From a phage, in the sequence record PZ445454.1: 64,000 bases of DNA. One strand, 5' to 3'. This document shows, in pieces, positions 1-64,000 of this stretch; positions within the stretch are counted from its first letter, which is position 1; the number at the start of each line of letters is the position of its first letter. The translations under genes and the position numbers were made by a program. The notes below the pieces were generated by a model. The model was not told where the DNA came from. It did not search any database and worked only from the letters and a program-made list of their open reading frames with translations.

Positions 1-1602
1 ATGGACTTAAATGCTGTTAAGCAGAAGCGAGTGGAAGATGTTAGGAAAGTCCTAGCTGGAGAGTTGGGGCTTTCTGATGAAGTAAAAGAAATTATCAAAT
101 CATTCGGTAAAGACCCCTCTAAATTCCTTCCAACTCAAATTCTGACTTTATTAAGATACACACCAGACCAAGTTAGACTTATCTTCAAATTGATGACTGA
201 TAAGAACTATGTAGCCCCTCAGCCGGGTTCTCAAGAGGTCTTTTTAAATACTAATGCTGACTTGGTTCTCTATGGTGGTGCTGCGGGTGCTGGTAAGACT
301 GCTGCATTGTTGATGGACTCTTTAAGATTTATTGAAGACCCTAACTATAATGCTGTGTATTTCCGTCGAAACACAACACAGTTACAAGGTGGTTTATGGC
401 CTGCTGCAAAGAAACTATTTGGTAAGTTTGGTGGGGTTCCTCATGAGCAGAAGATGACTATCACATTCCCTTCTGGGGCAACTATCAAGTTTACCTACCT
501 AGAACTTGAAAAGCACGCTGAAGGTCATCAGGGTATTGAATACTCAGCTATTTACTTTGACGAAGGTACGCACTTTTCTGCTTCACAGATTTCATACCTA
601 CAGACTCGTCTACGTTCTGGGGCTGAAGGTGATTCATACATGAAGATTTCTATGAACCCAGACAGAGACCACTTTATTTACGATTGGGTAGAACCATTCT
701 TAGATGAAGAAGGTTACCCAGACCCTGAAAAGTGTGGTCGTATTCGTTGGTATGTAATGAATGATGGTGTTATGGTTTCTGATTGGGAGAGAGACAAGAT
801 TCTTGAAATGTTTCCTCTTGAGATTCCTCAAACATATACATTCATCTCTGGTACGATTGATGATAACCCAATTCTTGACTTCCTAGAACCTAAATATCGT
901 GGTAAGTTGGAAAACAACACCCCTGTAAACGTTGCAAGACTTCGTTTTGGTAACTGGAAGGCTCGTGCAGAAGGTTCAAACTATTGGCAAAGACAATGGT
1001 GTGAAATTGTTGATTCACTCCCAGAAGATGTATTCGATGTCAGAGCATGGGACTTAGCAGCAACTTTACCATCTGAGATTAACCCTAATCCAGACTGGAC
1101 AGCAGGTGTTAAGATGGGTAAATCTAAAAAAGACGGTTGCTATTATATCATTGATGTAGTAAGATTTAGAGATAGACCCTCTGGAGTCGAAACACAAATT
1201 AATTTGACTGCTGAAAGTGACGGTAAGCGAACTGGTATTTTTATCCCTCAAGACCCAGGCGCTGCTGGTAAATCCTACGCAACATCCCTCATCAGGAAAC
1301 TTGCCGAGAAAGGTTATCGAGCAAGGGCTAAACCAACAAATAAAGATAAAGTTACCCGATTTGCGGGGTTTTCTGCTGCTTCTGAAGCTGGACTTGTAAA
1401 AGTCTTGAGAGGTAGTTGGAACGAAGCTTACTTCCAAGAACTTGAAGGCTTTTGTGGTGATGGTAAAACTAAAGATGACCAAGTGGATGCTACCAGTGAT
1501 GCTTTCAACAGTCTTAACGAAGTTAAATTATTCAAGCCACCATCAATGGGTGCTCACACAGACTTAGTGAGAGGAAACCCATATGAGGGGCTTAGACGTT
1601 GA
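1..1602 (+). CDS. terL: terminase large subunit (ORF starts at first base of window; true start may lie upstream)
   Basis: 533-aa ORF; Walker A-like LYGGAAGAGKT about 90 aa in; immediately followed by portal-like gene. Confidence 0.75.
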   Translation: MDLNAVKQKRVEDVRKVLAGELGLSDEVKEIIKSFGKDPSKFLPTQILTLLRYTPDQVRLIFKLMTDKNYVAPQPGSQEVFLNTNADLVLYGGAAGAGKTAALLMDSLRFIEDPNYNAVYFRRNTTQLQGGLWPAAKKLFGKFGGVPHEQKMTITFPSGATIKFTYLELEKHAEGHQGIEYSAIYFDEGTHFSASQISYLQTRLRSGAEGDSYMKISMNPDRDHFIYDWVEPFLDEEGYPDPEKCGRIRWYVMNDGVMVSDWERDKILEMFPLEIPQTYTFISGTIDDNPILDFLEPKYRGKLENNTPVNVARLRFGNWKARAEGSNYWQRQWCEIVDSLPEDVFDVRAWDLAATLPSEINPNPDWTAGVKMGKSKKDGCYYIIDVVRFRDRPSGVETQINLTAESDGKRTGIFIPQDPGAAGKSYATSLIRKLAEKGYRARAKPTNKDKVTRFAGFSAASEAGLVKVLRGSWNEAYFQELEGFCGDGKTKDDQVDATSDAFNSLNEVKLFKPPSMGAHTDLVRGNPYEGLRR

Positions 1603-1609
1603 TAGCTAG

Positions 1610-3085
1610 GTGAGAAGAATGGCAGAAATTACAGAAACACAAGAAAGCTTACCACCATTTAGAATGGGTGAAGTAGGTTCTTTGGGTCTGAAGGTTAAGA
1701 ATGGAAGAATCTATGAAGAACCTCGTCAGGCACTAAGGTTCCCTGAAAGTATTAAAACTTTCCAATTAATGATGCGTGACCCTGCTGTAGCAGCATCTGT
1801 AAATATTATTAAGATGTTTGTCAGAAAAGTCAACTGGAGATTCGTACCTCCAAAGGGAAAAGAGCAAGACCCTAAAATGCTTGAAAGAGCAGACTTCTTT
1901 AATTCTTTAATGGATGACATGGAGCATGATTGGGCAGATTTTATTAACTCTGTAATGTCATTCTGCACTTATGGGTTCTGTGTTAACGAAAAGGTTTATA
2001 AGAAACGTCAGGGTAAAAAAGGAAAGTACCAGTCAAAATTTGATGATGGTCTAATTGGGTGGGCTAAATTACCAATCAGAAACCAGTCAACACTTGATAA
2101 GTGGTATTTTGACGAAGACTTTAGAAAAGTTACTGGTGTTAGACAGAATCTGAGAAATGTTTCACATATTGCTGGAGCAATCAATCTCGGAGAAAGACCA
2201 CTAACAAGAAAACTTCCACGAGCTAAATTCATGCTGTTTAAGTATGATGATGAGTATGGTAACCCAGAAGGTCGTTCACCATTACTTAATGCTTATGTAC
2301 CGTGGAAATATAAAGTACAGATTGAAGAGTATGAAGCTGTTGGTGTTTCAAGAGATTTAGTAGGTATGCCAAAGATTGGTTTACCACCAGACTATCTGGA
2401 TGAAAATGCAGAGCCTGAAAAGAAAGCTTTCGTACAATACTGCAAAACTGTTGTTAATGATATGATTGCTAATGACAGAGCAGGTTTAATCTGGCCTAGA
2501 TATATCGACCCAGATACTAAAGAGGATATCTTTGAGTTCTCATTGGTTTCTAGACAGGGTGCTAAAGCATACGATACAGGTTCTATTATTGACAGATATT
2601 CCAAGCAAATTATGATGGCATTTATGTCAGATGTTCTTGCTATGGGTCAATCAAAATATGGTTCATTCTCTCTTGCAGATTCTAAGACAAGCCTATTAGC
2701 AATGTCAGTAGATATTCTGCTGAAGCAAATTAAGAACGTAATTAACCGTGATTTAGTTGCACAGACTTATGCTCTTAATATGTGGGATGATGAAGAACAT
2801 GTACAAATCACATATGATGATATCGAAACTCCAGACCTTGAAGCAATTGGTTCTTATATTCAGAAGACTGTTGCAGTAGGTGCTTTGGAAGTTGACAAAG
2901 AGCTATCTAACAAACTTAGAGAGCATATTGGTCTTCCTCCTGCTGATGAGTCTCAGCCAGTATCTGAAAAGCTTTCTCCAAATAGCCAAAGCCGTTCAGG
3001 AGATGGTTATAAGACCGCTGGAGAAGGTACTGCAAAGACACCTTCAGCGAAAGACCCAAGCACAGCAAATAAGGCAAATAAATAA
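1610..3085 (+). CDS. portal protein
   Basis: 491-aa ORF directly downstream of terminase; size and acidic C-terminus typical of portal; position-based call. Confidence 0.6.
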   Translation: MRRMAEITETQESLPPFRMGEVGSLGLKVKNGRIYEEPRQALRFPESIKTFQLMMRDPAVAASVNIIKMFVRKVNWRFVPPKGKEQDPKMLERADFFNSLMDDMEHDWADFINSVMSFCTYGFCVNEKVYKKRQGKKGKYQSKFDDGLIGWAKLPIRNQSTLDKWYFDEDFRKVTGVRQNLRNVSHIAGAINLGERPLTRKLPRAKFMLFKYDDEYGNPEGRSPLLNAYVPWKYKVQIEEYEAVGVSRDLVGMPKIGLPPDYLDENAEPEKKAFVQYCKTVVNDMIANDRAGLIWPRYIDPDTKEDIFEFSLVSRQGAKAYDTGSIIDRYSKQIMMAFMSDVLAMGQSKYGSFSLADSKTSLLAMSVDILLKQIKNVINRDLVAQTYALNMWDDEEHVQITYDDIETPDLEAIGSYIQKTVAVGALEVDKELSNKLREHIGLPPADESQPVSEKLSPNSQSRSGDGYKTAGEGTAKTPSAKDPSTANKANK

Positions 3086-3585
3086 TGGCTGAAGTTATCT
3101 CTATTTCAAATGCTACACGAGTGCATTCGTATAGGGGCGTACTTATCATTACTGATAAGCTATCTGTAGAGGCTGGCTCAAGGGCCAGCCTTTCAGGTTA
3201 TATTAGTGATGGTGGAACCTCTGACGTTTTCACTATTTGCAGGTTACTTGATGCACCAATGAGTGGAAAACCGTTTATTTCAGGAAATTGTAGTGAAATT
3301 GTTAAAATTCCATTTGACAGTTCATGCCTTTTGGGTGTAAAGTTATATAACTGCGAGAATAAACGTATCAATGTTAATAGCATTGAAGCCGCTTTCATTA
3401 CCCTCGATACTGCATTTCAATCCCCGATGACAGTTAACAAAGATACAAACAGACTTGAATACATTTTTTCACAAAATGATTACAAAGTACTTGTCAAAGG
3501 TAAAGTATATGATATGATTGTAAATGTGGTAGATGAATCTGGTAACCATTCAACAGTCCTTAAACAAAAAGTAAGGTTTAATTAA
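3085..3585 (+). CDS. hypothetical head-module protein
   Basis: 166-aa ORF start-stop coupled to portal gene; no recognisable motif. Confidence 0.45.
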   Translation: MAEVISISNATRVHSYRGVLIITDKLSVEAGSRASLSGYISDGGTSDVFTICRLLDAPMSGKPFISGNCSEIVKIPFDSSCLLGVKLYNCENKRINVNSIEAAFITLDTAFQSPMTVNKDTNRLEYIFSQNDYKVLVKGKVYDMIVNVVDESGNHSTVLKQKVRFN

Positions 3586-3917
3586 TGGGAACATTAACTA
3601 TTGATGGTAAGAATAAAATCCTCGCCACGCTAACCCCAACGACTATTATTTTACACAATGTAGACCCAACGGCAGACCCTACAGCAAATAAGGTTACTCA
3701 GCCAGTGGCTATTTATTTTTCTGAACCGGATAATGGCTTAATTGCCTCAGAAGACACAGTTAATATTACTGTTCCAGCTTCTGCAACGGTCTCACACTAT
3801 AGCTTGTGGGATGCTAACGATAAATGCGTGGCAACTGGTGCTCTTAGCAAACCTCAATTCTTTGCTGAAGAAGGTATCTATGTTATCTCTTCAGTCTCTG
3901 TAGATTTAAACAAATAG
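3585..3917 (+). CDS. hypothetical head-module protein
   Basis: 110-aa ORF, ATG overlaps previous stop. Confidence 0.45.
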   Translation: MGTLTIDGKNKILATLTPTTIILHNVDPTADPTANKVTQPVAIYFSEPDNGLIASEDTVNITVPASATVSHYSLWDANDKCVATGALSKPQFFAEEGIYVISSVSVDLNK

Positions 3918-3928
3918 GGTGAGTAAAA

Positions 3929-5275
3929 ATGAGTTCGAATATCTTCAGACTTGCTGATAGATTATTCAACCAACCTTTACTAGCCACTGAATCATTAGCT
4001 CACTCAGCAGCAACTTATGTGAATAACAGATTGCTGGGTGATGTCCAAGCAGCAGTAAACTTTGATAAACCCAAAGGTGAAGCAAGAAGTCTTTTAAAAG
4101 TAAAAGATGATATTGCTATTATCCCTATTATGGGTGGTTTAACTCACCGTATGACATTCATTGATGCAATGTGTACAGGTGGTTTAAGCTCTTATGAAGG
4201 TTTACGCAGAGGCTTTGACGAAGCTTTAGCAGATGAGTCAATTAAGACTATTGTTCTGCACATCGATTCTGGTGGTGGTGAAGCTTCAGGTTGCTTTGAA
4301 TTAGCACGTCACATTATGGCTTCAAGAGGCCAAAAGAAAATTATTGCTTATGTAGATGAGTTCGCTTGTTCCGCTGCATATGCTCTTGCATCTTCTGCTG
4401 AAGAAATTATTGCATCACCAGATGCAGATGTTGGTTCTATTGGTGTAATCATGGTTCATCAGGAATTAACTAAGGCATTTGAAAAGAATGGCGTAACAAT
4501 TAACGTCATCAAAGCTGGTGAGTTTAAAGGTATGGGTTCACCATTCCAAGCACTTTCAGAAGAAAGCAAAGAAAGACTTCAAAAGAGAATTAATGATACC
4601 TACGCAACCTTTACAGGTTTTGTAGCCGAATCTCGTAATATCTCTGAAGAAGCTGTAAAGAATACTGAGGCGAATGTTTATTCTGCTCAGGAAGCTCTTG
4701 AACTTGGTTTAATTAACTCAATCATGTCTCAAGATGATTTCTTAAATTACTTACAAGGTTCTGAAGAGGCTCCTGTAAGTTTAAACGTTAACAATTCAGG
4801 TGAAGAAATGACTGAACAAGAAAAGCAAGAACTAGAAGCTTTGCGTCTTCAGGTTGCTCAAATGAAAGCTAAAGAACAGGAAGCTGCTTTGTCAGATTTG
4901 ACTAATAAGATTTCTGCTTCTGCTGAAGCTTTTGGATTTGATGCAAAAGAAGCTGCAACGACTATTTTAGGTGCTGGTCTTGATAACCCTCTAAGTGTTC
5001 TGTTTATGAATGCTATGGAAGGTGCTAACCAGAAACTTAATGAAACTATCGCGTCCCATGCTTCTGCAATGGAAGAAAAAGAATCAGAAATCACCAAGCT
5101 GAAAGAAACTGCTGGTGCTGTTCTTGAACATTCCAACGCTATGGAAGAAGTGGGTAATGACGGCGAAGCTGATTTGGTTGAAGAAGAAAAAGAACCAGCT
5201 AAAAATGCTTCCGAAGACACCGCTGAACAACGCAAACTGGCTCTCCAGAATGCTCTAAAATCTCTTATCAAATAA
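3929..5275 (+). CDS. prohead protease (S49/ClpP-like) fused to acidic coiled-coil scaffold-like C-terminal half
   Basis: N-terminal half has S49-like signature (IVLHIDSGGGEASG, ACSAAYALASSAEEIIASPDADVGSIGV); C-terminal 200 aa Glu/Ala/Lys-rich; lies between portal and capsid. Confidence 0.6.
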   Translation: MSSNIFRLADRLFNQPLLATESLAHSAATYVNNRLLGDVQAAVNFDKPKGEARSLLKVKDDIAIIPIMGGLTHRMTFIDAMCTGGLSSYEGLRRGFDEALADESIKTIVLHIDSGGGEASGCFELARHIMASRGQKKIIAYVDEFACSAAYALASSAEEIIASPDADVGSIGVIMVHQELTKAFEKNGVTINVIKAGEFKGMGSPFQALSEESKERLQKRINDTYATFTGFVAESRNISEEAVKNTEANVYSAQEALELGLINSIMSQDDFLNYLQGSEEAPVSLNVNNSGEEMTEQEKQELEALRLQVAQMKAKEQEAALSDLTNKISASAEAFGFDAKEAATTILGAGLDNPLSVLFMNAMEGANQKLNETIASHASAMEEKESEITKLKETAGAVLEHSNAMEEVGNDGEADLVEEEKEPAKNASEDTAEQRKLALQNALKSLIK

Positions 5276-5286
5276 GGAACACAATA

Positions 5287-5664
5287 ATGGCATATCAAGG
5301 TTTTACTAAGTTAGGTAACAGAGAACCTCTGAATGATATCATTCTTTGGGAACAGATTACCCCAACAGGCCACTCTCGTAAAGAGTACACTCCACAGGCA
5401 TCTACAGAATACCGTGTAGGTGAAGTTCTGAAAGCAGATGGTACTAAGGTACAAGCTGGAGAAGAAGCCCAAGCAGACTCTGTATGTATCGTTAATTTCT
5501 ACGCAGACCTGCAACTGTCTTATCATGGTCAGTTGAAAGTAGTAGGTATCCACCGTGATGCAGAACTGAAAGACCTGCTTACTCTTGAAGCGAGCGTTGA
5601 TGCTGCTGCCGTCAAGACAGCTCTGGCTGCTAAAGGTATTGATTTCGTACCAACTGGCCTGTAA
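5287..5664 (+). CDS. hypothetical head protein (decoration or scaffold candidate)
   Basis: 125-aa ORF immediately upstream of major capsid gene. Confidence 0.4.
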   Translation: MAYQGFTKLGNREPLNDIILWEQITPTGHSRKEYTPQASTEYRVGEVLKADGTKVQAGEEAQADSVCIVNFYADLQLSYHGQLKVVGIHRDAELKDLLTLEASVDAAAVKTALAAKGIDFVPTGL

Positions 5665-5697
5665 TAACAATAATAAGACATTCTGGAGAATTTTACA

Positions 5698-6804
5698 ATG
5701 TTGACTAATTCTGAAAAAAGCAGATTTTTCCTTGCTGACCTGACTGGTGAAGTCCAGTCTATCCCAAATACTTATGGGTATATTTCCAACTTAGGTCTGT
5801 TCCGTTCAGCACCAATCACCCAAACTACTTTCCTTATGGACTTGACTGATTGGGATGTTAGCTTGCTTGATGCGGTAGACCGTGATAGCCGTAAAGCAGA
5901 GACTAGCGCACCTGAGCGTGTTCGTCAAATCAGCTTCCCAATGATGTACTTCAAAGAAGTTGAAAGCATTACTCCTGATGAAATTCAGGGTGTACGTCAG
6001 CCAGGCACTGCAAACGAACTGACTACTGAAGCTGTAGTACGTGCTAAGAAGCTGATGAAGATTCGTACCAAGTTCGATATTACTCGTGAGTTCCTGTTTA
6101 TGCAAGCTCTGAAGGGTAAAGTTGTTGATGCTCGTGGTACTCTGTATGCTGACCTGTACAAGCAGTTCGACGTTGAGAAGAAGACTGTTTACTTCGACCT
6201 TGACAATCCTAATGCTGACATCGACGCTTCTATTGAAGAACTGCGTATGCACATGGAAGACGAAGCTAAGACTGGCACTGTAATCAACGGTGAAGAAATT
6301 CACGTAGTTGTTGACCGTGTATTCTTCAGCAAACTGGTTAAGCATCCTAAGATTCGTGACGCTTATCTTGCACAGCAGACTCCACTGGCTTGGCAACAGA
6401 TTACTGGTTCTCTGAGAACTGGTGGTACTGACGGAGTTCAGGCTCACATGAACACCTTCTACTACGGTGGTGTTAAGTTTGTCCAGTACAACGGTAAGTT
6501 CAAAGACAAGCGTGGTAAGGTTCACACTCTGGTGAGCATTGATAGCGTAGCAGCAACTGTTGGTGTTGGTCATGCCTTCCCTAACGTATCTATGCTGGGT
6601 GAAGCTAACAACATCTTCGAAGTTGCATATGGTCCATGTCCTAAGATGGGTTATGCAAATACACTTGGTCAGGAACTGTACGTATTCGAATACGAAAAAG
6701 ACCGTGACGAAGGTATTGACTTCGAAGCTCACTCTTACATGCTGCCATACTGTACTCGTCCTCAGTTGCTGGTAGATGTTCGCGCTGACGCTAAAGCTGA
6801 CTAA
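5698..6804 (+). CDS. major capsid protein
   Basis: 368-aa ORF after protease/scaffold; good RBS (GGAGAA); biased codon usage (CGT/CTG/GGT rich) suggesting high expression. Confidence 0.6.
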   Translation: MLTNSEKSRFFLADLTGEVQSIPNTYGYISNLGLFRSAPITQTTFLMDLTDWDVSLLDAVDRDSRKAETSAPERVRQISFPMMYFKEVESITPDEIQGVRQPGTANELTTEAVVRAKKLMKIRTKFDITREFLFMQALKGKVVDARGTLYADLYKQFDVEKKTVYFDLDNPNADIDASIEELRMHMEDEAKTGTVINGEEIHVVVDRVFFSKLVKHPKIRDAYLAQQTPLAWQQITGSLRTGGTDGVQAHMNTFYYGGVKFVQYNGKFKDKRGKVHTLVSIDSVAATVGVGHAFPNVSMLGEANNIFEVAYGPCPKMGYANTLGQELYVFEYEKDRDEGIDFEAHSYMLPYCTRPQLLVDVRADAKAD

Positions 6805-6825
6805 TATTCTTAAGGAGGGTTATGA

Positions 6826-7275
6826 ATGTGTTATACAGGCGACCCAGCCAATAACCCTCTTGATAGAGTAAGAATCCTCTGCACAGACACCAATAATGAT
6901 GAAATTCTTATTGAGCAGTCTGTGCTAGAGTGGTTCTATCTAGAATCTGGAAAGGATGAAAAGAAAGCAGCCATCAAAGCTCTTAAATATTTACTCTTTC
7001 AAGTAGCCAAGATGGGAGATGAGAAGGTTGGTGGTGTTTATTTGCGTAACTCTTCCAGATTCAAATCTCTGAAAGCTGTTTATGACGACCTTGTTAAAAG
7101 CTCTGTTTCAGGACTACCCTATGCAGGTGGTATTAATCAGTGCGACATTGATATGCGTCGTCAGAATCCTTGCTCTGTCAAGAAATACACAGAATATGGT
7201 GATGCTGCCAGATACGAAGGCAGAGATTACTGCAACCGTGTTAATGGCGTATTTATTATCGAGCGAGATGAATAA
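6826..7275 (+). CDS. hypothetical head-tail joining protein
   Basis: 149-aa ORF with RBS AAGGAGGG; position after capsid gene. Confidence 0.4.
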   Translation: MCYTGDPANNPLDRVRILCTDTNNDEILIEQSVLEWFYLESGKDEKKAAIKALKYLLFQVAKMGDEKVGGVYLRNSSRFKSLKAVYDDLVKSSVSGLPYAGGINQCDIDMRRQNPCSVKKYTEYGDAARYEGRDYCNRVNGVFIIERDE

Positions 7276-7757
7276 TGGTTAAAAGGGTTATTCACCCCGC
7301 TAGAGCAAAATTAGTCGGGGCTATGAAGAACTTGCAAACGGCTAATGCTCAAGTTGGGTATTTTCAAGAACAAGGTCAACATAGCTCTGGTTTTTCTTAT
7401 CCTGCTTTAATGTATTTACAAGAAGTTATTGGGGTTCCTTCAGCTTCTGGTAAAGTATATCGTAGGTTGTTTGAAATCACTATGATGCTAAACAAACAGG
7501 CCTTGTTAGAGCAGACTAAGAAGAATCTATATAAGCAACTTAGCAGTCTCAACACAGACCCTTCAAATACCTTAGAAGCGTTTGCAAAGAATGCTCAAAA
7601 GGTAATTAAAAGAGGTTTTGGTAATTCTGCTATCCTCCCTCCTAACGCACCTTCCACAGTCAAGAAAAAAGGCTTTAACGCACCTCTTGTTGAGACAGGT
7701 GACTTAAGAGATAACCTTGCTTATAAAATTTCTACTAAGAAGGGTATTAAGAAATGA
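7275..7757 (+). CDS. hypothetical head-tail joining protein
   Basis: 160-aa ORF, translationally coupled. Confidence 0.4.
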   Translation: MVKRVIHPARAKLVGAMKNLQTANAQVGYFQEQGQHSSGFSYPALMYLQEVIGVPSASGKVYRRLFEITMMLNKQALLEQTKKNLYKQLSSLNTDPSNTLEAFAKNAQKVIKRGFGNSAILPPNAPSTVKKKGFNAPLVETGDLRDNLAYKISTKKGIKK

Positions 7758-8155
7758 GACTCTTAAACAGACACAGCTTTGTAGTAAAGCGTAAAGTCTC
7801 TGAAGATGGTTATTATAATGATGATGGTGATTGGGTAGCTTCACAAGATATTGTAGAGGTTAACTGTAAAGGTAATATCCAGCCATATATCAAAGGTTCT
7901 GTAAAGAATGGTACACAGATTGCTTTACCGGAAGGTATCAGGCTTACCGATACAAGAATCCTGTATACCACATATAAACTTAGAACTTCAGATGATGTAG
8001 AGTGGAATGAGTCTGATATTGTTATGATTGATGGTCATGAGTATGAAGTATTTATGACTATGGATTGGTCACAACAATTAGCCCATACATCCCATTATGA
8101 ATATATCATTATTAGAAGGGATAAAATGAATGCAGTTAGAAACAGCAGAACTTGA
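7754..8155 (+). CDS. hypothetical head-tail joining protein
   Basis: 133-aa ORF overlapping neighbours by 4 and 26 nt. Confidence 0.4.
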   Translation: MRLLNRHSFVVKRKVSEDGYYNDDGDWVASQDIVEVNCKGNIQPYIKGSVKNGTQIALPEGIRLTDTRILYTTYKLRTSDDVEWNESDIVMIDGHEYEVFMTMDWSQQLAHTSHYEYIIIRRDKMNAVRNSRT

Positions 8156-8729
8156 AAAAGGTCTAGTTAGAACCTTAGTGGATGTTATTGGTCACAGACT
8201 AGCTCGTGATAAAAATAATAGACCAAACGTAATCAGAGCTTACCCTTCTGATAACTCAAATGACAAAGGTTTAAAACCTGACCAGCCATTTATCACCGTA
8301 TATTGTCAAGATGCTGCAACACCTTATGGTTGGGTTCTTGATAAGTTTGTTGAGGATGATGTAGTTTGCTACAGAATTGCTTTTCAGATTCCTGTATTGA
8401 TTACGGTAAATGGTAAAGGTGCTCACAGTATTATGCTTGAGCTTAAACAACGATTAGAGATGAGTTCAGTCAGAGATTTAATCCTTGAAGAAACAGGAGC
8501 TACAGTACTAGACACTGGAGCAATCCCAAATGATTATACTTATCTCAATACAGATTTCGAAAATTCTGCACCTCTTGTTGTAACTCTTGTAAAAAACTCA
8601 GTCCTGAAGGATGAACGTGGAAGTATTATTGAGCGTGTCATTGTTGATGGTGAGTTGGTTTATGAAGAAGGACAAGAGCCACCAGAATATACTATCCATC
8701 TAGATGTAGACTCCAAAGGGGTAAAATAA
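8130..8729 (+). CDS. hypothetical tail completion protein
   Basis: 199-aa ORF preceding putative sheath. Confidence 0.4.
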   Translation: MQLETAELEKGLVRTLVDVIGHRLARDKNNRPNVIRAYPSDNSNDKGLKPDQPFITVYCQDAATPYGWVLDKFVEDDVVCYRIAFQIPVLITVNGKGAHSIMLELKQRLEMSSVRDLILEETGATVLDTGAIPNDYTYLNTDFENSAPLVVTLVKNSVLKDERGSIIERVIVDGELVYEEGQEPPEYTIHLDVDSKGVK

Positions 8730-10082
8730 ATGTGGAATCCAATTGTTAATGTAGATATTACATTGAACACCGCAGGAACTACAAGAGAAGGTTTTGGTTT
8801 GCCACTATTCTTAGCTTCAACAGATAACTTTGAAGAAAGAGTGCGTGGTTACACTTCCTTAACTGAAGTTGCTGAAGATTTCGATGAGAATACTGCTGCA
8901 TATAAGGCTGCTAAACAACTTTGGAGTCAGACTCCTAAAGTAACTCAGCTTTATATCGGTAGACGCGCTATGCAGTACACTGTATCAATTCCTAATGCTG
9001 TTACTGAAAGTACAGATTACTCAATTACTGTAGCTGCTGGCGGTGGAATTTCTCAACCATATCAGTATACAGCGCAAGCTGAAGACACTGCTGAAAACGT
9101 GTTGCAACAGTTTAAAACACAGATTGAAGCTGACCCAACAATCAAAGATAAGGTTTCTGTGAATGTAACTGGTAGCAATGGCTCTGCCACAATGATTATT
9201 ACCAAAGCTGGTGATAATGACTTTGTGAAAGTAACAACCACAGCACAGACTGTATATATTGCAAGTACAACTGCTGATACAGCATCAACTGCTCTGGCAG
9301 CTATCGAAGCTTACTCTACCGACTGGTATTTCATTGCAGCAGAAGACAGAACTCAACAGTTTGTCTTAGCAATGGCTTCTGAGATTCAGGCTCGTAAGAA
9401 AATCTTCTTTACAGCTAACTCCGATGTAACAGCCCTACAAGGTACAGAGTTAGCCAGTGCAAATGATGTTCCAGCACAGCTTGCTAAGAATATGTACACT
9501 CGTACAGTTTGCTTGTGGCATCACGCAGCAGCAGAAGATTATCCAGAGATGGCATACATTGCTTATGGTGCTCCATATGATGCAGGTTCAATTGCTTGGG
9601 GTAATGCTCAGCTAACTGGTGTAGCAGCTTCTCTACAACCATCTAATCAGAGACCTCTGACAAGTATTCAGAAGTCTGCTTTAGATGTACGTCACTGTAA
9701 CTTTATTGACCTTGATGGTGGTGTTCCAGTGGTTCGTAGAGGGATTACTTCTGGTGGGGAATGGATTGATATCGTCCGTGGTGTTGACTGGTTAGAATCA
9801 GACCTGAAAACTTCTCTGAGAGACTTGCTAATTAACCAGAAGGGTGGTAAGATTACTTATGATGATACTGGTATTACCCGTATTCGTCAAGTCATTGAAA
9901 CCTCTCTGCAAAGAGCAGTCAACAGAAACTTCCTGTCATCTTACACAGTTAATGTTCCTAAAGCCTCTCAAGTTGCTTTAGCAGACAAGAAAGCGCGTAT
10001 CCTGAAAGACGTTACCTTCGCAGGTATCTTAGCAGGGGCTATCTTGGATGTTGACTTGAAAGGTACAGTGGCTTACGAATAA
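8730..10082 (+). CDS. putative tail sheath protein
   Basis: 450-aa ORF in the canonical sheath-tube-chaperone-tape measure order; no motif confirmed. Confidence 0.45.
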   Translation: MWNPIVNVDITLNTAGTTREGFGLPLFLASTDNFEERVRGYTSLTEVAEDFDENTAAYKAAKQLWSQTPKVTQLYIGRRAMQYTVSIPNAVTESTDYSITVAAGGGISQPYQYTAQAEDTAENVLQQFKTQIEADPTIKDKVSVNVTGSNGSATMIITKAGDNDFVKVTTTAQTVYIASTTADTASTALAAIEAYSTDWYFIAAEDRTQQFVLAMASEIQARKKIFFTANSDVTALQGTELASANDVPAQLAKNMYTRTVCLWHHAAAEDYPEMAYIAYGAPYDAGSIAWGNAQLTGVAASLQPSNQRPLTSIQKSALDVRHCNFIDLDGGVPVVRRGITSGGEWIDIVRGVDWLESDLKTSLRDLLINQKGGKITYDDTGITRIRQVIETSLQRAVNRNFLSSYTVNVPKASQVALADKKARILKDVTFAGILAGAILDVDLKGTVAYE

Positions 10083-10097
10083 TAGAGGTAAATTGGA

Positions 10098-10544
10098 ATG
10101 GCTATGTATCAGCAATATTCCCCTAAAGACGTTGTATGTAGCTGGAACGGCATTGCTATTGAAGGCTTTGCTCCAGACTCATTCTTGCGTCTACAGAGAA
10201 CATCACCACTTGTGACACCAGTTGTTGGTGCAGGTGGTCAGGTTGCTCTGACACGAAATGCAGACAAGACAGGTACTATTGAGATTGAGCTAATGCAGAC
10301 TTCTCTCTCTAACCAGATGCTTTCTGCAATTCAAGCTAAACAAGACAATATGGAACTTGAAGAAGATATCTCTTCTAACTTCGTAATCTACGACCCATCA
10401 GGCTCTGTTCTGGCAACTGGTATTAACGCTTGGTTGCAGGAGTTACCACAGATTGAACTTGGTCGTGACCAGAACTCTAAAACTTGGATTTTTGGTTGTG
10501 AGAAGTTAGACTACACTTCTACAATTCCAGCGTCAAGTGTTTAA
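10098..10544 (+). CDS. putative tail tube protein
   Basis: 148-aa ORF after putative sheath, followed by strong terminator. Confidence 0.45.
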   Translation: MAMYQQYSPKDVVCSWNGIAIEGFAPDSFLRLQRTSPLVTPVVGAGGQVALTRNADKTGTIEIELMQTSLSNQMLSAIQAKQDNMELEEDISSNFVIYDPSGSVLATGINAWLQELPQIELGRDQNSKTWIFGCEKLDYTSTIPASSV

Positions 10545-10554
10545 TAAATCCTAT

Positions 10555-10590
10555 AAGGGGGAGACTTTAAAAGGTCTTCCCCTTTTTTGT
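10555..10590 (+). terminator. rho-independent terminator
   Basis: hairpin gggggagac/gtcttcccc followed by TTTTTTGTTTC. Confidence 0.6.
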
Positions 10591-10617
10591 TTCTTTTAAA
10601 AGTATTAAGGAATCACA

Positions 10618-11016
10618 ATGAAAACAGAATCTAGAGTAATTAATGGTAAGAAAGTAAATATCGTTCTGCTTGGGGCAAGAGATGGTATTAAAATGTCTAT
10701 GAAGTTGGGTAAAATTGTTGTTCCAACTTTTGCACAGATGCTGTCAAGTCTGACTGACAAGGGTAAGAAGGAGGCTCCGATGGTTCCATTTAAAGAACTT
10801 GTTGAAGCTTGTTTTGACAGAATTGAAGAAATTAACCTTGAAGAGATGGCAACCCTGTTATTTCAAGGGGCAACTGTTGACGACTTCCCACTTAATATTG
10901 ATACGTACTTCCAAGCAAACTACGGTGAGTTCATTGATTACTTAGCATTTGCGCTGGAGGCAAACTTCGGAAGTTTTTTCGAAGCAAGCATTTTCAAAAG
11001 CCTAACTTCTCAGTAA
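10618..11016 (+). CDS. tail assembly chaperone (G-like)
   Basis: 132-aa ORF immediately upstream of tape measure gene; contains slippery site near 3' end. Confidence 0.5.
   Translation: MKTESRVINGKKVNIVLLGARDGIKMSMKLGKIVVPTFAQMLSSLTDKGKKEAPMVPFKELVEACFDRIEEINLEEMATLLFQGATVDDFPLNIDTYFQANYGEFIDYLAFALEANFGSFFEASIFKSLTSQ
10974..10980 (+). other. candidate -1 programmed ribosomal frameshift slippery heptamer T_TTT_TTC
   Basis: X_XXY_YYZ heptamer in frame of 10618..11016; -1 frame is open from here through ORF 11019..11258. Confidence 0.5.
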
Positions 11017-11018
11017 AC

Positions 11019-11257
11019 ATGGGTAACACTCTACAGACACCACTAACTGATGCTGCTGTAGAGGCAACCTATGAAGAAGCAGACGAGATGAAATTTGTGC
11101 TTGCTATTTATGGTATGGAAGGGTGTAAAGAAACACTTGACCAACTCTTTGCTATGACATTCTCTGATTTATTATCATTGAGACAATTTCTTGAAATTCA
11201 GAGGTCGTATAAAGAGGAAATTGCTTACAACGAACTTAGAAGAGCAGGAAAAATGTA

Positions 11258-11258
<1 letters not shown>
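11019..11258 (+). CDS. tail assembly chaperone frameshift extension (GT-like C-terminal part)
   Basis: 79-aa ORF in -1 frame relative to preceding chaperone ORF; open upstream back to the slippery site. Confidence 0.45.
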
Positions 11259-19274
<8,016 letters not shown>

Positions 19275-19276
19275 TA

Positions 19277-20425
19277 ATGGCAGTAGGTGAAATTCAAATT
19301 AGTGCCTTGCCTCAAGCAGCCTTACCGATTGACCTTAGTGATATCTTCCATCTTAAGCAGGGTATTGAGGATAAGAGATGTACTCTTGAGCAACTACTTG
19401 CTCCACACTCAAGCCTAAGAAATAACCCTCATGGTGTTACTAAGACACAAATTGGTTTAGATAATGTTATTAATGCTCTTCAGTTAGTTGCTGCAAATAA
19501 CTTATCAGATATTGTTAATGTAGCTGAGGCAAGAAAAAATCTACAGATTATGTCTTCAGAAGAGGTTAATAGCCTTATTCAACAGCATATTAATGACAAG
19601 AGCAACCCACACAATACAACTAAGGCGCAGGTTGGTTTAAGTAATGTCCAGAACTGGACAACATCTAACCTTTATAATGAAGATGCAGATAAGTATGCTA
19701 CAGCAAGAGCAGTAAATAACTTGTACAAGGCTGTTCAGGCTTCTTATCCAGTAGGTACTATCCATCTCTCTATGAATCCTGCAAACCCCTCTACATATTT
19801 AATTTGTGGAGGTACTTGGGAGTTAGTCTCAAAAGGGAGAGCACTTGTAGGTTATGATAGTGATTCTAGGCCAGTTGGTTCAACGTTTGGTTCACAGACT
19901 ACTGCACTGACGGTTAATAACATCCCTGCACATACCCACTCAGTGTACGTCACTGGTGGTGGTCACACTCATGGTGCAACGGCCTCTATCAGTGCTTTTG
20001 ATTATGGCACTAAAGGTACTACAACGTTTGACTACGGAACAAAGACCGTATCTACTTATGACTATGGCAACAGAACAACAAGTGCTGCTGGCTTAACACA
20101 AACAACATTCATTAACCGTGGCTATGCTGATGGTGGCTGGAGAGGTTTATCGGTTGAGGGGGCAAGCTATGACCCAAGAGCTACATTGACAACAGCTAAC
20201 AACCACACTCACTCTGTAGCAATTGGTGCACATAATCACACGGTTGGTATTGGTGCTCACAGCCATACTGTTGCAATTGGTTCCCACAACCACTCAGCAA
20301 CAGTAACAGTAACCGGAGCAGGTGAGCATTCACACTCTGGTACAACTGGTACAACTGGTTCTGGTCAAGCATTTAGTGTTGAACAGCCATCCTTCGTACT
20401 GTATGTATGGCAGAGAACAGCTTAA
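19277..20425 (+). CDS. tail fiber protein (short paralog) with His-x-His repeat tip
   Basis: N-terminal NPHxxTKxQxGLxNV repeats; C-terminal GAHNHTVGIGAHSHTVAIGSHNHS repeats; C-terminus GSGQAFSV...WQRTA shared with next gene. Confidence 0.65.
   Translation: MAVGEIQISALPQAALPIDLSDIFHLKQGIEDKRCTLEQLLAPHSSLRNNPHGVTKTQIGLDNVINALQLVAANNLSDIVNVAEARKNLQIMSSEEVNSLIQQHINDKSNPHNTTKAQVGLSNVQNWTTSNLYNEDADKYATARAVNNLYKAVQASYPVGTIHLSMNPANPSTYLICGGTWELVSKGRALVGYDSDSRPVGSTFGSQTTALTVNNIPAHTHSVYVTGGGHTHGATASISAFDYGTKGTTTFDYGTKTVSTYDYGNRTTSAAGLTQTTFINRGYADGGWRGLSVEGASYDPRATLTTANNHTHSVAIGAHNHTVGIGAHSHTVAIGSHNHSATVTVTGAGEHSHSGTTGTTGSGQAFSVEQPSFVLYVWQRTA
19920..20340 (+). repeat. His-x-His (HTHS/HNHT/HSHT) coding repeats in tail fiber tip
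   Basis: repeated cac-ac(t/c)-cac codon triplets encoding HxH, spaced by GIGA/VAIG. Confidence 0.6.
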
Positions 20426-20435
20426 TTTCTTTACA

Positions 20436-20455
20436 GGGGCTTTATAGCCCCTTTT
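20436..20455 (+). terminator. rho-independent terminator between tail fiber genes
   Basis: hairpin ggggct/agcccc then TTTT. Confidence 0.5.
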
Positions 20456-20471
20456 AAGAGGAAAATTTATA

Positions 20472-22826
20472 ATGGCAGATTACAAGTTGAGTGAATTAAA
20501 CTCAATCGACACAATCCGTTCAGACGACCTTCTTCATGTCAGGGTTAAAAAGAGACCTGAAATGCTAGGTGATGAAGACCGTCGAATGACCTATCAAGAC
20601 TTCTTAGCATCTTTTAAACTTGAGAGATTTGTTCAGATTGCTGGCAGCACTATGACGGGTGACTTAGGAATTGTCAAGTTACTTTATGGTGGTAAGGCAG
20701 TCTTTGACCCTACAGGTTCTTCTGAGATTAATATTGGGGATGCTTTAAAGGCTTTTAAAATCAACGCAAATGGTCTTAAGTTAACTGTTGCAGATGCTTC
20801 AAGGTCAGCAACTGTTTATCATACTCTGAATAAACCAAGTCCTAATGAACTTGGCATGAGAACTAATGAAGAGAATGATGCAAGATATGCAAGATTAGCT
20901 GTAAATAACACCTTTAGAGCCACTCAGACTATTGTTGCTGACAATGAAGGGTTAATTATTAAGAATTTGACACAAAATCAACCTTTGTATATCCGTGGCG
21001 TGGACACTGCGAATGTATCTAGGTGGTGGTTAGGTGTAGGTGGCATGGACTCTACTGATGTATCCTTAAACAATAGCTTCTCTGGGACACAAATTACTCT
21101 TTCGAGGTCAGTGATTACGGCTAACAAGAATCTCCAAATCACTGGTCAAGTTCAGCCTTCTGACTTCTCTAACTTAGATGCTAGATACTTTACTCAGACA
21201 GCAGCTAATCAGAGATTTGCACAGTTAACTGCTAATAATACTTTTAGTGGTTTAAATACATTCAATAATGCTGTTAACATCATCTCTAATTCTGCTGCTA
21301 TCATGCTGCAAAATAAATCTACAAATGAATCTTTATTCATCCTAGCAAAAGATAGTGAAAATAATAACTTGTGGTATCTTGGTAAGGGTAGTGCAAACTA
21401 TAGTACCACATTACACGATTATAAGGGCAACACCTCGATGGTCTTAGACTCGTCTGGTGCTACATTCAGCAAGACTGTAAAAATCACTGGACAGGTTCAG
21501 CCTTCAGATTGGGCTAACATTGACGCTAGATACATCCCAGCAGGAACTTTGAGTAATCTCGCTAAGCTAAGTGATGCAAACACTTTCAGGTCTGCACAGA
21601 TTATTAATCAGAATGGCTCATTATTACAGCTAAAGAATACTACACAAGATGGAGAGCTATACTTGGCTGGTTATAATGTTGATGGTGTTAGAAGGTGGTA
21701 CATTGGGAATGGGGAAGCATCCAACCCAGAAAGACTTATTATCCATAACAGCAAAACTGCAACTACGATTTATATGATAGATGATTTCTTGCTGACTAAA
21801 ACTGTTAGAATCATTGGTCAAGTTCAGCCTTCTGATTGGACTAACTTAGATGCTAGATACTACGTTCAATCTTCAGCAGATGCGAAGTACATCTGGTCAG
21901 CAGTCAGGGAGACAGTAAGAGCAGAGGATGGTGGTGTAGCTTGGAATAAACCTTCAGGAATCTATCTTGAGATGCTTAAGGGTGGTGGGTCAAACCGTTT
22001 AGTCTCGCACATGTTCGTTAATACGGGAGCATCAACACCTGCTGCACAATTGATGTTTGATTATAGAAATGGTGGGATGTGGTACAGAACAGCCAGAGAC
22101 GCACATGGTTTTGAGGAGGATTGGTCTAAGATTTACACAGAGGCTCAGAAACCAACCCCTTCAGAGATTGGTGCATACACTAAAACTGAAACTGACCAGA
22201 AGATTGCACAGGCAGTAAGTGACTCTACAGACCTTAATAAAATCTATCCAGTGGGTATTGTGACATGGTTTAACAGTAATGTTGACCCTAATACAGCACT
22301 GCCTGGTCTAACTTGGACGTACCTCAACAATGGTGTTGGTAGAACTATCAGAATTGCAGCAGCAAATGGTTCAGATGTTGCTACAACTGGTGGTTCGGAC
22401 TCTGTGACGTTAGCTGTTGGGAACTTGCCTTCACACACGCACAGTTTTTCTGCTACCACTTCATCTTTTGACTACGGAACAAAAAGCACTAACACGACTG
22501 GTTCTCACGCTCACTCTGTAAGTGGCTCTACTTCATCTGCTGGTCACCACAACCACGCTATCTCGTGGATTGGTCAGAACTCTACACACTATTCTGGTGG
22601 TGGTGGTGGTAGAATCGGTACAGGTCCGGGTTACACTGATGGGGGTGGTGACCACGCGCATTCAATTAGTGGTACTGCCGCCTATGCTGGTGACCATGCT
22701 CACAGTGTTGGTATTGGTGCTCACAGCCATACAGTTAGCGGTAACACTGGTGGTACAGGTTCTGGTTCAGCATTTAGTGTTACTAACCAGTTCTACAAGT
22801 TAATGGCTTGGGTGAGAACTGCTTAA
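20472..22826 (+). CDS. tail fiber protein (long paralog) with triplicated internal motif and His-x-His repeat tip
   Basis: three copies of I(T/I)GQVQPSD(F/W)xN(L/I)DARY; C-terminal HTHS, HAHS, HSHT repeats and GSGSAFSV...WVRTA ending. Confidence 0.7.
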   Translation: MADYKLSELNSIDTIRSDDLLHVRVKKRPEMLGDEDRRMTYQDFLASFKLERFVQIAGSTMTGDLGIVKLLYGGKAVFDPTGSSEINIGDALKAFKINANGLKLTVADASRSATVYHTLNKPSPNELGMRTNEENDARYARLAVNNTFRATQTIVADNEGLIIKNLTQNQPLYIRGVDTANVSRWWLGVGGMDSTDVSLNNSFSGTQITLSRSVITANKNLQITGQVQPSDFSNLDARYFTQTAANQRFAQLTANNTFSGLNTFNNAVNIISNSAAIMLQNKSTNESLFILAKDSENNNLWYLGKGSANYSTTLHDYKGNTSMVLDSSGATFSKTVKITGQVQPSDWANIDARYIPAGTLSNLAKLSDANTFRSAQIINQNGSLLQLKNTTQDGELYLAGYNVDGVRRWYIGNGEASNPERLIIHNSKTATTIYMIDDFLLTKTVRIIGQVQPSDWTNLDARYYVQSSADAKYIWSAVRETVRAEDGGVAWNKPSGIYLEMLKGGGSNRLVSHMFVNTGASTPAAQLMFDYRNGGMWYRTARDAHGFEEDWSKIYTEAQKPTPSEIGAYTKTETDQKIAQAVSDSTDLNKIYPVGIVTWFNSNVDPNTALPGLTWTYLNNGVGRTIRIAAANGSDVATTGGSDSVTLAVGNLPSHTHSFSATTSSFDYGTKSTNTTGSHAHSVSGSTSSAGHHNHAISWIGQNSTHYSGGGGGRIGTGPGYTDGGGDHAHSISGTAAYAGDHAHSVGIGAHSHTVSGNTGGTGSGSAFSVTNQFYKLMAWVRTA
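21130..21870 (+). repeat. three dispersed direct repeats inside long tail fiber gene
   Basis: near-identical about 47-nt segments (ggtcaagttcagccttctga...ttagatgctagatac) at about 21140 and 21812, diverged copy at about 21484. Confidence 0.6.
22425..22745 (+). repeat. His-x-His coding repeats in long tail fiber tip
   Basis: LPSHTHSF, GSHAHSV, GHHNHAI, GDHAHSI, GDHAHSVGIGAHSHTV. Confidence 0.6.
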
Positions 22827-22833
22827 TCCCTTG

Positions 22834-22862
22834 TTGACTGATTGTTAAGATGGTGTTAATAT
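22834..22862 (+). promoter_or_regulatory. sigma70-like promoter candidate TTGACT-N17-TAATAT overlapped by 9-bp inverted repeat
   Basis: TTGACT then 17 nt then TAATAT; inverted repeat aagatggtg (about 22847) / caccatctt (about 22879) spans the -10 and start region. Confidence 0.4.
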
Positions 22863-22905
22863 TCTTTATGGGTATTCTCACCATCTTGGCTGATGAGGTG
22901 ATTAA

Positions 22906-23103
22906 ATGCCTACAATCCTAGCAATTCTTCTAAAAAATCTAGGTAGCTTCTTCTGGAAACTCATTTTATCCCTTCTAAGTGAATACATGATTGAGAAAGT
23001 GTTCTTTAGGCTTGCAAGATATCTTGCGAGTAAAACAGACACACCTATTGATGATGAGTTCGTAGATAACTTAGAAAAAGCTTTTAAGGGGGAGAATAAA
23101 TGA
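22906..23103 (+). CDS. small hydrophobic protein (membrane; holin or fiber-associated candidate)
   Basis: 65 aa; hydrophobic N-terminus ILAILLKNLGSFFWKLILSLL. Confidence 0.4.
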   Translation: MPTILAILLKNLGSFFWKLILSLLSEYMIEKVFFRLARYLASKTDTPIDDEFVDNLEKAFKGENK

Positions 23104-23471
23104 AGTGGCTAGAGGAAGCTTTTAAAAATAATATTGGTGCAATTGTAGTTGGTATTTTTAGTGTTATTGGGATGTATACCACCATGCAAGTCTCGGATGG
23201 TAAGCAAGAAGTGTCTATCACAACAAAGTTACAGCAGTTAGATAATTATTCCAAAAGTAATTATTCAGCTATTCGTGATTTACAGTCTGATATGAGGCTG
23301 CTTCAGCTAGGGATGGAGAACCAGAAAGTCCAGTTAGAGAATGTTAAGGGTGAGAACGCAAAACTTACTAAGACTCTTGATAAATTCTCTGATAGTGTGA
23401 ACAATCTGGCTCAATCAGTATCAGCCCTCCAAGCTATTACTGAAAAGAACACAAAGAATACTGAAAAGTAA
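23100..23471 (+). CDS. membrane-anchored coiled-coil protein
   Basis: 123 aa; N-terminal TM IGAIVVGIFSVIGMY then heptad-like QLDN...LQLGMENQ region. Confidence 0.4.
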   Translation: MKWLEEAFKNNIGAIVVGIFSVIGMYTTMQVSDGKQEVSITTKLQQLDNYSKSNYSAIRDLQSDMRLLQLGMENQKVQLENVKGENAKLTKTLDKFSDSVNNLAQSVSALQAITEKNTKNTEK

Positions 23472-23477
23472 AGTTTA

Positions 23478-23506
23478 AGGCTCCTTTTTACGGGAGCCTT
23501 TTTTGT
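23478..23506. terminator. terminator hairpin between convergent blocks
   Basis: aaggctcc / ggagcctt stem followed by TTTTTTGTTTT on plus strand. Confidence 0.6.
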
Positions 23507-23507
23507 T

Positions 23508-24407
23508 TTATTTACCTACTGACAAAGGTGCTTCAATCTTCCCTGCATGTTGATAGTTGCTAATACCACCAATAAAGTCACTTGCAGTAAGATGTTTCAG
23601 GTCACTTAAAGTATTAAGTTGTAAACCAATCTCAAAAGTAGGTGCATGGAACTCTTCATTGCTCATCAGTTCATAAACCTGCTTCATATGGTTCTGATAA
23701 ATCTGAGTATCCCCAAAGACACCTATCAAATATCGTGGAGTGTATCCAGTCATCTTACAAAGAACTTCCAGAATAAAACCATAAGACGCAATGTTAAAGG
23801 GAAGTCCTAGAAAGGTGTCTACAGAACGCTGATACCATTGTAAGTCAACTTCACCTTCATTAGTGATATAAATCTGAAACAGAACATGACAAGGTGCTAA
23901 AGCCATTGAGTTTGCTGCAATATCTGCTGCATTCCAAGCATTAACTAGCATGTAACGGTCTGTGATATCACCCTTCATCTTTGTTACTAAGGTCTCTAAC
24001 TGGTCTACAACACAACCATTATGACCTTCAAAGTTTCTCCACTGAACTCCGTAGATTCTTCCACCTGCATCTTCTAACCAATCCTGTTCAGAAGAATAAT
24101 TAGAGCTTAACCAGCGTTTAAAATCATCTGACCAGATTGTCCAGCGTTCTCCGTCATTTTCACCCCAAGTACGGTAACGAAGTTCACCAAGCTTATTCTC
24201 ACCGTTCAGGAACCATAAAGCTTCCCCAATAACTTGCCGTGTAAACACCTGTTTAGATGTTAAGAGCGGGAAACCAGTTCGCATATCAAAACGAAACTGA
24301 GGTGGAGCAAATGCAGAGATAACATCTCCAGTTCGTGTAGTACGCAGTTCGCCAACAGATAAAACATGGTTCAGGATATTTTTGTAACTTGTATCTGCTT
24401 GTGACAT
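23508..24407 (-). CDS. thyA: thymidylate synthase (or related dUMP/dCMP pyrimidine C5-modifying enzyme)
   Basis: ThyA-like signatures: catalytic-Cys region LAPCHVLFQIY, and YQRSVDTFLGLPFNIASY. Confidence 0.7.
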   Translation of the reverse strand: MSQADTSYKNILNHVLSVGELRTTRTGDVISAFAPPQFRFDMRTGFPLLTSKQVFTRQVIGEALWFLNGENKLGELRYRTWGENDGERWTIWSDDFKRWLSSNYSSEQDWLEDAGGRIYGVQWRNFEGHNGCVVDQLETLVTKMKGDITDRYMLVNAWNAADIAANSMALAPCHVLFQIYITNEGEVDLQWYQRSVDTFLGLPFNIASYGFILEVLCKMTGYTPRYLIGVFGDTQIYQNHMKQVYELMSNEEFHAPTFEIGLQLNTLSDLKHLTASDFIGGISNYQHAGKIEAPLSVGK

Positions 24408-24408
24408 A

Positions 24409-24954
24409 TCAAAAGTGTCCTTTTACTTGTGGAACATAAATTTCAAAAGTTGCTTTACCATCCTCTGATGGTTTTGACTGTACCTTTGTAAACACACGGT
24501 TATCATACAGCTTCTCAAAGAAGTTTTCAAAAGGTAAATGCACGGTGGCCTCTTCAGTAACTTTATGGAAAACAGTATGGAACACCACACTAGCATACGG
24601 TAAAGCATTGACAAGGATACCTGCACCACCAATTACAAAGACATCTTCATCAATAGAGCTATCAAGATACTTCAAAAATGCTCCAAATGACTCTTTACTG
24701 GCTTTAGCATACATTACATCATCTTTGCCAAAGTCTATGCCTAAGTATGGTACAGAATTTGTTAAGATGAGGTTTGCACGTTCTGGTAAAGGTTTACTAC
24801 CCAGAGTCTTGAAAGTTTCATTACCCATCACTACTAAGTTATTTTTAGTGAGTCTCTTAAACTCTTGCATGTCCTGTTTATGTCGAGGCCACGGCATACC
24901 AGTTGGAGTACCAAACTCACCATTTTCACCACTTGCAAAGATTAATTTAATCAT
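24409..24954 (-). CDS. folA: dihydrofolate reductase
   Basis: 181 aa; N-terminal IFASGENGEFGTPTGMPW DHFR signature; adjacent to thyA. Confidence 0.7.
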   Translation of the reverse strand: MIKLIFASGENGEFGTPTGMPWPRHKQDMQEFKRLTKNNLVVMGNETFKTLGSKPLPERANLILTNSVPYLGIDFGKDDVMYAKASKESFGAFLKYLDSSIDEDVFVIGGAGILVNALPYASVVFHTVFHKVTEEATVHLPFENFFEKLYDNRVFTKVQSKPSEDGKATFEIYVPQVKGHF

Positions 24955-25211
24955 TTTGTAAATCCTTTCTTAATAAACCAGTTGATAACATTCTTCACAG
25001 CTTTATTGCTATGGTAGATTAAGTGTGGTGTAGGTTGGTATGAACCATAAGCCCAGAATGATAGATGCTCACCACAACCAACACATGTTGTACTCTCTTC
25101 AGCTATATGACCATTAACAATCACATGAACTTCACCTTGTAAGTCTGTACATCCACAATGTGGGCATCGGATAGGTGTTCCATCAGACTCATAGCAGTGT
25201 TCAATTTTCAT
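24951..25211 (-). CDS. small zinc-ribbon protein
   Basis: 86 aa; CPHCGC ... CVGCG cysteine pairs. Confidence 0.45.
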   Translation of the reverse strand: MKIEHCYESDGTPIRCPHCGCTDLQGEVHVIVNGHIAEESTTCVGCGEHLSFWAYGSYQPTPHLIYHSNKAVKNVINWFIKKGFTK

Positions 25212-25733
25212 CTATTTAACCTCAAAAACTGGCTCAAGAACCAATATAAAGTCTACACAGTCATCTTCTTCATCCAGAATACCATCAAAGTTCTTAGGAA
25301 CGAAGTCGAAGAGGCTCATAACAAAACAGTCAGAAGTAACCCTAATAGTCCCTCCCATGTTCTCTACAGTCAACACTGTACGACTTTCTTTTACCTCCCT
25401 CAGAAGATTACTCACAAAGTCATCTAAGAAATACTTCATTAGTGACTTGAAACCTTTAGGGTAATCTGTACCAGAGTATGTTTCAATCTGTGGTACAAGC
25501 TTAACATTTATACTAGTCTTTGTTAAGAATGTATTAGAGAACATACTATCAGGTAACTTACAAACAGTCTTTCCAGTACCTTCATGTTCAATCTCAACAA
25601 AACCAGCTTCATCGCCACATGTAACTATTTTAAAAGATGCTTCATTCTCATACTGTGAAGCCATAAACTTTTTAAGCATCACTTTAAGGAAGTCTGCATG
25701 AGCATCTTGTAAGAAGATATCAATCATAGTCAA
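25212..25733 (-). CDS. hypothetical protein
   Basis: 173-aa ORF in tightly packed minus-strand operon. Confidence 0.45.
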   Translation of the reverse strand: MTMIDIFLQDAHADFLKVMLKKFMASQYENEASFKIVTCGDEAGFVEIEHEGTGKTVCKLPDSMFSNTFLTKTSINVKLVPQIETYSGTDYPKGFKSLMKYFLDDFVSNLLREVKESRTVLTVENMGGTIRVTSDCFVMSLFDFVPKNFDGILDEEDDCVDFILVLEPVFEVK

Positions 25734-25740
25734 TCACCTA

Positions 25741-26100
25741 TTATGGGAACAAGCACTTAATGTCATCGTTTTTGAAAACAAAACTTGTGTAGTTATGACC
25801 ATCAACATCCAGCCAAACAGCCTGAACATCCACACCATCAAGATTTTGGTAAAGCTCTTTGATGAAGTGGTCTTTTACAATCTGACTGCTAGTTGTTTCC
25901 AACTTAATGTTCGAGATTGCTGAACCTACAGCCATATAGCCCATGACACGTTTCTTCTCAGTATGCTTAATCTTACCATCTTTGTAAGCCATAATGAGAT
26001 TGGAAAGAATCTTTACACCATAATACTTTTCAAGGTGAGTAGGTACACCATAAAAGCCTAATGCGAAGTTTTCAGAGTGGATAATGTTTTCACGTTTCAT
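25741..26100 (-). CDS. hypothetical protein
   Basis: 119-aa ORF. Confidence 0.45.
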   Translation of the reverse strand: MKRENIIHSENFALGFYGVPTHLEKYYGVKILSNLIMAYKDGKIKHTEKKRVMGYMAVGSAISNIKLETTSSQIVKDHFIKELYQNLDGVDVQAVWLDVDGHNYTSFVFKNDDIKCLFP

Positions 26101-26101
26101 A

Positions 26102-26401
26102 TTAATCTGCCAACCTTAAATTGAAATTAACACCAAATTTTTCACATACTTCCAACATATACTCAAGGGAGACGTTACCAGTGAGATGGATTATGTTGGA
26201 TACACGAGCCTGAGAGATACCACAAATTTTAGCAACTTGCTCTTGAGAAAGACCTCTTGATTTAATCTCTCTCTTAAAACGATGTGCAACAAAGTCTCTC
26301 ATTTCGTCTACATCCATTGGACAAATATAACTCTCCATTTCAGCCTCTCTATCAGCCTCCCAATCATCTTGTGGGGCATAAGGGTCAAAAACCTCATTCA
26401 T
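26102..26401 (-). CDS. helix-turn-helix DNA-binding protein (putative transcriptional regulator)
   Basis: LSQEQVAKICGISQARVSNI HTH motif; start chosen at internal ATG (MNEVFD) with RBS GGAAGAAGAAAG; track ORF extends to 26431. Confidence 0.5.
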   Translation of the reverse strand: MNEVFDPYAPQDDWEADREAEMESYICPMDVDEMRDFVAHRFKREIKSRGLSQEQVAKICGISQARVSNIIHLTGNVSLEYMLEVCEKFGVNFNLRLAD

Positions 26402-26606
26402 CTTTCTTCTTCCGTTTGCGTGAAGTATCAATCAATGAATCTATATTTGTAGCCCTAACCTTTTCACGTTCATCATTAAGATAATCATCAAGAGCCTTTT
26501 CAATCTGTGAATCATCTTGACAAATGACTGTAAAGACTGTAAAGCCGTCTGTATCATCAATTATCTTACCATAACCGCTTCTGGGATGTAACTTTTTAAG
26601 AGCCAT
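26394..26606 (-). CDS. hypothetical small protein with basic C-terminus
   Basis: 70 aa; ends RKRKKKDE. Confidence 0.4.
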   Translation of the reverse strand: MALKKLHPRSGYGKIIDDTDGFTVFTVICQDDSQIEKALDDYLNDEREKVRATNIDSLIDTSRKRKKKDE

Positions 26607-26607
26607 A

Positions 26608-26991
26608 TCAAATACCTGTGCAGCTTCTGTTTTCTAAGAAATACTCAACACCATACATAGCTTTTTGCATCAAATCTTCTTTAAACTGGATACGATGATT
26701 GAGCATAACCTGTACATCAATATCATCATGGTGTTTCTCTTTAATATTTGCAGATTGCAGGAAATACTCTGCAAGAACGCGATACTGGTAGTCAGTCACC
26801 TTATCAGTCATCTCTGTCAAAGACTCTTCAGAGATTGGTTTAAGTAACTCACCTTTAGATAGCGCAACACCTTTAACAATCTGGCAAGTGTCTTCTGGAA
26901 CACCTGATAAGTCCACATTTGGAAGTTCTGTTGCATTAACTGGTAAATTCATTGCCATAACCATTGCAGCAGCTAATAAAACCTTTTTCAT
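26608..26991 (-). CDS. predicted secreted/periplasmic protein
   Basis: 127 aa; N-terminal signal peptide MKKVLLAAAMVMAMNLPVNA. Confidence 0.5.
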   Translation of the reverse strand: MKKVLLAAAMVMAMNLPVNATELPNVDLSGVPEDTCQIVKGVALSKGELLKPISEESLTEMTDKVTDYQYRVLAEYFLQSANIKEKHHDDIDVQVMLNHRIQFKEDLMQKAMYGVEYFLENRSCTGI

Positions 26992-27110
26992 AATGACCTC
27001 AAAGTTATATTAAATTTTGTATTACATTGAGTATAAAAATAAGCTATAACACCTGACTTGTCAACAGATTTTATAGCTTATTTGGCAGATTTTTTATAAG
27101 GCTACTGCCA

Positions 27111-27204
27111 TCCTTCCATACCTTACCTTACCACACCTAACCATACCTAACCATACCTAACCATACCTAACCATACCTAACCAAACTACACCATACAATA
27201 CCTT
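27111..27204. repeat. tandem 10-bp repeat array (CCATACCTAA, 4 perfect copies plus about 5 degenerate)
   Basis: read directly: tccttccata ccttacctta ccacacctaa (ccatacctaa)x4 ccaaactaca ccatacaata. Confidence 0.85.
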
Positions 27205-27270
27205 GTTAAAAGACCCTCTTAAAAGACCTTTTAAAAAGGTAAGTCTCATTTTAATGTAGTTGAGACTAAC

Positions 27271-27330
27271 TACCCATACCAAACAGCACCGCACTATGCC
27301 TTACCCCACCTCACCGAGCCTCGCCCCACA
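27271..27330. repeat. C/A-rich low-G tract (plus strand) in otherwise AT-rich genome
   Basis: tacccataccaaacagcaccgcactatgccttaccccacctcaccgagcctcgccccaca. Confidence 0.6.
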
Positions 27331-27410
27331 TCACTTAAAAACCCTTTTCAAAGACTCTTAAGTGATGCTGGTGAGTACCCGTTGGTTTATGCTGCTCAGT
27401 ATACTCACCA
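27329..27410. promoter_or_regulatory. pair of inverted repeats (10-bp catcacttaa/ttaagtgatg; 9-bp tggtgagta/tactcacca)
   Basis: read directly; arms separated by about 19 and 24 nt. Confidence 0.6.
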
Positions 27411-27431
27411 AATTTTCTATGTCAACAACTT

Positions 27432-27578
27432 TTATATAAAAGTCCTGATAGCTATATGTGTTACAAAACAGAAGATTGTGAACAAGACACCCATTGCAAA
27501 GGATGTGTTCAAAAGTTTACTTGTTATGTAAGACAACACAAAGATAACTAATGCAAATAGTATGATTATGCTTAGCAT
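27432..27578 (-). CDS. possible 48-aa hydrophobic peptide downstream of ligase
   Basis: ATG 3 nt after ligase stop; translation MLSIIILFALVIFVLSYITSKLL...; no clear RBS, below ORF-track size cutoff. Confidence 0.25.
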   Translation of the reverse strand: MLSIIILFALVIFVLSYITSKLLNTSFAMGVLFTIFCFVTHIAIRTFI

Positions 27579-27581
27579 AGT

Positions 27582-28685
27582 TTACTCATAATCCCTAATA
27601 ACTAGTCCGACAGGGAACTGTAAAGAACCCTTACGAGTCATCTTCTGGAACTGAACCGTTAAAGGCTTCCCGATAAACTCATCAGGATGCTCAGCAAGAT
27701 ACTGTTTCTTCTCATGAGTAGTCTTCCATGAGACATCTACAAAGACGTTAGGAAGAGTCTCTACAACGAACTTACCATGACCACGTTTATCGGTCTTTAC
27801 ACCAGTCACTTTAAACTCTTCAGTGTGCATCTTCTTGTGCTTAATCAAGAAGTATGAACGGTGACCACACTCATAGAAGGAGTCTTCAGAGATTGAACGG
27901 TACATTGCACCTTCAAACTTGGCTTCAACCCACTTATCATGAGCTTCATCAAACTCTTCCCAAGAATTTACACGACGAGATTTAACAGGGACAACTTTAC
28001 AGCCATCTCTAAAGTCATTCAATGGTGAAGTCTCAATAATATCTCTACGCTCAGGCCACGTTTTAGTACTGTCACAGATATCATACCAGTAGAACTTAAG
28101 TAAGTGTCTGTCAGGATTGTCTTCATTTTTAATCATGGAGACAATATCTTCTAAGTCCCACCCATGAGCATAAATCTCTCCATCAAATTCATCAACATCT
28201 TTGTGGAGCCTTAACATTGCCATAATGTCAGGTATTAGTTCAGTAGGGATTTTGTAAACAGTATTCTCACGAGAATATGCTGTAAATACACTGCCAATAC
28301 TTAAGTGTCTTGAAATTCTACAACGTACACCATCAAGTTTTGGTTGAGCATCAGCAGGGAACTTCAGATACTTTGCATGACTAACCTTTGCAGCGTCATG
28401 AGCAAGCTGTACACCTACCTTTTCAGTATTCTGTGCAGACTCTTTTGTGTAAGCATAACCTTTACGGTCAACTTGCTTTTTATACTTAGCAGCAACTTCA
28501 AAGAGAGCTTGCTGTTCAGCGTTACGCTCATTCTTTTTACCGATGTTTTTCGGTTCTGCTGTATACTCTTCAAACATCATCTTGCCATTTTCTTTACCGT
28601 AGGTTGTAATAACTTTGTCACCTACAGCAACGCATGACCAGACGTTAAAAGAGCCATCTTTATTTTGTTTGTACAGAATTGTCAT
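27582..28685 (-). CDS. lig: ATP-dependent DNA ligase
   Basis: adenylation motif I KLDGVRC (KxDG); start chosen at MTILYK with RBS AGAGGT; track ORF extends to 28721. Confidence 0.7.
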   Translation of the reverse strand: MTILYKQNKDGSFNVWSCVAVGDKVITTYGKENGKMMFEEYTAEPKNIGKKNERNAEQQALFEVAAKYKKQVDRKGYAYTKESAQNTEKVGVQLAHDAAKVSHAKYLKFPADAQPKLDGVRCRISRHLSIGSVFTAYSRENTVYKIPTELIPDIMAMLRLHKDVDEFDGEIYAHGWDLEDIVSMIKNEDNPDRHLLKFYWYDICDSTKTWPERRDIIETSPLNDFRDGCKVVPVKSRRVNSWEEFDEAHDKWVEAKFEGAMYRSISEDSFYECGHRSYFLIKHKKMHTEEFKVTGVKTDKRGHGKFVVETLPNVFVDVSWKTTHEKKQYLAEHPDEFIGKPLTVQFQKMTRKGSLQFPVGLVIRDYE

Positions 28686-28878
28686 TTTTAACCTCTGAGT
28701 GATACCAAGTGTAACAAGCATTACATGCGTAAAGCTCTAAGTCATTTTTATCTGGTTTATGGAAACAGTTTGACCCACAACGACACCGGAATAGTTTACC
28801 ATCAACACGAAGAATGAATGTTTCAAGCTCACCATCTTCTGTAAGAACTGCGTTCTTAAGTTTATCTTCTACAGTCAT
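28660..28878 (-). CDS. small zinc-ribbon protein
   Basis: 72 aa; CRCGSNC ... CNAC. Confidence 0.45.
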   Translation of the reverse strand: MTVEDKLKNAVLTEDGELETFILRVDGKLFRCRCGSNCFHKPDKNDLELYACNACYTWYHSEVKNDNSVQTK

Positions 28879-29081
28879 TTTCTCTTACCACCAATCTCTA
28901 CGTCAATCACTTGAACATCACCAGCAACATCAAACTTATGAATGATGCTTTCCACAGTGTAAGTCCAACCCTCGATTCGAACCAACTCACCTTCTCGTGG
29001 GACGATTGGGTTACGTTGAGCTACGGTTGTAGTGGAGTGAACAACATCATAACAGTAGATATAGTTTACTAGGACTTCCAT
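28875..29081 (-). CDS. hypothetical small protein
   Basis: start set at internal Met (MEVLVNY) preceded by GAGG; track ORF extends to 29180. Confidence 0.4.
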   Translation of the reverse strand: MEVLVNYIYCYDVVHSTTTVAQRNPIVPREGELVRIEGWTYTVESIIHKFDVAGDVQVIDVEIGGKRK

Positions 29082-29091
29082 CTTGAAAACC

Positions 29092-29328
29092 TCACTCAAT
29101 AACAGTAGTGTGTGATTGACCATTTTTGCCATAGCTATAAGATGTTGTTGTTTGAGAGTTTGGGCATCTGACAACAACAATATCTCTGCTTATGGCATCA
29201 CCATGTAACTTATAGGCTCTGCAATCTTGCATCTCTGGTGGGAGGCTATAAGAAGCATTTTTGTCCTCGTAAGAGGGATTACAGCCAGATAGAAGGATAA
29301 CACTAAGCACAATTACTGCTTTCCACAT
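29092..29328 (-). CDS. predicted lipoprotein
   Basis: signal peptide with lipobox LLSGC; start at MWKAVIV. Confidence 0.5.
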   Translation of the reverse strand: MWKAVIVLSVILLSGCNPSYEDKNASYSLPPEMQDCRAYKLHGDAISRDIVVVRCPNSQTTTSYSYGKNGQSHTTVIE

Positions 29329-29341
29329 AATACTTCTCCTA

Positions 29342-29497
29342 TTACTGTTCACGATGTTCTACTTCTCTGTACGTTCGTCGATAGTTTATAATAAGCTGTG
29401 CTAACTCGTTGCTTTTAACACCTGAACGTAGAAGTTGCCAATCAAAACCTTTACCGACTCTTCCATACAAACTAAAGAATTTTACTTTGCGTTTCAT
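29342..29497 (-). CDS. possible small basic protein (51 aa)
   Basis: ATG preceded by GGAGATACCAAA; MKRKVKFFSLYGRVGKGFDWQLLRSG...; below ORF-track cutoff. Confidence 0.3.
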   Translation of the reverse strand: MKRKVKFFSLYGRVGKGFDWQLLRSGVKSNELAQLIINYRRTYREVEHREQ

Positions 29498-29514
29498 TTT
29501 GGTATCTCCAATAC

Positions 29515-29742
29515 TCAGATGTCAATGCTAATACGTTCACCCTTAAGGACTCCTGTACGGTCCCTTGCAATCTTACCGTCAACAATAAGGATATGTGCAG
29601 ACCTTAAAGATTCGCCATTAAAAGCTTTTACGAACTTACAAGGCATTACCACAATAGACATCTCCTGAATCAACTCTGGAGTATAGCAATTGTCGTGAAG
29701 TTGCTGAATAACGTCTGCAAGTGTCATTTTTGATGTCTCCAA
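29515..29742 (-). CDS. hypothetical protein
   Basis: 75-aa ORF in co-directional array. Confidence 0.4.
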   Translation of the reverse strand: METSKMTLADVIQQLHDNCYTPELIQEMSIVVMPCKFVKAFNGESLRSAHILIVDGKIARDRTGVLKGERISIDI

Positions 29743-29933
29743 TACTCAATATCAATAAGTTCTTGTGCAATACTTTTCAGATTACCTTTCAAGAAAACCT
29801 TCTCAGAACCTGAAAGAGATGAATTGTCAATTAGCCTGTTCATTCTCTCAAACAACTTCTGCTTACGGTTCTTGATAGTTTCCTTTGAAGCACCTTTCAT
29901 CATCGCTGCATGGGTTCTTCCACGGTGGCTCAT
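29724..29933 (-). CDS. hypothetical small basic protein
   Basis: 69-aa ORF. Confidence 0.4.
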   Translation of the reverse strand: MSHRGRTHAAMMKGASKETIKNRKQKLFERMNRLIDNSSLSGSEKVFLKGNLKSIAQELIDIEYWRHQK

Positions 29934-29984
29934 AAGCCCTCCTATACAAGATATAGTATAAGGTACTCTTCCCTGAGCACCTTG

Positions 29985-30512
29985 TCAACTTAGTTTTGCA
30001 AACTCTCCGTGGAGTTTAATAGCAGCTTCACAGTAAGCTTTATGGGCTTCTTCAGGTGTGTCATAGTAGCCTAATGACATCTTTTTACCTTTATAGCTTA
30101 TTTGCGCAAGCCACCTACCAGACTTCTTCTTCAGGCTTACACCCTTATAGCCTGATTTATTGGTAGATAGTTTGCTTTTATTCCAAGCACTTTGGCAGTC
30201 ATCTGCTTCTCTTAAGTTTACAACCCTGTTATCAAGGGAGTCCCCATTAATATGGTCGATAACACCTCTCGGTAGCCTACCATACACGTACAGCCATGCG
30301 AGTCTGTGTGCTTTATGTGCTTTCTTGTCAAAATAGATAGTAATCTGCTTATGACCAGTTGAGTCAATCTGGATGCTCCCCGCTACCTGTCCTGCGTACT
30401 TACTATTAAAGACTTTAACAGCCCTTGAGTCACCCTCTCTACGAAGCCAAGTAAAGACCCCTGTTTCGGGGTCATAGTGTAGTAGCTCCTTTAAACGTTC
30501 TTGTGTAATCAT
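29985..30512 (-). CDS. HNH homing endonuclease with AP2-type DNA-binding domain (freestanding)
   Basis: HNH region HRLAWLYVYGRLPRGVIDHINGDSLDNRVVNLREA; AP2-like YKGVSLKKKSGRWLAQISYKGKKMSLGYYDTPEEAHKAY; start at MITQER overlapping DNA polymerase stop. Confidence 0.65.
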   Translation of the reverse strand: MITQERLKELLHYDPETGVFTWLRREGDSRAVKVFNSKYAGQVAGSIQIDSTGHKQITIYFDKKAHKAHRLAWLYVYGRLPRGVIDHINGDSLDNRVVNLREADDCQSAWNKSKLSTNKSGYKGVSLKKKSGRWLAQISYKGKKMSLGYYDTPEEAHKAYCEAAIKLHGEFAKLS

Positions 30513-30551
30513 TTTGTCACCATTAATGCACTTCCAACCACGATTTACCAA
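29985..30551 (-). mobile_element. freestanding homing-endonuclease gene inserted at 3' end of DNA polymerase gene
   Basis: HNH-AP2 ORF abutting and overlapping polymerase gene end. Confidence 0.5.
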
Positions 30552-33252
30552 CCTTGCCAGTACCAGTTACCAGTGTTTCACTCTTTAGTCCTAAGTTCTT
30601 AGAGGCTTGCCCGTAATACCAATCAGTGACAGCCTTCACCTCTGCCGTCATACTTTCTGGGCATTCCCAACTCGTCTCGTCGTGATAGGAGCACAATAAA
30701 CGAGCACCTATAGCTGGTTTGCGACCGTTCAACTTCATCAAACCTTCGTCAATCATACGACGGCAAGCAAGGTTAATTGCCTCGTTCTGAATCTGACTTT
30801 CCGAACCCATGAGCAAATAATTCAATAACTTATGTGGAGATTTACACCACAACCAAGCTCCAGCAACCTTTACAAAACCCCCTTTAGAGATTGCAGCAGT
30901 CTTACCAAACACCTCTTCAAGTGCCTTTTTAGTTGCTTTGTAGTCAGCTTCCAAGTCATCTAACAGCTTCTTAATTTTAGGTAAACGAATAAAGTAAGTC
31001 TGTTTAGTCAGTGCGCCTTCCTGAGTAGTTGCAGCTTTAATCGTCTTAGCAAACTTCTCATCCCCTGCACCGAACAGTAGTGCATAGATACCATTCTTAG
31101 CTTTCTTACGACCTTTGCTAATCTCATGAAGAAGACTCTCATCCTGAGTAGCTCGACAAGTCAAGATGTCCTGCTCATCATTCAAGCTAAAGTAAATACT
31201 GTTCAGGGTGTGTGCATCAGTCCCTGAATAGACAACGTACAGGTCATTCTCAGAGTCATAGTGAAGGTACTTATCAATCTCTGGGTTGAGATACTCATCG
31301 AAGTGTTTGCAGTAATAGCGTCCATCTTCTTGACGAGTAAACTCAATTTCTTCTTTACCTTGCGTTACCGCTTTGGTGAAATCTTTATCACCCATAAAGT
31401 TACAAAGAAGAACTAACTGGGCTGAGTTCATGTCTACAGAGACAACGTTAGTACCTTCCTCACAAATCCACACTGCCCTCATTGGTTCCCCATAGACAGC
31501 AGCACCAGACGGTACGTTTACAATACCATATTGTGTCATACGTCCAGTTGAAGTACCAAACACCATTGCACCAGCACTAAGGCGACCATCAGGACGAATC
31601 TGGTTCAACCAACCTTTTTCATCATCCTTTGAGTTCTCAATAGTTCTGCGTCTGTGCATCAAAGTGTAGTATTTCGCAATCTTCTGTCCAAGCTCACCTT
31701 CAATCGTATCATAAGATGATTCAGTAAGTTTTGGTGAAGTACGGATTAAGCAAGGCTCAAGCAAATCTGTGTACTTCTTCACAGACCAGTTATGCTCAAT
31801 GTACTGTACACCTTCATGTTCAACATAACTCAAGCCACACCGCTCAACCATTTCCTGCCACTTAGGATGTTTTGTAATCATCTTTTTATTGTCTTTGAAA
31901 CGACAAACTTTGACAGGGCGACCATCAGAGTCTTTCTTGTAGTTCCAGTCATCTGGAATCCAACCAACTGATTTCAAGTAGTCTTTAACAACTGCTACCT
32001 GAGTCATACGAGAAACTTCAAACTCAATTGGTGTATACGGTGCATCAATCAAACCTGTGTAGCGACTTGACTCAAGTTCAAAGTGGTTAACAACGTGACT
32101 GTTATAATACTTCACAGTTTTAACTGTTTTTACTGGCTTCCAATCTTTGCATTTCTTACCCATCTTTGCATTCAACTCATTGCAAATTGCACGAGCATCC
32201 TTCATTGCTACAAAACCTTCCTTGTACTCTTCACCAGTTACAGTGTTGGTTGGTGTATAGCAATTCCTTTTTTCAATGTTAAAAATCTTTGTAGTTGGCT
32301 TACCAAATGGCTTGATTTCATATGTTTGCATCTCACCATTACGTACCTGCTGACGATACTTTGTCTTAGGGTACTTGGTAATTCTTTTCAGTCCATCTGC
32401 ATGACCAAATGTTTCAACATACTCATTCCAAGCTTTTGCAAACTCTTCTCCAGTGACTTTACCTTTGGTCTTAATAGTTGGAGGAAGATGTGGTTCAACC
32501 TCTGAAGCAAGCTCATTAGTCAACTTGTCAAGTTCCTTTACATGGAACTCCATAAGCTCTTTATCAGCTTTCCAACCATTAATAGCTTGTTGACTCATCC
32601 AGAAAGATGTTTCTTTAGCTCGCATGTAGGTTTCATAAGTATCTATACCACACTTCTTAAGCTTGAGATATTCATTATCAAGTGCCCGTTTAGTTTTGGC
32701 GTTAATACGAATATCTTCTACAACACGAGTGAAGATTTCTGCATTCCACACACCCCAATGCTCAATCTCTGGTTTACGAACACCAACACGAGCACCCCAT
32801 GCAGCCAAACCATGAGCACCTTTATAACCCTTTGGAGTTGGTCTATCCATCCACTGAACACGAGACTGGATAAGAGAGTCCTGAAAGAAATTACTCCACG
32901 GTTTACACTTTGGATTATCAAAGTTCCATAAATCCGGTGCAATGTGATTGAAAACCCACCAGTCATAACCGAGGCCATTATGGATACAAAGACGTTTTGC
33001 CTTTAACGCAAACTCAATACCTTCACGTAAACCACCCTTAATGTACTTAGTGTACTTGTGACCGAGGATAGGCTCATCTGTAAAGACCCATACAGGCGGC
33101 TCTTCATCGTCAGATTTATAGTCTGCAAAGGCCATTACGTGAACTTTAGTGAACTCAAGGAGTAAACCATCAGTTTCTGTATCACCAACCAAATGTAAGT
33201 TTTTAAAATCTACGTTTTCCATTTTTACTCCCTCTAAAACCATTAACCTCAT
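30523..33252 (-). CDS. DNA polymerase, family A, with 3'-5' exonuclease domain
   Basis: Exo I DTETDG; motif A-like VSVDMNSAQLVLL; motif B-like KAKNGIYALLFGAG; motif C-like YHDE; 909 aa. Confidence 0.8.
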   Translation of the reverse strand: MRLMVLEGVKMENVDFKNLHLVGDTETDGLLLEFTKVHVMAFADYKSDDEEPPVWVFTDEPILGHKYTKYIKGGLREGIEFALKAKRLCIHNGLGYDWWVFNHIAPDLWNFDNPKCKPWSNFFQDSLIQSRVQWMDRPTPKGYKGAHGLAAWGARVGVRKPEIEHWGVWNAEIFTRVVEDIRINAKTKRALDNEYLKLKKCGIDTYETYMRAKETSFWMSQQAINGWKADKELMEFHVKELDKLTNELASEVEPHLPPTIKTKGKVTGEEFAKAWNEYVETFGHADGLKRITKYPKTKYRQQVRNGEMQTYEIKPFGKPTTKIFNIEKRNCYTPTNTVTGEEYKEGFVAMKDARAICNELNAKMGKKCKDWKPVKTVKTVKYYNSHVVNHFELESSRYTGLIDAPYTPIEFEVSRMTQVAVVKDYLKSVGWIPDDWNYKKDSDGRPVKVCRFKDNKKMITKHPKWQEMVERCGLSYVEHEGVQYIEHNWSVKKYTDLLEPCLIRTSPKLTESSYDTIEGELGQKIAKYYTLMHRRRTIENSKDDEKGWLNQIRPDGRLSAGAMVFGTSTGRMTQYGIVNVPSGAAVYGEPMRAVWICEEGTNVVSVDMNSAQLVLLCNFMGDKDFTKAVTQGKEEIEFTRQEDGRYYCKHFDEYLNPEIDKYLHYDSENDLYVVYSGTDAHTLNSIYFSLNDEQDILTCRATQDESLLHEISKGRKKAKNGIYALLFGAGDEKFAKTIKAATTQEGALTKQTYFIRLPKIKKLLDDLEADYKATKKALEEVFGKTAAISKGGFVKVAGAWLWCKSPHKLLNYLLMGSESQIQNEAINLACRRMIDEGLMKLNGRKPAIGARLLCSYHDETSWECPESMTAEVKAVTDWYYGQASKNLGLKSETLVTGTGKVGKSWLEVH

Positions 33253-33282
33253 ACATTACTGCAAAAAATTATAAAAAGCAAG

Positions 33283-33312
33283 TTGACAATGTACTTGACA
33301 AGGTGTTAATCT
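33283..33312 (+). promoter_or_regulatory. tandem TTGACA -35-like hexamers in divergent control region
   Basis: agTTGACAatgtacTTGACAaggtgttaatct; -10 assignment ambiguous. Confidence 0.3.
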
Positions 33313-33394
33313 TTGCGAAGTGGGTTTTTACTTAAAAGGTTACTTAACAGTTTAACTATACAGATACTTTAAAACTCTTAAAAGATTATTTAAT

Positions 33395-33435
33395 AGCTTT
33401 TAAAAAGCTTTAAAGTATAACGTATAGAATACGTT
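33395..33435. promoter_or_regulatory. two palindromes (agctttt-a-aaaagct and aacgtat-aga-atacgtt, latter containing TAGAAT) 45-85 nt upstream of first plus-strand early gene
   Basis: read directly from sequence. Confidence 0.5.
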
Positions 33436-33479
33436 AAGATAAAAGATTAAAACTTAATAGTTACTTAAAAGAGGCTTAC

Positions 33480-33902
33480 ATGCAGAAAATGTTTGTTCAC
33501 CCAGACATAGCTGACTTTGTTAGAGCTTTGCAGAAGTTGGAAGAACTTGACATTGCTGCTCAACGGGAATATGCTCACCATCACAGGAGAATGGTTGATA
33601 TACAACATGAGATAGAGTTATCAGAAGACTATGAAGATGACTTAAAATGCTCTGTGTTTGAGCATATGAAAGATGTTGCTACGGCGAGACGTAAAGCTAA
33701 AGACACAGTTGCTTTACTAGATTCTCTTAAAAAGAGGTTGCAAAGTGGTACAGACCTGTGTAATCTAGCATCACTGATTAACGATGTTGAAACTTCTTGG
33801 GATAGGCACTATTATCCGCGTTCTGAAAAGACACTTGACTTTTCTTCATCAGAAAACTTAAAATGTTCTAGAAAGAAACTTAACCAACTGAGAGAGAAAT
33901 AA
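33480..33902 (+). CDS. hypothetical early protein
   Basis: 140 aa, charged/coiled-coil-like; RBS AAGAGG. Confidence 0.45.
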   Translation: MQKMFVHPDIADFVRALQKLEELDIAAQREYAHHHRRMVDIQHEIELSEDYEDDLKCSVFEHMKDVATARRKAKDTVALLDSLKKRLQSGTDLCNLASLINDVETSWDRHYYPRSEKTLDFSSSENLKCSRKKLNQLREK

Positions 33903-33903
33903 T

Positions 33904-34704
33904 ATGAATATCGATGTAGAAAAGATGCTTGAAGAAAAAGGTATTGACGAAGCGTTCTTAATCAATGCCGTAGAAATCATGGCTATGATTCTTCGTGGCA
34001 ACAACTACACAGAACAGTTTATGCCTGCAAGTTATAACTTGCCTGAAGACAAGTCTGATAACGGTGCTTTTGCAGAACAGGTCAACATGATGCTTTGCGA
34101 CAAAACACTCGCTTTAGCATCTATCGTTGTAGGTGTTGATGCTCTTGCAGAGTTCATTTTTTATGAGATGCAGAAAAATGACTATATTGCCATGACCACT
34201 GAAGAAAAAGACTTGCTACTACTCGCAGGTAATGATGAACTAATTGACCTGTTAATTTCATCAACAAGTGCTGTTATGGCTGCTCTTGAGAAGCGTATGG
34301 AAGAGAAACTTTCACGATATGAAAAGCTTGATTGGGGCGTAGAAGAATTAAGCCCACGAATCAAGGAGATTATCCAGCAAACTAAAGAGTCTTTGGAAGA
34401 AGCTGTTGAAAATGACTCTGTAGCTGATATAGAACCACTTCAGGTGAAAGTTGCACTGATGATTCCAGCTATCTCTACGATGATGAATATCGTTGCACTA
34501 ATCCAGCTTTCACAGATGATGGGTGTGAGTATTGAGTTCATTGAGGAGATGACTGGCGGTGTTAGTATGCAAGCAATCAATGATGTTTTGGTGAACATTG
34601 GTGCTTCAATCATTGAAGAGAAACTACGCATTAACTTCGGTGATGATTTTGTGAAGCAACTCTCAGCTATGGCTGAAAAAGAGTCTGCTGAGCAACTGCA
34701 CTAA
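33904..34704 (+). CDS. hypothetical acidic early protein
   Basis: 266 aa, strongly acidic. Confidence 0.45.
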   Translation: MNIDVEKMLEEKGIDEAFLINAVEIMAMILRGNNYTEQFMPASYNLPEDKSDNGAFAEQVNMMLCDKTLALASIVVGVDALAEFIFYEMQKNDYIAMTTEEKDLLLLAGNDELIDLLISSTSAVMAALEKRMEEKLSRYEKLDWGVEELSPRIKEIIQQTKESLEEAVENDSVADIEPLQVKVALMIPAISTMMNIVALIQLSQMMGVSIEFIEEMTGGVSMQAINDVLVNIGASIIEEKLRINFGDDFVKQLSAMAEKESAEQLH

Positions 34705-34721
34705 GTCTTTATAAATCTTAC

Positions 34722-34748
34722 AAGCCTCCTTAGTTGGGGGCTTTTTAG
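34722..34748 (+). terminator. rho-independent terminator
   Basis: aagcctcc ... gggggctt hairpin then TTTTT. Confidence 0.55.
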
Positions 34749-34765
34749 TAATTAATGGAGATAAA

Positions 34766-35509
34766 ATGAGTAATATTATCGCATTTACTGGAAAGGCACG
34801 TTCTGGAAAAGACACCTCATGTTCTATTGTGAAGAACATCTTAGAGGATGAGTATGGCTACAATGTTGAAGTAATGGCCTTTGCAGACAACCTTAAACTA
34901 TCTGCATCAAAGATATTTGACTTGACTTGGAATGACCTGTACGGTGAAACTAAAGAGACTCCACAGGTTTTTGACTTATCATATCCTGAACTGATGTTTA
35001 AAGTTACGGAAGCTATGGAGTTCACCTTCAGAGATGAACGTTACCATATGGACTTCAAGCTTATGTCAGAGTTAACCGGACGATTAATCATGGAGCTTAA
35101 GAAGGTTGCTAAACCGACTCTATTGACACGTCTGGGGTTTAGTAAAAAGTATAAATTCTCATCAAGACAAATTCAACAGATTTGGGGTACTGAAGTTGTC
35201 CGTAAAGTAATGGGCGACAAGTTCTGGTCTAAAGACCTTGAAAAAAGAATGGTTAGATTCCATGAAATGTGCTCACTTAGAAATCAATATGGTTTTGTCT
35301 TAATCAGTGATTTAAGATTTGACTCTGAAGCTGAATGGCTGAGTAGATTTGCACACCAAACTATTGAAGTAAAAAGAGACAATGTGGACAAAGTTTCATC
35401 ACATGTTTCAGAAAATGGTATTTCTACAAAATATGAGCGTGACATTATTCATAATAATGGTACTCTTGCAGACCTTGAGAACAAGCTAAGAGCCATCATT
35501 AAAGTTTAA
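34766..35509 (+). CDS. deoxynucleoside monophosphate kinase
   Basis: N-terminal P-loop FTGKARSGKDT resembling T4 gp1-type dNMP kinase. Confidence 0.6.
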   Translation: MSNIIAFTGKARSGKDTSCSIVKNILEDEYGYNVEVMAFADNLKLSASKIFDLTWNDLYGETKETPQVFDLSYPELMFKVTEAMEFTFRDERYHMDFKLMSELTGRLIMELKKVAKPTLLTRLGFSKKYKFSSRQIQQIWGTEVVRKVMGDKFWSKDLEKRMVRFHEMCSLRNQYGFVLISDLRFDSEAEWLSRFAHQTIEVKRDNVDKVSSHVSENGISTKYERDIIHNNGTLADLENKLRAIIKV

Positions 35510-35517
35510 AAGAGAGA

Positions 35518-35718
35518 ATGAAGATGAGAGTAAAAGACAATTTTAAAGTTATTGACCACCGTTTAGTGGAACTCTCATCTCTTTCCAATGAGGTAATGAT
35601 TGAACGTCTTAAGAGAGTTGAATCACGAAGGAAAGAGATTGCAGATGAAATTCATGAACTGGACAAGATTGAAAATGGATTGAGGGCAGAACTACAACGA
35701 AGAGGTGCTAATGTCTAA
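35518..35718 (+). CDS. hypothetical small coiled-coil protein
   Basis: 66-aa ORF. Confidence 0.4.
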   Translation: MKMRVKDNFKVIDHRLVELSSLSNEVMIERLKRVESRRKEIADEIHELDKIENGLRAELQRRGANV

Positions 35719-37696
35719 AGGTCGTAAATTGAAAGAGGCTGGTCAGTTTGTTGGTCATTGCGCATGTCCACGTTGTGGTTCATCAGATGCTGGTTCAATC
35801 TATCATCATGACGATGATTCTTATTCAATGACTTGCTTTAGTTGTAACAAAGGTTTCCCAGAATGGGATTTTGATAAAGGACAAATCGTGAGCACTTATT
35901 CTACTGGTTCAGACAATAAAAACCGTACTTTCCGTGGAATGGATTTAGACGATGTAAAAGAAAACCTAGAAGCAATGGACTTGAAAGATAGGAAGATTCC
36001 TGCAAAAGTCCTTGAACGCTTAGGTATCAAGGTTGACATTGACAGTGACGGTGAAATTGATGCGCACTTCTATCCAACTTACAAACGTAATGAAGATGGT
36101 AAGCTAGAACATGTTGGCTACCGTGTTCGTCACCGTTACCCAGAAGACCATCCAAAAGAGCACCTACGTGGTAAGCTAAAAGACTTTTCAGGTGGTGTTG
36201 GAGACATTAAAGGTGAACTGGCAATGTTCGGTTCATGGATTGCTCCAGAAGGTGGTAACCGTCTATTCATCTGGGAAGGTGAGATGGAATGTGCGACAGC
36301 AATCTATATGACCTCTCTTGCGATTAAAGACAAGTCTCGTCGTAAGAATTACTGTCATGTATCTGTTCCGTCAGGTGCAAACATCAAGTCTATCAAAGAT
36401 AACTATCAGTACATCACATCATTTGATGAAATCTACTTGTGCTTTGATAACGATGAAGCAGGTGCTAAAGCTACCAAAGAGGCTGCTGGTATCTTACCTA
36501 TTGAGAAGGTTCGTTTATTCCAGTATCCAGAGGGTGTAAAAGACCTTAACGAATGGTGGACAAAGTTCTATAAAGAGAAAGACACAGTTCTGGAAGGATT
36601 TAAGCAGCGTATCTACAACGCACCTCGTTACTGTCCTGCTGGTATCAAGAACTTTGCAGATGGTTTTGAGGCAATGAAGAATCGTGGTCAGATTCCATTG
36701 ATTCCTTTCCCAGAATCTTTCGGGGATTTGAACAGACTGACTTACGGTGGTTATGGTTTGGGTGAGATTACGACTATTGCAGCACCATCTTCAGTAGGTA
36801 AGTCAGCTTACACTCGTGAGATGATTTATTCAGCTTGGAAAGAAACTGATTACAATATCGGTGTAATTCCTGTAGAAGATACTTACGAAGAACTTATGGA
36901 AATGCTCTGTGCAATCCACCTGAGCAAGCAGATTTCTGAGATTCCTTATGACGAACGTGATTGGGATGAATTGAAGGAAGCACACGCAGAACTGTCTAAA
37001 GGCCGTCGTATACATATCGTTGACCATCAAGGGGCAATTGACCAAGATAACCTGCTGGAATTTGTTGACTATCTTGTTAACAGTTTAGATTGCAAGATTA
37101 TCATTCTTGACCCTATTACATTGGCTCTGTCACGTTCCGATACGGATGAAGAGGAAGTTTTGTCTGAGCTATTGCGTCGTTGTAAACGCTACCAGTATGC
37201 ACAGGTAAACGTCTGTCACGTTCGTAAGAGTGCAGGTGGTCAGAAAGCTAACTCTGAAGGTGGAGATATCTCTGAAGAGGATATTAAAGGCTCTGGTGCG
37301 TATTTCCAGATTTCTATGAACAACATTCTGTTAATGCGCAACAAGGTTGACCCAGACCCTGTTAAGAAAAACTTGACAAAAATCAAGTTAACTAAATGTC
37401 GTCGTCACGGTAAGTCAACGGGTATTGCTGGTCATACTTGGTACAATCCAGATACAGGGCGTCTCATTAAAGCATCTGGTTGTGGAGTTGACATTGATGG
37501 TGCAGCAGAAAATATCCGGCAACAGTTTGGTATTGGTGAGGCTGAAGACCATTACGATGACTCTTTGCCACATTATGAGGATGAAGTGTTTGACCGTGAG
37601 ACTGGTGAAGTCTATACTGATGAGCAGCGTCAAAGCTCAACGATTCCACCTGTATTAAGTGAGGATGCAGATGACTGCCCGTTCGAAACTGAGTGA
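35705..37696 (+). CDS. bifunctional DNA primase / DnaB-family replicative helicase
   Basis: N-terminal zinc finger CACPRCGS...CFSCNKG; TOPRIM-like FDNDEAG; helicase Walker A APSSVGKSAYT and Walker B IIILDPIT. Confidence 0.75.
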   Translation: MLMSKGRKLKEAGQFVGHCACPRCGSSDAGSIYHHDDDSYSMTCFSCNKGFPEWDFDKGQIVSTYSTGSDNKNRTFRGMDLDDVKENLEAMDLKDRKIPAKVLERLGIKVDIDSDGEIDAHFYPTYKRNEDGKLEHVGYRVRHRYPEDHPKEHLRGKLKDFSGGVGDIKGELAMFGSWIAPEGGNRLFIWEGEMECATAIYMTSLAIKDKSRRKNYCHVSVPSGANIKSIKDNYQYITSFDEIYLCFDNDEAGAKATKEAAGILPIEKVRLFQYPEGVKDLNEWWTKFYKEKDTVLEGFKQRIYNAPRYCPAGIKNFADGFEAMKNRGQIPLIPFPESFGDLNRLTYGGYGLGEITTIAAPSSVGKSAYTREMIYSAWKETDYNIGVIPVEDTYEELMEMLCAIHLSKQISEIPYDERDWDELKEAHAELSKGRRIHIVDHQGAIDQDNLLEFVDYLVNSLDCKIIILDPITLALSRSDTDEEEVLSELLRRCKRYQYAQVNVCHVRKSAGGQKANSEGGDISEEDIKGSGAYFQISMNNILLMRNKVDPDPVKKNLTKIKLTKCRRHGKSTGIAGHTWYNPDTGRLIKASGCGVDIDGAAENIRQQFGIGEAEDHYDDSLPHYEDEVFDRETGEVYTDEQRQSSTIPPVLSEDADDCPFETE

Positions 37697-37952
37697 TAGC
37701 TATAAAAGAGAGGGGTTCATACCCTTCTTTGAAGAAAAAAGTTTAAATAAATTTCAGGAAGAGTGTTTGACAAAGGTTGATAGGTTCTATAGAATGCTCT
37801 ACATGAAATGTGATGGTGGTGTCGAAGTAGAGAAAAAGTCCTATCACAATACTGTCACAGTCATCATCACTATGCCTGAACATAATATTGGTTGGCTGTT
37901 TGTAATAAAAGAAAATGTGTTTGAATATCAAGTATATCGGAGAATATCATGA
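37659..37952 (+). CDS. hypothetical protein (start uncertain, overlaps primase-helicase end)
   Basis: 97-aa ORF. Confidence 0.3.
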   Translation: MRMQMTARSKLSDSYKREGFIPFFEEKSLNKFQEECLTKVDRFYRMLYMKCDGGVEVEKKSYHNTVTVIITMPEHNIGWLFVIKENVFEYQVYRRIS

Positions 37953-38098
37953 AACACTCTAAAGCATTTGAAAAAGTTTTTGGGGATTCCTTAAAAGCCA
38001 CTGCTGGAAAACCAGCAAAATACTATGAAGAGAAGCGTGTAAGAACTGGAAAAACTGCACGTAAAGCAACTTCTAAAGATAAGCACAACTTCCAGTAA
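37949..38098 (+). CDS. possible small basic protein (49 aa)
   Basis: ATG overlapping previous stop (ATGA), RBS GGAGAA; MKHSKAFEKVFGDSLKATAGKPAKYYEEKRVRTGKTARKATSKDKHNFQ. Confidence 0.35.
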   Translation: MKHSKAFEKVFGDSLKATAGKPAKYYEEKRVRTGKTARKATSKDKHNFQ

Positions 38099-38105
38099 TT
38101 AATGT

Positions 38106-38134
38106 TTGACAATAGAGTATCAACAAATTAGAAT
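38106..38134 (+). promoter_or_regulatory. sigma70-like promoter TTGACA-N17-TAGAAT
   Basis: tgtTTGACAatagagtatcaacaaatTAGAAT about 35 nt upstream of SSB start. Confidence 0.55.
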
Positions 38135-38170
38135 TGGTACTCTTCATAAATTGAGATAGAGGTTTAAATA

Positions 38171-39028
38171 ATGTCTAAAGTTGTTAAAATGAAAGCTCCG
38201 GTAGAGAAGTACAACGGTACTGAACGTCAAACTCTGCGTTACCTTCTGAAAGATGTCTGGTTTTATTACCTGAACACTTCACCACGTCCGGGAAAAGGTA
38301 AGTCCATTGATAAGAAATTCCCAGGCAAAGACTGTAACTACAGCGTTTCAATTCTGGCAGAAGATGGTAACAAGCTGTTTAAAGAGTTTACTAAGTCTAA
38401 GAAAAACCCAGAAGGTTGGGATAAAGTTACTACTGAAGCAGTTGATGCAGATGACTTCGAAGAGAAGTTTGGTTGCAAACCACCATTTGAAGCAGATACT
38501 TACTACATCTTGAAAGTAAGTCGTGCAGCAGCTTATAAAGATGGTGCTGTGTGGACAGCTAAACAGTCATTCCCTGTAATGCTGATTGAAGAAGTAAATG
38601 GTAAGCGTGTAGCTGTTAAACAGCCGATGAAGAAAATCAAAGCTCAAGCATCTGACAAACATGAAGATGATAAGAACTATGATGTAATTCACCCAGATAT
38701 TGCAGTTGGTAACGGTTCTTTTGGTAGTGTGATTCTCTCTACTCACTTCTACACTTTTGAGAATAACGTTCTGACAAAACCTATTCAGGAACAGTTTATC
38801 ATTGATACTCTTGTACCTTACACTGGGGGTAACGGTGCTAACGGTGAACCTGAACTGGATGAAGATGAACTGGCTATGCTTGGTCTTGATGGCGTTGAAG
38901 ATAACGGTGAAATCACTGAAGAAGATGCAACAGACCACAAACCTTCGAATGACTCTGATGATGGTGATGACGAAGACTTGCCGGACCCAGATGACGAAGG
39001 AGAGGAAGACTTCGATACAGAAGACTAA
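38171..39028 (+). CDS. ssb: single-stranded DNA-binding protein
   Basis: 285 aa with extremely acidic C-terminal tail DDGDDEDLPDPDDEGEEDFDTED; own promoter and terminator. Confidence 0.6.
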   Translation: MSKVVKMKAPVEKYNGTERQTLRYLLKDVWFYYLNTSPRPGKGKSIDKKFPGKDCNYSVSILAEDGNKLFKEFTKSKKNPEGWDKVTTEAVDADDFEEKFGCKPPFEADTYYILKVSRAAAYKDGAVWTAKQSFPVMLIEEVNGKRVAVKQPMKKIKAQASDKHEDDKNYDVIHPDIAVGNGSFGSVILSTHFYTFENNVLTKPIQEQFIIDTLVPYTGGNGANGEPELDEDELAMLGLDGVEDNGEITEEDATDHKPSNDSDDGDDEDLPDPDDEGEEDFDTED

Positions 39029-39045
39029 TCTCTAAAAGTTACTTT

Positions 39046-39075
39046 AAAGCCCTGTACTTAGTATGGGGCTTTTTC
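39046..39075 (+). terminator. rho-independent terminator
   Basis: aaagccc ... gggcttt hairpin with TTTTT. Confidence 0.45.
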
Positions 39076-39090
39076 ATATGGAGAGCCATA

Positions 39091-40131
39091 ATGGAGAAGT
39101 ACACATTAACAAAGCTTCCCGATTCAGTTACACATGTCTTTATTGACTCTGACAGCATTGCCTATAAAGGTGCTTGTGTAGTTGAGAAAGCAAAGTATAA
39201 ATACGTTAATAAACTCACAGCAGAAGAATCTGAACCATTTGATAATGCGAAAGATGCTGCAAGATGGTTAGCAGACCAGAGAATCCTTGTGGAAGAGCTT
39301 GGCCTGACATTTGATGAAGATGAATGGGAAAGACAAACTTGGAAAGAAGCTAAGAGTGAAAAAGAAGCTATCATGGCTACTCAACAGGTTCTTCAGGAAT
39401 GGCTTAAGGTTGTTGGTAAAGAAAGAACTTGGGTGGGTTATTTAACAGAGAAAGGTGTGCATAAACATAAAGACATTAAAGGTCTTGAGCACCAATATCA
39501 AGGTAACCGTAAAGATGCTGTCACACCAACACACTTAGTCGCTTGTCGTGAATACCTTTTATCCAGACCAGAGTTCAAGCTCTTAAAGGGAGGCTTCGAA
39601 GCCGATTCAATCGTAATTGCTAAAGCTGAAAAGATGGGTAAGAAGGCTGCTCTTATGAGTATTGACAAAGACCTTCGACAAGCTGAAGGAACTTATTGTA
39701 TTGATATGACTTATGAAAAATCACCACTAATCTTTATTGCTGATAATAATGTTGGTGATATCTGGGATTGTCCTATCAAATCAAAACCAAAAGCTGCAAA
39801 AACAGTTGGTGTAGGTTTTAAATTCTTGTGCTATCAGGCTGTTGCTGGAGATAATGCAGACAACTACTTTGGCCTTAAAGGTGCTGGTAAAGTAGCTGTG
39901 ATGAATGCTTTAGATGGCAAAGAGACATACAAAGAGTGTCTTGATGCTATCTATGAACTCTATGCTAAAAAAGACTCTTACACCTATGTATCATGGGATG
40001 GACAGACAGTTACAAAGACACCGTTAGAGTTAATGGAACAGCATTTCTGGATAGCTTATCAAGAAAGAAATCCAAAAGATAATTTCTCTTTTAAGAAATA
40101 TAATTGGGAGCCACGTATGAATGAAGATTAA
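39091..40131 (+). CDS. 5'-3' exonuclease / RNase H (FEN family)
   Basis: FEN-like acidic clusters HVFIDSDSIAYKG and EADSIVIAKAE...SIDKDL; VAGDNADNYFGLKGAGKV helix-3-turn-helix-like region; polymerase lacks 5' nuclease domain. Confidence 0.5.
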   Translation: MEKYTLTKLPDSVTHVFIDSDSIAYKGACVVEKAKYKYVNKLTAEESEPFDNAKDAARWLADQRILVEELGLTFDEDEWERQTWKEAKSEKEAIMATQQVLQEWLKVVGKERTWVGYLTEKGVHKHKDIKGLEHQYQGNRKDAVTPTHLVACREYLLSRPEFKLLKGGFEADSIVIAKAEKMGKKAALMSIDKDLRQAEGTYCIDMTYEKSPLIFIADNNVGDIWDCPIKSKPKAAKTVGVGFKFLCYQAVAGDNADNYFGLKGAGKVAVMNALDGKETYKECLDAIYELYAKKDSYTYVSWDGQTVTKTPLELMEQHFWIAYQERNPKDNFSFKKYNWEPRMNED

Positions 40132-40618
40132 AGGATTTGGCAATTGCCCCACCTATGGTCATTGGGTATCTTTATGTGGGGAAGTTGACCCCACTAAACA
40201 TTTTGGTTTTGTCTATTTAGTACACTGTAAGAAAACCGGACAATATTATATCGGAAAGAAACAGCTTAATAGTGTGACTAAAAGAAAAGTTGCTGGCAAG
40301 ACTCGGAAGAAGGTAGTCACTAAGGAGAGTGATTGGATGACTTATGAAACTTCTTCTGAGTATATTAAAAAAGATATTGAGAGCTTTGGAAAAGAATTTT
40401 TTGACTTTTACATTATTCAGACCTACTACACGAAAGGTGGCCTAGTTTATGGTGAAGCAAACCTCCAACATAAATTCGATGTAATGACAAAAAGGATTGA
40501 CTCTAAGCTCAGACTCTTCTACAATGCCAATATTGCAGCAATTAAGTTTATCACTAAAGAAACTTATGAAGATGCTGAAAAAAGAATCCATAAGGTAATG
40601 AAAGCAAACTGCGCTTGA
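40121..40618 (+). CDS. GIY-YIG-like nuclease domain protein
   Basis: FGFVYLVHCKKTGQYYIGKK matches GIY-x10-YIG spacing. Confidence 0.4.
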   Translation: MKIKGFGNCPTYGHWVSLCGEVDPTKHFGFVYLVHCKKTGQYYIGKKQLNSVTKRKVAGKTRKKVVTKESDWMTYETSSEYIKKDIESFGKEFFDFYIIQTYYTKGGLVYGEANLQHKFDVMTKRIDSKLRLFYNANIAAIKFITKETYEDAEKRIHKVMKANCA

Positions 40619-40624
40619 TAACTA

Positions 40625-40888
40625 TTGAGAGAGAATAAAATGTTTAATAAAAGCAAAGCTGTGAGTCATGTAGCAAAAGTTGACAGTAAGATTGAAGAAC
40701 TTGAGCGCATTCTTGCAAATGCTAGAGAGTCGATAATTAAAGAAGTTGAAGCTGTTGAATCTCAAATGCAGCACCTAATGCTTAAACGTCAAGAGCTACG
40801 TGAACATCTGGAATATATTGAAACACGAGAGCTAAAGGTTAACAGATATTTTAAGGAGTCCGAATGTTTAACTCAAGAGAATCAGTAA
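40625..40888 (+). CDS. hypothetical coiled-coil protein
   Basis: 87-aa ORF. Confidence 0.4.
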   Translation: MRENKMFNKSKAVSHVAKVDSKIEELERILANARESIIKEVEAVESQMQHLMLKRQELREHLEYIETRELKVNRYFKESECLTQENQ

Positions 40889-41619
40889 AAAACTGGAATC
40901 TTCGTTGCGGAAAAACTCAAAAACAACCATACAGTAATGAGTATTGGGAGTCTTTGAAATCTCAATCTCTGTGTATGCTTGAAGAAGCAAAAGAGCTTGT
41001 AAAAGCAATTGAAGAGAAAGACCCCATTGAGACACTGGATGCTCAGGCAGATTTGCAATATGTTCTTGACGGTTTGATTTATCTGTCACAACATGACCAT
41101 AACGGTGCTATGAAAGCTGTTTGCCATAATAATGACCTGAAGTACACAGATGACTATGAAGAAGCTTTAAAACGTCTTGCAGATGTTGAGAAGCGTACTG
41201 GTCAAGAGTGTATCATCAGAATGTCAGTGGTTGATGGTAAAGAGTGGTATGCGATTGTCCGTGCAGCCGATGGGAAGATTATGAAGCAATCAAATCTCCC
41301 TAAAGTACAGCTTGGTGAATACATTGTAGAGCTTGAAAGCCAAGAACTTTTTGTGGTAGTATCTGAGACATGCGTTATCTGCAAAGGTATTGTAGGTAGC
41401 TTAAAGGATTTGGGTGTAGATGGTTTTGTAGAAGTTAATCCAATTACCTCTAAAGCAGATAAAGATTTCTGTAAAGAGAATGGACTATGGATTGCAGATA
41501 TTGTCTACTATGATGGTGAGCAGTTCCATGTAACCTCATACCCGAAACTGAATTATGATGCTAATAACCTGAAGTGCTGGTTAAAAGGGGTTGGTTATAA
41601 TGGATTCACAGAACATTAA
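40864..41619 (+). CDS. hypothetical protein with possible MazG-like NTP pyrophosphohydrolase N-terminal domain
   Basis: EEAKELVKAIEE...ETLDAQADLQYVLDGL resembles MazG/HisE EExxE...D metal-binding helices. Confidence 0.3.
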   Translation: MFNSRESVKNWNLRCGKTQKQPYSNEYWESLKSQSLCMLEEAKELVKAIEEKDPIETLDAQADLQYVLDGLIYLSQHDHNGAMKAVCHNNDLKYTDDYEEALKRLADVEKRTGQECIIRMSVVDGKEWYAIVRAADGKIMKQSNLPKVQLGEYIVELESQELFVVVSETCVICKGIVGSLKDLGVDGFVEVNPITSKADKDFCKENGLWIADIVYYDGEQFHVTSYPKLNYDANNLKCWLKGVGYNGFTEH

Positions 41620-41923
41620 TAAAGAGGGTGTGGCTCAGAAGAGCCACTTCTCAAACTACAATATTTCTATGACGGTGTTTATGAATGACCCGTTACTAGA
41701 AAAATATGGTGAGACTCCAGATACACTTCTGGACAATGAACAAGTTTTAAAAGCAGTCCTGTACAAATACGGGATTGATATTGAGAAAGAGTATTCCTTT
41801 GAAATCTGCCAACATAGGAATACTTTCGGTAAAGTTGTGATGGCTCCGCTCTTTATGGGTGTAGAAAGGACTGACTATGGTTGGTTGTATCTAAAAAGAA
41901 ACTTGGAGAAATACCGTGTCTAA
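41591..41923 (+). CDS. hypothetical protein
   Basis: 110-aa ORF. Confidence 0.4.
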   Translation: MVIMDSQNINKEGVAQKSHFSNYNISMTVFMNDPLLEKYGETPDTLLDNEQVLKAVLYKYGIDIEKEYSFEICQHRNTFGKVVMAPLFMGVERTDYGWLYLKRNLEKYRV

Positions 41924-42254
41924 AGCAAAAAAGCTATCTTATGATGACATTATCTCAGGTGTTAAGCTAGGTGTTGACAGCATCGGACAAGACGTTAAGC
42001 ACGGAGACACAGTTATGTACTGTGATGACCGAAGAGGTAGAAGTGCAATCTTGTTTGGAAGAGTTGTTTGCAAGATGCGAGGTAATTACGTTGTTGCAGA
42101 CATGGATGTGAACGTTACACAAAAACTTGAAACAATTATGGATGATAATACATCATCATGGTTCTCCCTGAATTGTATGCACACTTCTTCAGTCACAAAG
42201 GTAAGTGATAAGTTTTACGATATGTGGCAGAATGAGCAAATTTTCAAGATTTAA
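41916..42254 (+). CDS. hypothetical protein
   Basis: 112-aa ORF followed by terminator. Confidence 0.4.
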   Translation: MSKAKKLSYDDIISGVKLGVDSIGQDVKHGDTVMYCDDRRGRSAILFGRVVCKMRGNYVVADMDVNVTQKLETIMDDNTSSWFSLNCMHTSSVTKVSDKFYDMWQNEQIFKI

Positions 42255-42260
42255 ACTAGG

Positions 42261-42283
42261 GAGCCTCTTCGGAGGCTCTTTTC
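42261..42283 (+). terminator. rho-independent terminator (UUCG tetraloop)
   Basis: gagcctc-ttcg-gaggctc then TTTTC. Confidence 0.65.
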
Positions 42284-42300
42284 ATCTGTAGGATTCAAAA

Positions 42301-44535
42301 ATGATTAAGACAATTAAAAAATCAAATGGTACAGTAGTAAGCTTTGACCCAGAAAGACTGAATAAGTGGGCATCATGGGCAGATAAACGTGGAATTATCT
42401 GGTCAGAAGTCACTATGGAAGCTATGAAACGTGTTTATGAAGGATGCACCACAAAAGAGATGCACCAAGCCATGATTGATGTTTGTGTTGATAAACAAAC
42501 TCAAGAATACTCAGATATGGCTGGACGGCTACTTTTGGGTATTATCTACAAAGAAGCCTTTGGAGGCTTTACTAAGGTTCCTACACTAGTTACCTTCGTT
42601 AAAAATATGGAGAGAGCAGGACTTTGGGAGAAGATGGACTATTCACAGGAAGAGCTTGAATACCTGCAAGGTTACATCGTACATTCAAAAGATATCTCTT
42701 ACGGTTATGCAGTCTTGAAACAGTTCAGAGACAAGTATGGTATCCGTGATATTAAAACGGGAAGACTTTTTGAGTCACCACAATTTATGTTTATGGGTAT
42801 GGCTATGAAAGCCTTTGAGAAGCAACCAAAGCACCGTAGACTGCAAGATGTTATCAAGCTGTACACTTACCTATCTGACCTGAAGATTAACGCTCCTACA
42901 CCTTATTTAAACGGTTTAAGAGCAACTAAATCAGGCTATGCGTCATGCTGTTTGATTAAGGCAAATGATACTGCTGAATCACTTGGTATTGCTGCAAAGG
43001 TTGCTTATGATATGACTACAAAGCAAGCTGGTATTGGTATGCTGATGGAGACTCGCACTATTGGTGATGGTATCCGTCAAAATACGATTGAGCACATGGG
43101 TAAACTGCCTTATTACAAGCTTGTACGTTCATCTGTAGAGGCAAACAAACAGAAGAGCCGTGGTGGTTCAGCTAATAACTTCTACACTGCTCTAGACCCG
43201 CAGATTGAAGATTTACTGCGTTTGAAGCACCCTACAACGGTTCCTTCTAAACGTATTAATGAGATGGACTACTCATTCGGCACAAACGATTATTTCTGGC
43301 AGTGTGTTCAGTATGATACAGATTGGTTGCTATTCTCTTACAAAGATGCACCAAAACTCTATGACATGTTCTACACAGCATCTGCTGATGAGTTTGCTAT
43401 GGCAGTTGGTCACGCAGTACATTCAGGAGTTAAGCACAGACGAGTCAAGGCTCGTGAAATTGCTAAGCTGTTTATTCAACAGCGTTATGCTACAGGTCGT
43501 GTGTATCCATTCTTCACTAACAATGCAAACACACATACACCATTTAAAGAACCATTGAAGATGTCAAATCTTTGCATGGAAATTGTGTTGCCAGTGTATG
43601 GTTTTGAGAAAGAGACAGACCTTTACAGAGACGATGCTGTGAAAGAGGATGGTGAGGTGGCTCTTTGCTTCCTAGCTAGTTTGGTTGCAGGGAGAATTTC
43701 AGAAGATGAATACGCTGACGTTGCTTATTATGCTCTTGCAATGGTTGACTCCGTTATTGACCTTATGGATTATCCGTATCCGTCGATGCGTAACCATGTT
43801 CAGAAGCGTCGTTCTGTTGGGATTGGCCTTACAAATGTGGCTCATTACCTTGCGAAGAACTACGTGAACTACTCTTCACGAGCAGGTAAAACGAAACTTC
43901 ATGAACTTGCAGAGATGCACTCTTACTATCTGCATGAAGCTTCTCTGAGACTTGCTAAAGAGCGTGGCGTTCCAGAGTACATGAAGTTCACTAAGTATCC
44001 TGAAGGTTGGGTTCCTCCAAAGACAGCTAACAAGAAGATTGATGAAAAGCATGATGCAAAACTACGATATGATTGGGATGACTTAGCACAACGTATCAAA
44101 GAAAATGGTGGAATCCGAAACTCTGTATTAGAAGCTTACATGCCTAATGAGAGTTCTTCACTAGCAACTAATACGACAAATGGCTTGTACCCAATTCGTG
44201 ACTTTATTTTAACTAAAAAGTCTGCAACTGGTAACGTACTGTTTATTGTTCCAGATTATGAAGAGTTGAAGTATGTCTATGAAATTGCTTGGGATATCGA
44301 CACCTTTGACATGATTGACTGTTATGCAATTGTTCAAAAGTTCACTGGTCAAGCTATCTCTTCAGACTTCTATGTTGACTATGCAAAGTCTAAGAAGGTA
44401 TCATTGGCTCAAGCTTTGAAGTACATGATTTATGCCAACTCGGTAGGTATGAAAACCATGTACTACCTTAACAGTCGCATTGGTGTAGGTAAATCTGCAC
44501 TGCAAGATGCTTATTGCGAGGGTTGTGGTGTTTAG
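42301..44535 (+). CDS. nrdA: ribonucleotide reductase class I large subunit
   Basis: 744 aa; N-terminal ATP-cone-like IKTIKKSNGTVVSFDPERL; followed by nrdB and nrdH. Confidence 0.75.
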   Translation: MIKTIKKSNGTVVSFDPERLNKWASWADKRGIIWSEVTMEAMKRVYEGCTTKEMHQAMIDVCVDKQTQEYSDMAGRLLLGIIYKEAFGGFTKVPTLVTFVKNMERAGLWEKMDYSQEELEYLQGYIVHSKDISYGYAVLKQFRDKYGIRDIKTGRLFESPQFMFMGMAMKAFEKQPKHRRLQDVIKLYTYLSDLKINAPTPYLNGLRATKSGYASCCLIKANDTAESLGIAAKVAYDMTTKQAGIGMLMETRTIGDGIRQNTIEHMGKLPYYKLVRSSVEANKQKSRGGSANNFYTALDPQIEDLLRLKHPTTVPSKRINEMDYSFGTNDYFWQCVQYDTDWLLFSYKDAPKLYDMFYTASADEFAMAVGHAVHSGVKHRRVKAREIAKLFIQQRYATGRVYPFFTNNANTHTPFKEPLKMSNLCMEIVLPVYGFEKETDLYRDDAVKEDGEVALCFLASLVAGRISEDEYADVAYYALAMVDSVIDLMDYPYPSMRNHVQKRRSVGIGLTNVAHYLAKNYVNYSSRAGKTKLHELAEMHSYYLHEASLRLAKERGVPEYMKFTKYPEGWVPPKTANKKIDEKHDAKLRYDWDDLAQRIKENGGIRNSVLEAYMPNESSSLATNTTNGLYPIRDFILTKKSATGNVLFIVPDYEELKYVYEIAWDIDTFDMIDCYAIVQKFTGQAISSDFYVDYAKSKKVSLAQALKYMIYANSVGMKTMYYLNSRIGVGKSALQDAYCEGCGV

Positions 44536-44590
44536 TTTTAACAACTATGAGGGTCGTAAAAGACCCTCTAAAAATAGCTTTGGAGAGACC

Positions 44591-44848
44591 ATGAAAGATT
44601 TAATAGAAAAACATGAGCGACCAATATACTTGCTCTACAAACCCCGCAAAACATTGTACTATGTGAGCAGCACAGGTATCATGATAAAGCAGAATGATGA
44701 CTTATGGGTCACTGGAGCCTCTTACATCTCTACAGCAGATGGTAAAATCTACGCAAGACCTTATGAGATGTTTAACAAAGAAAATTGGGAAGTTTTAGAC
44801 AGAAAACAAGCCTTAGAAATGATAAAGAAAGGAGAAATCACGCTATGA
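44591..44848 (+). CDS. hypothetical small protein between nrdA and nrdB
   Basis: 85 aa from internal ATG with RBS GGAGAG; stop overlaps nrdB start (ATGA). Confidence 0.4.
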   Translation: MKDLIEKHERPIYLLYKPRKTLYYVSSTGIMIKQNDDLWVTGASYISTADGKIYARPYEMFNKENWEVLDRKQALEMIKKGEITL

Positions 44849-45918
44849 TTAACCAGCACCCAATCTTTTTAGGTGGTGAGAGAAAGACGTTTGACTCTCT
44901 TAATAAACACTACCCAAAAATCTTTGAACTTTATAAACAACAAAAGGCACAAGACTGGTCAGAAGATGAGTTCCCTTTTGAACAATCACGTCTTGATTTT
45001 GAGAGTGTTCCAGCATCAATGTCAGGTGTAATGCTTGAGATTCTTAAGTGGCAGTGGGAAGCAGATACTCAAGTCGCTAAAAGTTTAGCGTTTGCCTTTG
45101 CACCATTCATCTCTGATGACATCTATGCGACTGCAATTATGAAGCAGTCTGAGATTGAAAACCTACATGCTCTTACTTACTCAGAGATTGTAAGGCAATG
45201 TATTAAAAACCCTGAAACAATCTTAGATGAGATTAACCAGAATGTTGCTGTACAAGACCGATTAAAAACTGTGAATCGTGTTCTTGAAGAATTACTGGAT
45301 GAAGGTATAAACTATCGCCTGAGTTATGTGCGTGACTCACTTCTGGACAAAGACCCTTTACACTTCCATAAAGTGATTCTGAAAGGGCTGTTTGCAGTGA
45401 CTGCACTTGAAGGTATATCTTTTATGGCATCCTTTGCATGTACTTTTGCACTTGATGCTCAAGATAAATTTCAGGGTATTGCTCAAGCTGTCCAGAAAAT
45501 TATGCTTGATGAAATCCTTCACACTAAAATTGATATTGAAGTTTTAAAAGAAACTTTAAGAGATGATGAGTGGCAGAAAGCTTTTCAACAAATTCTTCCA
45601 GAGATTAAAGTAATCTTAGATGAAGTAGTTGAAAGTGAAGAGAAATGGTCGTATTATATCTTCTCCGAAGGACGTGCTGTAGTTGGCTTAAATACAAAGC
45701 TTCTTCATGAGTGGGTTTACTATAATGCTGCCCCACTGTATGATATGTTTGGCATTCCCAGAGATTTTGTAGCTCCTAAAGAACCACCTTTGAAGTACAT
45801 GATTAAGAAGATGGAAATTGATAAAGAGCAGAATGCTAATCAGGAGCAACAGAACGGTGCGTACCTATTGAATACTGTTGTAGATGATTTGAATAGTGGA
45901 TTTTTAGAGGTTCCTTAA
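44845..45918 (+). CDS. nrdB: ribonucleotide reductase class I small subunit
   Basis: start at MINQHP with RBS AAAGGAG; ferritin-like iron-ligand motifs (e.g. LDEILHT); track ORF extends to 44785. Confidence 0.7.
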   Translation: MINQHPIFLGGERKTFDSLNKHYPKIFELYKQQKAQDWSEDEFPFEQSRLDFESVPASMSGVMLEILKWQWEADTQVAKSLAFAFAPFISDDIYATAIMKQSEIENLHALTYSEIVRQCIKNPETILDEINQNVAVQDRLKTVNRVLEELLDEGINYRLSYVRDSLLDKDPLHFHKVILKGLFAVTALEGISFMASFACTFALDAQDKFQGIAQAVQKIMLDEILHTKIDIEVLKETLRDDEWQKAFQQILPEIKVILDEVVESEEKWSYYIFSEGRAVVGLNTKLLHEWVYYNAAPLYDMFGIPRDFVAPKEPPLKYMIKKMEIDKEQNANQEQQNGAYLLNTVVDDLNSGFLEVP

Positions 45919-46160
45919 TGACTTATGTAATTTACTCCAAAACTGGATGCCCTCAATGTGAGACTGCAAAGAATTTTGCAAAAGCTCGTGGTATTGAACA
46001 TGTTGTGAGAATGTTAGGGCAGGATTATGAGCTATCAGACCTGATGGATATTGCACAGATGCCAGTTCGTCAGATGCCATTCATCATGAAAACTGATGGG
46101 CAAAACCTAAAGCCTGTTGGAACGCTACAGAATTTTATGGCAGAGGTGAATAATGCTTAA
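45918..46160 (+). CDS. nrdH: glutaredoxin-like protein NrdH
   Basis: 80 aa; redox motif CPQC near N-terminus; coupled to nrdB. Confidence 0.65.
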   Translation: MTYVIYSKTGCPQCETAKNFAKARGIEHVVRMLGQDYELSDLMDIAQMPVRQMPFIMKTDGQNLKPVGTLQNFMAEVNNA

Positions 46161-46359
46161 ACGCCTTTGGGAAGGTTTGGTTGTTGATGCACCAGCTATT
46201 GTGATTGGTATGCTTATTGTTAACCTATTTACTGACTTTGAACAAGGTTCATTGTTTGGAGCTATGTTACTATGGGTTATCTTCGAAATATTAGAGATAC
46301 AGTTAGGTATCACTGAAAAACTAAGAGAACTCTTTGCGAAGTTTTCTAAAAAGATTTAA
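46153..46359 (+). CDS. small membrane protein
   Basis: 68 aa; hydrophobic segments AIVIGMLIVNLF and GAMLLWVIFEIL. Confidence 0.4.
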   Translation: MLKRLWEGLVVDAPAIVIGMLIVNLFTDFEQGSLFGAMLLWVIFEILEIQLGITEKLRELFAKFSKKI

Positions 46360-46366
46360 AATGAAA

Positions 46367-46388
46367 GGGTCTCTTCGGAGACCTTTTT
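46367..46388 (+). terminator. rho-independent terminator (UUCG tetraloop)
   Basis: gggtctc-ttcg-gagacc then TTTTT. Confidence 0.65.
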
Positions 46389-46407
46389 AGCATGTAAAGG
46401 GGCAATA

Positions 46408-47604
46408 ATGAACAAAGTACAGATTATTAAAAAGAATGGCTCACTCGAAGAACCTGATATCAAAAAAGTTTTAGCAGCAGTCACAAAGTCAGCTAATAGG
46501 GTTGGGTATAGAGAACTCCCACCAGATGTTACCCAAGCTCTTGAGTCAGCATTTATGAGGATTCTGGTAAAATCCACTAAGCAGAATAACTTGCTCATCT
46601 CGGTAAATGATATCCACAGTATCGTTGAAGGTGCTTTGGCAGAAGTCAATCACGAGATTTATGAGTCTTACTCAACATACAGAAATTACCGTAAAGAGGT
46701 TGCTCAAAATTGGGATGAACTCTACCAGAAGACTAAAGATACACTCTTCTTAGGTGACCGTGAAAATGCTAACTTTGACAGTAGTTTAATTTCTACGAAA
46801 GGTTCAATTATCCGTGGTTACCTGACTAAAGAAATCTTTAAACAGTATCATCTAACACCAGAGGAACTTGAAGCCATTGAGAAAGGCTTTATCTATATCC
46901 ACGATTTGAGAGACCTGATTTTTGGTGGTATTAACTGTTGCCTGTTTGACATTGGTAAAGTCCTGAAAGGTGGCTTTGAAATGTCTGGCATCGAATATTG
47001 TGAACCAAAGTCTGTGCTGTCGGCCTTACAGGTTATTGGTGACGTAGTTCTTTCAGCAACTGCACAGCAATTTGGTGGCTTTACTTTAGCAGAGATTGAT
47101 AAGGTACTTGTGCCGTATGCTAAGAAGTCTCTACGCTACCATGCTGAGAAAGCAGCATCTTATGGTATTCCTAAAGAACATTACCATAATTATGTCATGG
47201 AGCAGCTACAGCTTGAATTGACTCAAGGTTTTCAATCACTTGAAATGAAACTAAACACTGTACCTTGTAGCCGTGGGGATTTTGCATTCACAACTTTGAC
47301 ATTTGGTTTACTTGACTCAGATATGTCTAATGAAGACAACCGGCTACAATACATGATTGCAAGTACTCTCCTAGATGTTCGTATGAATGGACAAGGTAAG
47401 AGCAAGAAGCCTGTTGTATTCCCTAAACTGGTTTATATCTATGACCAGAAGAGACATGATGAAAATATCTGTCAAGGTCACCTGTACAGTAAAGCCATTG
47501 AGTGCTGCTCTAAAGCAATGTATCCAGATTTCTTAAGTGTATCTGGTCATGGTGCTGTAGCAGAGGCTTTTGAGCGTTCTGGTAAGGTTATTTCACCGAT
47601 GGGT
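46408..47604 (+). CDS. nrdD: anaerobic ribonucleoside-triphosphate reductase, exon 1
   Basis: N-terminal ATP-cone; ORF ends ...VISPMG then stop; joins in frame to exon 2 giving SPMG-CRAFL. Confidence 0.65.
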
Positions 47605-48346
47605 TAACAGGCTCTATAGCTCATCTAAAACGTGCCTAAACAGGGAAACTCTACAGATGTAGACAATCCTGTGCTAAATGATGTAAGATGTAAGAAACTA
47701 TATAACATAGGAGTATTACATGCCAAATTATCATGTTACTGAAGACGGAAGAGTCTTTAGAGAAAATGGTGTAGAGCTTACACAGTGGAAATCCAACACT
47801 GGGTATATGAAAGTAAAGTTTTACGGTAAGAAGAATCGTGACATGTATGTCCATAGGTTAGTTGCTGAGAAATATGTACCTAACCCAAACAATCTTCCAA
47901 TTGTAAAACACAAAGATGATAACAAACTGAACAACCATGCTTCTAACTTAGAATGGGGAACTCATTCTGAGAATGTTAAAGAAGGTTATGAGAACGGTTG
48001 CTACAAGTTTTGTAAGCGTTCATATGCTGTGAAGGCTACACACAAAGTGACAAAAGAAGTTATTGCTGCCAAGTCAATACGAGAGTTATCCAATATACTC
48101 GGATATAATCGCAAGACTATCTCTTCAATATTGAAGGGTGTAAAAGAGCATAATAACTTTGAACATGAATTTGAATACATCTAAATGCCGAACGACTAAC
48201 CGTGATGAATGTAGCGGTGTAGGGTCAAGCGACTCGAAATGGTACGCTACTTAGAAATAAGTAGAAGATATAGTCTGGACTTACTGGTGACAGTAAGCAG
48301 CTTGGATAAAGCGGGGTAAGCGTAGCGAACTTGCCTGAACAACAAG
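47605..48346 (+). mobile_element. group I intron (candidate) interrupting nrdD, carrying HNH endonuclease ORF
   Basis: 5' exon ends in T; 3' part has short helices with GNRA-like loops (ctactt-agaaat-aagtag; ttactg-gtga-cagtaa), P7-like gact/agtc elements and terminal G before exon 2; boundaries approximate. Confidence 0.6.
47720..48184 (+). CDS. HNH homing endonuclease (intron-encoded)
   Basis: NUMOD4-like YHVTEDGRVF; HNH region HRLVAEKYVPNPNNLPIVKHKDDNKLNNHASNLEWGTHSEN; C-terminal HTH-like SIRELSNILGYNRKTISSILKG; RBS AGGAG. Confidence 0.65.
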   Translation: MPNYHVTEDGRVFRENGVELTQWKSNTGYMKVKFYGKKNRDMYVHRLVAEKYVPNPNNLPIVKHKDDNKLNNHASNLEWGTHSENVKEGYENGCYKFCKRSYAVKATHKVTKEVIAAKSIRELSNILGYNRKTISSILKGVKEHNNFEHEFEYI

Positions 48347-49294
48347 TGTAGAGCATTTTTATCACCATACCATAACGAAGATGGTGAAGAGTTTTATGTA
48401 GGTCGTGCTAACATTGGTGCTGTGTCTTTGAACTTACCAATGATTTACCAGTATTCTAAAGAGAATGGTTTAGATTTCTGGAAAGAGCTTGATAAGTACC
48501 TAGAGATGATTCGTAGTTTCCACAAGAAACGCTATGAAATGATTGCCAATATGCCAGCAAGTTCTAACCCTCTTGCATTTACACAAGGTGGTCTGTACAA
48601 AGGAACTAAGAAGCCTACTGACAGGGTTGGTTGGGATATTGTGAAGTCCTTCACAGCTTCTTTTGGGGTTACTGCGCTTGATGAGCTATCTGTTCTTGCT
48701 GAAGGTAAACGACTTCATGAAGTTGGAAGTTATAGTTTTGCATATGATGTTCTGGCATACATCAACATGAAAACTGAAGAGTTTAAAAATGAAGATGGCT
48801 TCTTATATGCCGTCTATGGTACTCCAGCAGAATCACTTTGTGGAACTCAGCTAAAACAGTTCAGAGAAATGTTTGGTGTTATCAAAGGTGTTTCTGATAA
48901 GGAATATTTTACAAACAGTTTCCATATGAATGTTGCAGCAGACATCTCACCATTTGAGAAGCAGGACTTAGAAGAACCATTCTTCCATATCTGTAGAGGT
49001 GGCAGAATCCAGTATGTAAGGGTAGCTAACCCAGAAAACTTAACAGCACTTAAAAGTTGTATTACAAGAGGGATGTTGAAAGGTTTTTATCAGGGACTTA
49101 ACTTTGACTTAGCAATCTGTGAACATTGTGGTAACAGACCAAAGGCTGATGTCGAAGAATGTGAGGTTTGCCATTCACATGATATCTCTGTGATTAACAG
49201 GGTGTGCGGATATCTGGGATGGACTAAGATTAAAGGTGAATCCCGAATGAATGATGCAAAAATCGCTGAGATTCGTGACAGGATTTCTATGTAA
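48347..49294 (+). CDS. nrdD: anaerobic ribonucleoside-triphosphate reductase, exon 2
   Basis: glycyl-radical motif RVCGYLG near C-terminus; zinc-ribbon cysteines CEHCG...CEVCHS; frame open from about 48347. Confidence 0.65.
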   Translation, partial: CRAFLSPYHNEDGEEFYVGRANIGAVSLNLPMIYQYSKENGLDFWKELDKYLEMIRSFHKKRYEMIANMPASSNPLAFTQGGLYKGTKKPTDRVGWDIVKSFTASFGVTALDELSVLAEGKRLHEVGSYSFAYDVLAYINMKTEEFKNEDGFLYAVYGTPAESLCGTQLKQFREMFGVIKGVSDKEYFTNSFHMNVAADISPFEKQDLEEPFFHICRGGRIQYVRVANPENLTALKSCITRGMLKGFYQGLNFDLAICEHCGNRPKADVEECEVCHSHDISVINRVCGYLGWTKIKGESRMNDAKIAEIRDRISM

Positions 49295-49448
49295 AACTTG
49301 ACAAGATGGTGTGGGTCTTGATAGGCTTACATCACCTTTTTTATTGGATGTTAGATATGGCAGAGAGTATTATTGGGTTGTTCATAGGTTCTGTCTTACT
49401 AGGGTTCTTTTTAGGACTCTCTTATTGTGAATTGAGAGATAAGTTAAA

Positions 49449-49649
49449 ATGTTTAAGATATCAAAAACGATGATATACATACTCCACATTCTAATCTTCT
49501 TCTTTGGGGTTAGTGTTATGGTATGGGGTTTTTCAGACCCACAATGGAGTTTCTCATATCATGGTCAGATGGATTTATGGTCATGCTTCAAACCATTTTT
49601 AGGGTTAGCTATAGCATTCAGTGCATTACCAACTAAGGTGAAATTATGA
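49449..49649 (+). CDS. small membrane protein (2 predicted TM)
   Basis: 66 aa; MIYILHILIFFFGVSVMVWGF and FLGLAIAFSAL. Confidence 0.4.
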   Translation: MFKISKTMIYILHILIFFFGVSVMVWGFSDPQWSFSYHGQMDLWSCFKPFLGLAIAFSALPTKVKL

Positions 49650-50041
49650 TTAAGTTAAACCAAAAACAGTTAGAGTGGCTTAAAGATTACGCCTCAGAGT
49701 GTGGCTCTTGCGAAAAGAATCACGTAAAATACTCAACATTCCATACGACCTTCATATTGTATATCAGCGACAACGTTCTAAGCGATTCCGTAGAAGATGG
49801 TGTAGTATTGCCTAATGAGTTACTTGATAAATTAGCTGTAGTCACTGGAACTTGGTCTGAAGAAGATGGTCATGAATTATCTGATGATGTTGTCTTCTAC
49901 ACCCTTGAAAACATCATGAATCCAGAGTACATTATACTAATGACTTGCGCGCAAGATTGTGTTCCATTACAAGACTTTATTAAAGAACACTGTGAAGAGT
50001 TTATTACTAAACAGGTTCCTTGTGAGGTGGTGTTTGAATGA
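49646..50041 (+). CDS. hypothetical Cys-containing protein
   Basis: 131-aa ORF. Confidence 0.4.
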   Translation: MIKLNQKQLEWLKDYASECGSCEKNHVKYSTFHTTFILYISDNVLSDSVEDGVVLPNELLDKLAVVTGTWSEEDGHELSDDVVFYTLENIMNPEYIILMTCAQDCVPLQDFIKEHCEEFITKQVPCEVVFE

Positions 50042-50337
50042 GTAAAACAATTCGAAGAAAAGGTTTAAAGAACGTTCATGGACTCTATGAGTGGAGAAAT
50101 GAGGTACGTAACAGAGAAAATGCTTCAGAGGTCTACTACCACTCTGATATGATGTCCAGAAAAGGTGGCTCTTACGACTTTACAAGTCAGCCTTGCAGAG
50201 AGATTAAGAAGGCTACTAAACGTCTTACAAGAACACAAATAAGGCAGCTTTCTAAGACATCCTTCTTAGATGAAGACTTTGACATTGATAGCAAGTCTCC
50301 AAAGAAAGCCGCTAACAGCACTTATATGTATTGGTGA
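50038..50337 (+). CDS. hypothetical basic protein
   Basis: 99-aa ORF. Confidence 0.4.
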   Translation: MSKTIRRKGLKNVHGLYEWRNEVRNRENASEVYYHSDMMSRKGGSYDFTSQPCREIKKATKRLTRTQIRQLSKTSFLDEDFDIDSKSPKKAANSTYMYW

Positions 50338-50346
50338 GGTAACTAG

Positions 50347-50832
50347 ATGAATTACATGGAGATTCGACCATTTGACACAGCTAATGGTGAAGGGGTTCGT
50401 GTAAGCCTCTTCGTAGCTGGCTGTAAACATCACTGTGAAGGATGCTTTAACAGGGAGTCTTGGAAGTTTAATGCTGGTAAAGAGTTTACCTATGCAAACC
50501 TCTACGGCATCATTAAGTTAATGGATGATAATGCTATCAGTGGGTTGTCAATACTTGGTGGGGAGCCTCTGGATGACAGAAACATTCAAGAGGTCACCAA
50601 CATATGCAAGCGTATTAAAACTGTTTATCCAGAAAAGTCTATATGGCTTTGGACAGGTTTTCAACTGCACGAAAAAATCCACTTAGATGTGATGAAATAT
50701 GTTGACGTGGTGATTGATGGTAAGTATGATTCATCTAAACCAACAGTTAAACCATATCGTGGTTCTGATAACCAAAACCTCTGGAGAAAAGAGTATGGAT
50801 GGCAAGGCGATTGTCAGTGGAGAGCAGAGTGA
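50347..50832 (+). CDS. nrdG: anaerobic ribonucleotide reductase activating protein (radical SAM)
   Basis: CKHHCEGCFN radical-SAM-type cysteine cluster; about 160 aa. Confidence 0.65.
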   Translation: MNYMEIRPFDTANGEGVRVSLFVAGCKHHCEGCFNRESWKFNAGKEFTYANLYGIIKLMDDNAISGLSILGGEPLDDRNIQEVTNICKRIKTVYPEKSIWLWTGFQLHEKIHLDVMKYVDVVIDGKYDSSKPTVKPYRGSDNQNLWRKEYGWQGDCQWRAE

Positions 50833-51070
50833 TTATTCTGGCAAGTGGACTTATGACATCAACAAGTTAGATGCTTGGATGATTTATACGAGAGAAAAAT
50901 TTGGTGCACATTCATTATGTGCTCTTGCAACGATTGTAAAGAATGTCACCTTTGTCATAAACGAGTCAGATAAATTTGGAAACTTCTACAGGATTCAAAA
51001 CATTAGAGAAGGTATAACTCCAATCGGTATCACTGAAGAAGAACTTCATAAGTTCTGTATCAAACTTTAA
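50794..51070 (+). CDS. hypothetical protein (start uncertain; overlaps nrdG 3' end)
   Basis: track ORF 50714..51070; internal ATG at 50794. Confidence 0.35.
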
Positions 51071-51073
51071 TGA

Positions 51074-51352
51074 GTGAGACTAAAAATGGGAATTTTAGGT
51101 AATATGAAAGCTGGATTCTTGAAGGCACTGGCAAAAGCAGCAGCAATCATTTCTATGACTGGAAAGCAGGTTGGTGTGGATGCTTCAGCAATTGCACAGG
51201 TTCTTGCAAGCCAAATTGAACAGCAGCCTTACATCCACGTTGGACGTGGTAAAGGTGGTAAAAAACAAGCACATCGACCAACTGGTGCAGCAGCTATTAA
51301 ACGAGCAGCTAAGAAAGCTCGTAACCGTAAACGTAATAAGAAGGCTAAATAA
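51074..51352 (+). CDS. small protein with amphipathic N-terminus and highly basic C-terminal tail
   Basis: C-terminus KRAAKKARNRKRNKKAK. Confidence 0.4.
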   Translation: MRLKMGILGNMKAGFLKALAKAAAIISMTGKQVGVDASAIAQVLASQIEQQPYIHVGRGKGGKKQAHRPTGAAAIKRAAKKARNRKRNKKAK

Positions 51353-51354
51353 TC

Positions 51355-51675
51355 ATGAGCAAAGTTTATAACACTCGCAAATTACAGATTTTCGTACTGT
51401 GCCAGTTTATGGCTAAAGAATATAACTTCTACTATTGTGGTACAGGTTTTATTAGTGATGATGATGGCTCATACCTCCCATTCAAAGAAGCTGTAAAACT
51501 CTTTAATGAAGAGAAAAGCTCTAAGAAAGATATTGAAAAGGTTAAGCTAACCTACAGCAAGAAAGATAAGAAGATTATCTGCCTAGATAACTTTGTAAAA
51601 GTTACTGGAGAAGCAAAAGAGTTTATGGATGAGAGTGAGATTTCATTCACAAGCATCTTGAAAGTAGCTCAGTAA
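51355..51675 (+). CDS. hypothetical protein
   Basis: 106-aa ORF followed by terminator. Confidence 0.4.
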   Translation: MSKVYNTRKLQIFVLCQFMAKEYNFYYCGTGFISDDDGSYLPFKEAVKLFNEEKSSKKDIEKVKLTYSKKDKKIICLDNFVKVTGEAKEFMDESEISFTSILKVAQ

Positions 51676-51687
51676 ACAGATACTATA

Positions 51688-51716
51688 AGGGGACTGTAAA
51701 GGTTCCCTTTTATTTT
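51688..51716 (+). terminator. rho-independent terminator (weaker)
   Basis: gggac..gttccc stem with G-U pair then TTTTATTTT. Confidence 0.4.
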
Positions 51717-51725
51717 GGAGATGAT

Positions 51726-52241
51726 ATGTATCTGTCAAACCTAAAACGTTCTGCTGCAATGTCAGTGCTAAGACTCAGCTTTGAGGAACGTCAAGAGTTC
51801 ATTGACTCCCACCAATACGACCCTTCTAACTCCAATCACATGATTCTCTGGAATCGTGGCAGTACTCGTGAAAGAGCACTATTCCGTTACTACCCGCATT
51901 ACACCATAGATAACCTGTATGAGTGTTTTGTTGTGAAGAACACCATTACAGTACTCAATAAACTTTGCAGATACACAGGTAGTCAATCCTTCACATTAGG
52001 CCACCACAAACCTGTTACAAAGGGTGGTGAGCATCACTGTGCAAACTGGTTTATCCAGACTAAACTTGATAACCAGAAGCAAGGGGATAACCTTCTAAGC
52101 ACACCTAAGATGACCTATGAAGAGCAAGAGAAATATATCAAAAATAATATGCCAGGTGTGCTTGACAACAACTATACAGATTTGGCAATATCTCTCCTGT
52201 TGAAGTTCGAGACAGTTTATAGGGCAACTTACAATGGCTAA
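51726..52241 (+). CDS. HNH-like nuclease (candidate)
   Basis: LGHHKPVTKGGEHHCANWFIQTKLDNQKQGDN fits an HNH-type core. Confidence 0.35.
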   Translation: MYLSNLKRSAAMSVLRLSFEERQEFIDSHQYDPSNSNHMILWNRGSTRERALFRYYPHYTIDNLYECFVVKNTITVLNKLCRYTGSQSFTLGHHKPVTKGGEHHCANWFIQTKLDNQKQGDNLLSTPKMTYEEQEKYIKNNMPGVLDNNYTDLAISLLLKFETVYRATYNG

Positions 52242-52512
52242 AGAGAAGTGGGAGATTTTACCATTAGTCAGTGAAGGTGGTAATGGTTGTGAAATGTACA
52301 TGATACGTGGTCATGTTCCAGAACCAATTGCGCTTGAGATGGTAAACAACTTTACAGATGGCTCTTACAAAGACTTAGGGGAGCCAACTATAAAGCAGCA
52401 ATGGGTAAAGCCTGTACCAGACAGCACAGGTAACTGTAGTGTACTTTATCACGTTGTAGACCCTGCAAAATGCAAATCTGCAATGGCAGTAACAAACGTA
52501 ACTTTTGATTGA
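52234..52512 (+). CDS. hypothetical protein
   Basis: 92-aa ORF. Confidence 0.4.
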   Translation: MAKEKWEILPLVSEGGNGCEMYMIRGHVPEPIALEMVNNFTDGSYKDLGEPTIKQQWVKPVPDSTGNCSVLYHVVDPAKCKSAMAVTNVTFD

Positions 52513-52523
52513 GAGATAAAACT

Positions 52524-53405
52524 ATGAAAACTGTTATTGAAGCCGTCGTCACCGCACAAGAGAAATTCTTCCACACAGAAAAATTCAATATCATTCAATT
52601 CCCATCTGGAGAAATTGGTGGAAACTTCTCTGAAGATTTTGTTAAGTTTACTGAGCGTAATGCTGGTAAGATTGATAATGTTATAATTACTGTACAGGGA
52701 TATGACAAAGATACACTGTTTGCATTAGCTTTGGCTAAGGATGCCGTTGACAGTCTTGTTCCCCAGAAATCAGCGATGAAAACCATTGTTTTCGGGTTCT
52801 TACCAAATGCTCGATATGACCGCCACATGTTCAAAGGTGATGCAGCAGCACTGAAAGTCTTTGCCAACCTAGTTAATGCAATGGGTTTTGATGCAGTATG
52901 TGCTCTTGACCCTCACAGTAATGTTGCAGAAAACTTATTTAAGTGCTTTCAAAGCATGAAGCAAAAAGATGTGGCAGTACACTTTGCAAGTGACCCACGC
53001 ATTGATTTCTTGGTAGCCCCAGATGCAGGTGCAGCTAAGAAGACTGAAGACACCGCTAAAGAGGTGGATAAACCGTATATCACAATGTCTAAGGTGCGCA
53101 ATCTTAAGACTGGAGAAATTACTGGTATGCGAATCCTTGATGATGTTGATTTGACAGATAAAACTGTCATGATTCTGGATGATATTTGTGATGGAGGCCG
53201 AACCTTCGTAGAGGCAGCGAAACACCTACGCGAAGCAGGTGCAAAACGTGTGGAACTCTATGTAACACATGGAATTTTCTCTAAAGGTGTTGAAAACTTG
53301 CTTGACAACGGAATCGACCATATCTACACTACAAACACTTTAGGTGAAGCTAAAGACCGTGGCTTAACACATTACGGTCAAGTGACTGTAGCAACCATTG
53401 ACTGA
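52524..53405 (+). CDS. ribose-phosphate pyrophosphokinase-like protein (Prs family; possible ADP-ribose pyrophosphokinase of an NAD+ reconstitution pathway)
   Basis: type I PRTase fold signature VMILDDICDGGRTFVEAA; start at ATG with RBS GAGAG (track ORF starts 52509 at TTG); adjacent to NadV-like gene. Confidence 0.6.
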   Translation: MKTVIEAVVTAQEKFFHTEKFNIIQFPSGEIGGNFSEDFVKFTERNAGKIDNVIITVQGYDKDTLFALALAKDAVDSLVPQKSAMKTIVFGFLPNARYDRHMFKGDAAALKVFANLVNAMGFDAVCALDPHSNVAENLFKCFQSMKQKDVAVHFASDPRIDFLVAPDAGAAKKTEDTAKEVDKPYITMSKVRNLKTGEITGMRILDDVDLTDKTVMILDDICDGGRTFVEAAKHLREAGAKRVELYVTHGIFSKGVENLLDNGIDHIYTTNTLGEAKDRGLTHYGQVTVATID

Positions 53406-53415
53406 GATTTTATAG

Positions 53416-53435
53416 GGGCTTGAAAGCCCCATTTT
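53416..53435 (+). terminator. rho-independent terminator
   Basis: ggggctt-g-aagcccc then ATTTT. Confidence 0.55.
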
Positions 53436-53450
53436 GAGAGAGACTAAAAG

Positions 53451-55232
53451 ATGACTAAATCACTTTACGCAGTACCAGCAGGTTTAAATGCAGATGCTTA
53501 CAAATCTGGTCATGTTTACCAGTACCCTAGTGCAACAGAATACTTGATGTTCAACCTGACACCACGTAGTGATAAATGGTTTAACAGCCCCTTAGCAATT
53601 GATGGTGTAGTGGCTTTTGGTATTCAGCGTTTTGTTAAAGATTACTTGATAGACCACTGGAACGCAACTTTCTTTGAGCGTGATAAAAAAGAAGCAATTG
53701 ACGAAATCTTAGAAGTCATGAATGGTGTTCTGGGTAAAGATGCTATCGGTCGAGAGCATTGGGAAGCACTTCACGACTTAGGCTATCTACCAGTTGAAGT
53801 ATATGCTGTAGAAGAAGGTACAGTTGTCCCTATGCGTGTCCCAATGATTGTCTTCCAGAACACTGTTTCAGGCTTCCATTGGGTAGCAGGTTATCTGGAA
53901 GATGCTTTCTCTGCTGAGATTTGGAAGGCTTGTACCATTGCAACTATTGCATTGCACTACAAACGCATCTGTAAGAAGTGGGCTGACCTTACTTGCGACA
54001 ATGACTTACATTTACCTTATCAGTGCCATGACTTTGCTATGCGTGGTATGTCCGGCTTTACTGATGACGCATTTAACGCTGTAGGCCACTTAACCAGCTT
54101 TAAAGGAACTGATAGCTTCCCTGCTGTGTATACGGCTAAACGAATATATGGACAGTCTTACCCAATCTCTGATATTGGTAGTTCTGTACCAGCCACTGAG
54201 CACTCTGTAATGTGTGCAAACATTGCTTGGGAAGGTGGTAATGAGTTGATTGAAGAAGAAAGACGCTTTAAAGGTGAGTTGCAAACCTTCCGTCGTTTCT
54301 TAACAGAAACTTACCCAACTGGTATTGCAAGTATTGTTTCAGATACTTATAACTTCTGGAGAACCGTGTCAGAAATCTTGCCAGCACTTCGTAAAGAAAT
54401 TATGGAACGTGATGGTAAGCTGGTAATTCGCCCTGACTCTGGAGACCCTGTACATATTGTCACAGGTTATAAAGCAATCCACTTAGAGTGTGCTAAGAAG
54501 GCTTATTACGAGCATCTAAGCAAGCTGGAAGCTAGTGACACAATGTTGGATGCTGTTCTGAACATGAAGCTTGAAAACATCAGCTATGGTATTGCTGGAT
54601 GGCTACTATCAGAAGGCTACGAAATGGTTGTTGACAGAGAAGACTTTGAAGTTGCTGATACAGTGATGTTGAAAAATGCTTATATGGTTGGTTCTGCAAA
54701 CGTTGTAACACGTCCTGTAGCTGAGATTGATGGAGCTATTAAGACACTGTACAACATCTTTGGAGGAACTACTAACTCTAAAGGGTTTAAGGTGCTGGAT
54801 GAGCATATCGGCCTTATCTATGGTGACTCTATCACGCTGGAACGTGCAAACGAAATCCTGAAGCGTCTGTATGAAATGGGTTTTGCAAGCTCTAACGTAG
54901 TGTTTGGTGTAGGCTCTTACACTTACCAGTACATGACTCGTGATACCTTTGCATTTGCTGTCAAAGCAACCCTTGCAAGCATTGGTGGTAAAGAGATTAT
55001 GCTTGCAAAAGACCCTAAAACAGATAGTGGTGTTAAGAAGTCTGCCTTTGGTGGTGTATCACCTATGTGGGATGGTGATAAGCTGAAAGCTGTAGATGGC
55101 TATGGATTCCAGAGTTTTGCAGATGTACTTGACCACCCAGCTTGTGCTTTACGTTTAGTCTTTAGTGACTCTGAGCAGTTCGGTTACACAACTCTTGGTG
55201 ATATTCGAAACAATATTGACAAGCAGCTTTAA
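53451..55232 (+). CDS. nadV: nicotinamide phosphoribosyltransferase-like protein (NadV/Nampt family)
   Basis: 593 aa; N-terminal LYAVPAGLNADAYKSGHVYQYP typical of Nampt/NadV; RBS AGAGAG. Confidence 0.65.
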   Translation: MTKSLYAVPAGLNADAYKSGHVYQYPSATEYLMFNLTPRSDKWFNSPLAIDGVVAFGIQRFVKDYLIDHWNATFFERDKKEAIDEILEVMNGVLGKDAIGREHWEALHDLGYLPVEVYAVEEGTVVPMRVPMIVFQNTVSGFHWVAGYLEDAFSAEIWKACTIATIALHYKRICKKWADLTCDNDLHLPYQCHDFAMRGMSGFTDDAFNAVGHLTSFKGTDSFPAVYTAKRIYGQSYPISDIGSSVPATEHSVMCANIAWEGGNELIEEERRFKGELQTFRRFLTETYPTGIASIVSDTYNFWRTVSEILPALRKEIMERDGKLVIRPDSGDPVHIVTGYKAIHLECAKKAYYEHLSKLEASDTMLDAVLNMKLENISYGIAGWLLSEGYEMVVDREDFEVADTVMLKNAYMVGSANVVTRPVAEIDGAIKTLYNIFGGTTNSKGFKVLDEHIGLIYGDSITLERANEILKRLYEMGFASSNVVFGVGSYTYQYMTRDTFAFAVKATLASIGGKEIMLAKDPKTDSGVKKSAFGGVSPMWDGDKLKAVDGYGFQSFADVLDHPACALRLVFSDSEQFGYTTLGDIRNNIDKQL

Positions 55233-55246
55233 AAGTATATGATAAG

Positions 55247-55268
55247 AGGCTCCTACGGGAGCCTTTTT
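55247..55268 (+). terminator. rho-independent terminator (UACG loop)
   Basis: aggctcc-tacg-ggagcct then TTTTT. Confidence 0.65.
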
Positions 55269-55285
55269 AATTTCTGGAGAAGACT

Positions 55286-55630
55286 ATGGATAACCTTTCT
55301 ATATGGTTCAATAAGGAACCTGTACAACCTAAATACTTACAAGTTGCCTATACAGACATCCTTGAAGTTCTCGGTAAAGAAAAGTTTGAAAAGTTCTGTG
55401 AAGGTATCTATAATCACCACTGTCAGTTTGCTACGAAAGAGGGTATGTTTGTCATAGAACAGTTCTTTGGCAGAGACCCAGATGACTATGAAGAGATTAG
55501 CTTTGTAATGAAATACATGATAGAGTATATTGAGAATCGTGGATTCGAAGTTAATCCTGAATTTTATGAACATGAGGGTGTACCTTTAGCAAAAGGTTTT
55601 GACGGTATACTTGTTAACTGGACTTGGTAA
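55286..55630 (+). CDS. hypothetical protein
   Basis: 114-aa ORF. Confidence 0.4.
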   Translation: MDNLSIWFNKEPVQPKYLQVAYTDILEVLGKEKFEKFCEGIYNHHCQFATKEGMFVIEQFFGRDPDDYEEISFVMKYMIEYIENRGFEVNPEFYEHEGVPLAKGFDGILVNWTW

Positions 55631-55971
55631 AAGCTATGAAAATCAAAGAGATGAACATCAACGTTGTCCTAGAAGAACGTTGGGAGAATATTAAGAAACC
55701 CGAAGATGGTAAAAAGTTTCTTAACAAAATTTTAGTAGCAGCTAAAGAAGAACTGACTGGTAAGGTTGCAGCAGCAATCACAATAAAAGTCTGTGTAAAA
55801 GGTCTTCCACAACATCACCAATTTGCTCTTGATGAGTTTAAAGAAAACTTCTACAATCCAAACAAACAGATGCTTGAAAGTAACTTTGCAGTGTCTACAA
55901 GTATCGTCCATGACAGAAGTTTTATCCTTTACAAAAATATGAGAGGTGAGCCATGCAAGCATATTGGATAG
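55624..55971 (+). CDS. hypothetical protein
   Basis: 115-aa ORF. Confidence 0.4.
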   Translation: MVKAMKIKEMNINVVLEERWENIKKPEDGKKFLNKILVAAKEELTGKVAAAITIKVCVKGLPQHHQFALDEFKENFYNPNKQMLESNFAVSTSIVHDRSFILYKNMRGEPCKHIG

Positions 55972-56129
55972 AAATTTTACTGTCACTTGGTAGTGTAGCA
56001 GTATTTGTTTACCTTCTTTGCAAGTACTATGCAGAGCACAAGAAGTGTGACTACTGTAACGGAGAAGGGTATACAAGAGCAGGTTGTTGCCCTATGTGTG
56101 GCGGTTCTGGTAAAATGTTTAATAAGTAA
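55953..56129 (+). CDS. membrane-anchored mini-protein with DnaJ-type zinc finger (58 aa)
   Basis: N-terminal hydrophobic helix WIEILLSLGSVAVFVYLL followed by two CxxCxGxG repeats (CDYCNGEG, CPMCGGSG); below ORF-track cutoff. Confidence 0.4.
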   Translation: MQAYWIEILLSLGSVAVFVYLLCKYYAEHKKCDYCNGEGYTRAGCCPMCGGSGKMFNK

Positions 56130-56157
56130 TTTAACAGTAAACTAAGAGGAAAGTATT

Positions 56158-58524
56158 ATGCGCATGGTAAATGACCACGCAGAAGTGATTAAGAGTTCAA
56201 CTTCTTTGGAGACATCTCAAGCTCAGATTACAATGACACCTGAAATGTTCAGTCTTCTGAGTTCTGGTGTATATACCTTTAAAGAGAGGGCAGTGATTCG
56301 TGAACTGTCATGTAATGCAGTAGATGCTCAGAAAGAAGCTGGAAAAGAGAATATCCCGTTCCATGTGCATTTACCTACTCGTTTTGAGCCTTACTTTGAA
56401 GTCCGTGATTTTGGAACTGGATTGACTCATGATAAAGTTATGAGTTTGTATCTGAACTACGGGGCTTCTACGAAGAATGACTCTAATGATTACATTGGCG
56501 CAATGGGTATCGGCTCAAAATCCCCATTTGCAATTGCTCAGTCATTCACAGTATCTAGTTATGTTGATGGTGTTGTTAATAAGTACTCTGTTTACCTTGA
56601 GAATGGTATCCCTCAAGTAACTAAGCTTACTACTAACCCAACAAATGAACCCAATGGTTTAGCTGTACGTGTAGCAGTTGCTGACCACCGTATTTCAAAG
56701 TTCTTTGAAGAGGCTGGTCACGTATATTCATACTTTGCTGTAAAACCAGAAAGCAATATTGTATATGATGATGTGTTAGCAGATATGAACGTCATTGCCC
56801 GTGAAGAGGGTGTTTATGATGCTATGATTCATAAGCAAAGTTGGCGTTCTAGTGGTAACAGGACAGAGTTTAATGTGGTGATGGGTAACATTGCCTACCC
56901 TGTTAACATGGAAGCATTACTTGGTGATGATTTCTTCAAAGTCTTGCCAGAGTTTTTCCGTAGGAGTGTAGACCTTGTAAACATCTACATGCCTATTGGT
57001 TCAGTTGCTATAGCAGCTTCTCGTGAAGCATTGCAGATGAATGATACGACAAAAAATGTTATCATTGAGGCTACTAAAAAGATAACTGAAGCAATTACAA
57101 AGGATGTTATCAAGAAAGTTAATAGTCAACCTACACTCATGGATGCTGCACAGGCTTATGCTGAGTTACGTTTGAACTCACGAGAGATGTTTAATGCTGT
57201 GTGTCCGAAGCTGGAGTGGGGTGGCGTTAAGCTTGATTCTCTGGAAGAAGAATTACTAAACATTCGTCGTGGGATTATCTACGCAGAAGACGGCTCAGTC
57301 ATTTATGAACGTGACGGCAAAGGTAATATTAAGGTTGACAGTAAAGGAAACAACATTCCTAAAGTGGACTACCTATACAATCCAGTTGCTTATGTCAAGT
57401 TCAACTCTTTAGAGAGTAAGATTCGTGCAACAGCACTTTCCTACACTCAAGAGGCAAGTATGTTCAATATCTTTGGTGCAATGCGTAAAAGCCAAATTGA
57501 ACAGTTTTTGTTCGTGATTAATGACCGTCGCAATAAAAACGGAACTGAGAAGACTGTAGGACGCAATCAAATCTTGCGTGGTGCATGTCGAGACTACGCC
57601 AATGAGTCAAGTCTGTTTCACAGATACAATGGTATTGTGTTTGTTTTCTCGACTGAAAAAGAGCTAGATGACTTAATCAACCTACACAAACTTGATAAAA
57701 GCTTGTTAAAGATTGTGAAGATGTCTGATAAGGAACATCACTATCAGCGTAAAGAAGCTGTGAGGGGTGTTGTAAAACTCTGGAAAGCTGTTCCAGCAGA
57801 AGGTGTAGCTTCCTATAAAGAGGTTTCAGAGGACTTTGATACAATTGAAGAACCTCAGCTTTACATTAAGGCAGTTGGTGACACAGTTGATGGCGAATGT
57901 TTTTGCTCATCTCCAGAAGATGTAGCTAAGTCAGTCGCTAATGTTATAGGGAAGACAGTCTATGTTTTCCGAAAAGCAAATTGGAAAAAGATACCAGAAG
58001 ACTGGATTGAAGTAGATGAGAAACTATTGAATGACAGCCTAACTGATGTTCACTGGATTAATCATAACAGGTATATGACACGTATCTATATGAATGGTGT
58101 CCTTGACCTTACAAGTAGTTGGATTATTGCCAGAAACTTTACGTTTAATAACAAGAAGATTTCTCGCGGGTATTGCTATTCACGAGATACATACAAAACC
58201 ATCTTCTTAGAAGGTAATGAGAATGCTGTTGAGGCAATGTTTGGTAAGATTCAGTATGTGGCTGCACCGTTTGCATACACTTACACTATCAGTGTTCTTC
58301 AGGATTTGAAGTCATGCCTTGACAATGATACAAAACTGTACAAAAAGATTAAGAAAGCGGGTGACCGCATGGTTATCAAACTGACAAACTACCTTTCAAA
58401 AAGAAAACAAGAAAACTTCTTGCTTTCCCATTTAGATTGGAATAAAGTGTCACCCATCGAAGTGAGTAAGTTCTTAGGCTTTGATGTGAAGTGTGTTCCA
58501 GAAGGGACTACAATTTACGATTAA
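56158..58524 (+). CDS. rIIA: rIIA-like protein (GHKL/HATPase_c N-terminal domain)
   Basis: Bergerat-fold boxes: N box RELSCNAVDA, G1 box VRDFGTGL, G2 box GAMGIGSKSPF; 788 aa; followed by rIIB-like gene. Confidence 0.65.
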   Translation: MRMVNDHAEVIKSSTSLETSQAQITMTPEMFSLLSSGVYTFKERAVIRELSCNAVDAQKEAGKENIPFHVHLPTRFEPYFEVRDFGTGLTHDKVMSLYLNYGASTKNDSNDYIGAMGIGSKSPFAIAQSFTVSSYVDGVVNKYSVYLENGIPQVTKLTTNPTNEPNGLAVRVAVADHRISKFFEEAGHVYSYFAVKPESNIVYDDVLADMNVIAREEGVYDAMIHKQSWRSSGNRTEFNVVMGNIAYPVNMEALLGDDFFKVLPEFFRRSVDLVNIYMPIGSVAIAASREALQMNDTTKNVIIEATKKITEAITKDVIKKVNSQPTLMDAAQAYAELRLNSREMFNAVCPKLEWGGVKLDSLEEELLNIRRGIIYAEDGSVIYERDGKGNIKVDSKGNNIPKVDYLYNPVAYVKFNSLESKIRATALSYTQEASMFNIFGAMRKSQIEQFLFVINDRRNKNGTEKTVGRNQILRGACRDYANESSLFHRYNGIVFVFSTEKELDDLINLHKLDKSLLKIVKMSDKEHHYQRKEAVRGVVKLWKAVPAEGVASYKEVSEDFDTIEEPQLYIKAVGDTVDGECFCSSPEDVAKSVANVIGKTVYVFRKANWKKIPEDWIEVDEKLLNDSLTDVHWINHNRYMTRIYMNGVLDLTSSWIIARNFTFNNKKISRGYCYSRDTYKTIFLEGNENAVEAMFGKIQYVAAPFAYTYTISVLQDLKSCLDNDTKLYKKIKKAGDRMVIKLTNYLSKRKQENFLLSHLDWNKVSPIEVSKFLGFDVKCVPEGTTIYD

Positions 58525-58529
58525 AGTGT

Positions 58530-58559
58530 TTGACAAGGGGCTTCAAAGCCCCTTAGAAT
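58530..58559 (+). promoter_or_regulatory. promoter candidate TTGACA-N18-TAGAAT with embedded hairpin
   Basis: gtgtTTGACAaggggcttcaaagcccctTAGAAT; hairpin aaggggctt/aagcccctt lies in the spacer; no U-tract. Confidence 0.45.
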
Positions 58560-58603
58560 AGCCTTACAAAATGATTTATTAACTAACAAGAGAGAGTAAT
58601 AAG

Positions 58604-59710
58604 ATGACTACTAAAACTAAAGCACAGATTGACGCAGAAATTTACGAACTGGTTAAAGAAGGTAAGCTGACTAAAACAGCTATTGCACAGAAGTTCAATA
58701 CTTCAACCCGTTCAGTTGGTCGTGCTGTAGAGCGTCATGAAGCAACCTTAAAAGGTAAGAAAAAGGTAGCTTCTAAACCAGCTACGAAGACTTTGAAGCA
58801 AGTTGCTAAATCAGTTAAAAAGAAAGCTGACAAGCCAGTTAAAAAGGCTGTTAAAGAGCCTGTACAGAAAGCTCCGGTAAATAAACTGCATGAAGCTATG
58901 CAGAATGGTAACCAGATTGAGTATATGATTACTGGCGATTCTGTTATCATGACTTTCGGTGCAGATTCTGAAATCGTTGAATCTACCCATCCGAACTACA
59001 AAGAAATTGTGATGGCTGTTGTATCCGGTGAGTATAAGAAAGCTTTCGAACTGATGAACATTCGTAAGTCTATCGAAAACTTCACTCAGGGTGCTATCAC
59101 CATCAAAGGTGATAAGCTATTCTATGGTGCTGTTGAGATGCGTTCTACTCTGGTTGACCGTATTCTTCACATGATGAAGACTGGTGATAAAGGTTTTGAA
59201 CGACTTGTAATGTTCTTCGAAAAACTGATGGAAAACCCATCTAAAGGTTCTGTAGAACAACTGTGGGGATTCATATCTCACCTTGATGTTGAAATTGATG
59301 AAGAAGGCTACATTATCGGTTGGAAAAAGGTACAAAGTAAAGCTGACGGTTCTCTGGTAGACAGCCACACCCATAAAGTACCTAATGACTTAGGTAACCT
59401 AGTTGAGATGCCTCGTTGGATGGTTGATAGTGACCCTAACCGCACTTGCTCTCAGGGTTTACATGTTGGTGCATGGGAATACGTATCATGTTTTGGAGGT
59501 GATACCATCCTGAAAGTTCGTGTCCACCCACGAGATGTTGTATCTGTTCCGATTGATTACAACGATATGAAGATGCGTGTATCAGCTTATGAGTCTTTTG
59601 CGATTGTTGACAGCAACCGTAAAGTTATCAAGACTCACTCTGGCTCTGGTGGTCATCGTGTAGTAATTGGTTCTCACGGCGAGTTAATCTCCAAGACACC
59701 ACGCGTTTAA
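58604..59710 (+). CDS. rIIB: rIIB-like protein
   Basis: 368 aa immediately after rIIA-like gene; strong RBS AGAGAG; C-terminal KVRVHPRDVVSVPIDYNDMKMR segment. Confidence 0.55.
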   Translation: MTTKTKAQIDAEIYELVKEGKLTKTAIAQKFNTSTRSVGRAVERHEATLKGKKKVASKPATKTLKQVAKSVKKKADKPVKKAVKEPVQKAPVNKLHEAMQNGNQIEYMITGDSVIMTFGADSEIVESTHPNYKEIVMAVVSGEYKKAFELMNIRKSIENFTQGAITIKGDKLFYGAVEMRSTLVDRILHMMKTGDKGFERLVMFFEKLMENPSKGSVEQLWGFISHLDVEIDEEGYIIGWKKVQSKADGSLVDSHTHKVPNDLGNLVEMPRWMVDSDPNRTCSQGLHVGAWEYVSCFGGDTILKVRVHPRDVVSVPIDYNDMKMRVSAYESFAIVDSNRKVIKTHSGSGGHRVVIGSHGELISKTPRV

Positions 59711-59721
59711 TAGTTTACAAT

Positions 59722-59745
59722 AGGCTGCTTCGGCGGCCTTTTTTA
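59722..59745 (+). terminator. rho-independent terminator (UUCG tetraloop)
   Basis: aggctgc-ttcg-gcggcct then TTTTTT. Confidence 0.7.
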
Positions 59746-59746
59746 T

Positions 59747-59774
59747 TTGTATTTTGTGCAGAGTGCTGTATAAT
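59747..59774 (+). promoter_or_regulatory. promoter candidate with consensus -10 TATAAT
   Basis: TTGTAT-N16-TATAAT about 30 nt upstream of 59806 start. Confidence 0.4.
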
Positions 59775-59805
59775 TGATGTCACGATAAACTAAACAGGAG
59801 AACCA

Positions 59806-60354
59806 ATGAAGAAGTTGATTCTAGGTTTGTGCTTAATGTTTACAGCACACTTATCTTATGCAGTTGACTGCCCAGAGCTATCAATTAGCCAAAAAGTAAA
59901 CATGTTAAAAGCTTACCAGTATGGTGAGAATAACATGGGTAAAGGTTGGGGTATCACTCTAGCTGCTATAGCCTTACAAGAGTCAGAGTTAGGTCTGAAG
60001 GTAGAGAATAAAAAGACACATGATTATGGTATTTTCCAGAATCACTTGAAGACTGTTGTAAAGCGTAACAAAATCAGTCCTAATGTGGCTAAAAAGAAAC
60101 TCTTAAGAGACTTTGATTATGCTGCGAAGGAAACTCACAAAGAGCTTGAGTTTTGGACAAAGGTGCATGGTCAGCCAAAGTCAAAGAAGACTTTACAAAA
60201 AGTTTTAGCATCATATAATGCTGGGTATTCGTACAGAATCCCTAAAGCTAAGAAATATTCTCAAGATGTCTATAACAACATGAAAGTCATCGCTCAATGT
60301 GAATTTGCAACAAACATTTCTAAGGTAAACCATGAAAAAATTAAGAAAGTCTGA
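59806..60354 (+). CDS. secreted lytic transglycosylase (SLT domain; endolysin candidate)
   Basis: signal peptide MKKLILGLCLMFTAHLSYA; SLT-like AIALQESELG and DYGIFQ, YNAG. Confidence 0.55.
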   Translation: MKKLILGLCLMFTAHLSYAVDCPELSISQKVNMLKAYQYGENNMGKGWGITLAAIALQESELGLKVENKKTHDYGIFQNHLKTVVKRNKISPNVAKKKLLRDFDYAAKETHKELEFWTKVHGQPKSKKTLQKVLASYNAGYSYRIPKAKKYSQDVYNNMKVIAQCEFATNISKVNHEKIKKV

Positions 60355-61027
60355 TGAAGTACTGTGTCATGCTTATGACTTACATCCTCATGAGTTAGGT
60401 CTTGATTCCTGTGTATGGACTCCAGAACAGTGTAGGGATTTTGAAGACACCGCAAGAGAAGTTGTATGTTCACTTGAAGAGTTCCACACATCAGAGCCAA
60501 TTGTGAATGTTGTAGATAAAGAGACTGGACAAACTATAGGTGTAAGTCGTGATAGCTTAGTCATAGTCAATAAAGACCTTGTAGAAAAAGGGAATCTTAT
60601 CTTAGCAGATATTGATGGTGTTCTTACAAATTTTAATCACGAAGATTGTTCAACGGAATTGACTGATGGTTCATTTTCACAGTATACTAATCTTCTTGAC
60701 TCTGTAAGAGCAAAACCAACGTATGTTTTCAATATCATTGATGCAATTGCTAATCATGCTGCTGTTGGACTCTTGACAGCAAGAGGTGAATCTCAGAGAA
60801 TACCTACTGAGATGTTTTTAAGGCATAATACAGAGCATGATTACATGCTTTTTATGCGTGGTTTTGGAACTAACTCTATAAGTGCAGAAAGTTTAAAAGT
60901 AAGGATGATTCAGTCTTGCATTCTACCTTACTTTAATATAGTATGTTTTATAGAAGATACAGAGAAGAATGTTCAGAAGGTAAACAGAATCCTTCCACAC
61001 ATTAAAACTATGTTAGTAAAACATTGA
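60332..61027 (+). CDS. HAD-superfamily phosphatase-like protein (possibly nucleotidase) with N-terminal extension
   Basis: motif I ILADIDGVL (DxDG); later GLLTARGE and FIEDTEKN resemble HAD motifs II/IV. Confidence 0.4.
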   Translation: MKKLRKSDEVLCHAYDLHPHELGLDSCVWTPEQCRDFEDTAREVVCSLEEFHTSEPIVNVVDKETGQTIGVSRDSLVIVNKDLVEKGNLILADIDGVLTNFNHEDCSTELTDGSFSQYTNLLDSVRAKPTYVFNIIDAIANHAAVGLLTARGESQRIPTEMFLRHNTEHDYMLFMRGFGTNSISAESLKVRMIQSCILPYFNIVCFIEDTEKNVQKVNRILPHIKTMLVKH

Positions 61028-61037
61028 GAGAAAACTT

Positions 61038-61502
61038 ATGAACAATATCATTACGGTAGCACTGGACGTTACGGCAAACAAATCTGAAGTAGTTCGTAAC
61101 ATTATCAAAAGCAACTTTGAGGGTAAAATCTTCCGTGCTGTCAATGTAAAAGCAGACGGTAACATCCGAGAATACCGTGCTCTTCTGAATGTTAAGAAAC
61201 ACGTCAAAGGTGCTGGTTCAACGACTGCACACAAAGAAAACCTGATGACTATCTATGATATGGGTATGGCTTCAGAGTTAGGTGCTGAAGGTATCGTCAA
61301 AGAAGGTGCTCCGTATCGCTCTTTCAATCTGGAAACTGCTCTTATGCTTTCCTTTACAAGTGGTTCTAAAACAACTACTTATCTCTTTACTGATGCTGCA
61401 ACGGTATCTGCTATCAAGGATAACGCTATCAAAGCTGGGGTAGCTGCTGCTGCAAAAGCTTCTTCGATGGCTGCAAATGTCCTTGCTAAAGTCCTCGGTT
61501 AA
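61038..61502 (+). CDS. hypothetical protein
   Basis: 154-aa ORF with Ala-rich C-terminus, followed by strong terminator. Confidence 0.4.
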   Translation: MNNIITVALDVTANKSEVVRNIIKSNFEGKIFRAVNVKADGNIREYRALLNVKKHVKGAGSTTAHKENLMTIYDMGMASELGAEGIVKEGAPYRSFNLETALMLSFTSGSKTTTYLFTDAATVSAIKDNAIKAGVAAAAKASSMAANVLAKVLG

Positions 61503-61513
61503 GGTTAAGATAC

Positions 61514-61536
61514 AGGCTCCTTCGGGAGCCTTTTTC
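61514..61536 (+). terminator. rho-independent terminator (UUCG tetraloop)
   Basis: aggctcc-ttcg-ggagcc then TTTTTC. Confidence 0.7.
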
Positions 61537-61554
61537 ATTTCAGGAGATTGTTAA

Positions 61555-61902
61555 ATGACATTTAAAGAGTTCTGTCAAGCTACTTTCATAATTGTTTTCT
61601 TAGTTGGGGCAGGTGTCTGGGGAGGATACTCTTACAGAGACTATCAAGTTGCTGAAGCTGAGCTAAATAATGAGAAACTAATAAGTGTGGCTAAAGATGC
61701 TTATCAGGAAGGTTTAGCCACACTCAGCACCAATTACAAAAATGATTTGAAAGATGTGCTTGCTAAGAATAAGCATACAAAAGAGGTACTAACATATGAA
61801 AAAACTAAGCCAGAGTTTTATAATGTTTGTGTTACTGATAATTATGTCAGGGTGTTCAACGAACAAAGTGAACAGTACATTCAAAAACTCCCAAGTAAGT
61901 GA
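61555..61902 (+). CDS. i-spanin (Rz-like) candidate
   Basis: N-terminal TM ATFIIVFLVGAGVWGGY then periplasmic helical domain; contains start of overlapping lipoprotein ORF in another frame. Confidence 0.5.
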   Translation: MTFKEFCQATFIIVFLVGAGVWGGYSYRDYQVAEAELNNEKLISVAKDAYQEGLATLSTNYKNDLKDVLAKNKHTKEVLTYEKTKPEFYNVCVTDNYVRVFNEQSEQYIQKLPSK

Positions 61903-62065
61903 GAGTGACAAGTACACTCAAGAAGAATCAAGATTCACTGTCAAAGGCAACACTGGTAGTGATGTGGCAGCAGCCCTTGAGTTTTATCGTGATGGTTTTT
62001 ACCAGTGCACAATCAAAGCTAATAACCTTATTGATATGATTTTATTAGGGAACAAACAGCAATGA
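61796..62065 (+). CDS. o-spanin (Rz1-like) outer-membrane lipoprotein candidate
   Basis: lipobox LLIIMSGC; ORF starts inside Rz-like gene in a different frame and extends beyond it. Confidence 0.5.
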   Translation: MKKLSQSFIMFVLLIIMSGCSTNKVNSTFKNSQVSESDKYTQEESRFTVKGNTGSDVAAALEFYRDGFYQCTIKANNLIDMILLGNKQQ

Positions 62066-62331
62066 CAGAGAATGAAGACACTTTCTATGTAGAAGGGTAC
62101 TTACTGCTACCACGACCAAAAGAAACTTATATGCGAATTGATTTCTCACCGACCATTATGGATAACGTGATGTGTCATATTTTTATGCAAGGTATCACAG
62201 CACAACTGAAGCATGTTGGTAAAGAGTGCAAAATAAAGGTTGACACTCATCCAGAAATCAAAGAGAATCACTACACATGGTTCTTACCAGACTCTAAAGA
62301 AATCTTAGCAGTTCTTAAAACGAGGAAGTAA
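62062..62331 (+). CDS. hypothetical protein
   Basis: 89-aa ORF. Confidence 0.4.
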   Translation: MTENEDTFYVEGYLLLPRPKETYMRIDFSPTIMDNVMCHIFMQGITAQLKHVGKECKIKVDTHPEIKENHYTWFLPDSKEILAVLKTRK

Positions 62332-62333
62332 CT

Positions 62334-62660
62334 ATGCAGATTAACGGAAGAGACTTTGTAGCCGTTTACTATGAGAAAGGCAAAGAAGTTGGCGTAGCAC
62401 AAGTATCTTATGGCAATGGTAAGTGGTTATATGGAACAATCGCAGTAGTCGGAACAAGAAGTGATACAAAAACTTTTAAAGATTGTGTTGACCTTCTTGA
62501 AGAATCCATCCACAATCATTGGTGTCTGATATGGATGACTGACAACGAAGTGATAGAACGCTTCAAAAAGATTGACATCAACATTGATAGCATTGAGCAT
62601 GTTGATTTGTATGAGCTAACTGAGAAGGTAAACTATGAAAGTAATACTAGCCAGAGATAA
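62334..62660 (+). CDS. hypothetical protein
   Basis: 108-aa ORF. Confidence 0.4.
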   Translation: MQINGRDFVAVYYEKGKEVGVAQVSYGNGKWLYGTIAVVGTRSDTKTFKDCVDLLEESIHNHWCLIWMTDNEVIERFKKIDINIDSIEHVDLYELTEKVNYESNTSQR

Positions 62661-62862
62661 AAAGACACGGAAACTTATCAGGTCAGCAGTGTTCATTGGA
62701 CGAAATGAAGTCATACCATTTACAGCAAATGATGTGATAGCTTACCGGAAGAACTTAGTATTCGCTGACTGTTTACGTGGATTCATCTCTGAACCATTGG
62801 AAGACTTTAAAAGTCGTTGTGGTAAAGGCATCATCATTCAAGAGGCAATTATTCATGGCTGA
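62635..62862 (+). CDS. hypothetical protein
   Basis: 75-aa ORF. Confidence 0.35.
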   Translation: MKVILARDKKTRKLIRSAVFIGRNEVIPFTANDVIAYRKNLVFADCLRGFISEPLEDFKSRCGKGIIIQEAIIHG

Positions 62863-63055
62863 CTTCTGCAAAGATTGTGCTATCGAAATGTTCGGACGTG
62901 ATACAGGTGACTTAAAAGGTCTTATCACTGAAGATGACTTTAAGGCTGGCTATGCAATGCCAGTAATCTGTGAAGGTTGTGGATGTATCTGGGTAGACCA
63001 CGAAGGACAGCGTGTAAAACCTTCAGAAGATAAAGAATCTTGGGAGAGATGCTAA
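62858..63055 (+). CDS. small zinc-binding protein
   Basis: MADFCKDCAIEMF...VICEGCGCIW cysteine pairs; internal start of track ORF 62777..63055. Confidence 0.35.
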   Translation, partial: ADFCKDCAIEMFGRDTGDLKGLITEDDFKAGYAMPVICEGCGCIWVDHEGQRVKPSEDKESWERC

Positions 63056-63841
63056 ATGGGTATTGTAAAAATCATCAATGGGGATATCTTCTCCGCATTT
63101 GATAAAGGTAAGTTTGATATTATTGGTCACGGTTGCAACTGTATGAACTTAATGGGTGCAGGTATCGCTGACAAGATTTCTAAACTTTACCCAAAAGCAT
63201 ATGAGACAGATACAGAAGTTTATCTGTATGCAGGTGGTATAGGCCACAAACCCTGTGAAAATTTACTAGGCAACTTCTCTGTAGCACGTTTAAAACAAGG
63301 CCGTATAGCTAACCTTTACACTCAGCTTAAGACTGGTAAAGATGCCCGATACAGTGCTTTAGAGTCATCTCTGAAACAGCTTAACAGATACTGTGAAGTT
63401 AATCAGTTGAAGAAAGTTGGTTTACCTATGATTGGTGCAGGTATCGGTGGACTTGACCCTCAAGCCGTCACCGTTATCATTAATCAGGTGATGAAGAGCG
63501 TAGATGTCTATCTATATGTCTACGAAGGAGAGATGTACTACAAGTTACGCTCAGGTTGGAAGAACTACTGTGAACCAGAATACTTTGCAGGTGTAGTAGT
63601 GTTCACTGACAATGCAGTTACCCTCTTCAGACGAAGAAAAGGTAAGATACATCAAAGTAACCCTCCGGTTGAAAAGATGTCTCTAAGTAACGCTCTAGTT
63701 ACCCACCTGTCGAAGAGCAATCACAGAATTGCCGTGACGTTTGGTAGTGATGCCGATACATATATCTATGCAAGAACTGATGAGGATATCGAGACAGTTT
63801 TCTCTTCACCAGAAGTTACCTTCTTAGACGCAAAGAACTAA
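63056..63841 (+). CDS. macro-domain protein (ADP-ribose binding/processing) with about 110-aa C-terminal extension
   Basis: macro-like paired glycine-rich loops GHGCNCMNLMGAGIADKI and VGLPMIGAGIGGLD in first about 150 aa. Confidence 0.5.
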   Translation: MGIVKIINGDIFSAFDKGKFDIIGHGCNCMNLMGAGIADKISKLYPKAYETDTEVYLYAGGIGHKPCENLLGNFSVARLKQGRIANLYTQLKTGKDARYSALESSLKQLNRYCEVNQLKKVGLPMIGAGIGGLDPQAVTVIINQVMKSVDVYLYVYEGEMYYKLRSGWKNYCEPEYFAGVVVFTDNAVTLFRRRKGKIHQSNPPVEKMSLSNALVTHLSKSNHRIAVTFGSDADTYIYARTDEDIETVFSSPEVTFLDAKN

Positions 63842-63846
63842 GAAAC

Positions 63847-63962
63847 TCTGTAGAATATTCACAATAGATTAAGCCTTTCTTATCTGGTAAATTTTTCAGG
63901 TAAGGAGGGCTTTTTCATTTTAGAATTGTGCAGGTAGAGTTCTGTAGAGAAATCTGTAGAGA
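63847..63962. repeat. three copies of TCTGTAGA(A/G)A plus two TAGAAT hexamers in terminal intergenic region
   Basis: tctgtagaa at about 63847; tctgtagaga at about 63941 and 63953; TAGAAT at about 63851 and 63921. Confidence 0.6.
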
Positions 63963-64000
63963 GAATTTTGAACTCCAAAGAGAAAATTCATTTTCAAACT

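What the first reader, a model, noticed from the sequence alone, without database searches (positions are those of the whole stretch)
10618..11258. Candidate -1 programmed frameshift joining the two tail chaperone ORFs upstream of the tape measure gene
Seen in sequence: the slippery heptamer T_TTT_TTC (10974-10980) lies in frame near the 3' end of ORF 10618..11016, and the -1 frame is open from that site through ORF 11019..11258. Established knowledge: a conserved -1 frameshift producing G and G-T chaperone isoforms precedes the tape measure gene in many tailed phages.
Basis: partly seen in the sequence, partly recalled or inferred. Interest (0 to 1): 0.45.

Follow-up and report, generated by a model that had tools for sequence, protein, structure and literature searches.

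The report
Tail chaperone frameshift, already annotated
This is the standard programmed -1 ribosomal frameshift that makes a short and a long tail assembly chaperone ahead of the tape measure gene in a Felix O1-like phage; it is very probably real, but it is already annotated in close relatives, so it is ordinary.

Summary
T_TTT_TTC sits at 10974-10980 in the X_XXY_YYZ phase of ORF 10618-11016. The -1 frame is open from 10938 to the stop at 11256-11258.

The window is a Felixounavirus (97-98% nucleotide identity to many Felix O1-like myophages). The gene order is sheath, tube, chaperone, ORF2, tape measure.

Comparative evidence strongly supports a functional -1 frameshift:
- NNT-TTT-TTY is kept at the same site in 16 lineages that share under 60% amino-acid identity.
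- One lineage that lost it has G_GGA_AAA plus a hairpin two codons downstream.
- The -1 extension (79-106 aa) is a conserved domain.
- ORF2's ATG has no Shine-Dalgarno sequence and is not conserved; it is absent in Kolesnikvirus.
- Synonymous variation in ORF1 collapses about 8-fold between the slip site and ORF1's stop.

No downstream stimulatory structure was found. A strong internal Shine-Dalgarno-like GGAGG lies 13 nt upstream and is a plausible stimulator.

The fusion is already deposited as a joined CDS for phages Mushroom, Moogle and Michonne, and the -1 frameshift is described in genome announcements from 2015-2017. I found no experimental demonstration. Novelty: already known. Interest is low.

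The parts
10618..11016 (+). ORF1: tail assembly chaperone, the short (G-like) 0-frame product, 132 aa, 14.8 kDa
   Evidence: Pfam PF21822 Phage_TAC_15, E=1.7e-19. PHROG 1613 tail assembly chaperone, E=2.9e-48. It has its own Shine-Dalgarno sequence, AAGGAA, anti-SD dG -6.1.
10956..10960 (+). Internal Shine-Dalgarno-like GGAGG, 13 nt upstream of the heptamer; candidate frameshift stimulator (inferred)
   Evidence: Anti-SD duplex dG is -9.3 kcal/mol, in the top 0.4% of 14-nt segments of the window and stronger than most real ribosome binding sites nearby. A comparably strong SD-like element lies 11-14 nt upstream in 16 of 25 relatives, but it is absent in Kolesnikvirus, L037 and some others.
10974..10980 (+). 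Slippery heptamer T_TTT_TTC in X_XXY_YYZ phase of ORF1
   Evidence: Invariant in 31 unique close relatives: no variable site between 10966 and 10982. NNT-TTT-TTY is kept in 16 clusters below 60% aa identity. H_HH.U_UU.Y motifs are among the most efficient in E. coli (PMC4066793).
10980..11258 (+). -1 frame extension (T-like domain, 92 aa plus stop) read after the shift; it includes annotated ORF2 (11019-11258)
   Evidence: Open frame. PHROG 4963 tail assembly chaperone, E=2.8e-55. Homologous -1 extensions of 79-106 aa occur in all relatives, with a shared Y..NKE[TS]L..M[TS]L motif. ORF1 third-position diversity is 0.027 in 10978-11007, against 0.15-0.33 in the body of ORF1.
10618..11258 (+). 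Whole recoded gene: join(10618..10980, 10980..11258), 213-aa long chaperone isoform, 24.2 kDa
   Evidence: The equivalent joined CDS is annotated in Mushroom and Moogle, and their product sequences are identical to my predictions.
11258..13486 (+). Tape measure protein gene (context); its ATG overlaps the stop of the -1 frame ORF (TAATG, 11256-11260)
   Evidence: Pfam TMP_3, E=9.9e-17. PHROG 4036, E=0. Sequence.
10098..10544 (+). Tail tube gene (context), preceded by the sheath gene at 8730-10082
   Evidence: PHROG 280 and PHROG 205 tail sheath; Pfam KPP10_Orf10 and DUF3383.

Best explanation
The window is a Felix O1-like myophage. Between its tail tube gene and its tape measure gene lies one recoded chaperone gene. 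Most ribosomes translate ORF1 (10618-11016) to its stop and make a 132-aa chaperone. A minority slip back one base at T_TTT_TTC (10974-10980): the two tRNA-Phe on UUU and UUC re-pair with UUU and UUU. These ribosomes continue in the -1 frame to 11258 and make a 213-aa isoform carrying an extra C-terminal domain. By analogy with lambda G/GT, the common N-terminal domain is expected to coat the tape measure protein, and the extra domain to recruit the tube protein during tail assembly; neither ends up in the virion. The signal appears to be the heptamer itself, possibly helped by an internal Shine-Dalgarno-like GGAGG 13 nt upstream, with no downstream RNA structure.

Shown here: the anatomy, the conservation and the coding constraint. 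Inferred: that the event is ribosomal, its efficiency, the role of GGAGG, and the roles of the two domains.
For: - Context: sheath, tube, chaperone (Pfam Phage_TAC_15, E=1.7e-19), ORF2 (PHROG tail assembly chaperone), tape measure.
- The heptamer is in the correct phase and the -1 frame is open.
- T_TTT_TTC is conserved in Felixounavirus, Suspvirus, Mooglevirus, Kolesnikvirus and Arno162, and in IMG/VR contigs down to 27-35% aa identity. This includes loci found through the T domain alone, which avoids ascertainment by the slip-site motif.
- In 16 clusters below 60% identity, the codon before Phe-Phe always ends in T (AGT, TCT, ACT or GAT) and the first Phe is always TTT. With window codon usage, P is about 2e-8. 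A nearby conserved Phe uses both TTC and TTT freely.
- L059 lost Phe-Phe but has G_GGA_AAA two codons downstream, then a 6-nt spacer and a 10-bp hairpin (-16 kcal/mol, z=-3.8).
- The -1 extensions are homologous.
- ORF2's ATG has no Shine-Dalgarno sequence (dG +0.7, against -5 to -12.6 for 14 neighbouring genes). It varies among close relatives, and no start codon exists at that position in phiEa21-4.
- Synonymous diversity in ORF1 falls from 0.15-0.33 to 0.027 between the slip site and ORF1's stop, as expected if both frames are translated upstream of ORF2's ATG.
- U_UU.U_UU.Y is a high-efficiency motif in E. coli (PMC4066793).
- The same fusion is annotated in Mushroom, Moogle and Michonne and described in PMC4319497, PMC4591319 and PMC5543628.
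Against: - I found no experimental detection of the fusion in any Felix O1-like phage. The Bas63 virion cryo-EM paper does not mention it, which is expected for a non-virion chaperone.
- There is no downstream stimulatory structure in this lineage (45 nt downstream: -3.2 kcal/mol, z=+0.34; no covariation). There is no Rfam match at the slip site.
- The SD-like element is missing in several lineages, and the conserved residues L-E-A or K/R-E-N could partly explain it.
- Most records, including Felix O1 RefSeq, annotate two separate CDSs.
- Conservation of Ser-Phe-Phe is also a protein motif, so only the synonymous choices count as independent evidence.
Confidence: 0.9

Rival explanations
1. The same fusion protein is made, but by transcriptional slippage. 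RNA polymerase adds one extra U in the T6 run (10974-10979), and ordinary translation of that mRNA subpopulation then enters the ORF2 frame.
For: One inserted U gives exactly the same protein. Relatives have T6-T7 runs. A weak hairpin (10954-10970) just before the T run was flagged as terminator-like, and hairpin-assisted slippage is a known phenomenon (review PMC5009743).
Against: To my knowledge, productive slippage by E. coli RNA polymerase usually needs runs of about 8-9 or more; here the run is 6. The upstream hairpin is weak and is not conserved or significant across lineages (z from -2.0 to +0.3). L059 replaced the T run with G_GGA_AAA plus a spaced downstream hairpin, a ribosomal-type cassette with no homopolymer run. 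The strict X_XXY_YYZ phase is what a ribosomal mechanism requires, although the protein motif also fixes the phase.
Confidence: 0.04
2. There is no recoding. ORF2 is a separate 79-aa protein, translated from ATG 11019 by termination-reinitiation after ORF1's stop (TAA at 11014-11016), and the heptamer is only the coding of a conserved Ser-Phe-Phe motif.
For: Stop and ATG are 2 nt apart. Many database records annotate two CDSs.
Against: There is no Shine-Dalgarno sequence. The ATG is variable within close relatives and absent in Kolesnikvirus and other lineages, whose homologous domain has no start codon near its beginning. The distance from heptamer to stop varies from 34 to 100 nt, while the heptamer stays fixed. 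Synonymous choices are always slip-competent. Synonymous variation is suppressed upstream of the ATG. The slip site is relocated in L059.
Confidence: 0.04
3. The heptamer and the open -1 frame coincide by chance and have no biological meaning.
For: About 0.09 in-phase heptamers are expected in the overlap from the window's own rate.
Against: All of the comparative evidence above.
Confidence: 0.01

Closest known systems
Annotated tape measure chaperone frameshift of Felix O1-like phages: Salmonella phage Mushroom (AJF40599.1 / YP_009600435.1), Citrobacter phages Moogle (YP_009145710.1), Michonne and Mijalis
   Same: It is the same gene, the same heptamer and the same -1 junction. The Mushroom fusion differs from the window's by 2 residues. 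My predicted fusions for Mushroom and Moogle are identical to the deposited proteins. The frameshift is described in PMC4319497, PMC4591319 and PMC5543628.
   Different: Nothing substantive. The window's exact 213-aa fusion sequence is not itself in the protein collection. Most sister records, including Felix O1 RefSeq, still list two separate CDSs.
Lambda G/GT tail assembly chaperone frameshift (Xu, Hendrix and Duda 2004, Mol Cell 16:11, as cited; described in PMC5009743)
   Same: Two overlapping ORFs lie directly upstream of the tape measure gene. There is a -1 shift near the end of the first ORF, giving a short and a long isoform that share an N-terminal domain. No strong stimulatory structure is evident.
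   Different: The host phage is a myovirus, so the gene follows sheath and tube. The heptamer is T_TTT_TTC rather than lambda's G_GGA_AAG (own knowledge). The protein family is different (Pfam Phage_TAC_15). No sequence similarity to lambda G was tested or claimed.
P2 E/E+E' frameshift in the FETUD tail operon (own knowledge: Christie et al. 2002)
   Same: It is a myovirus example of the same arrangement between tube and tape measure genes, with a T-rich heptamer.
   Different: Homology was not tested here. The comparison rests on memory and is a lead, not a result.
E. coli dnaX -1 frameshift signal
   Same: An internal Shine-Dalgarno-like element about 10-14 nt upstream of the heptamer acts as a stimulator. 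Here GGAGG lies 13 nt upstream, within the 6-17 nt search range used in PMC4066793.
   Different: dnaX also has a downstream hairpin and uses A_AAA_AAG (own knowledge). Here there is no downstream hairpin, and the stimulatory role of GGAGG is untested.

Membership tests
G/GT-type programmed -1 frameshift of tail assembly chaperones | Two overlapping ORFs immediately upstream of the tape measure gene and downstream of the major tail (tube) gene | tested here: met
   Tube 10098-10544, ORF1 10618-11016, ORF2 11019-11258, tape measure 11258-13486.
G/GT-type programmed -1 frameshift of tail assembly chaperones | A slippery X_XXY_YYZ heptamer in phase with the upstream ORF, inside the region where the -1 frame is open | tested here: met
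   T_TTT_TTC at 10974-10980; -1 frame open from 10938.
G/GT-type programmed -1 frameshift of tail assembly chaperones | Slip site conserved among relatives beyond what the protein sequence requires | tested here: met
   16 of 16 clusters below 60% identity keep NNT-TTT-TTY. The site is relocated in L059. Synonymous variation is suppressed.
G/GT-type programmed -1 frameshift of tail assembly chaperones | The downstream ORF lacks its own translation initiation signals | tested here: met
   No Shine-Dalgarno sequence (dG +0.7). The ATG is not conserved, and there is no start codon at that position in phiEa21-4.
G/GT-type programmed -1 frameshift of tail assembly chaperones | The upstream ORF product belongs to a tail assembly chaperone family | tested here: met
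   Pfam PF21822 Phage_TAC_15, 71 bits against a cut-off of 22. PHROG 1613. No PDB relative by sequence.
G/GT-type programmed -1 frameshift of tail assembly chaperones | Both the short and the fused product are detected, at a fixed low ratio | not testable with these tools
   No experimental report was found in the searched literature.
G/GT-type programmed -1 frameshift of tail assembly chaperones | The short domain binds the tape measure protein, the long isoform's extra domain binds the tube protein, and both are absent from virions | not testable with these tools
   Inferred from lambda (PMC5009743).
dnaX-like SD-stimulated -1 frameshifting | A Shine-Dalgarno-like sequence 6-17 nt upstream of the heptamer that is conserved | tested here: inconclusive
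   It is present and strong in the window (dG -9.3) and in 16 of 25 relatives, but absent in Kolesnikvirus, L037, L051, L052, L053 and L056. It is confounded by conserved residues.
Structure-stimulated -1 frameshifting (hairpin or pseudoknot 5-9 nt downstream) | A stable, conserved RNA structure shortly after the heptamer | tested here: not met
   The 45 nt downstream fold at -3.2 kcal/mol, z=+0.34. The consensus fold is -0.88 kcal/mol with no compensatory pairs. No Rfam hit.

The most novel reading that the evidence does not exclude
In the Phage_TAC_15 chaperone family, the slip site is hard-wired into a conserved protein motif (NFxSFF). In most lineages it is driven not by a downstream RNA structure but by an internal Shine-Dalgarno-like element 11-14 nt upstream. 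Lineages that lose either element evolve a different cassette: G_GGA_AAA plus a hairpin in L059, and no SD-like element in Kolesnikvirus. This would give a natural series for studying how frameshift stimulators are exchanged while the product ratio is kept.
Probability: 0.35. Interest if true: 0.25.

Novelty: already known. Interest (0 to 1): 0.1.

Why it matters
The practical value is annotation. The long chaperone isoform should be annotated as join(10618..10980,10980..11258). Most Felix O1-like records, including the type phage's RefSeq entry, still list ORF2 as a separate hypothetical protein or mislabel it (for example as 'head closure protein'). Felix O1-like phages are used for Salmonella and E. 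coli typing and biocontrol, so correct tail-assembly annotation has modest value. Biologically it adds nothing new to the established G/GT paradigm, apart from a possible Shine-Dalgarno-type stimulator.

Tried and rejected
- Downstream stimulatory hairpin or pseudoknot: I folded 45-100 nt after the heptamer in the window and in 23 relatives and computed a consensus fold for 7 genera-level relatives. Nothing significant or covarying appears in the window lineage. The stable hairpin at 11018-11073 starts about 38 nt after the heptamer, too far for a canonical stimulator.
- Upstream hairpin plus T run acting as a transcriptional-slippage or terminator-like element (flagged): not significant and not conserved.
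- Rfam scan of 10500-11400: only sub-threshold matches on the terminator at 10500-10594.
- PDB sequence search and NCBIfam scan of the fusion: no informative hit.
- The search for related loci with the full 16-sequence T-domain alignment failed because no stretch was conserved enough. A 5-sequence subset worked.
- Literature search for experimental proof in Felix O1-like phages: only annotation-level statements were found.
- Structure prediction and the large protein searches were not run, because the Pfam and PHROG matches and the exact database identity already settle what the gene is.

Full report
**1. The observation**

- ORF1 is 10618-11016 (132 aa).
- ORF2 is 11019-11258 (79 aa) and lies in the -1 frame relative to ORF1.
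- TTTTTTC occupies 10974-10980. ORF1 codons start at 10975 and 10978, so the phase is T_TTT_TTC, the X_XXY_YYZ arrangement needed for tandem -1 slippage.
- The -1 frame is open from 10938 to the TAA at 11256-11258.
- A shift at the heptamer gives a 213-aa product of 24.2 kDa, against 14.8 kDa for ORF1 alone.

Taken alone this is weak evidence. In the window's 65 long ORFs, in-phase heptamers occur 64 times in 18,199 codons, so about 0.09 would be expected in the ~25-codon overlap. Even so, this is the only one of the 64 with a -1 extension of at least 30 aa, and the only in-phase T6 heptamer.

**2. What the locus is**

The window is a Felixounavirus. The segment 8700-13500 is 97-98% identical to many Felix O1-like myophages of Escherichia and Salmonella.

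Profile searches give the following gene order:

| Coordinates | Gene | Evidence |
|---|---|---|
| 8730-10082 | tail sheath | PHROG 205 |
| 10098-10544 | tail tube | PHROG 280 |
| 10618-11016 | tail assembly chaperone (ORF1) | Pfam Phage_TAC_15, E=1.7e-19 |
| 11019-11258 | ORF2 | PHROG 4963, 'tail assembly chaperone' |
| 11258-13486 | tape measure protein | Pfam TMP_3; PHROG 4036 |

This is the canonical position of the G/GT-type chaperone pair.

**3. Comparative tests of the frameshift**

(a) *Conservation of the heptamer.* T_TTT_TTC is present in the same phase, with a 92-94-aa -1 extension ending at the tape measure start, in Suspvirus, Mooglevirus, Kolesnikvirus (phiEa21-4) and Pectobacterium phage Arno162. 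The last two share only 39-44% chaperone identity with the window. In a blastn search, the only part of this region that still matches the Erwinia phages is a 41-nt stretch around the slip site, at 92.7% identity.

(b) *More distant relatives.* IMG/VR contigs down to about 27-35% identity carry T_TTT_TTC or T_TTT_TTT at the homologous NFxSFF position, with -1 extensions of 79-106 aa. The distance to the 0-frame stop varies from 34 to 100 nt. One of the two search patterns contained FFE, so I repeated the search using only the T domain. All new loci again had an in-phase heptamer.

(c) *Synonymous choices.* Across 16 clusters below 60% identity, the codon before Phe-Phe is AGT, TCT, ACT or GAT. 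It always ends in T, even when the residue changes between Ser, Thr and Asp. The first Phe codon is always TTT. With the window's codon usage (NNT for Ser 0.55; TTT for Phe 0.60), the chance of this is about 2e-8. A conserved Phe three codons upstream uses TTC and TTT interchangeably.

(d) *Compensation.* L059 has Ser-Ile-Phe instead of Ser-Phe-Phe. It carries G_GGA_AAA two codons downstream, followed by a 6-nt spacer and a 10-bp hairpin (-16 kcal/mol, z=-3.8).

(e) *The extension is a real domain.* The -1 extensions align as one family with a shared Y..NKE[TS]L..M[TS]L motif.

(f) *ORF2 does not look independently translated.* Its ATG has no Shine-Dalgarno sequence (anti-SD dG +0.7, against -5.1 to -12.6 for 14 neighbouring genes). 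The ATG varies among close relatives. phiEa21-4 has no start codon at that position.

(g) *Coding constraint upstream of ORF2's ATG.* Among 31 unique close relatives, diversity at ORF1 third positions is 0.15-0.33 through the body of ORF1. It falls to 0.075 in 10948-10977 and to 0.027 in 10978-11007. This is the pattern expected if the stretch between the slip site and ORF1's stop is translated in two frames. After 11019 the variable positions switch to the ORF2 frame. No site varies between 10966 and 10982.

**4. Mechanism**

The best-supported model is tandem -1 slippage of tRNA-Phe on U_UUU_UUC. In a systematic E. coli study, H_HH.U_UU.Y motifs are among the most efficient heptamers, and U_UU.U_UU.C is used by IS elements (PMC4066793).

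I found no downstream stimulator in this lineage:
- The 45 nt after the site fold at only -3.2 kcal/mol (z=+0.34).
- A consensus fold over seven relatives has no compensatory pairs.
- Rfam has nothing at the slip site.

A strong Shine-Dalgarno-like GGAGG (10956-10960) lies 13 nt upstream. Its anti-SD dG of -9.3 is in the top 0.4% of the window background and is stronger than most genuine ribosome binding sites nearby. Comparably strong elements sit 11-14 nt upstream in 16 of 25 relatives. This spacing is within the range searched for such stimulators in PMC4066793 and resembles the dnaX arrangement (own knowledge).

The GGAGG role is an inference only. The element is absent in Kolesnikvirus, L037 and several others, and the conserved residues L-E-A or K/R-E-N partly explain it.

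The functional roles are inferred from lambda (PMC5009743): the common domain coats the tape measure protein, and the extra domain recruits the tube protein.

**5. Rival explanations**

- *Transcriptional slippage* on the T6 run would give the same protein. The run is short. The small hairpin upstream, flagged, is neither significant nor conserved. L059's cassette is of the ribosomal type.
- *Independent translation of ORF2* by reinitiation is contradicted by points (c), (d), (f) and (g).
- *Chance* is excluded by the conservation.

**6. Comparison with what is known, and novelty**

GenBank and RefSeq already carry a joined CDS at this locus for Salmonella phage Mushroom and Citrobacter phage Moogle. 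The fusion sequences I predicted for those two phages are exact matches to AJF40599.1/YP_009600435.1 and YP_009145710.1. A 212-aa Michonne product is in the same cluster.

The genome announcements for Moogle, Michonne and Mijalis state that the tape measure chaperone uses a translational frameshift; Michonne's specifies the -1 frame, and the Michonne and Mijalis announcements cite Xu, Hendrix and Duda 2004.

Many other records, including Felix O1 RefSeq, still list two CDSs. I found no experimental demonstration in this phage group.

**7. Verdict**

The finding is real and correctly interpreted, but it is already known at the annotation level and is an ordinary member of a textbook class. Interest is low.

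Noticed in passing
window 10555-10584 (T tract to about 10594): A strong intrinsic-terminator-like hairpin (13 pairs, then TTTTTGTTTCT) lies in the 73-nt gap between the tail tube gene and the chaperone gene. Several relatives annotate a terminator here. It may lower transcription of the chaperone and tape measure genes relative to sheath and tube. The sub-threshold Rfam matches at 10500-10594 are to this hairpin.
   Followed up: partly
L059 1201-1245 (IMGVR_UViG_3300004097_002019): This distant relative lost the Phe-Phe T-run. It has G_GGA_AAA two codons downstream, then a 6-nt spacer and a 10-bp hairpin (-16 kcal/mol, z=-3.8). The slip site is relocated and the stimulator type is different within the same chaperone family.
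   Followed up: partly
L057 1197-1810 (IMGVR_UViG_3300035050_000006): This high-GC relative (24% identity) has NFGDLF instead of NFxSFF and no canonical in-phase heptamer in the last 50 codons. Yet a -1-frame ORF (1655-1810) appears, by eye, to resemble the T domain of L054. Its shift site, if any, was not found.
   Followed up: no
window 11018-11073: A stable hairpin (part of a -24.5 kcal/mol fold, z=-2.2) pairs the ORF2 ATG region (CAUGGGU) with ACCUAUG. It starts about 38 nt after the heptamer, too far for a canonical stimulator. It could further mask the ORF2 ATG. Conservation was not established.
   Followed up: partly
window 11256-11260: The stop codon of the -1 frame ORF overlaps the tape measure start codon (TAATG), so only ribosomes that have shifted frame terminate at the tape measure start. 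The tape measure gene also has its own AGGAAA Shine-Dalgarno sequence.
   Followed up: no
window 11545-11551: An in-phase A_AAA_AAG, the most shift-prone E. coli heptamer, lies inside the tape measure gene. Its -1 extension is under 30 aa, so it would give a truncated product at most. This is probably incidental.
   Followed up: no
database records for the same genes: Annotation is inconsistent. ORF2 is labelled 'head closure protein' in Salmonella phages SUT_S820 and SUT_S920, and the gene upstream of the sheath is labelled 'putative OHCU decarboxylase' in JLBYU32. A member of the same 90%-identity cluster as ORF1 is deposited under Staphylococcus hyicus (WP_252560994.1), and others under E. 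coli and Shigella assemblies. This suggests phage contamination or carry-over in bacterial assemblies.
   Followed up: no

Follow-up and report, generated by a model that had tools for sequence, protein, structure and literature searches.

Two adjacent tail fibre genes occupy positions 19277-22826 of a 64,000-nt stretch of phage DNA (record PZ445454.1, hereafter the window), and both encode proteins whose C-termini are rich in HxH motifs. What are these fibres, do their tips hold metal, and how did two such tips come to lie side by side? A first reading made from the sequence alone (the sequence-only reading) had proposed two receptor-binding fibres with metal-stabilised tips, consistent with duplication and divergence of a host-range determinant. 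Very probably, the two genes encode the short tail fibre (STF, gp26) and the long tail fibre (LTF, gp27) of the Felixounavirus Bas63, or of a phage nearly identical to it, both with tips of the T4 gp37 type, the tips being an exchangeable module rather than the product of a recent local duplication.

Bas63 is Escherichia phage JohannRWettstein, for which a cryo-EM study appeared in Sci Adv in 2025 (PMC12609058; baseplate PDB 9NDY). Three baseplate proteins encoded upstream of the fibres match Bas63 chains in 9NDY, and the two that were checked residue by residue are both 100% identical. A 285-aa ORF equals gp24 (gp024) in 285/285 residues, and the 100-aa product of 18972..19274 (+) equals chain S, the 'LTF platform protein (gp025)', in 100/100 residues. 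Gp25 is the point where the long fibre attaches in Bas63 (PMC12609058). A 489-aa ORF scores 1057 bits against gp23 (gp023). The gene order wedge 2 - wedge 1 - LTF platform - STF - LTF, with proteins matching Bas63, is the same in approximately 35 related loci, and the closest match in the phage collection is 96-97% identical to the window. The PDB sequence set has no fibre chains; the identity of the fibre genes with those of Bas63 is inferred from residue numbering and from the identity of the flanks. The Bas63 paper describes seven di-His motifs in STF gp26 and six in LTF gp27, including an HHxH at H692/H693/H695 (PMC12609058). ORF lengths, di-His counts and the H692/H693/H695 numbering in the window match these exactly, with no detectable difference.

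Both fibre ORFs are intact on the + strand, as are all features given below, and lie exactly where the sequence-only reading had placed them. The STF gene (382 aa) spans 19277..20425 and the LTF gene (784 aa) 20472..22826, stop codons included. Ribosome-binding sites precede both (GGAG 5' of ATG 19277, GAGG 5' of ATG 20472). A hairpin followed by a T run (AGGGGC-TTTATA-GCCCCT, 20435..20455) can be read from the intergenic sequence, past the STF stop codon and ahead of the ribosome-binding site of the LTF gene; it scores under the threshold of the terminator scan. A promoter scan of 18800-23600 returned 11 sites against 11.6 expected, giving no sign of an internal promoter.

That there are two fibres with gp37-type tips is right, and the literature has it already. 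Reports on Felix O1 (2010) and VpaE1 (2015) had recognised both fibres as gp37 homologues, and in the 2025 Bas63 study the virion carries the two of them, each with a tip made of collar, needle and head that resembles 2XGF (PMC12609058). Tip architecture was obtained there by cryo-EM with fitted AlphaFold 3 models, and the reversal of the chain was described (PMC12609058). Orthologous pairs with the same synteny as in the window are Felix O1 gp76/gp77 (FO1a gp75/gp76), VpaE1 gp74/gp75 and Sf14 gp52/gp53, their head cassettes being different. Our contribution is a genus-wide view of heads that are exchanged rather than slowly diverging, without an adjacent chaperone; otherwise no new biology is added.

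The STF matches phrog_2097 (tail fiber, E 1e-128). Its shaft (19424..19647) contains two copies of an NPHxxTKxQ(I/V)GLxNV repeat (19424-19467 and 19604-19647). The collar domain follows (19736..19930, aa ~154-218, YPVGTIHL...), which can be aligned to both T4 gp10 and the collar of gp37. Pfam Gp10_C reaches 65.5 bits at aa 154-260 (cutoff 27), and gp10 entries in the PDB match as well. Of the seven HxH motifs (residues 219, 230, 310, 319, 328, 337 and 351), the first two belong to a descending needle strand with (F/Y)DYG(T/N)(K/R) repeats (19931..20071, aa ~219-265), whose limits are approximate and were placed by alignment to T4 gp37. The remaining five sit in the ascending strand (20198..20341, aa ~308-355), where the first four are spaced 9 residues apart and the DNA forms a direct repeat, D1, with a 27-nt period. 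Between the two strands lies a variable segment of distal needle and head (20072..20197, aa ~266-307) with the lowest conservation of the protein, 0.30-0.35 among 29 sequences of the genus; the head type of the window phage is FINRGYADGGW. The C-terminal strand GTTGSGQAFSVEQPSFVLYVWQRTA (20342..20422) presumably returns to the collar and is conserved with the LTF and with the ...AFNYIVRLA of T4 and lambda, the common pattern being AF..(V/I)...R.A.

The LTF matches phrog_4277 over its full length, and its Pfam domains are three copies of gp37_trimer, gp37_C and a weak Gp10_C. The N-terminal baseplate-binding region (20472..20891, aa 1-140) is well conserved (0.80-0.96), and the second fibre of distant Ounavirinae retains a recognisable version of it. 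In the shaft (20892..21920), variable beta-helix blocks are separated by three conserved linkers, TGQVQPSD(F/W)xN(L/I)DARY, so that conservation alternates; the three gp37_trimer matches and a direct repeat, D2, with a period of 327-345 nt fall here. The same pattern of variable blocks and conserved linkers has been reported for the Bas63 LTF (PMC12609058). Next come a gp37_C domain similar to the fibre S of phage Mu (21921..22229, aa ~484-586; PF12604, E 1e-13; PDB 8JU3 residues 335-426, E 2e-22) and a collar (22236..22427, aa ~589-652, YPVGIVTW...), which at 22.2 bits stays under the Gp10_C cutoff of 27 and in the alignment runs collinear with the collars of the STF, T4 and Mulock. Six HxH motifs (residues 655, 679, 693, 728, 742 and 751) are divided between a descending strand (22428..22559, aa ~653-696; HxH 655 and 679, then HHNH at 692-695) and a region comprising the ascending strand (728, 742, 751) and the C-terminal strand GSGSAFSVTNQFYKLMAWVRTA (22647..22823). 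The head cassette between them (22560..22646, aa ~697-725, SWIGQNSTHYSGGGGGRIGTGPGYTDGG) is conserved at 0.33; it is of the type SWIGQNSTHYSGGGGG in the window phage, and the genus has at least six head types. Variability in both fibre genes is concentrated in the heads and in the beta-helix blocks of the LTF.

The homology of the two HxH-rich ends is borne out: STF 157-382 and LTF 592-784 align with 31% identity and many gaps (BLASTP, E 6e-13), giving a common C-terminal module of about 200 aa in each fibre. The peptides that had been quoted are present, and both fibres share the terminal GSG(Q/S)AFSV...W(Q/V)RTA. The 7 and 6 HxH motifs compare with means of 1.0 and 0.5 in shuffled sequences, and 0/20000 composition-preserving shuffles reach the observed counts. 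The module is larger than first described, as it begins at the collar (YPVG...), some 60 residues before the first HxH. The further statement that the N-terminal parts differ holds at the level of sequence, where hhalign with very shallow alignments (Neff ~1.2) found only a weak match of 27 columns at E 0.031; for structure, the Bas63 paper reports conserved N-terminal baseplate-binding domains (PMC12609058). Single-sequence AlphaFold2 monomer models of the two tips had pLDDT values of 31.9 and 36.8, too low to be of use.

Comparison with the T4 gp37 tip (2XGF, gp37 residues 785-1026) supports the assignment of both C-termini as receptor-binding tips of the gp37 type. Sequence homology to both is significant, with approximately 33-36% identity: in a phmmer search of the PDB, STF 146-352 matches 2XGF 18-229 (E 8e-15) and LTF 652-763 matches 2XGF 104-218 (E 5e-17). 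The order of elements is that of gp37 in both fibres, namely collar, descending strand with HxH and FDYGTK, head, an ascending strand with HxH and VGIGAHxHTV, and a putative C-terminal return strand. Together with the presence of both fibres on the Bas63 virion by cryo-EM (PMC12609058), these matches bear out the proposal of two distinct fibres with receptor-binding tips. Differences from T4 exist as well. The T4 C-terminus reads NIAFNYIVRLA, whereas the window fibres are longer and carry GSGxAFSV...W.RTA; the T4 long tail fibre consists of four proteins, while each window fibre carries its tip on one polypeptide; and T4 uses OmpC as receptor, Bas63 the LPS core.

Do the two tips descend from one tip duplicated in tandem inside the Felixounavirus lineage? 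The genes are adjacent on the same strand, both are present in all felixounavirus loci surveyed, and their tips share the collar-needle-head architecture as well as the C-terminal variant. Sequence scores do not support duplication and divergence as it had been put forward, since neither tip resembles the other more than it resembles those of unrelated phages. The comparison of the STF tip with the LTF tip gives 96 bits (33% identity). The STF tip reaches 119 bits with Citrobacter phage phiNP and 97 with T4, and the LTF tip 145 bits with gp26 of Klebsiella phage Mulock and 107 with T4. A nucleotide alignment, proposed for dating the duplication, was confined to 49 nt, the only alignable stretch. 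Moreover, distant Ounavirinae have an HxH tip in the STF ortholog only; their second fibre keeps the LTF N-terminus, its distal part is devoid of HxH, and hence the LTF tip looks later acquired. An ancient duplication followed by replacement of cassettes would give the same picture today. Weighing these points, we regard tandem duplication and divergence within the lineage as unlikely.

The best explanation of the sequence comparisons is that the tips belong to a widespread, exchangeable module. The same module occurs in lambda Stf (orf-314), in the collar fibre of phiNP and in Mulock gp26, that is, in siphoviruses and other phages. In lambda and phiNP the ending is ...IVRLA and a tail fibre assembly gene comes next; Mulock gp26 has the ...W.RTA ending of the window fibres, few HxH and no adjacent assembly gene. 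Within the module, the head segment acts like an exchangeable cassette across the genus, between genes and between phage families, with conserved arms that encode HxH and FDYGTK on either side. Felix O1 carries one head type in both fibres, with near-identical head segments, and its two genes have approximately 200 nt in common (81-91% identity, the longest exact stretch reaching 113 nt); the window phage has two unrelated heads. The VpaE1-type phages L015 and L018 have a T4-like head, unlike the window phage, and the LTF gene of L015, a felixounavirus, shares 275 nt with T4 gene 37 at 94% nucleotide identity, direct evidence in the genus that cassettes have passed horizontally from T4-like phages, which speaks against the tandem duplication.

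The window phage itself shows a single possible trace of cassette exchange. The 26-nt run GTTGGTATTGGTGCTCACAGCCATAC at 20243..20268 (+) in the STF gene, encoding VGIGAHSHT, recurs without a mismatch at 22707-22732 of the LTF gene. Given the peptide and the local codon usage, the chance of all 8 codons matching is approximately 0.0012.

Concerning metal, T4 gp37 holds seven irons along its needle, and its His pair H929/H931 is essential (PMC6957217). With the iron-coordinating HxH motifs of T4 at 883, 915, 929, 966, 980, 989 and 998 as reference, the LTF has six of the seven in register (883, 915, 929, 966, 980, 989), its residues 679 and 693 aligning with 915 and 929, and lacks the seventh. 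In the STF five of the seven are in register (883, 966, 980, 989, 998), and there are two extra motifs without T4 counterpart. Four of its five ascending motifs align with 966, 980, 989 and 998, the head-proximal descending motifs 915 and 929 are missing, and HMMER and MAFFT disagree on whether residue 219 or 230 corresponds to 883. From this register we infer that the STF and LTF needles may be stabilised by metal. Owing to the two T4 motifs lost and two extra gained, metal stoichiometry and geometry are uncertain for the STF. The cryo-EM density of the Bas63 fibres was described as 'unsuitable for modeling rotamers' (PMC12609058).

The HxH motifs could instead be a structural repeat of a beta-rich fibre that serves, for example, packing or hydrogen bonding only. 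In favour of such a reading is the departure of the STF motif pattern from T4. Most of the motifs, however, align position by position with essential, iron-coordinating T4 motifs. Across ten tips from six phages, with an overall identity of 27-40%, the VGIGAHxHT core keeps both of its motifs without exception, and two more His pairs hardly vary. A role without metal thus seems very improbable to us.

That one fibre gene is a non-expressed or decaying remnant hardly deserves consideration, as neither ORF is interrupted, each has a ribosome-binding site, both genes are conserved and intact in most of approximately 35 related loci, both fibres sit on Bas63 virions (PMC12609058), and mass spectrometry detected both fibres in VpaE1 and Sf14.

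Folding of T4 gp37 requires gp38 and gp57A (PMC6957217). A tblastn search of the 64-kb window and of L007, L015 and L018 with T4 gp38 and lambda Tfa gave no significant match, and the two ORFs downstream of the LTF gene match only PHROGs of unknown function and no chaperone. As no gp38- or Tfa-like gene is seen in the window, folding of these tips may not be fully T4-like, although such a chaperone is an accessory and does not define the gp37 fold. We give about an even chance to a broader proposal, in which the HxH/FDYGTK arms would be portable recombination anchors for heads, both between the two fibre genes of a genome and between Felixounavirus and Tequatrovirus, and STF and LTF a two-slot receptor system that folds without the gp38/Tfa chaperones needed by donor tips. 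If true, the two slots could hold the same or different specificities.

In our working model, each fibre would be a homotrimer held to the baseplate by its N-terminus, with wedge protein 2 carrying the STF and the gp25 platform the LTF; presence on the virion and domain architecture are taken from the literature. Beyond the collar, the descending and ascending strands of each chain would form the needle, a six-stranded barrel in the trimer whose HxH pairs would face inward, one above the other along the axis. At the turn would sit the small, variable head, and the C-terminal strand would run back to the collar. The six His that a trimer contributes at each HxH level may, if T4 is a guide, coordinate one metal ion and thereby rigidify the needle; in T4 the ion is iron, in an octahedral His6 site. 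Contact with the receptor would be made by the head and the distal needle; for Bas63 that receptor lies in the LPS core, according to the literature. As the two heads of the window phage are unrelated, the fibres probably read different surface features. Engagement is possibly sequential, LTF first and STF second, the order being our suggestion.

Felix O1-like phages serve in Salmonella typing, biocontrol and phage therapy, and it is these two fibres that determine their host range. With both tips being apparent gp37-type needles with swappable heads, exchange of the head between the conserved HxH arms may offer a handle for retargeting. As a minor observation, an out-of-frame 93-aa ORF (22522-22803) and the antisense ORFs of the region were discarded, since the repetitive use of G/H/T/S codons accounts for them.

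Both fibre genes lie at the end of an operon for a myovirus baseplate, after ORFs encoding a Baseplate_J protein, a DUF2612-like wedge protein and a protein of 100 aa. The short tail fibre (STF, 382 aa; 19277-20425, +) and the long tail fibre (LTF, 784 aa; 20472-22826, +) are encoded exactly where the sequence-only reading had placed two adjacent fibre ORFs, each with an upstream Shine-Dalgarno sequence. Seven HxH motifs are found in the STF and six in the LTF, all of them confined to the last ~165 and the last ~130 residues, respectively. Shuffling predicts 1.0 and 0.5 motifs, and the observed counts were reached in 0 of 20000 shuffles. STF residues 157-382 and LTF residues 592-784 share 31% identity (BLASTP, E 6e-13). 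The homologous module extends beyond the HxH stretch, from a collar domain (YPVG...; Pfam Gp10_C match) to the C-terminus, where both proteins have the ending GSGxAFSV...W.RTA. Homologous, HxH-rich C-termini with a related terminal GSG(Q/S)AFSV...W(Q/V)RTA, as described earlier, are hereby confirmed. Outside this module, the LTF is made up of three gp37_trimer repeats plus one gp37_C / Mu fibre-S-like domain. Monomer structure predictions of the two tips reached a pLDDT of 32 and 37, too low for use. An ORF of 93 aa at 22522-22803 (+, other frame), rich in V, L and T and overlapping the LTF needle, is not a gene but a side effect of the GGT/CAC/ACT periodicity in codon composition.

The phage is a member of the genus Felixounavirus; its best matches in the databases have 95-97% identity. 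Of the proteins encoded upstream of the fibres, those of 285 aa and 100 aa show full-length identity (100%) with two Bas63 chains of the baseplate structure 9NDY, 'Wedge protein 1 (gp024)' and 'LTF platform protein (gp025)', and the one of 489 aa reaches 1057 bits with 'Wedge protein 2 (gp023)' of the same structure. According to a cryo-EM study of 2025, the next two genes of Bas63 encode STF gp26 and LTF gp27, and both fibres end in a tip like that of T4 gp37, with collar, HxH needle and head; seven di-His motifs were reported in the STF and six in the LTF, including an HHxH at H692, H693 and H695 (PMC12609058). HxH counts and residue numbers in our phage are exactly those published. Together with the upstream proteins, this identifies the finding as the published case itself. 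Even earlier, the C-terminal parts of the two fibres had been described as homologous to gp37, in Felix O1 (2010) and VpaE1 (2015), and mass spectrometry detected both fibre proteins in virions (VpaE1 2015 paper; Sf14). The tip observation is thus correct and its reading mostly right, but already known for this very phage.

By sequence, STF and LTF match the T4 gp37 tip structure 2XGF with E 8e-15 and E 5e-17. T4 gp37 has HxH motifs at positions 883, 915, 929, 966, 980, 989 and 998; seven iron atoms are bound by these motifs, of which the pair H929/H931 is essential (PMC6957217). Six of the seven are retained in register by the LTF and five by the STF, which has two extra motifs, EHSHS at 351 and, within an insertion close to the collar, GHTHG at 230. 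LTF H693/H695 is the counterpart of the essential T4 pair H929/H931. In ten tips from six phages, the ascending strand has an essentially invariant VGIGAHxHT core.

Each fibre would be a trimer anchored by its N-terminus, with a needle of six strands, descending and ascending, contributed by three chains. HxH pairs would face inward and stack along the needle axis, and one metal ion per HxH level, by analogy with T4, would stiffen the needle. We infer metal binding by these tips from this likeness; in the published Bas63 fibre density, side chains are not resolved (PMC12609058). Receptor contact would be made by the variable head at the turn. Bas63 depends completely on an intact LPS core; it does not depend on outer membrane proteins. 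Since the two heads of our phage are unrelated, STF and LTF probably recognise different features; receptor assignment and order of fibre engagement are, again, what we infer.

Variability within the genus is concentrated in the heads (STF aa ~261-320, LTF aa ~681-740), and the beta-helix blocks of the LTF are variable as well (29 distinct genus sequences), the same distribution as reported in the Bas63 study (PMC12609058). Among 33 IMG/VR and three GenBank loci, at least six head types occur in each gene.

Duplication and divergence, as first proposed for the two fibres, is not the best description. Under one scoring scheme, the STF tip scores 96 bits against the LTF tip, 119 against Citrobacter phage phiNP and 97 against T4, and the LTF tip scores 145 against Klebsiella phage Mulock gp26 and 107 against T4, i.e. 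96 bits between the two tips versus 97-145 against other phages. Moreover, three distant Ounavirinae loci (L039, L040, L041) have an HxH tip in the STF ortholog only. Their second fibre keeps the LTF N-terminal region (~28-30% identity, ~130 aa) followed by an unrelated distal part without HxH, and in L039 further fibre-like ORFs come after it. An ancient STF/LTF duplication, later overwritten, may still lie behind the pair. In evolutionary terms, modular exchange should replace simple duplication as the reading of the two fibres.

Signs of such exchange are seen at two levels. STF and LTF heads of the Felix O1 clade are of one type (VGGRYGGDSIGGKHRVQVSG...), with ~200 nt at 81-91% identity. 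The shared cassette lies within 4280-4717 and 6670-7107 in L007 (Salmonella phage FO1a) and is also present in the related loci L009, L011, L017 and L022, with the longest exact run, up to 113 nt, in L009. We take this as a sign that the two fibre genes recently underwent exchange or gene conversion; a mention of this head sharing was not found in the literature cited here. In two VpaE1-like IMG/VR felixounaviruses, L015 and L018, the distal needle and head, located in the last 600 nt of an otherwise ordinary Felixounavirus LTF gene, match T4 gene 37 with a nucleotide identity of 94% (L015, over 275 nt) and 88% (L018; span 275-284 nt for the two), with the L015 breakpoints near the segments encoding FDYGTK and VGIGAH. 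Given the head types, the Felix O1 sharing and the T4-like L015 head, heads behave like cassettes set between conserved arms. For T-even gene 37, Tetart, Desplats and Krisch reportedly proposed in 1998 that recombination takes place at conserved His-box motifs, so the cassette principle itself would not be new. In our phage, STF and LTF genes have a 49-nt stretch in common at the DNA level and nothing more. It includes an identical 26-nt run (GTTGGTATTGGTGCTCACAGCCATAC; 20243-20268 in STF, 22707-22732 in LTF) encoding VGIGAHSHT. Given the peptide and local codon usage, the chance of all eight codons matching is ~0.0012, and relatives have identical runs of 20-27 nt at the same place. This run may serve as an anchor for recombination or may represent a micro-conversion tract.

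T4 gp37 requires gp38 and gp57A (PMC6957217). In lambda and phiNP, a tail fibre assembly gene comes after the homologue, whereas here two small ORFs of unknown-function families follow: one of 65 aa with a hydrophobic N-terminus (22906-23103) and one of 123 aa that has a hydrophobic segment at its N-terminus and a region resembling a coiled coil (23100-23471). Both match only PHROGs of unknown function, the counterpart of the latter is annotated as holin in phage CL1, and neither looks like a recognisable fibre chaperone. A gp38/Tfa homologue was detectable neither in the 64-kb window nor in related loci, even where these have a T4-derived head. Felixounavirus and Mulock tips have a longer C-terminal strand (...GSGxAFSV...W.RTA) than T4 and lambda (...NIAFNYIVRLA), which may, speculatively, be linked to chaperone independence.

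The rightward structural operon ends in a strong terminator-like hairpin (9-bp stem and T run; 23477-23500), directly after which GC skew and coding strand flip, with thyA (thymidylate synthase) and DHFR (dihydrofolate reductase) on the minus strand. The 46-nt gap that separates the STF stop codon from the LTF ribosome-binding site holds a further hairpin, small and GC-rich (AGGGGC-TTTATA-GCCCCT, then TTTT; 20435-20455); this one scores under the terminator-scan threshold and could serve readthrough attenuation or mRNA stabilisation.

In a felixounavirus group that includes O157 typing phage 15 and comprises L006 (vB_EcoM_E9), L026-L029, L031-L032 and further database matches, the LTF collar is kept (~95% identity) and followed by a different, longer head (NRGTMEITG...FGYFRSD...), with only four HxH in the whole LTF. 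The longest LTF ORF of L006 (2506-5124), L015, L018 and L027 begins inside the STF 3' end (MCGREQLNFFTG...), as does the annotated LTF CDS of E9. As MADYKLSELNSI is the conserved LTF start, the upstream start is probably an annotation artefact.

Follow-up and report, generated by a model that had tools for sequence, protein, structure and literature searches.

A short protein motif, I(T/I)GQVQPSD(F/W)xN(L/I)DARY, is repeated inside a fiber gene in the 64,000-nt stretch of phage DNA analyzed here (sequence record PZ445454.1; "the window" denotes this whole stretch). The original prediction held that the motif copies are substrates for recombination that can lengthen or shorten the shaft of a long tail fiber (LTF). 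Here, we ask what the motif is, whether recombination takes place at its copies, and what such recombination would change.

The assignment of the gene to a long tail fiber was borne out. The profile phrog_4277 ("tail fiber protein," 780 profile positions) matched aa 1 to 784 with E = 0, and a megablast search with the gene returned 228 phage records of the Felixounavirus type. The translation has HHxH at H692/H693/H695, which are the residue numbers given for the Bas63 LTF (PMC12609058). The genomic context was as expected, with baseplate genes and the short fiber gene before the LTF gene and the holin and thymidylate synthase genes after it, and these neighbors agree with the annotation of phage CL1. 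On sequence criteria, the gene is a Felixounavirus LTF of the published Bas63 gp27 type. Terminator and promoter scans around it gave nothing exceeding shuffle expectation, and a scan of genome contigs found no relatives. The Bas63 (JohannRWettstein) LTF, gp27, and its Sf14 homologue are covered by cryo-EM in a 2025 report (PMC12609058). Features of the gene are collected in Table 1.

Table 1. Features of the LTF gene, with positions in the window.
Feature	Residues (aa)	Position (nt)	Strand	Basis
LTF gene, 784 aa		20472..22826	+	ORF; Bas63 gp27-type orthologue
Conserved N terminus: baseplate-binding domain plus first domain of the shaft	1-120	20472..20831	+	Conservation
Junction 0, degenerate joint copy KPSPNELGMRTNEENDARYARLAVNNTF	121-148	20832..20915	+	Unit alignment
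Core of the first PF20744 unit (cassette 1); position-3 type in this phage	149-222	20916..21137	+
Motif copy 1, ITGQVQPSDFSNLDARY; begins conserved island J1 (aa 221-258, nt 21132-21245)	223-239	21138..21188	+
Core of the second PF20744 unit (cassette 2)	259-337	21246..21482	+
Motif copy 2, ITGQVQPSDWANIDARY; begins conserved island J2 (to ~aa 372, nt 21587)	338-354	21483..21533	+
Core of the third PF20744 unit (cassette 3)	373-446	21588..21809	+
Motif copy 3, IIGQVQPSDWTNLDARY; island J3	447-463	21810..21860	+
Fifth shaft domain (PF12604 gp37_C, Mu S-like), also a hypervariable cassette	468-555	21874..22137	+	Pfam; PDB 8ju3, E = 2e-22
Conserved collar and needle start; opens with joint-like motif KPTPSEIGAYTKTETDQKI	560-670	22150..22482	+	Gp10_C match
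Variable module at the tip (needle, head, HxH motifs)	671-740	22483..22692	+	T4 gp37 tip 2xgf, E = 5e-17
Conserved C-terminal strand of needle and collar	741-784	22693..22826	+	Conservation 0.82-0.99

Pfam analysis revealed three stretches matching PF20744 (gp37_trimer), with a whole-protein score of 200.6 bits (E = 3.3e-60; gathering threshold, 21.7 bits). The single units lie at aa 159-240 (96.2 bits), 277-355 (55.2 bits), and 383-464 (56.3 bits), and a copy of the motif closes each. In each unit, the motif forms the C terminus of the PF20744 domain; the conserved neck that leads to the next shaft domain starts with it and is named "triple alpha-helix and turn" in the cryo-EM work on Bas63 (PMC12609058). 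With a presumed first domain at about aa 60-120 and the PF12604 match, the three units make up five shaft domains, and these are followed by a T4 gp37-like HxH needle (Gp10_C/2xgf match).

An AF2 model of the monomer of this trimeric fiber (mean pLDDT 73.8) comprised confident five-strand cores (pLDDT 85 to 94) with short helical turns at the motif between them; the underlying alignment consisted of protein homologues of the repeat region, mostly fragmentary, which were used for this purpose only. The best Foldseek matches were T7 gp17 structures (4a0u/4a0t; probability 1.00), and a sequence match to PDB 4a0t was obtained as well (E = 4e-4). Like the pyramid domain of T7 gp17 (4A0T/4A0U), each unit matches PF20744 (55 to 96 bits), with superposition at an rmsd of 1.5 to 1.6 Å over 64 to 67 residues, and the PF20744 units are predicted from this model to have a T7 gp17 pyramid-like fold. 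Unlike T7 gp17, the PDB fragment of which matched one unit of the three-unit model and adjoins the fiber tip, the present shaft has three tandem copies, at 22 to 23% identity to the T7 domain. The Bas63 LTF is described as resembling the T4 gp34 rod (5NXH/4UXG), in which small beta-structured trimeric domains alternate with short helical necks (PMC12609058). There was no sequence match to gp34, however, and Foldseek comparison from the monomer model was weak (E = 0.02 to 0.6, probability 0.08 to 0.25, rmsd ~20 Å over ~400 columns), probably due to poor superposition of a flexible three-domain rod in such a model.

All three predicted copies of the motif were confirmed in the translation, and unit alignment placed a degenerate fourth junction (KPSPNELGMRTNEENDARY, aa 121-139) upstream of them. 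A repeat search returned one 63-nt family (nt 21126-21188, 21471-21533, and 21798-21860), the members of which are 345 and 327 nt apart, in keeping with the proposed spacing of about 330 to 345 bp; the outer copies are 78 to 83% identical to the middle one. The first and third copies had been described as sharing an almost identical stretch of about 47 nt. Within a 45-nt pattern, none of the 38 specified positions differs between them, and 41/45 positions agree overall, with a chance expectation of 0 matches (100 shuffles), although the wording was slightly generous for the 48/53 nt (90.6%) aligned by BLASTN; the corresponding values are 82.5% for copies 2 and 3 and 78% for copies 1 and 2. Similarity was also expected to extend periodically past the motif. 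This holds at the protein level, at which the cores are 26 to 37% identical to each other (z = 10 to 14 versus shuffles), but not at the DNA level, as judged by BLASTN.

For comparative analysis, we used a set of 57 non-identical orthologues, which are phylogenetically related. The likeness of copies 1 and 3 extends to the whole family: the DNA consensus sequences of junctions 1 and 3 are nearly the same across the 57 phages; junction 2 differs (NIDSRY). Window-specific gene conversion was considered as the main cause of this likeness and was rejected, since the family consensus sequences already are nearly identical. The F/W polymorphism in the motif is common to junctions 1 and 3 and absent from junction 2. 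Identity between junctions 1 and 3 was 0.830 within a genome versus 0.812 between genomes (p = 0.0002 by permutation, a value inflated because the phages are related), and some synonymous states co-occur in all three copies, such as TCA/TCA/TCA in 10 genomes. These patterns suggest only a weak signal of concerted evolution among the motif copies.

Across the gene, conserved islands alternate with variable cores. The N-terminal part is conserved at 0.77 to 0.99 relative to the window (22 orthologues), with a mean pairwise nucleotide identity of 88.6% over aa 1-145 and a pS of 0.24, and the collar and needle start is conserved at 0.83 to 0.99. Between them, conservation was 0.8 to 0.94 in the motif islands (0.78 to 0.94 in J1) versus 0.25 to 0.5 in the cores, and mean pairwise nucleotide identity among the 57 genes was ~80 to 84% in the islands compared with ~53 to 56% in the cores (54% for cassette 2). 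The fifth shaft domain and the tip module had means of 46% (19 alleles) and 54% (14 alleles), respectively. Cassette 3 of the window is 94% identical at the nucleotide level to that of phage CL1 (L041) and 42 to 50% identical to most others. Synonymous divergence (pS) was 0.70 to 0.74, i.e., saturated, between cores of different alleles, 0.38 to 0.46 in the islands, and 0.24 to 0.29 in the backbone. Because island pS exceeds backbone pS, there is no sign of selection on the DNA of the motif as a recombination site, and this idea is not supported; the conservation of the neck is accounted for by protein structure alone.

Core identity distributions were bimodal. In a histogram of identity-state switches from 1,596 pairs, which displays the edges of conserved blocks rather than crossovers and locates the latter no more finely than within an island, switches clustered at island edges: high-to-low switches were concentrated at aa 131-150 (junction 0), low-to-high and high-to-low switches at J1 fell at aa 221-240 and 251-270, respectively, 1,047 low-to-high switches occurred at J2 (aa 331-340), and those at J3 lay at aa 441-470. 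We counted 15, 18, and 25 alleles at positions 1, 2, and 3, which form 49 distinct three-core combinations among the 57 genes. Quartets with all four combinations were found for 9 of 10 module pairs. Core 1 was at least 88% identical but core 2 at most 62% identical in 96 pairs of genes, the reverse was true in 41 pairs, and other module pairs behaved similarly, although these counts overstate the number of independent events because the genes are phylogenetically related. Both comparative hallmarks of cassette exchange mediated by conserved motifs, namely, flanking motifs and discordant segment histories, are present. The alignments show that the cores reassort independently, evidently through exchange between phages as cassettes bounded by the motifs.

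Some cassettes also match out of register. Nucleotides 432-721 of the gene of isolate Alf5 are 94.1% identical over 290 nt to nt 1101-1390 of the gene of isolate P219, i.e., to a different position, and this cross-position match also holds for L004 and L016. Similarity of this type begins at the NTF codons and stops just after DARY. In another genome, L034, nt 436-716 and 1096-1376 are 99.6% identical, so that a 281-nt cassette is present twice, in a metagenome assembly that could be chimeric. The best in-register match of core 1 of the window is only 54% identical at the nucleotide level; the same core is 79 to 80% identical over 267 nt to position-3 cassettes of two other genomes (L010 and L007), and its top GenBank matches with a computed position all lie ~248 codons downstream of aa 120, which is position 3. 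Outside the window, this core matches position-3 cores only, and the phage of the window carries a transposed, position-3-type cassette at position 1. Cassette 2 never clusters with cassettes from other positions. At the left boundary of the out-of-register segments, only ~12 nt are shared (AAATACTTTTAA), a short stretch for homologous recombination of the ordinary kind. The prediction that the motif copies are recombination substrates stands insofar as it concerns cassette exchange between phages, including at least three occasions of exchange between positions 1 and 3; the predicted change of length was not seen.

In a rival reading, the motif copies drive unequal crossing-over, adding or removing shaft units, such that fiber length varies among phages or within populations. 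The copies are in direct orientation and 78 to 91% identical over 53 to 64 nt, out-of-register exchange between them demonstrably occurs, and duplications between short motifs that recur within gp37 reportedly have given rise to T4 host-range mutants (Tetart 1996, cited in PMC3157838). Yet neither a lengthened nor a shortened shaft was seen in any of the 57 orthologues, in which the repeat region measures 321 to 328 aa, and the variation in total gene length (777 to 856 aa) resides outside the repeats, in the fifth domain and the tip. The comparison was extended to GenBank, where 249/252 phage records cover at least 80% of the repeat region in one place, and the full-coverage matches among the 60 listed all span 1,038 to 1,080 nt. 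In the Bas63 paper, too, repeat number is reported not to vary within the genus (PMC12609058). The recombination seen in these comparisons swaps cassettes and keeps their number constant, and we consider unequal crossing-over unlikely and, at the level of fixed natural variants, disfavored.

A purely structural repeat is another reading, in which the motif is kept only as a trimeric neck, the cores tolerate missense mutations, and recombination has no particular role. Mutational tolerance of the cores is the first hypothesis offered in the Bas63 paper (PMC12609058). The motif does belong to a curated protein domain, and its synonymous sites are not unusually conserved, so that structural constraint is enough to explain its conservation. 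Missense drift in situ, however, would give a core dS close to that of the backbone and divergence that tracks the backbone, and the observed pS values of the two are far from equal; bimodal identities, discordant histories of neighboring cores, and near-identical cores at different positions in different phages also speak against drift, which we judge to be quite improbable. The sharp borders of the hypervariable blocks, in a protein that interacts with the host, could instead suggest targeted hypermutation of the cores by a diversity-generating retroelement or other mutator, with the motif as the border of the target. A search of window positions 19000-25000 revealed no second, template-like copy of a core, and discrete allele classes are common to distant isolates at 90 to 100% identity. 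Together with the saturated synonymous change, such shared alleles fit inheritance and exchange rather than de novo mutagenesis, and hypermutation is extremely unlikely.

Our preferred reading, to which we assign a probability of about 0.8, is that the motif is the conserved joint of three PF20744 shaft domains and that cores are swapped there as cassettes, occasionally between positions, in constant number. The motif and the DARY...NTF segment that follows it would form the neck between successive domains and act as a universal connector, such that any domain core could be plugged in between two necks. Because only the necks remain similar in DNA among relatives in the middle of the gene (~80 to 90%), homologous recombination during co-infection would resolve there and replace whole cores (~75 to 80 aa) as cassettes, and the cores exist as many deeply diverged alleles in near-free assortment. 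Since the three necks resemble each other, recombination would occasionally take place out of register, and a cassette from NTF through the DARY of the motif would be copied between positions 3 and 1, in either direction, with the number of domains unchanged. The comparisons show the identity of the domains, the mosaic and its independently assorting, synonymously saturated cores, the copies across positions, and the constant number of units; from them we infer a mechanism of homologous recombination at the necks, the removal by selection of products with a changed length, and a selective agent that maintains the many core alleles.

Precedents for parts of this scheme exist in T-even phages, the fibers of which have His boxes in gp37 and glycine-rich motifs in gp38 (Tetart 1998, cited by Trojet 2011 [PMC3157838]). 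There, as here, short conserved motifs flank hypervariable segments, and exchanges in or near the motifs give rise to chimeric fibers (PMC3157838). Unlike the T-even case, which concerns the receptor-binding tip or adhesin and was shown by crosses, the units here are whole shaft domains, and the evidence is comparative only. The fold also is different from that of gp37/gp38, and the cassettes additionally shift position within the gene. As in the duplications of T4 gp37 (Tetart 1996), direct repeats in a fiber gene serve as recombination substrates; unlike those duplications, which reportedly alter copy number and expand host range, the domain number of Felixounavirus LTFs did not vary among the sequences examined.

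As a domain architecture, the repeat is already known, and exchange of cassettes at conserved linkers is known from T-even fiber tips; here, such exchange is seen in a fiber shaft. A literature search found no paper on cassette recombination in Felixounavirus fibers, a result that does not prove absence. The finding bears on a question left by the 2025 Bas63 structure paper, the cause of shaft-domain variability in Felixounavirus LTFs. That paper describes shaft repeats 2 to 5 as highly variable and the repeat number as constant, and it offers three explanations (mutational tolerance, host recognition, and defense escape), with no occurrence of the word "recombination" (PMC12609058). To these, the present analysis adds allelic replacement of cassettes at necks and exchange between positions, as opposed to simple missense drift.

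Our data argue against simple mutational tolerance of the shaft domains. A pool of old, discrete core alleles exchanged at necks implies sustained diversifying selection on the shaft, and host recognition and defense evasion are the two remaining hypotheses, both of which can be tested directly via cassette swaps. The NTF and GQVQPSD..DARY elements offer natural splice points for engineering chimeric fibers in a phage group that is used in Salmonella and E. coli diagnostics and biocontrol. That cassettes move between positions 1 and 3 while the unit number stays constant suggests that the length of the fiber is strictly constrained; in Bas63, the LTF docks along the sheath. More tentatively, and less likely than not, the three PF20744 domains, the fifth domain, and the tip may constitute a combinatorial specificity array in which selection acts on each core separately as a functional module, such as a lateral surface that binds glycans or evades defense. 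If so, host range or immunity escape would be encoded in the shaft and not only in the tip, modules could be permuted freely by way of the universal necks, from one genome to another and even from one position to another, and the phage of the window would be a natural positional permutation.

A 382-aa fibre gene and baseplate genes of the Baseplate_J and DUF2612-like kinds precede the open reading frame carrying the repeated motif. A holin-like gene follows it, with thymidylate synthase and dihydrofolate reductase genes beyond, on the opposite strand. Its product matched phrog_4277 ("tail fiber protein"; PHROGs) over its full length with an E value of 0, and megablast returned 228 phage records, almost all of them Felixounavirus/Ounavirinae of Escherichia, Salmonella, and Shigella. 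HHxH was found at residues 692, 693, and 695, the exact positions reported for Bas63 gp27. On these grounds, the original prediction was correct in calling this a long tail fibre (LTF) gene. Felixounavirus LTF sequence also was present in the records of Campylobacter phages A126 (MG065668) and A132 (MG065664) and in two proteins bearing the name Staphylococcus hyicus, P0006 and P0017; these are probably mislabelled or contaminated entries. An inverted repeat (22847-22887; 15-nt arms, 11-nt spacer) begins 20 nt past the LTF stop codon. Phage ASO1B has an annotated terminator shortly beyond its LTF gene, but a consensus terminator scan around the gene in the window found none.

The motif, I(T/I)GQVQPSD(F/W)xN(L/I)DARY, is indeed present in triplicate. 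A repeat search placed the copies in a single 63-nt family, spaced 345 and 327 nt apart, and a degenerate fourth junction was seen at aa 121-139. As had been claimed, copies 1 and 3 are closely alike in DNA: over a 45-nt pattern they agree at 38/38 specified bases and at 41/45 in all (none expected by chance), and by BLASTN they share 48/53 positions, compared with 82.5% for copies 2 and 3 and 78% for copies 1 and 2. Periodic similarity beyond the motif was confirmed in protein, where the intervening cores are 26 to 37% identical (z = 10 to 14 versus shuffles), but not in DNA, as BLASTN self-comparison of the gene revealed no repetition outside the motif.

Pfam analysis revealed three matches to PF20744 (gp37_trimer), at aa 159-240, 277-355, and 383-464, each closed by the motif. 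These are followed by PF12604 (PDB match 8ju3) and a Gp10_C/needle region (PDB match 2xgf), which is the architecture of the Bas63 LTF. Each copy of the motif therefore terminates one shaft domain and opens the neck that leads to its successor. An AlphaFold2 monomer model of aa 120-480 (mean pLDDT, 73.8) predicted three confident five-strand cores (pLDDT 85 to 94), with short helical turns placed between them at SD(F/W)xN(L/I)DARY. The best Foldseek PDB match was the T7 gp17 C-terminal fragment (probability, 1.00; rmsd, 1.5 to 1.6 Å over 64 to 67 residues), an entry also matched by sequence (E = 4e-4); T4 gp34 matched the monomer model weakly.

Features of the LTF gene. Conservation is to the window in 22 orthologues, and nucleotide identity is mean pairwise; alignments within the very divergent cores are approximate, with lengths and the anchor residues W, G, and Y conserved.
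Feature	Nucleotides	Strand	Residues	Conservation	Nucleotide identity
LTF open reading frame (2355 nt, 784 aa)	20472-22826	+			
N-terminus			1-140	0.77-0.99	about 87-89%
Motif copy 1	21138-21188	+	223-239		
Motif copy 2	21483-21533	+	338-354		
Motif copy 3	21810-21860	+	447-463		
Three motif islands				about 0.8-0.94	80-84%
Cores between islands			149-222, 259-337, 373-446	0.25-0.5	53-56%
Fifth domain (PF12604), highly variable	21874-22137		468-555		46%
Collar segment			560-670	0.83-0.99	about 87-89%
Tip (needle/head), highly variable	22483-22692		671-740		54%
C-terminus				0.82-0.99	about 87-89%

The repeats had been proposed to lengthen or shorten the fibre shaft by recombination. No such change was observed: aa 136-463 corresponds to 321 to 328 aa in 57 non-identical orthologues from IMG/VR, metagenomes, and GenBank, and all full-coverage rows among the 60 GenBank tblastn matches listed span 1038 to 1080 nt. 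At least 80% of the repeat region was covered in one place in 249 of the 252 GenBank phage records with a tblastn match. Repeat number did not vary among the 57 orthologues, in agreement with the constancy across the genus reported in the Bas63 paper (PMC12609058).

What varies is the content of the units, and the gene is markedly mosaic in its conservation. In a two-state segmentation of high and low identity over all 1596 gene pairs, switches fell almost exclusively at island edges (aa 131-150, 221-240, 251-270, 331-340, 351-370, 441-470, 551-560, 661-690, and 741-750). Core 3 of the window is 94% identical to that of phage CL1, core 2 is 81% identical to that of isolate P219, and the fifth domain is 96% identical to that of orthologue L040; core 1 has no in-register match above 54%, whether in CL1 or in another phage. 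Core 1 was at least 88% but core 2 at most 62% identical in 96 pairs, and the reverse held in 41, pair counts that are not event counts since the 57 sequences are related. Such discordance was present whichever two variable modules were paired. When 85% nucleotide identity was taken as the allele threshold, positions 1, 2, and 3 carried 15, 18, and 25 alleles in 49 distinct combinations among the 57 genes; for 9 of 10 module pairs, there were quartets in which all four combinations of alleles occurred. The fifth domain and tip also are cassette-like and hypervariable (19 and 14 alleles, respectively, in 57 genes), and their assortment is independent of that of the three PF20744 cores.

The shaft architecture and its variability have been published for Bas63, where tolerated missense mutation was offered as one of three explanations for the variability (PMC12609058). 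Synonymous divergence (pS) between different core alleles is saturated, at 0.70 to 0.74, compared with 0.24 to 0.29 in the backbone and 0.38 to 0.46 in the islands, and core identity distributions are bimodal. This argues against tolerated missense mutation and points to the replacement of cores by old alleles out of a shared pool.

Cassettes also occur ectopically. An all-against-all core comparison found three families at both positions 1 and 3 and none shared with position 2. The F/W polymorphism within the motif is common to junctions 1 and 3 and absent from junction 2. Among cultured isolates, nucleotides 432-721 of the Alf5 gene (KX377933) match nucleotides 1101-1390 of the P219 gene (PV659053) at 94.1% over 290 nt. 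Orthologues L004 and L016 give the same cross-position match, which runs from the NTF codons of the left neck to just past DARY of the right motif, between unrelated flanks. Core 1 of the window is 79 to 80% identical in DNA over 267 nt, with identical boundaries, to position 3 cassettes of orthologues L010 and L007. By tblastn against 50,697 phage records it matched 139 (best, KhF2; 81.6% aa identity), and in 13 of 13 records with a computable position the match lay about 248 codons downstream of aa 120, which is position 3. In L034, an 89-kb metagenome contig (ERZ781270 NODE-3), a 281-nt cassette plus motif occurs twice (nt 436-716 and 1096-1376; 99.6%), which apparently reflects either a recent conversion event within the gene, involving positions 1 and 3, or a chimeric assembly of two co-occurring strains.

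Replacement of cores probably proceeds by homologous recombination between coinfecting relatives, resolving in the necks because nowhere else in the central part of the gene is the DNA similar. Since the necks also resemble one another, rare out-of-register events would be possible; products with altered unit number may arise and then be removed by selection on fibre length. The Bas63 fibre docks along the sheath (PMC12609058). There is no indication that selection maintains the motif DNA as a site of recombination: with its synonymous divergence unreduced, protein structure suffices to account for its conservation. The three copies show signs of concerted evolution, although the signal is weak.

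The neighbouring short tail fibre gene (19277-20425) has its own repeated neck-type motif at about aa 47-135 (NPHGVTKTQIGLDNVIN / NPHNTTKAQVGLSNVQN). Its 3' needle (HxH) part shares patches of 81 to 88% nucleotide identity, 2.4 kb apart and in direct orientation, with that of the LTF gene (22458-22781): 20224-20272/22688-22736, 20339-20380/22740-22781, and 20018-20043/22458-22483. These could allow tip exchange between both fibre genes.

The Bas63 paper makes no mention of recombination (PMC12609058), and no description of cassette reassortment or positional permutation in the Felixounavirus fibre shaft was found in the literature searched. Any effect of the cores on host range would be a hypothetical link. 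In T-even gp37/gp38, conserved motifs have long been known to mediate swapping of variable segments (PMC3157838, citing Tetart 1996 and 1998).

What the first reader, a model, noticed from the sequence alone, without database searches (positions are those of the whole stretch)
26608..29328. Secreted and lipoprotein-type small proteins in the leftward early block
Seen in sequence: ORF 26608..26991 has a classical Sec signal peptide (MKKVLLAAAMVMAMNLPVNA) and ORF 29092..29328 has a lipobox (LLSGC). They lie among early/DNA-metabolism genes (ligase, polymerase), not in the lysis or virion modules. Inference: envelope-targeted early proteins are candidates for superinfection exclusion or receptor masking.
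Basis: partly seen in the sequence, partly recalled or inferred. Interest (0 to 1): 0.4.

Follow-up and report, generated by a model that had tools for sequence, protein, structure and literature searches.

The report
Two exported small phage proteins
A Felix O1-type phage carries two conserved small genes, one for a protein predicted to be secreted into the periplasm and one for a predicted membrane-anchored lipoprotein; both signals look real, but their proposed role in blocking a second infection is untested and rests only on analogy.

Summary
The window is a Felixounavirus genome, about 93% identical in DNA to phage tootiki. Both ORFs exist as described. ORF 26608..26991 (-) has a Sec signal peptide with the three standard regions and a predicted cut after residue 20 (VNA|T). 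ORF 29092..29328 (-) has a lipobox, LLSG|C. No signal-peptide predictor was available, so export rests on rule-based checks and conservation.

- **Secreted protein:** orthologues in three Ounavirinae genera differ in signal-peptide sequence but keep its form, the Ala-x-Ala site and two invariant cysteines.
- **Lipoprotein:** it belongs to a large family (682 hits; tagged DUF4884, phrog_902). The lipid cysteine and two more cysteines are invariant across 99 aligned members.
- **Selection and expression:** both are under purifying selection. Neither Felix O1 orthologue is among its identified virion proteins. The real spanin pair lies at 61.5-62 kb.
- **Secreted protein structure:** a confident three-helix bundle (pLDDT 95), found only in Ounavirinae, with its own conserved sigma-70 promoter.
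- **Known families:** neither protein is homologous to T5 Llp/Cor or T4 Spackle.

Superinfection exclusion remains a reasonable analogy. Receptor masking of the Llp type is disfavoured. This is a sound but ordinary lead.

The parts
26608..26991 (-). Gene for the 127-aa secreted protein (phrog_4332; Felix O1 gp87 orthologue). It is a precursor with a Sec signal peptide. The mature part is 107 aa, with pI 4.7.
   Evidence: ORF and ribosome-binding site. phrog_4332 at E 9e-66. Found only in Ounavirinae. pN/pS 0.04-0.14. AF2 model with pLDDT 95.2 showing three helices. pI.
26932..26991 (-). Signal peptide, residues 1-20: MKK, then VLLAAAMVMAM, then NLPVNA. Cleavage is predicted after Ala20.
   Evidence: Rule-based scan. 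The form is conserved although the sequence diverges, and Ala20 is invariant among the four orthologues aligned (the deeper alignment is).
27036..27064 (-). Sigma-70-type promoter (TTGACA, 17 nt, TATTTT) about 45 nt upstream of the secreted-protein gene. A 19-nt inverted repeat (27037-27055 and 27065-27083) brackets the -35 element.
   Evidence: Promoter scan, 10 of 12 positions. The hexamers are kept in five Felixounaviruses (a single spacer change in tootiki) and the stretch is identical in Moogle. Inverted repeat.
27398..27425 (-). Near-consensus sigma-70 promoter (TTGACA, 16 nt, TATACT) reading leftward toward the secreted-protein gene.
   Evidence: 11 of 12 positions. All 28 bases are identical in four Felixounaviruses and in Moogle.
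27432..27578 (-).
   Evidence: phrog_22006 at E 1e-30. The 48-aa ORF is intact with conservative changes in four relatives, while the opposite-strand ORF varies from 31 to 75 aa. pN/pS 0.07-0.19.
29092..29328 (-). Gene for the 78-aa prolipoprotein (phrog_902; homologues tagged Pfam DUF4884; Felix O1 gp91 orthologue). The mature part is 63 aa starting Cys-Asn-Pro, with two further invariant cysteines.
   Evidence: ORF and ribosome-binding site. phrog_902 at E 2.5e-17. 682 family hits. Invariant C1, C21, C40 and P41 of the mature protein. pN/pS 0.06-0.29.
29281..29328 (-). Lipoprotein signal peptide and lipobox: MWK, AVIVLSVIL, then L-S-G-C. Cys16 is the predicted acylation site.
   Evidence: Passes the PROSITE-style rule. 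A lipobox is found in 110 of 121 hits, the rest being fragments, miscalled starts or variant boxes.

Best explanation
**What is shown in silico.** The leftward replication-gene block of this Felixounavirus carries two independent accessory genes whose products leave the cytoplasm. Their Felix O1 orthologues are not among that phage's identified virion proteins.

1. **Secreted protein (127 aa).** SecYEG exports it and signal peptidase I cuts it after Ala20. This releases an acidic 107-residue three-helix bundle into the periplasm. A disulfide between the two invariant cysteines probably pins the C-terminal tail to helix 1.
2. **Lipoprotein (78 aa).** It is acylated on Cys16 and cut by signal peptidase II. 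Residue +2 is Asn, so the Lol pathway should send it to the inner leaflet of the outer membrane. The conserved domain is about 60 residues, beta-rich and disulfide-bonded, and it begins only about 10 residues from the lipid anchor.

**When they are made.** Both are produced well before lysis, from the transcription unit that also holds the polymerase and ligase genes. The secreted protein has its own host-type promoters.

**Inferred function.** Both alter the envelope of the infected cell from the periplasmic side, so that later-arriving phages fail at tail penetration or DNA entry.
- The secreted protein would act like T4 Spackle, as a soluble periplasmic binder of a lineage-specific partner. 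This fits its very fast divergence between genera.
- The lipoprotein would act on a conserved envelope component rather than on a particular receptor.

**Status of the steps.** Export and processing are strongly supported. Timing is supported for the secreted protein only. The exclusion function is inference by analogy.
For: **Export signals.** They pass rule-based checks and are rare in the window. Their form is kept while the sequence diverges, with an invariant Ala-x-Ala site, an invariant lipid cysteine and paired extra cysteines typical of periplasmic proteins.

**Real genes.** Both are under purifying selection. Both are syntenic in Felixounavirus, Mooglevirus and Suspvirus.

**Not structural.** Neither gp87 nor gp91 is among the Felix O1 virion proteins (PMC3185647).

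**Not the spanin.** An overlapping pair with the Rz/Rz1 layout sits at 61555..62065. Its i-spanin candidate matches phrog_1152 at E 9e-42; the overlapping lipoprotein matches a spanin family only weakly (phrog_456, E 8e-5).

**Expression.**
- Conserved sigma-70 promoters lie directly upstream of the secreted-protein gene in all three genera.
- gp87 transcript was detected, peaking at 25 min together with ligase and polymerase.

**Structure.** The secreted protein gives a confident model (pLDDT 95.2, pTM 0.85) with three long helices.

**Analogy with known factors.**
- T4 Spackle is an early, periplasmic, 75-residue helical bundle with one disulfide that blocks the tail lysozyme of incoming phage (PMC7677548).
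- T5 Llp is a 62-residue mature lipoprotein with two further cysteines, and it blocks FhuA.

**Divergence pattern.** The secreted protein is the fastest-diverging gene of the block between genera, at 33-35% identity. The holin is 90-93% and the ligase 87-89%. That is the pattern expected for a binder of a lineage-specific partner.

**Lipoprotein distribution.**
- The family is essentially phage-borne. A strict-motif scan of 185,579 bacterial species genomes confirmed one copy.
- It stands alone, with no conserved neighbour in about 20 lineages, and is tandemly duplicated in one jumbo-phage contig.
- In an Acinetobacter phage it lies three genes from an Imm-like 'immunity to superinfection' gene.
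Against: - There is no experimental evidence for any exclusion phenotype in Ounavirinae. Literature searches found none.
- Neither protein is homologous to Llp/Cor, Spackle or Imm, or to any PADLOC family.
- Fold searches returned only generic helical bundles for the secreted protein. They returned nothing for the lipoprotein, whose model has low confidence (pLDDT 66.8).
- The RT-PCR peak at 25 min is 'middle', not immediate-early. The lipoprotein transcript was never tested.
- The analogy argument has a small reference set. T4 RI shows that periplasmic phage proteins can have other roles.
- SignalP and LipoP were not available.
Confidence: 0.4

Rival explanations
1. The proteins manipulate the host envelope or counter a host defence, and are not aimed at other phages. 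For example, they could inhibit a host periplasmic protease, lytic transglycosylase, envelope-stress sensor or vesiculation pathway, keeping the infected cell intact and productive until programmed lysis.
For: - The lipoprotein domain is highly conserved (motif VVRCPNSxTTT) across phages of Enterobacteriaceae, Vibrio, Acinetobacter, Aeromonas, Pseudomonas and Erwinia, and across myovirus, siphovirus and jumbo forms. This points to a conserved host target.
- The residue after the lipid cysteine varies: E 21, N 19, D 19, T 19, S 17 of 110. Some enterobacterial-phage members (Klebsiella, Erwinia, Yersinia) have Asp, which predicts inner-membrane retention. The target is therefore probably reachable from either membrane, meaning it is periplasmic.
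- The genes are co-expressed with replication genes.
Against: - The 33% inter-genus identity of the secreted protein fits poorly with a conserved host target.
- There is no direct evidence either way.
Confidence: 0.25
2. The proteins control lysis timing. The secreted helical protein would be an RI-like periplasmic antiholin, or a regulator of the secreted SLT-like enzyme or the spanins. The lipoprotein would modulate the spanin or outer-membrane step.
For: - The protein annotated as holin in relatives (23100..23471) has one N-terminal hydrophobic segment, which leaves a roughly 95-residue domain that could be periplasmic and bound by a periplasmic protein.
- Felix O1 encodes rIIA.
- A Sec-exported protein with a weak SLT domain lies at 59806..60354.
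- The secreted-protein gene is only 3.1 kb from the holin gene.
Against: - The holin is 90-93% identical between genera, whereas the secreted protein is 33-35%. There is no co-evolution.
- No match to an antiholin or lysis family. The only 'spanin' hit (phrog_6073, E 0.003) covers just the lipoprotein signal peptide.
- The genes lie in a different transcription unit from the holin and spanins. There is no adjacent i-spanin and no C-terminal membrane segment.
- The lipoprotein family occurs in phages with unrelated lysis systems.
Confidence: 0.12
3. The lipoprotein masks a receptor in the way T5 Llp and Cor do. It would bind and inactivate the phage's own outer-membrane receptor, preventing readsorption to infected cells and debris.
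For: - The build is the same as T5 Llp: a lipobox, a mature domain of about 62 residues and two further cysteines.
- It is made before lysis.
- Asn at +2 predicts outer-membrane sorting.
Against: - There is no homology once the signal peptide is removed. hhalign gives probability 2% over 7 columns, and 5 of 100 shuffles score as high. The 73.6% probability obtained with full-length sequences was driven by the signal peptide.
- It does not match phrog_1119, the Cor/Llp family, although T5 Llp itself matches at E 1e-19.
- The gene is not next to a tail-fibre or receptor-binding gene, unlike llp beside oad.
- The Felixounavirus receptor is LPS (PMC8300805), which a periplasm-facing lipoprotein cannot cover.
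- The family is shared by phages with different receptors.
Confidence: 0.07
4. The N-terminal hydrophobic stretches are chance features or membrane anchors, and the proteins are not exported or processed as proposed.
For: No dedicated predictor and no experiment were available. The heuristic also flagged a few probable non-genes.
Against: - The hydrophobic cores are only 11-12 residues long, too short to span a membrane.
- The cleavage motifs and lipid cysteine are invariant over deep divergence.
- The paired cysteines are conserved.
- LPAM_1 (the lipid-attachment-site model) scores above its threshold on one family member, at 27.9 bits.
Confidence: 0.03

Closest known systems
T5 Llp (Cor/Llp superinfection-exclusion lipoproteins, phrog_1119)
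   Same: A small prolipoprotein of a virulent phage, made before lysis. The mature domain is about 62 residues with two further cysteines.
   Different: The mature domains show no detectable homology. The gene is not beside the receptor-binding-protein gene. The phage uses LPS, not FhuA. The family spans many phage lineages with different receptors.
T4 Spackle (Sp)
   Same: Spackle is an early, Sec-exported, soluble periplasmic protein: a compact acidic helical bundle with one disulfide (PMC7677548). The window's protein is a predicted three-helix bundle with an invariant cysteine pair and pI 4.7.
Pfam DUF4884 (PF16225) / PHROG phrog_902
   Same: The lipoprotein matches phrog_902 at E 2.5e-17. 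All of its homologues carry the precomputed PF16225:DUF4884 tag.
   Different: The family has no known function. The local Pfam scan did not reproduce the PF16225 hit for the window protein or for ten relatives.
Rz1-type o-spanins
   Same: A small outer-membrane lipoprotein encoded by a phage.
   Different: There is no partner i-spanin gene nearby. The gene is not in a lysis cassette. The phage's spanin-like pair is at 61555..62065.
T4 RI antiholin
   Same: A small phage protein that acts in the periplasm and is made before lysis.
   Different: No match to any lysis or antiholin family in Pfam or PHROGs. RI uses a signal-anchor-release domain rather than a cleaved signal peptide (from memory). 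The Ounavirinae holin is nearly invariant while this protein diverges to 33%.

Membership tests
T5 Llp / Cor lipoproteins (phrog_1119) | N-terminal lipoprotein signal peptide with a lipobox cysteine | tested here: met
   LLSG|C passes the PROSITE-style rule. The lipid cysteine is invariant in the family.
T5 Llp / Cor lipoproteins (phrog_1119) | Sequence homology of the mature domain to Llp/Cor | tested here: not met
   No phrog_1119 hit at E <= 0.01, although T5 Llp matches it at E 1e-19. Mature-only hhalign gives probability 2%, and 5 of 100 shuffles reach the score. The full-length 73.6% was a signal-peptide artefact. Only one Llp sequence served as template.
T5 Llp / Cor lipoproteins (phrog_1119) | Gene placed beside the receptor-binding-protein gene | tested here: not met
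   Here the gene lies between the HNH/polymerase genes and the ligase gene. In T5, llp abuts oad with divergent promoters.
T5 Llp / Cor lipoproteins (phrog_1119) | Binds and inactivates the phage's outer-membrane receptor | not testable with these tools
   This needs adsorption and binding assays. The reported receptor is LPS (PMC8300805).
T4 Spackle | Cleavable Sec signal and periplasmic location | tested here: met
   In silico only: n, h and c regions with VNA|T, conserved in form across orthologues at 31-35% identity.
T4 Spackle | Sequence or fold homology to Spackle | tested here: not met
T4 Spackle | Inhibits the tail lysozyme of incoming phage | not testable with these tools
   No assay was possible, and no tail lysozyme was identified here.
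Two-component spanin (o-spanin) | Partner i-spanin gene adjacent, overlapping or embedding | tested here: not met
   The flanking genes (51 aa and 68 aa) have no membrane segment. The spanin-like pair is at 61555..61902 and 61796..62065.
Pfam DUF4884 (PF16225) / phrog_902 | Significant match to the family profile | tested here: inconclusive
   phrog_902 at E 2.5e-17. PF16225 is precomputed for all homologues and named DUF4884. The local Pfam-A hmmscan gave no PF16225 hit.
T4 RI antiholin | Homology to RI, or co-evolution with the holin's periplasmic domain | tested here: not met
   No Pfam or PHROG lysis-family match. Between genera the holin is 90-93% identical and this protein 33-35%.

The most novel reading that the evidence does not exclude
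The DUF4884 lipoprotein could be a phage factor that is independent of lineage and receptor. Tethered at the periplasmic face, it would disable a conserved Gram-negative envelope component needed for tail penetration or DNA entry. That would make it a generic exclusion or envelope-locking device shared by virulent myoviruses, T5-like siphoviruses and jumbo phages of many Gammaproteobacteria. In the same phage, the Ounavirinae-only helical protein would be an independently evolved, Spackle-like specific inhibitor.
Probability: 0.2. Interest if true: 0.6.

Novelty: new member of a known kind. Interest (0 to 1): 0.3.

Why it matters
**Applied relevance.** Felix O1-type phages are widely used for Salmonella typing and biocontrol. 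Many of their replication-block genes still have no assigned function.

**What this work provides.** It identifies three envelope-directed products in that block: a periplasmic helical protein, a DUF4884 lipoprotein and a 48-aa membrane hairpin. Each can be tested directly with plasmid-expression challenge assays.

**The wider lead.** The lipoprotein family matters most. It has hundreds of members across unrelated virulent phages and almost none in bacterial genomes. A function found for one member would annotate many phages at once.

**Relevance to cocktails.** If these proteins exclude other phages, they could affect how phages behave when combined in cocktails.

Tried and rejected
**Profile and database searches that gave nothing useful**
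- Pfam, NCBIfam and PADLOC scans of both proteins found nothing informative.
- The PF16225 tag on the homologues could not be reproduced with the local Pfam copy.
- Profile searches of all PDB sequences found nothing.
- An Rfam scan of 26000-30000 found nothing above noise.
- Literature searches found no functional work on these genes.

**Structure searches**

**Readings considered and rejected**
- *o-spanin:* rejected because the spanin-like pair lies elsewhere.
- *Homology to T5 Llp:* the first hhalign run gave 73.6% probability, but this came from the signal peptide and vanished for mature sequences.
- *Conserved partner gene for the lipoprotein:* none found in about 20 lineages. An apparent excess of membrane proteins next to it was no higher than the local background, as judged by my own tally of the listing with a crude gene caller.
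- *RI-like antiholin:* weakened by the near-invariant holin.

**Technical failure**
- The first genome scan, with the 99-sequence alignment, failed for lack of a conserved stretch. It worked with a 10-sequence alignment.


Full report
**Identity of the window**

The region 26000-30000 matches 259 phage records. Nearly all are Felixounavirus (Ounavirinae). The best matches are Escherichia phage tootiki and Shigella phage JK55, at about 93.5% identity. GC skew and the ORF map show a leftward (minus-strand) block from about 33.3 kb to 23.5 kb. In order of transcription it holds:
- DNA polymerase
- an HNH endonuclease
- small ORFs, among them the lipoprotein gene
- ATP-dependent ligase
- a 48-aa ORF
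- an intergenic region
- the secreted-protein gene
- a 70-aa ORF
- an HTH regulator
- more small ORFs
- dihydrofolate reductase and thymidylate synthase

The annotation of relatives agrees with these assignments.

**Checking the observation**

- ORF 26608..26991 (-) starts MKKVLLAAAMVMAMNLPVNA|TELP, with GAGG 5 nt before the ATG.
- ORF 29092..29328 (-) starts MWKAVIVLSVILLSG|C, with AGGAGA 6 nt before the ATG. The mechanical ORF extends to a GTG at 29352, which would only lengthen the positively charged N-terminus.
- The 101-aa ORF that seems to overlap it really starts at 29081. That gives 68 aa, a full-length match to phrog_4427.

No signal-peptide predictor was available, so I applied explicit rules to all 203 ATG-started ORFs of at least 40 aa in six frames. 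Two pass a PROSITE-style lipobox rule: this ORF and the o-spanin candidate at 61796..62065. A loose signal-peptide heuristic flagged nine ORFs. By inspection, 26608..26991 and 59806..60354 are the clearest classical Sec signals. Both hydrophobic cores are 11-12 residues long, too short to span a membrane.

**Conservation as the main evidence for export**

*Secreted protein.* It occurs only in Ounavirinae.
- tblastn finds 258 phage records. Most are 90-100% identical, and 43 are below 60%; those listed at 30-36% identity are from Mooglevirus and Suspvirus.
- A full HMMER pass over 1.84 billion representative proteins found only five clusters.
- The distant orthologues have different signal-peptide sequences, for example MKKLLVGIIALGMSFSAVA|M. 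They keep the MKK start, the hydrophobic core and Ala-x-Ala. Cys36 and Cys124 are invariant.

*Lipoprotein.* It belongs to a much larger family.
- tblastn finds 539 phage records, including Vibrio T5-like phages (Demerecviridae). It also finds an Acinetobacter Obolenskvirus, a Klebsiella Justusliebigvirus, a 352-kb Escherichia phage and a Pseudomonas phage.
- A profile search found 682 proteins, among them proteins of Erwinia, Yersinia and Aeromonas phages.
- In 99 aligned members the lipid cysteine, two further cysteines and a proline are invariant. The motif VVRCPNSxTTT is nearly so.
- The distance from the lipid cysteine to the CPNS cysteine is fixed at 36-43 residues.

Paired cysteines are typical of proteins that fold in the oxidising periplasm. 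pN/pS against five to six relatives is 0.04-0.14 for the secreted protein and 0.06-0.29 for the lipoprotein. Both are therefore real genes under purifying selection, and the export signals are real features.

**Expression**

The Felix O1 genome paper describes a leftward transcription unit, genes 96 to 80 (PMC3185647). Its supplement lets me map gp87 (57248-57631, 127 aa, pI 4.8) to the secreted protein. It maps gp91 (59421-59678, 85 aa) to the lipoprotein.
- gp87 was positive by RT-PCR, with maximal signal at 25 min. The paper calls this class 'middle'. Ligase gp88, gp89, gp90, gp93 and polymerase gp96 share it.
- gp91 was not tested.
- Neither protein is among the virion proteins identified by mass spectrometry.

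The secreted-protein gene has two strong host-type promoters upstream.
- *27425-27398* is TTGACA, 16 nt, TATACT (11 of 12 positions). All 28 bases are identical in four Felixounaviruses and in Moogle.
- *27064-27036* is TTGACA, 17 nt, TATTTT. Its hexamers are kept in five Felixounaviruses, and the stretch is identical in Moogle, even though the protein is only 33% identical there. The Suspvirus CHB7 has a different consensus promoter at the same place.

So 'early' is approximately right for this gene. 'Before lysis, together with the replication genes' is the safer wording for both.

**Structure**

The mature secreted protein gives a confident AlphaFold2 model (pLDDT 95.2, pTM 0.85). It has three long helices at residues 11-25, 35-67 and 73-101. 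The invariant cysteines sit in helix 1 and just after helix 3, which suggests a disulfide that locks the C-terminal tail. I could not measure this in the model.
- Foldseek against viral models returns only the Sf13 orthologue.

**Comparison with known systems**

- *Spanins.* The phage's pair is at 61555..61902 and 61796..62065. It has the overlapping Rz/Rz1 layout. The i-spanin candidate matches phrog_1152 at E 9e-42; the lipoprotein matches a spanin family only weakly. The lipoprotein studied here has no adjacent i-spanin and no C-terminal membrane segment.
- *T5 Llp.* It has the same build: a lipobox, 62 mature residues and two more cysteines. A full-length profile comparison gave 73.6% probability. 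With signal peptides removed this fell to 2% over 7 columns, and 5 of 100 shuffles scored as high. The window protein does not match phrog_1119, which T5 Llp matches at E 1e-19. In T5, llp abuts the receptor-binding-protein gene. Here the gene sits among replication genes, and Felixounaviruses use LPS as receptor (PMC8300805).
- *T4 Spackle.* It is an early periplasmic 75-residue helical bundle with one disulfide that inhibits the gp5 tail lysozyme (PMC7677548). The secreted protein resembles it in kind. It shares no detectable sequence or specific fold relationship.
- *Defence families.* There are no PADLOC hits.

**Clues to mechanism**

1. *Divergence of the secreted protein.* Between genera it is the fastest-diverging gene of the block, at 33-35% identity. 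Compare holin 90-93%, ligase 87-89%, thymidylate synthase 79-81% and the lipoprotein 69-74%. This argues against a binder of the near-invariant holin. It fits a binder of a lineage-specific partner.
2. *Lipoprotein distribution.* The family occurs in phages with different hosts, receptors and morphotypes. It has no conserved neighbouring gene in about 20 lineages and is tandemly duplicated in one jumbo-phage contig. A strict-motif scan of 185,579 bacterial species genomes confirmed only one copy, in Hylemonella gracilis. It therefore acts alone and is essentially phage-borne. It probably addresses something conserved in Gram-negative envelopes.
3. *Membrane sorting.* The residue after the lipid cysteine varies: E 21, N 19, D 19, T 19, S 17 of 110. 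By the established Lol rule that Asp at +2 retains a lipoprotein in the inner membrane of Enterobacteriaceae (my own knowledge), the Felixounavirus protein (Asn) should go to the outer membrane. The Klebsiella, Erwinia and Yersinia phage members (Asp) should stay in the inner membrane. This suggests a periplasmic target rather than a surface receptor.

**Verdict**

- Export is well supported in silico.
- Expression before lysis is supported for one gene.
- Superinfection exclusion is a reasonable hypothesis that rests only on analogy.
- Receptor masking of the Llp type is disfavoured.

I put about 0.4 on an exclusion role acting from the periplasm. I put 0.25 on host-envelope manipulation unrelated to other phages, and 0.12 on lysis-timing control. 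Llp-type masking gets 0.07 and non-export 0.03.

These are conserved hypothetical genes of a well-sequenced phage genus. One belongs to a catalogued family of unknown function (tagged DUF4884). The finding is a sound but ordinary lead, and its most useful product is a short list of directly testable candidates.

Noticed in passing
window 27432..27578 (-): A 48-aa ORF with two hydrophobic segments (phrog_22006) sits just after the ligase stop codon. It is intact with conservative changes in four Felixounaviruses, while the opposite-strand ORF varies in length. It is absent from Felix O1 and Moogle. The VSe11 record annotates the opposite strand instead.
   Followed up: partly
window 27037-27083 (-): A 19-nt inverted repeat (89% complementary, 9 nt apart) brackets the -35 hexamer of the promoter of the secreted-protein gene. 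The whole stretch of about 75 nt is near-identical between Felixounavirus and Moogle, although the downstream protein is only 33% identical. It may be an operator; an HTH regulator gene (26102..26401) lies two genes downstream.
   Followed up: partly
window 27120-27196: A tandem repeat of a 10-bp unit, 7.7 copies (ACCATACCTA on the plus strand), lies in the intergenic region between the two promoters. tootiki annotates repeat regions in this intergenic area. The period is close to one helical turn.
   Followed up: no
window 26992-27431 versus L001 4237-5267: This phage lacks two genes (phrog_4652, 195 aa; phrog_5926, 146 aa; both look cytoplasmic). Tootiki, VSe11, Alf5 and Moogle carry them between the ligase and the secreted-protein gene; Felix O1 and UAB_Phi87 lack them too. 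The site is an indel hotspot.
   Followed up: partly
window 59806..60354 (+): A 182-aa protein has a classical Sec signal peptide (MKKLILGLCLMFTAHLSYA|VD) and a weak lytic transglycosylase (SLT) domain match (PF01464, E 1.2e-3; phrog_600). It may be a secreted muralytic enzyme. It lies 1.2 kb upstream of the spanin-like genes.
   Followed up: partly
window 61555..61902 and 61796..62065 (+): An overlapping pair with the Rz/Rz1 layout. The first has an N-terminal membrane segment and matches phrog_1152 at E 9e-42. The second is a lipoprotein (IIMSG|C) that matches a spanin family only weakly (phrog_456, E 8e-5).
   Followed up: partly
L014 3983-4261 (Hylemonella gracilis ATCC 19624 contig): This is the only bacterial-genome copy of the lipoprotein family confirmed by a strict-motif scan. 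It lies beside an HTH_3 regulator, a Mg-chelatase/ChlI-family ATPase gene and a protein with an ABC-3C CTD10 domain, which suggests a mobile or conflict island.
   Followed up: partly
L041 (IMG/VR contig of 192,737 bp), focal gene and the next gene downstream: Two DUF4884-type lipoprotein genes lie in tandem (98 and 108 aa), so the family has duplicated within one large phage genome.
   Followed up: no
GenBank GU169904.1 and MG065664.1: Records named 'Staphylococcus phage SA1' and 'Campylobacter phage A132' contain sequence about 96% identical to this Felixounavirus region. They are probably mixed or mislabelled records.
   Followed up: no
L001 (tootiki) 7127-7429: The tootiki record annotates the over-extended 303-nt ORF and omits the lipoprotein gene. 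Annotation of this small gene is inconsistent across Felixounavirus records.
   Followed up: no
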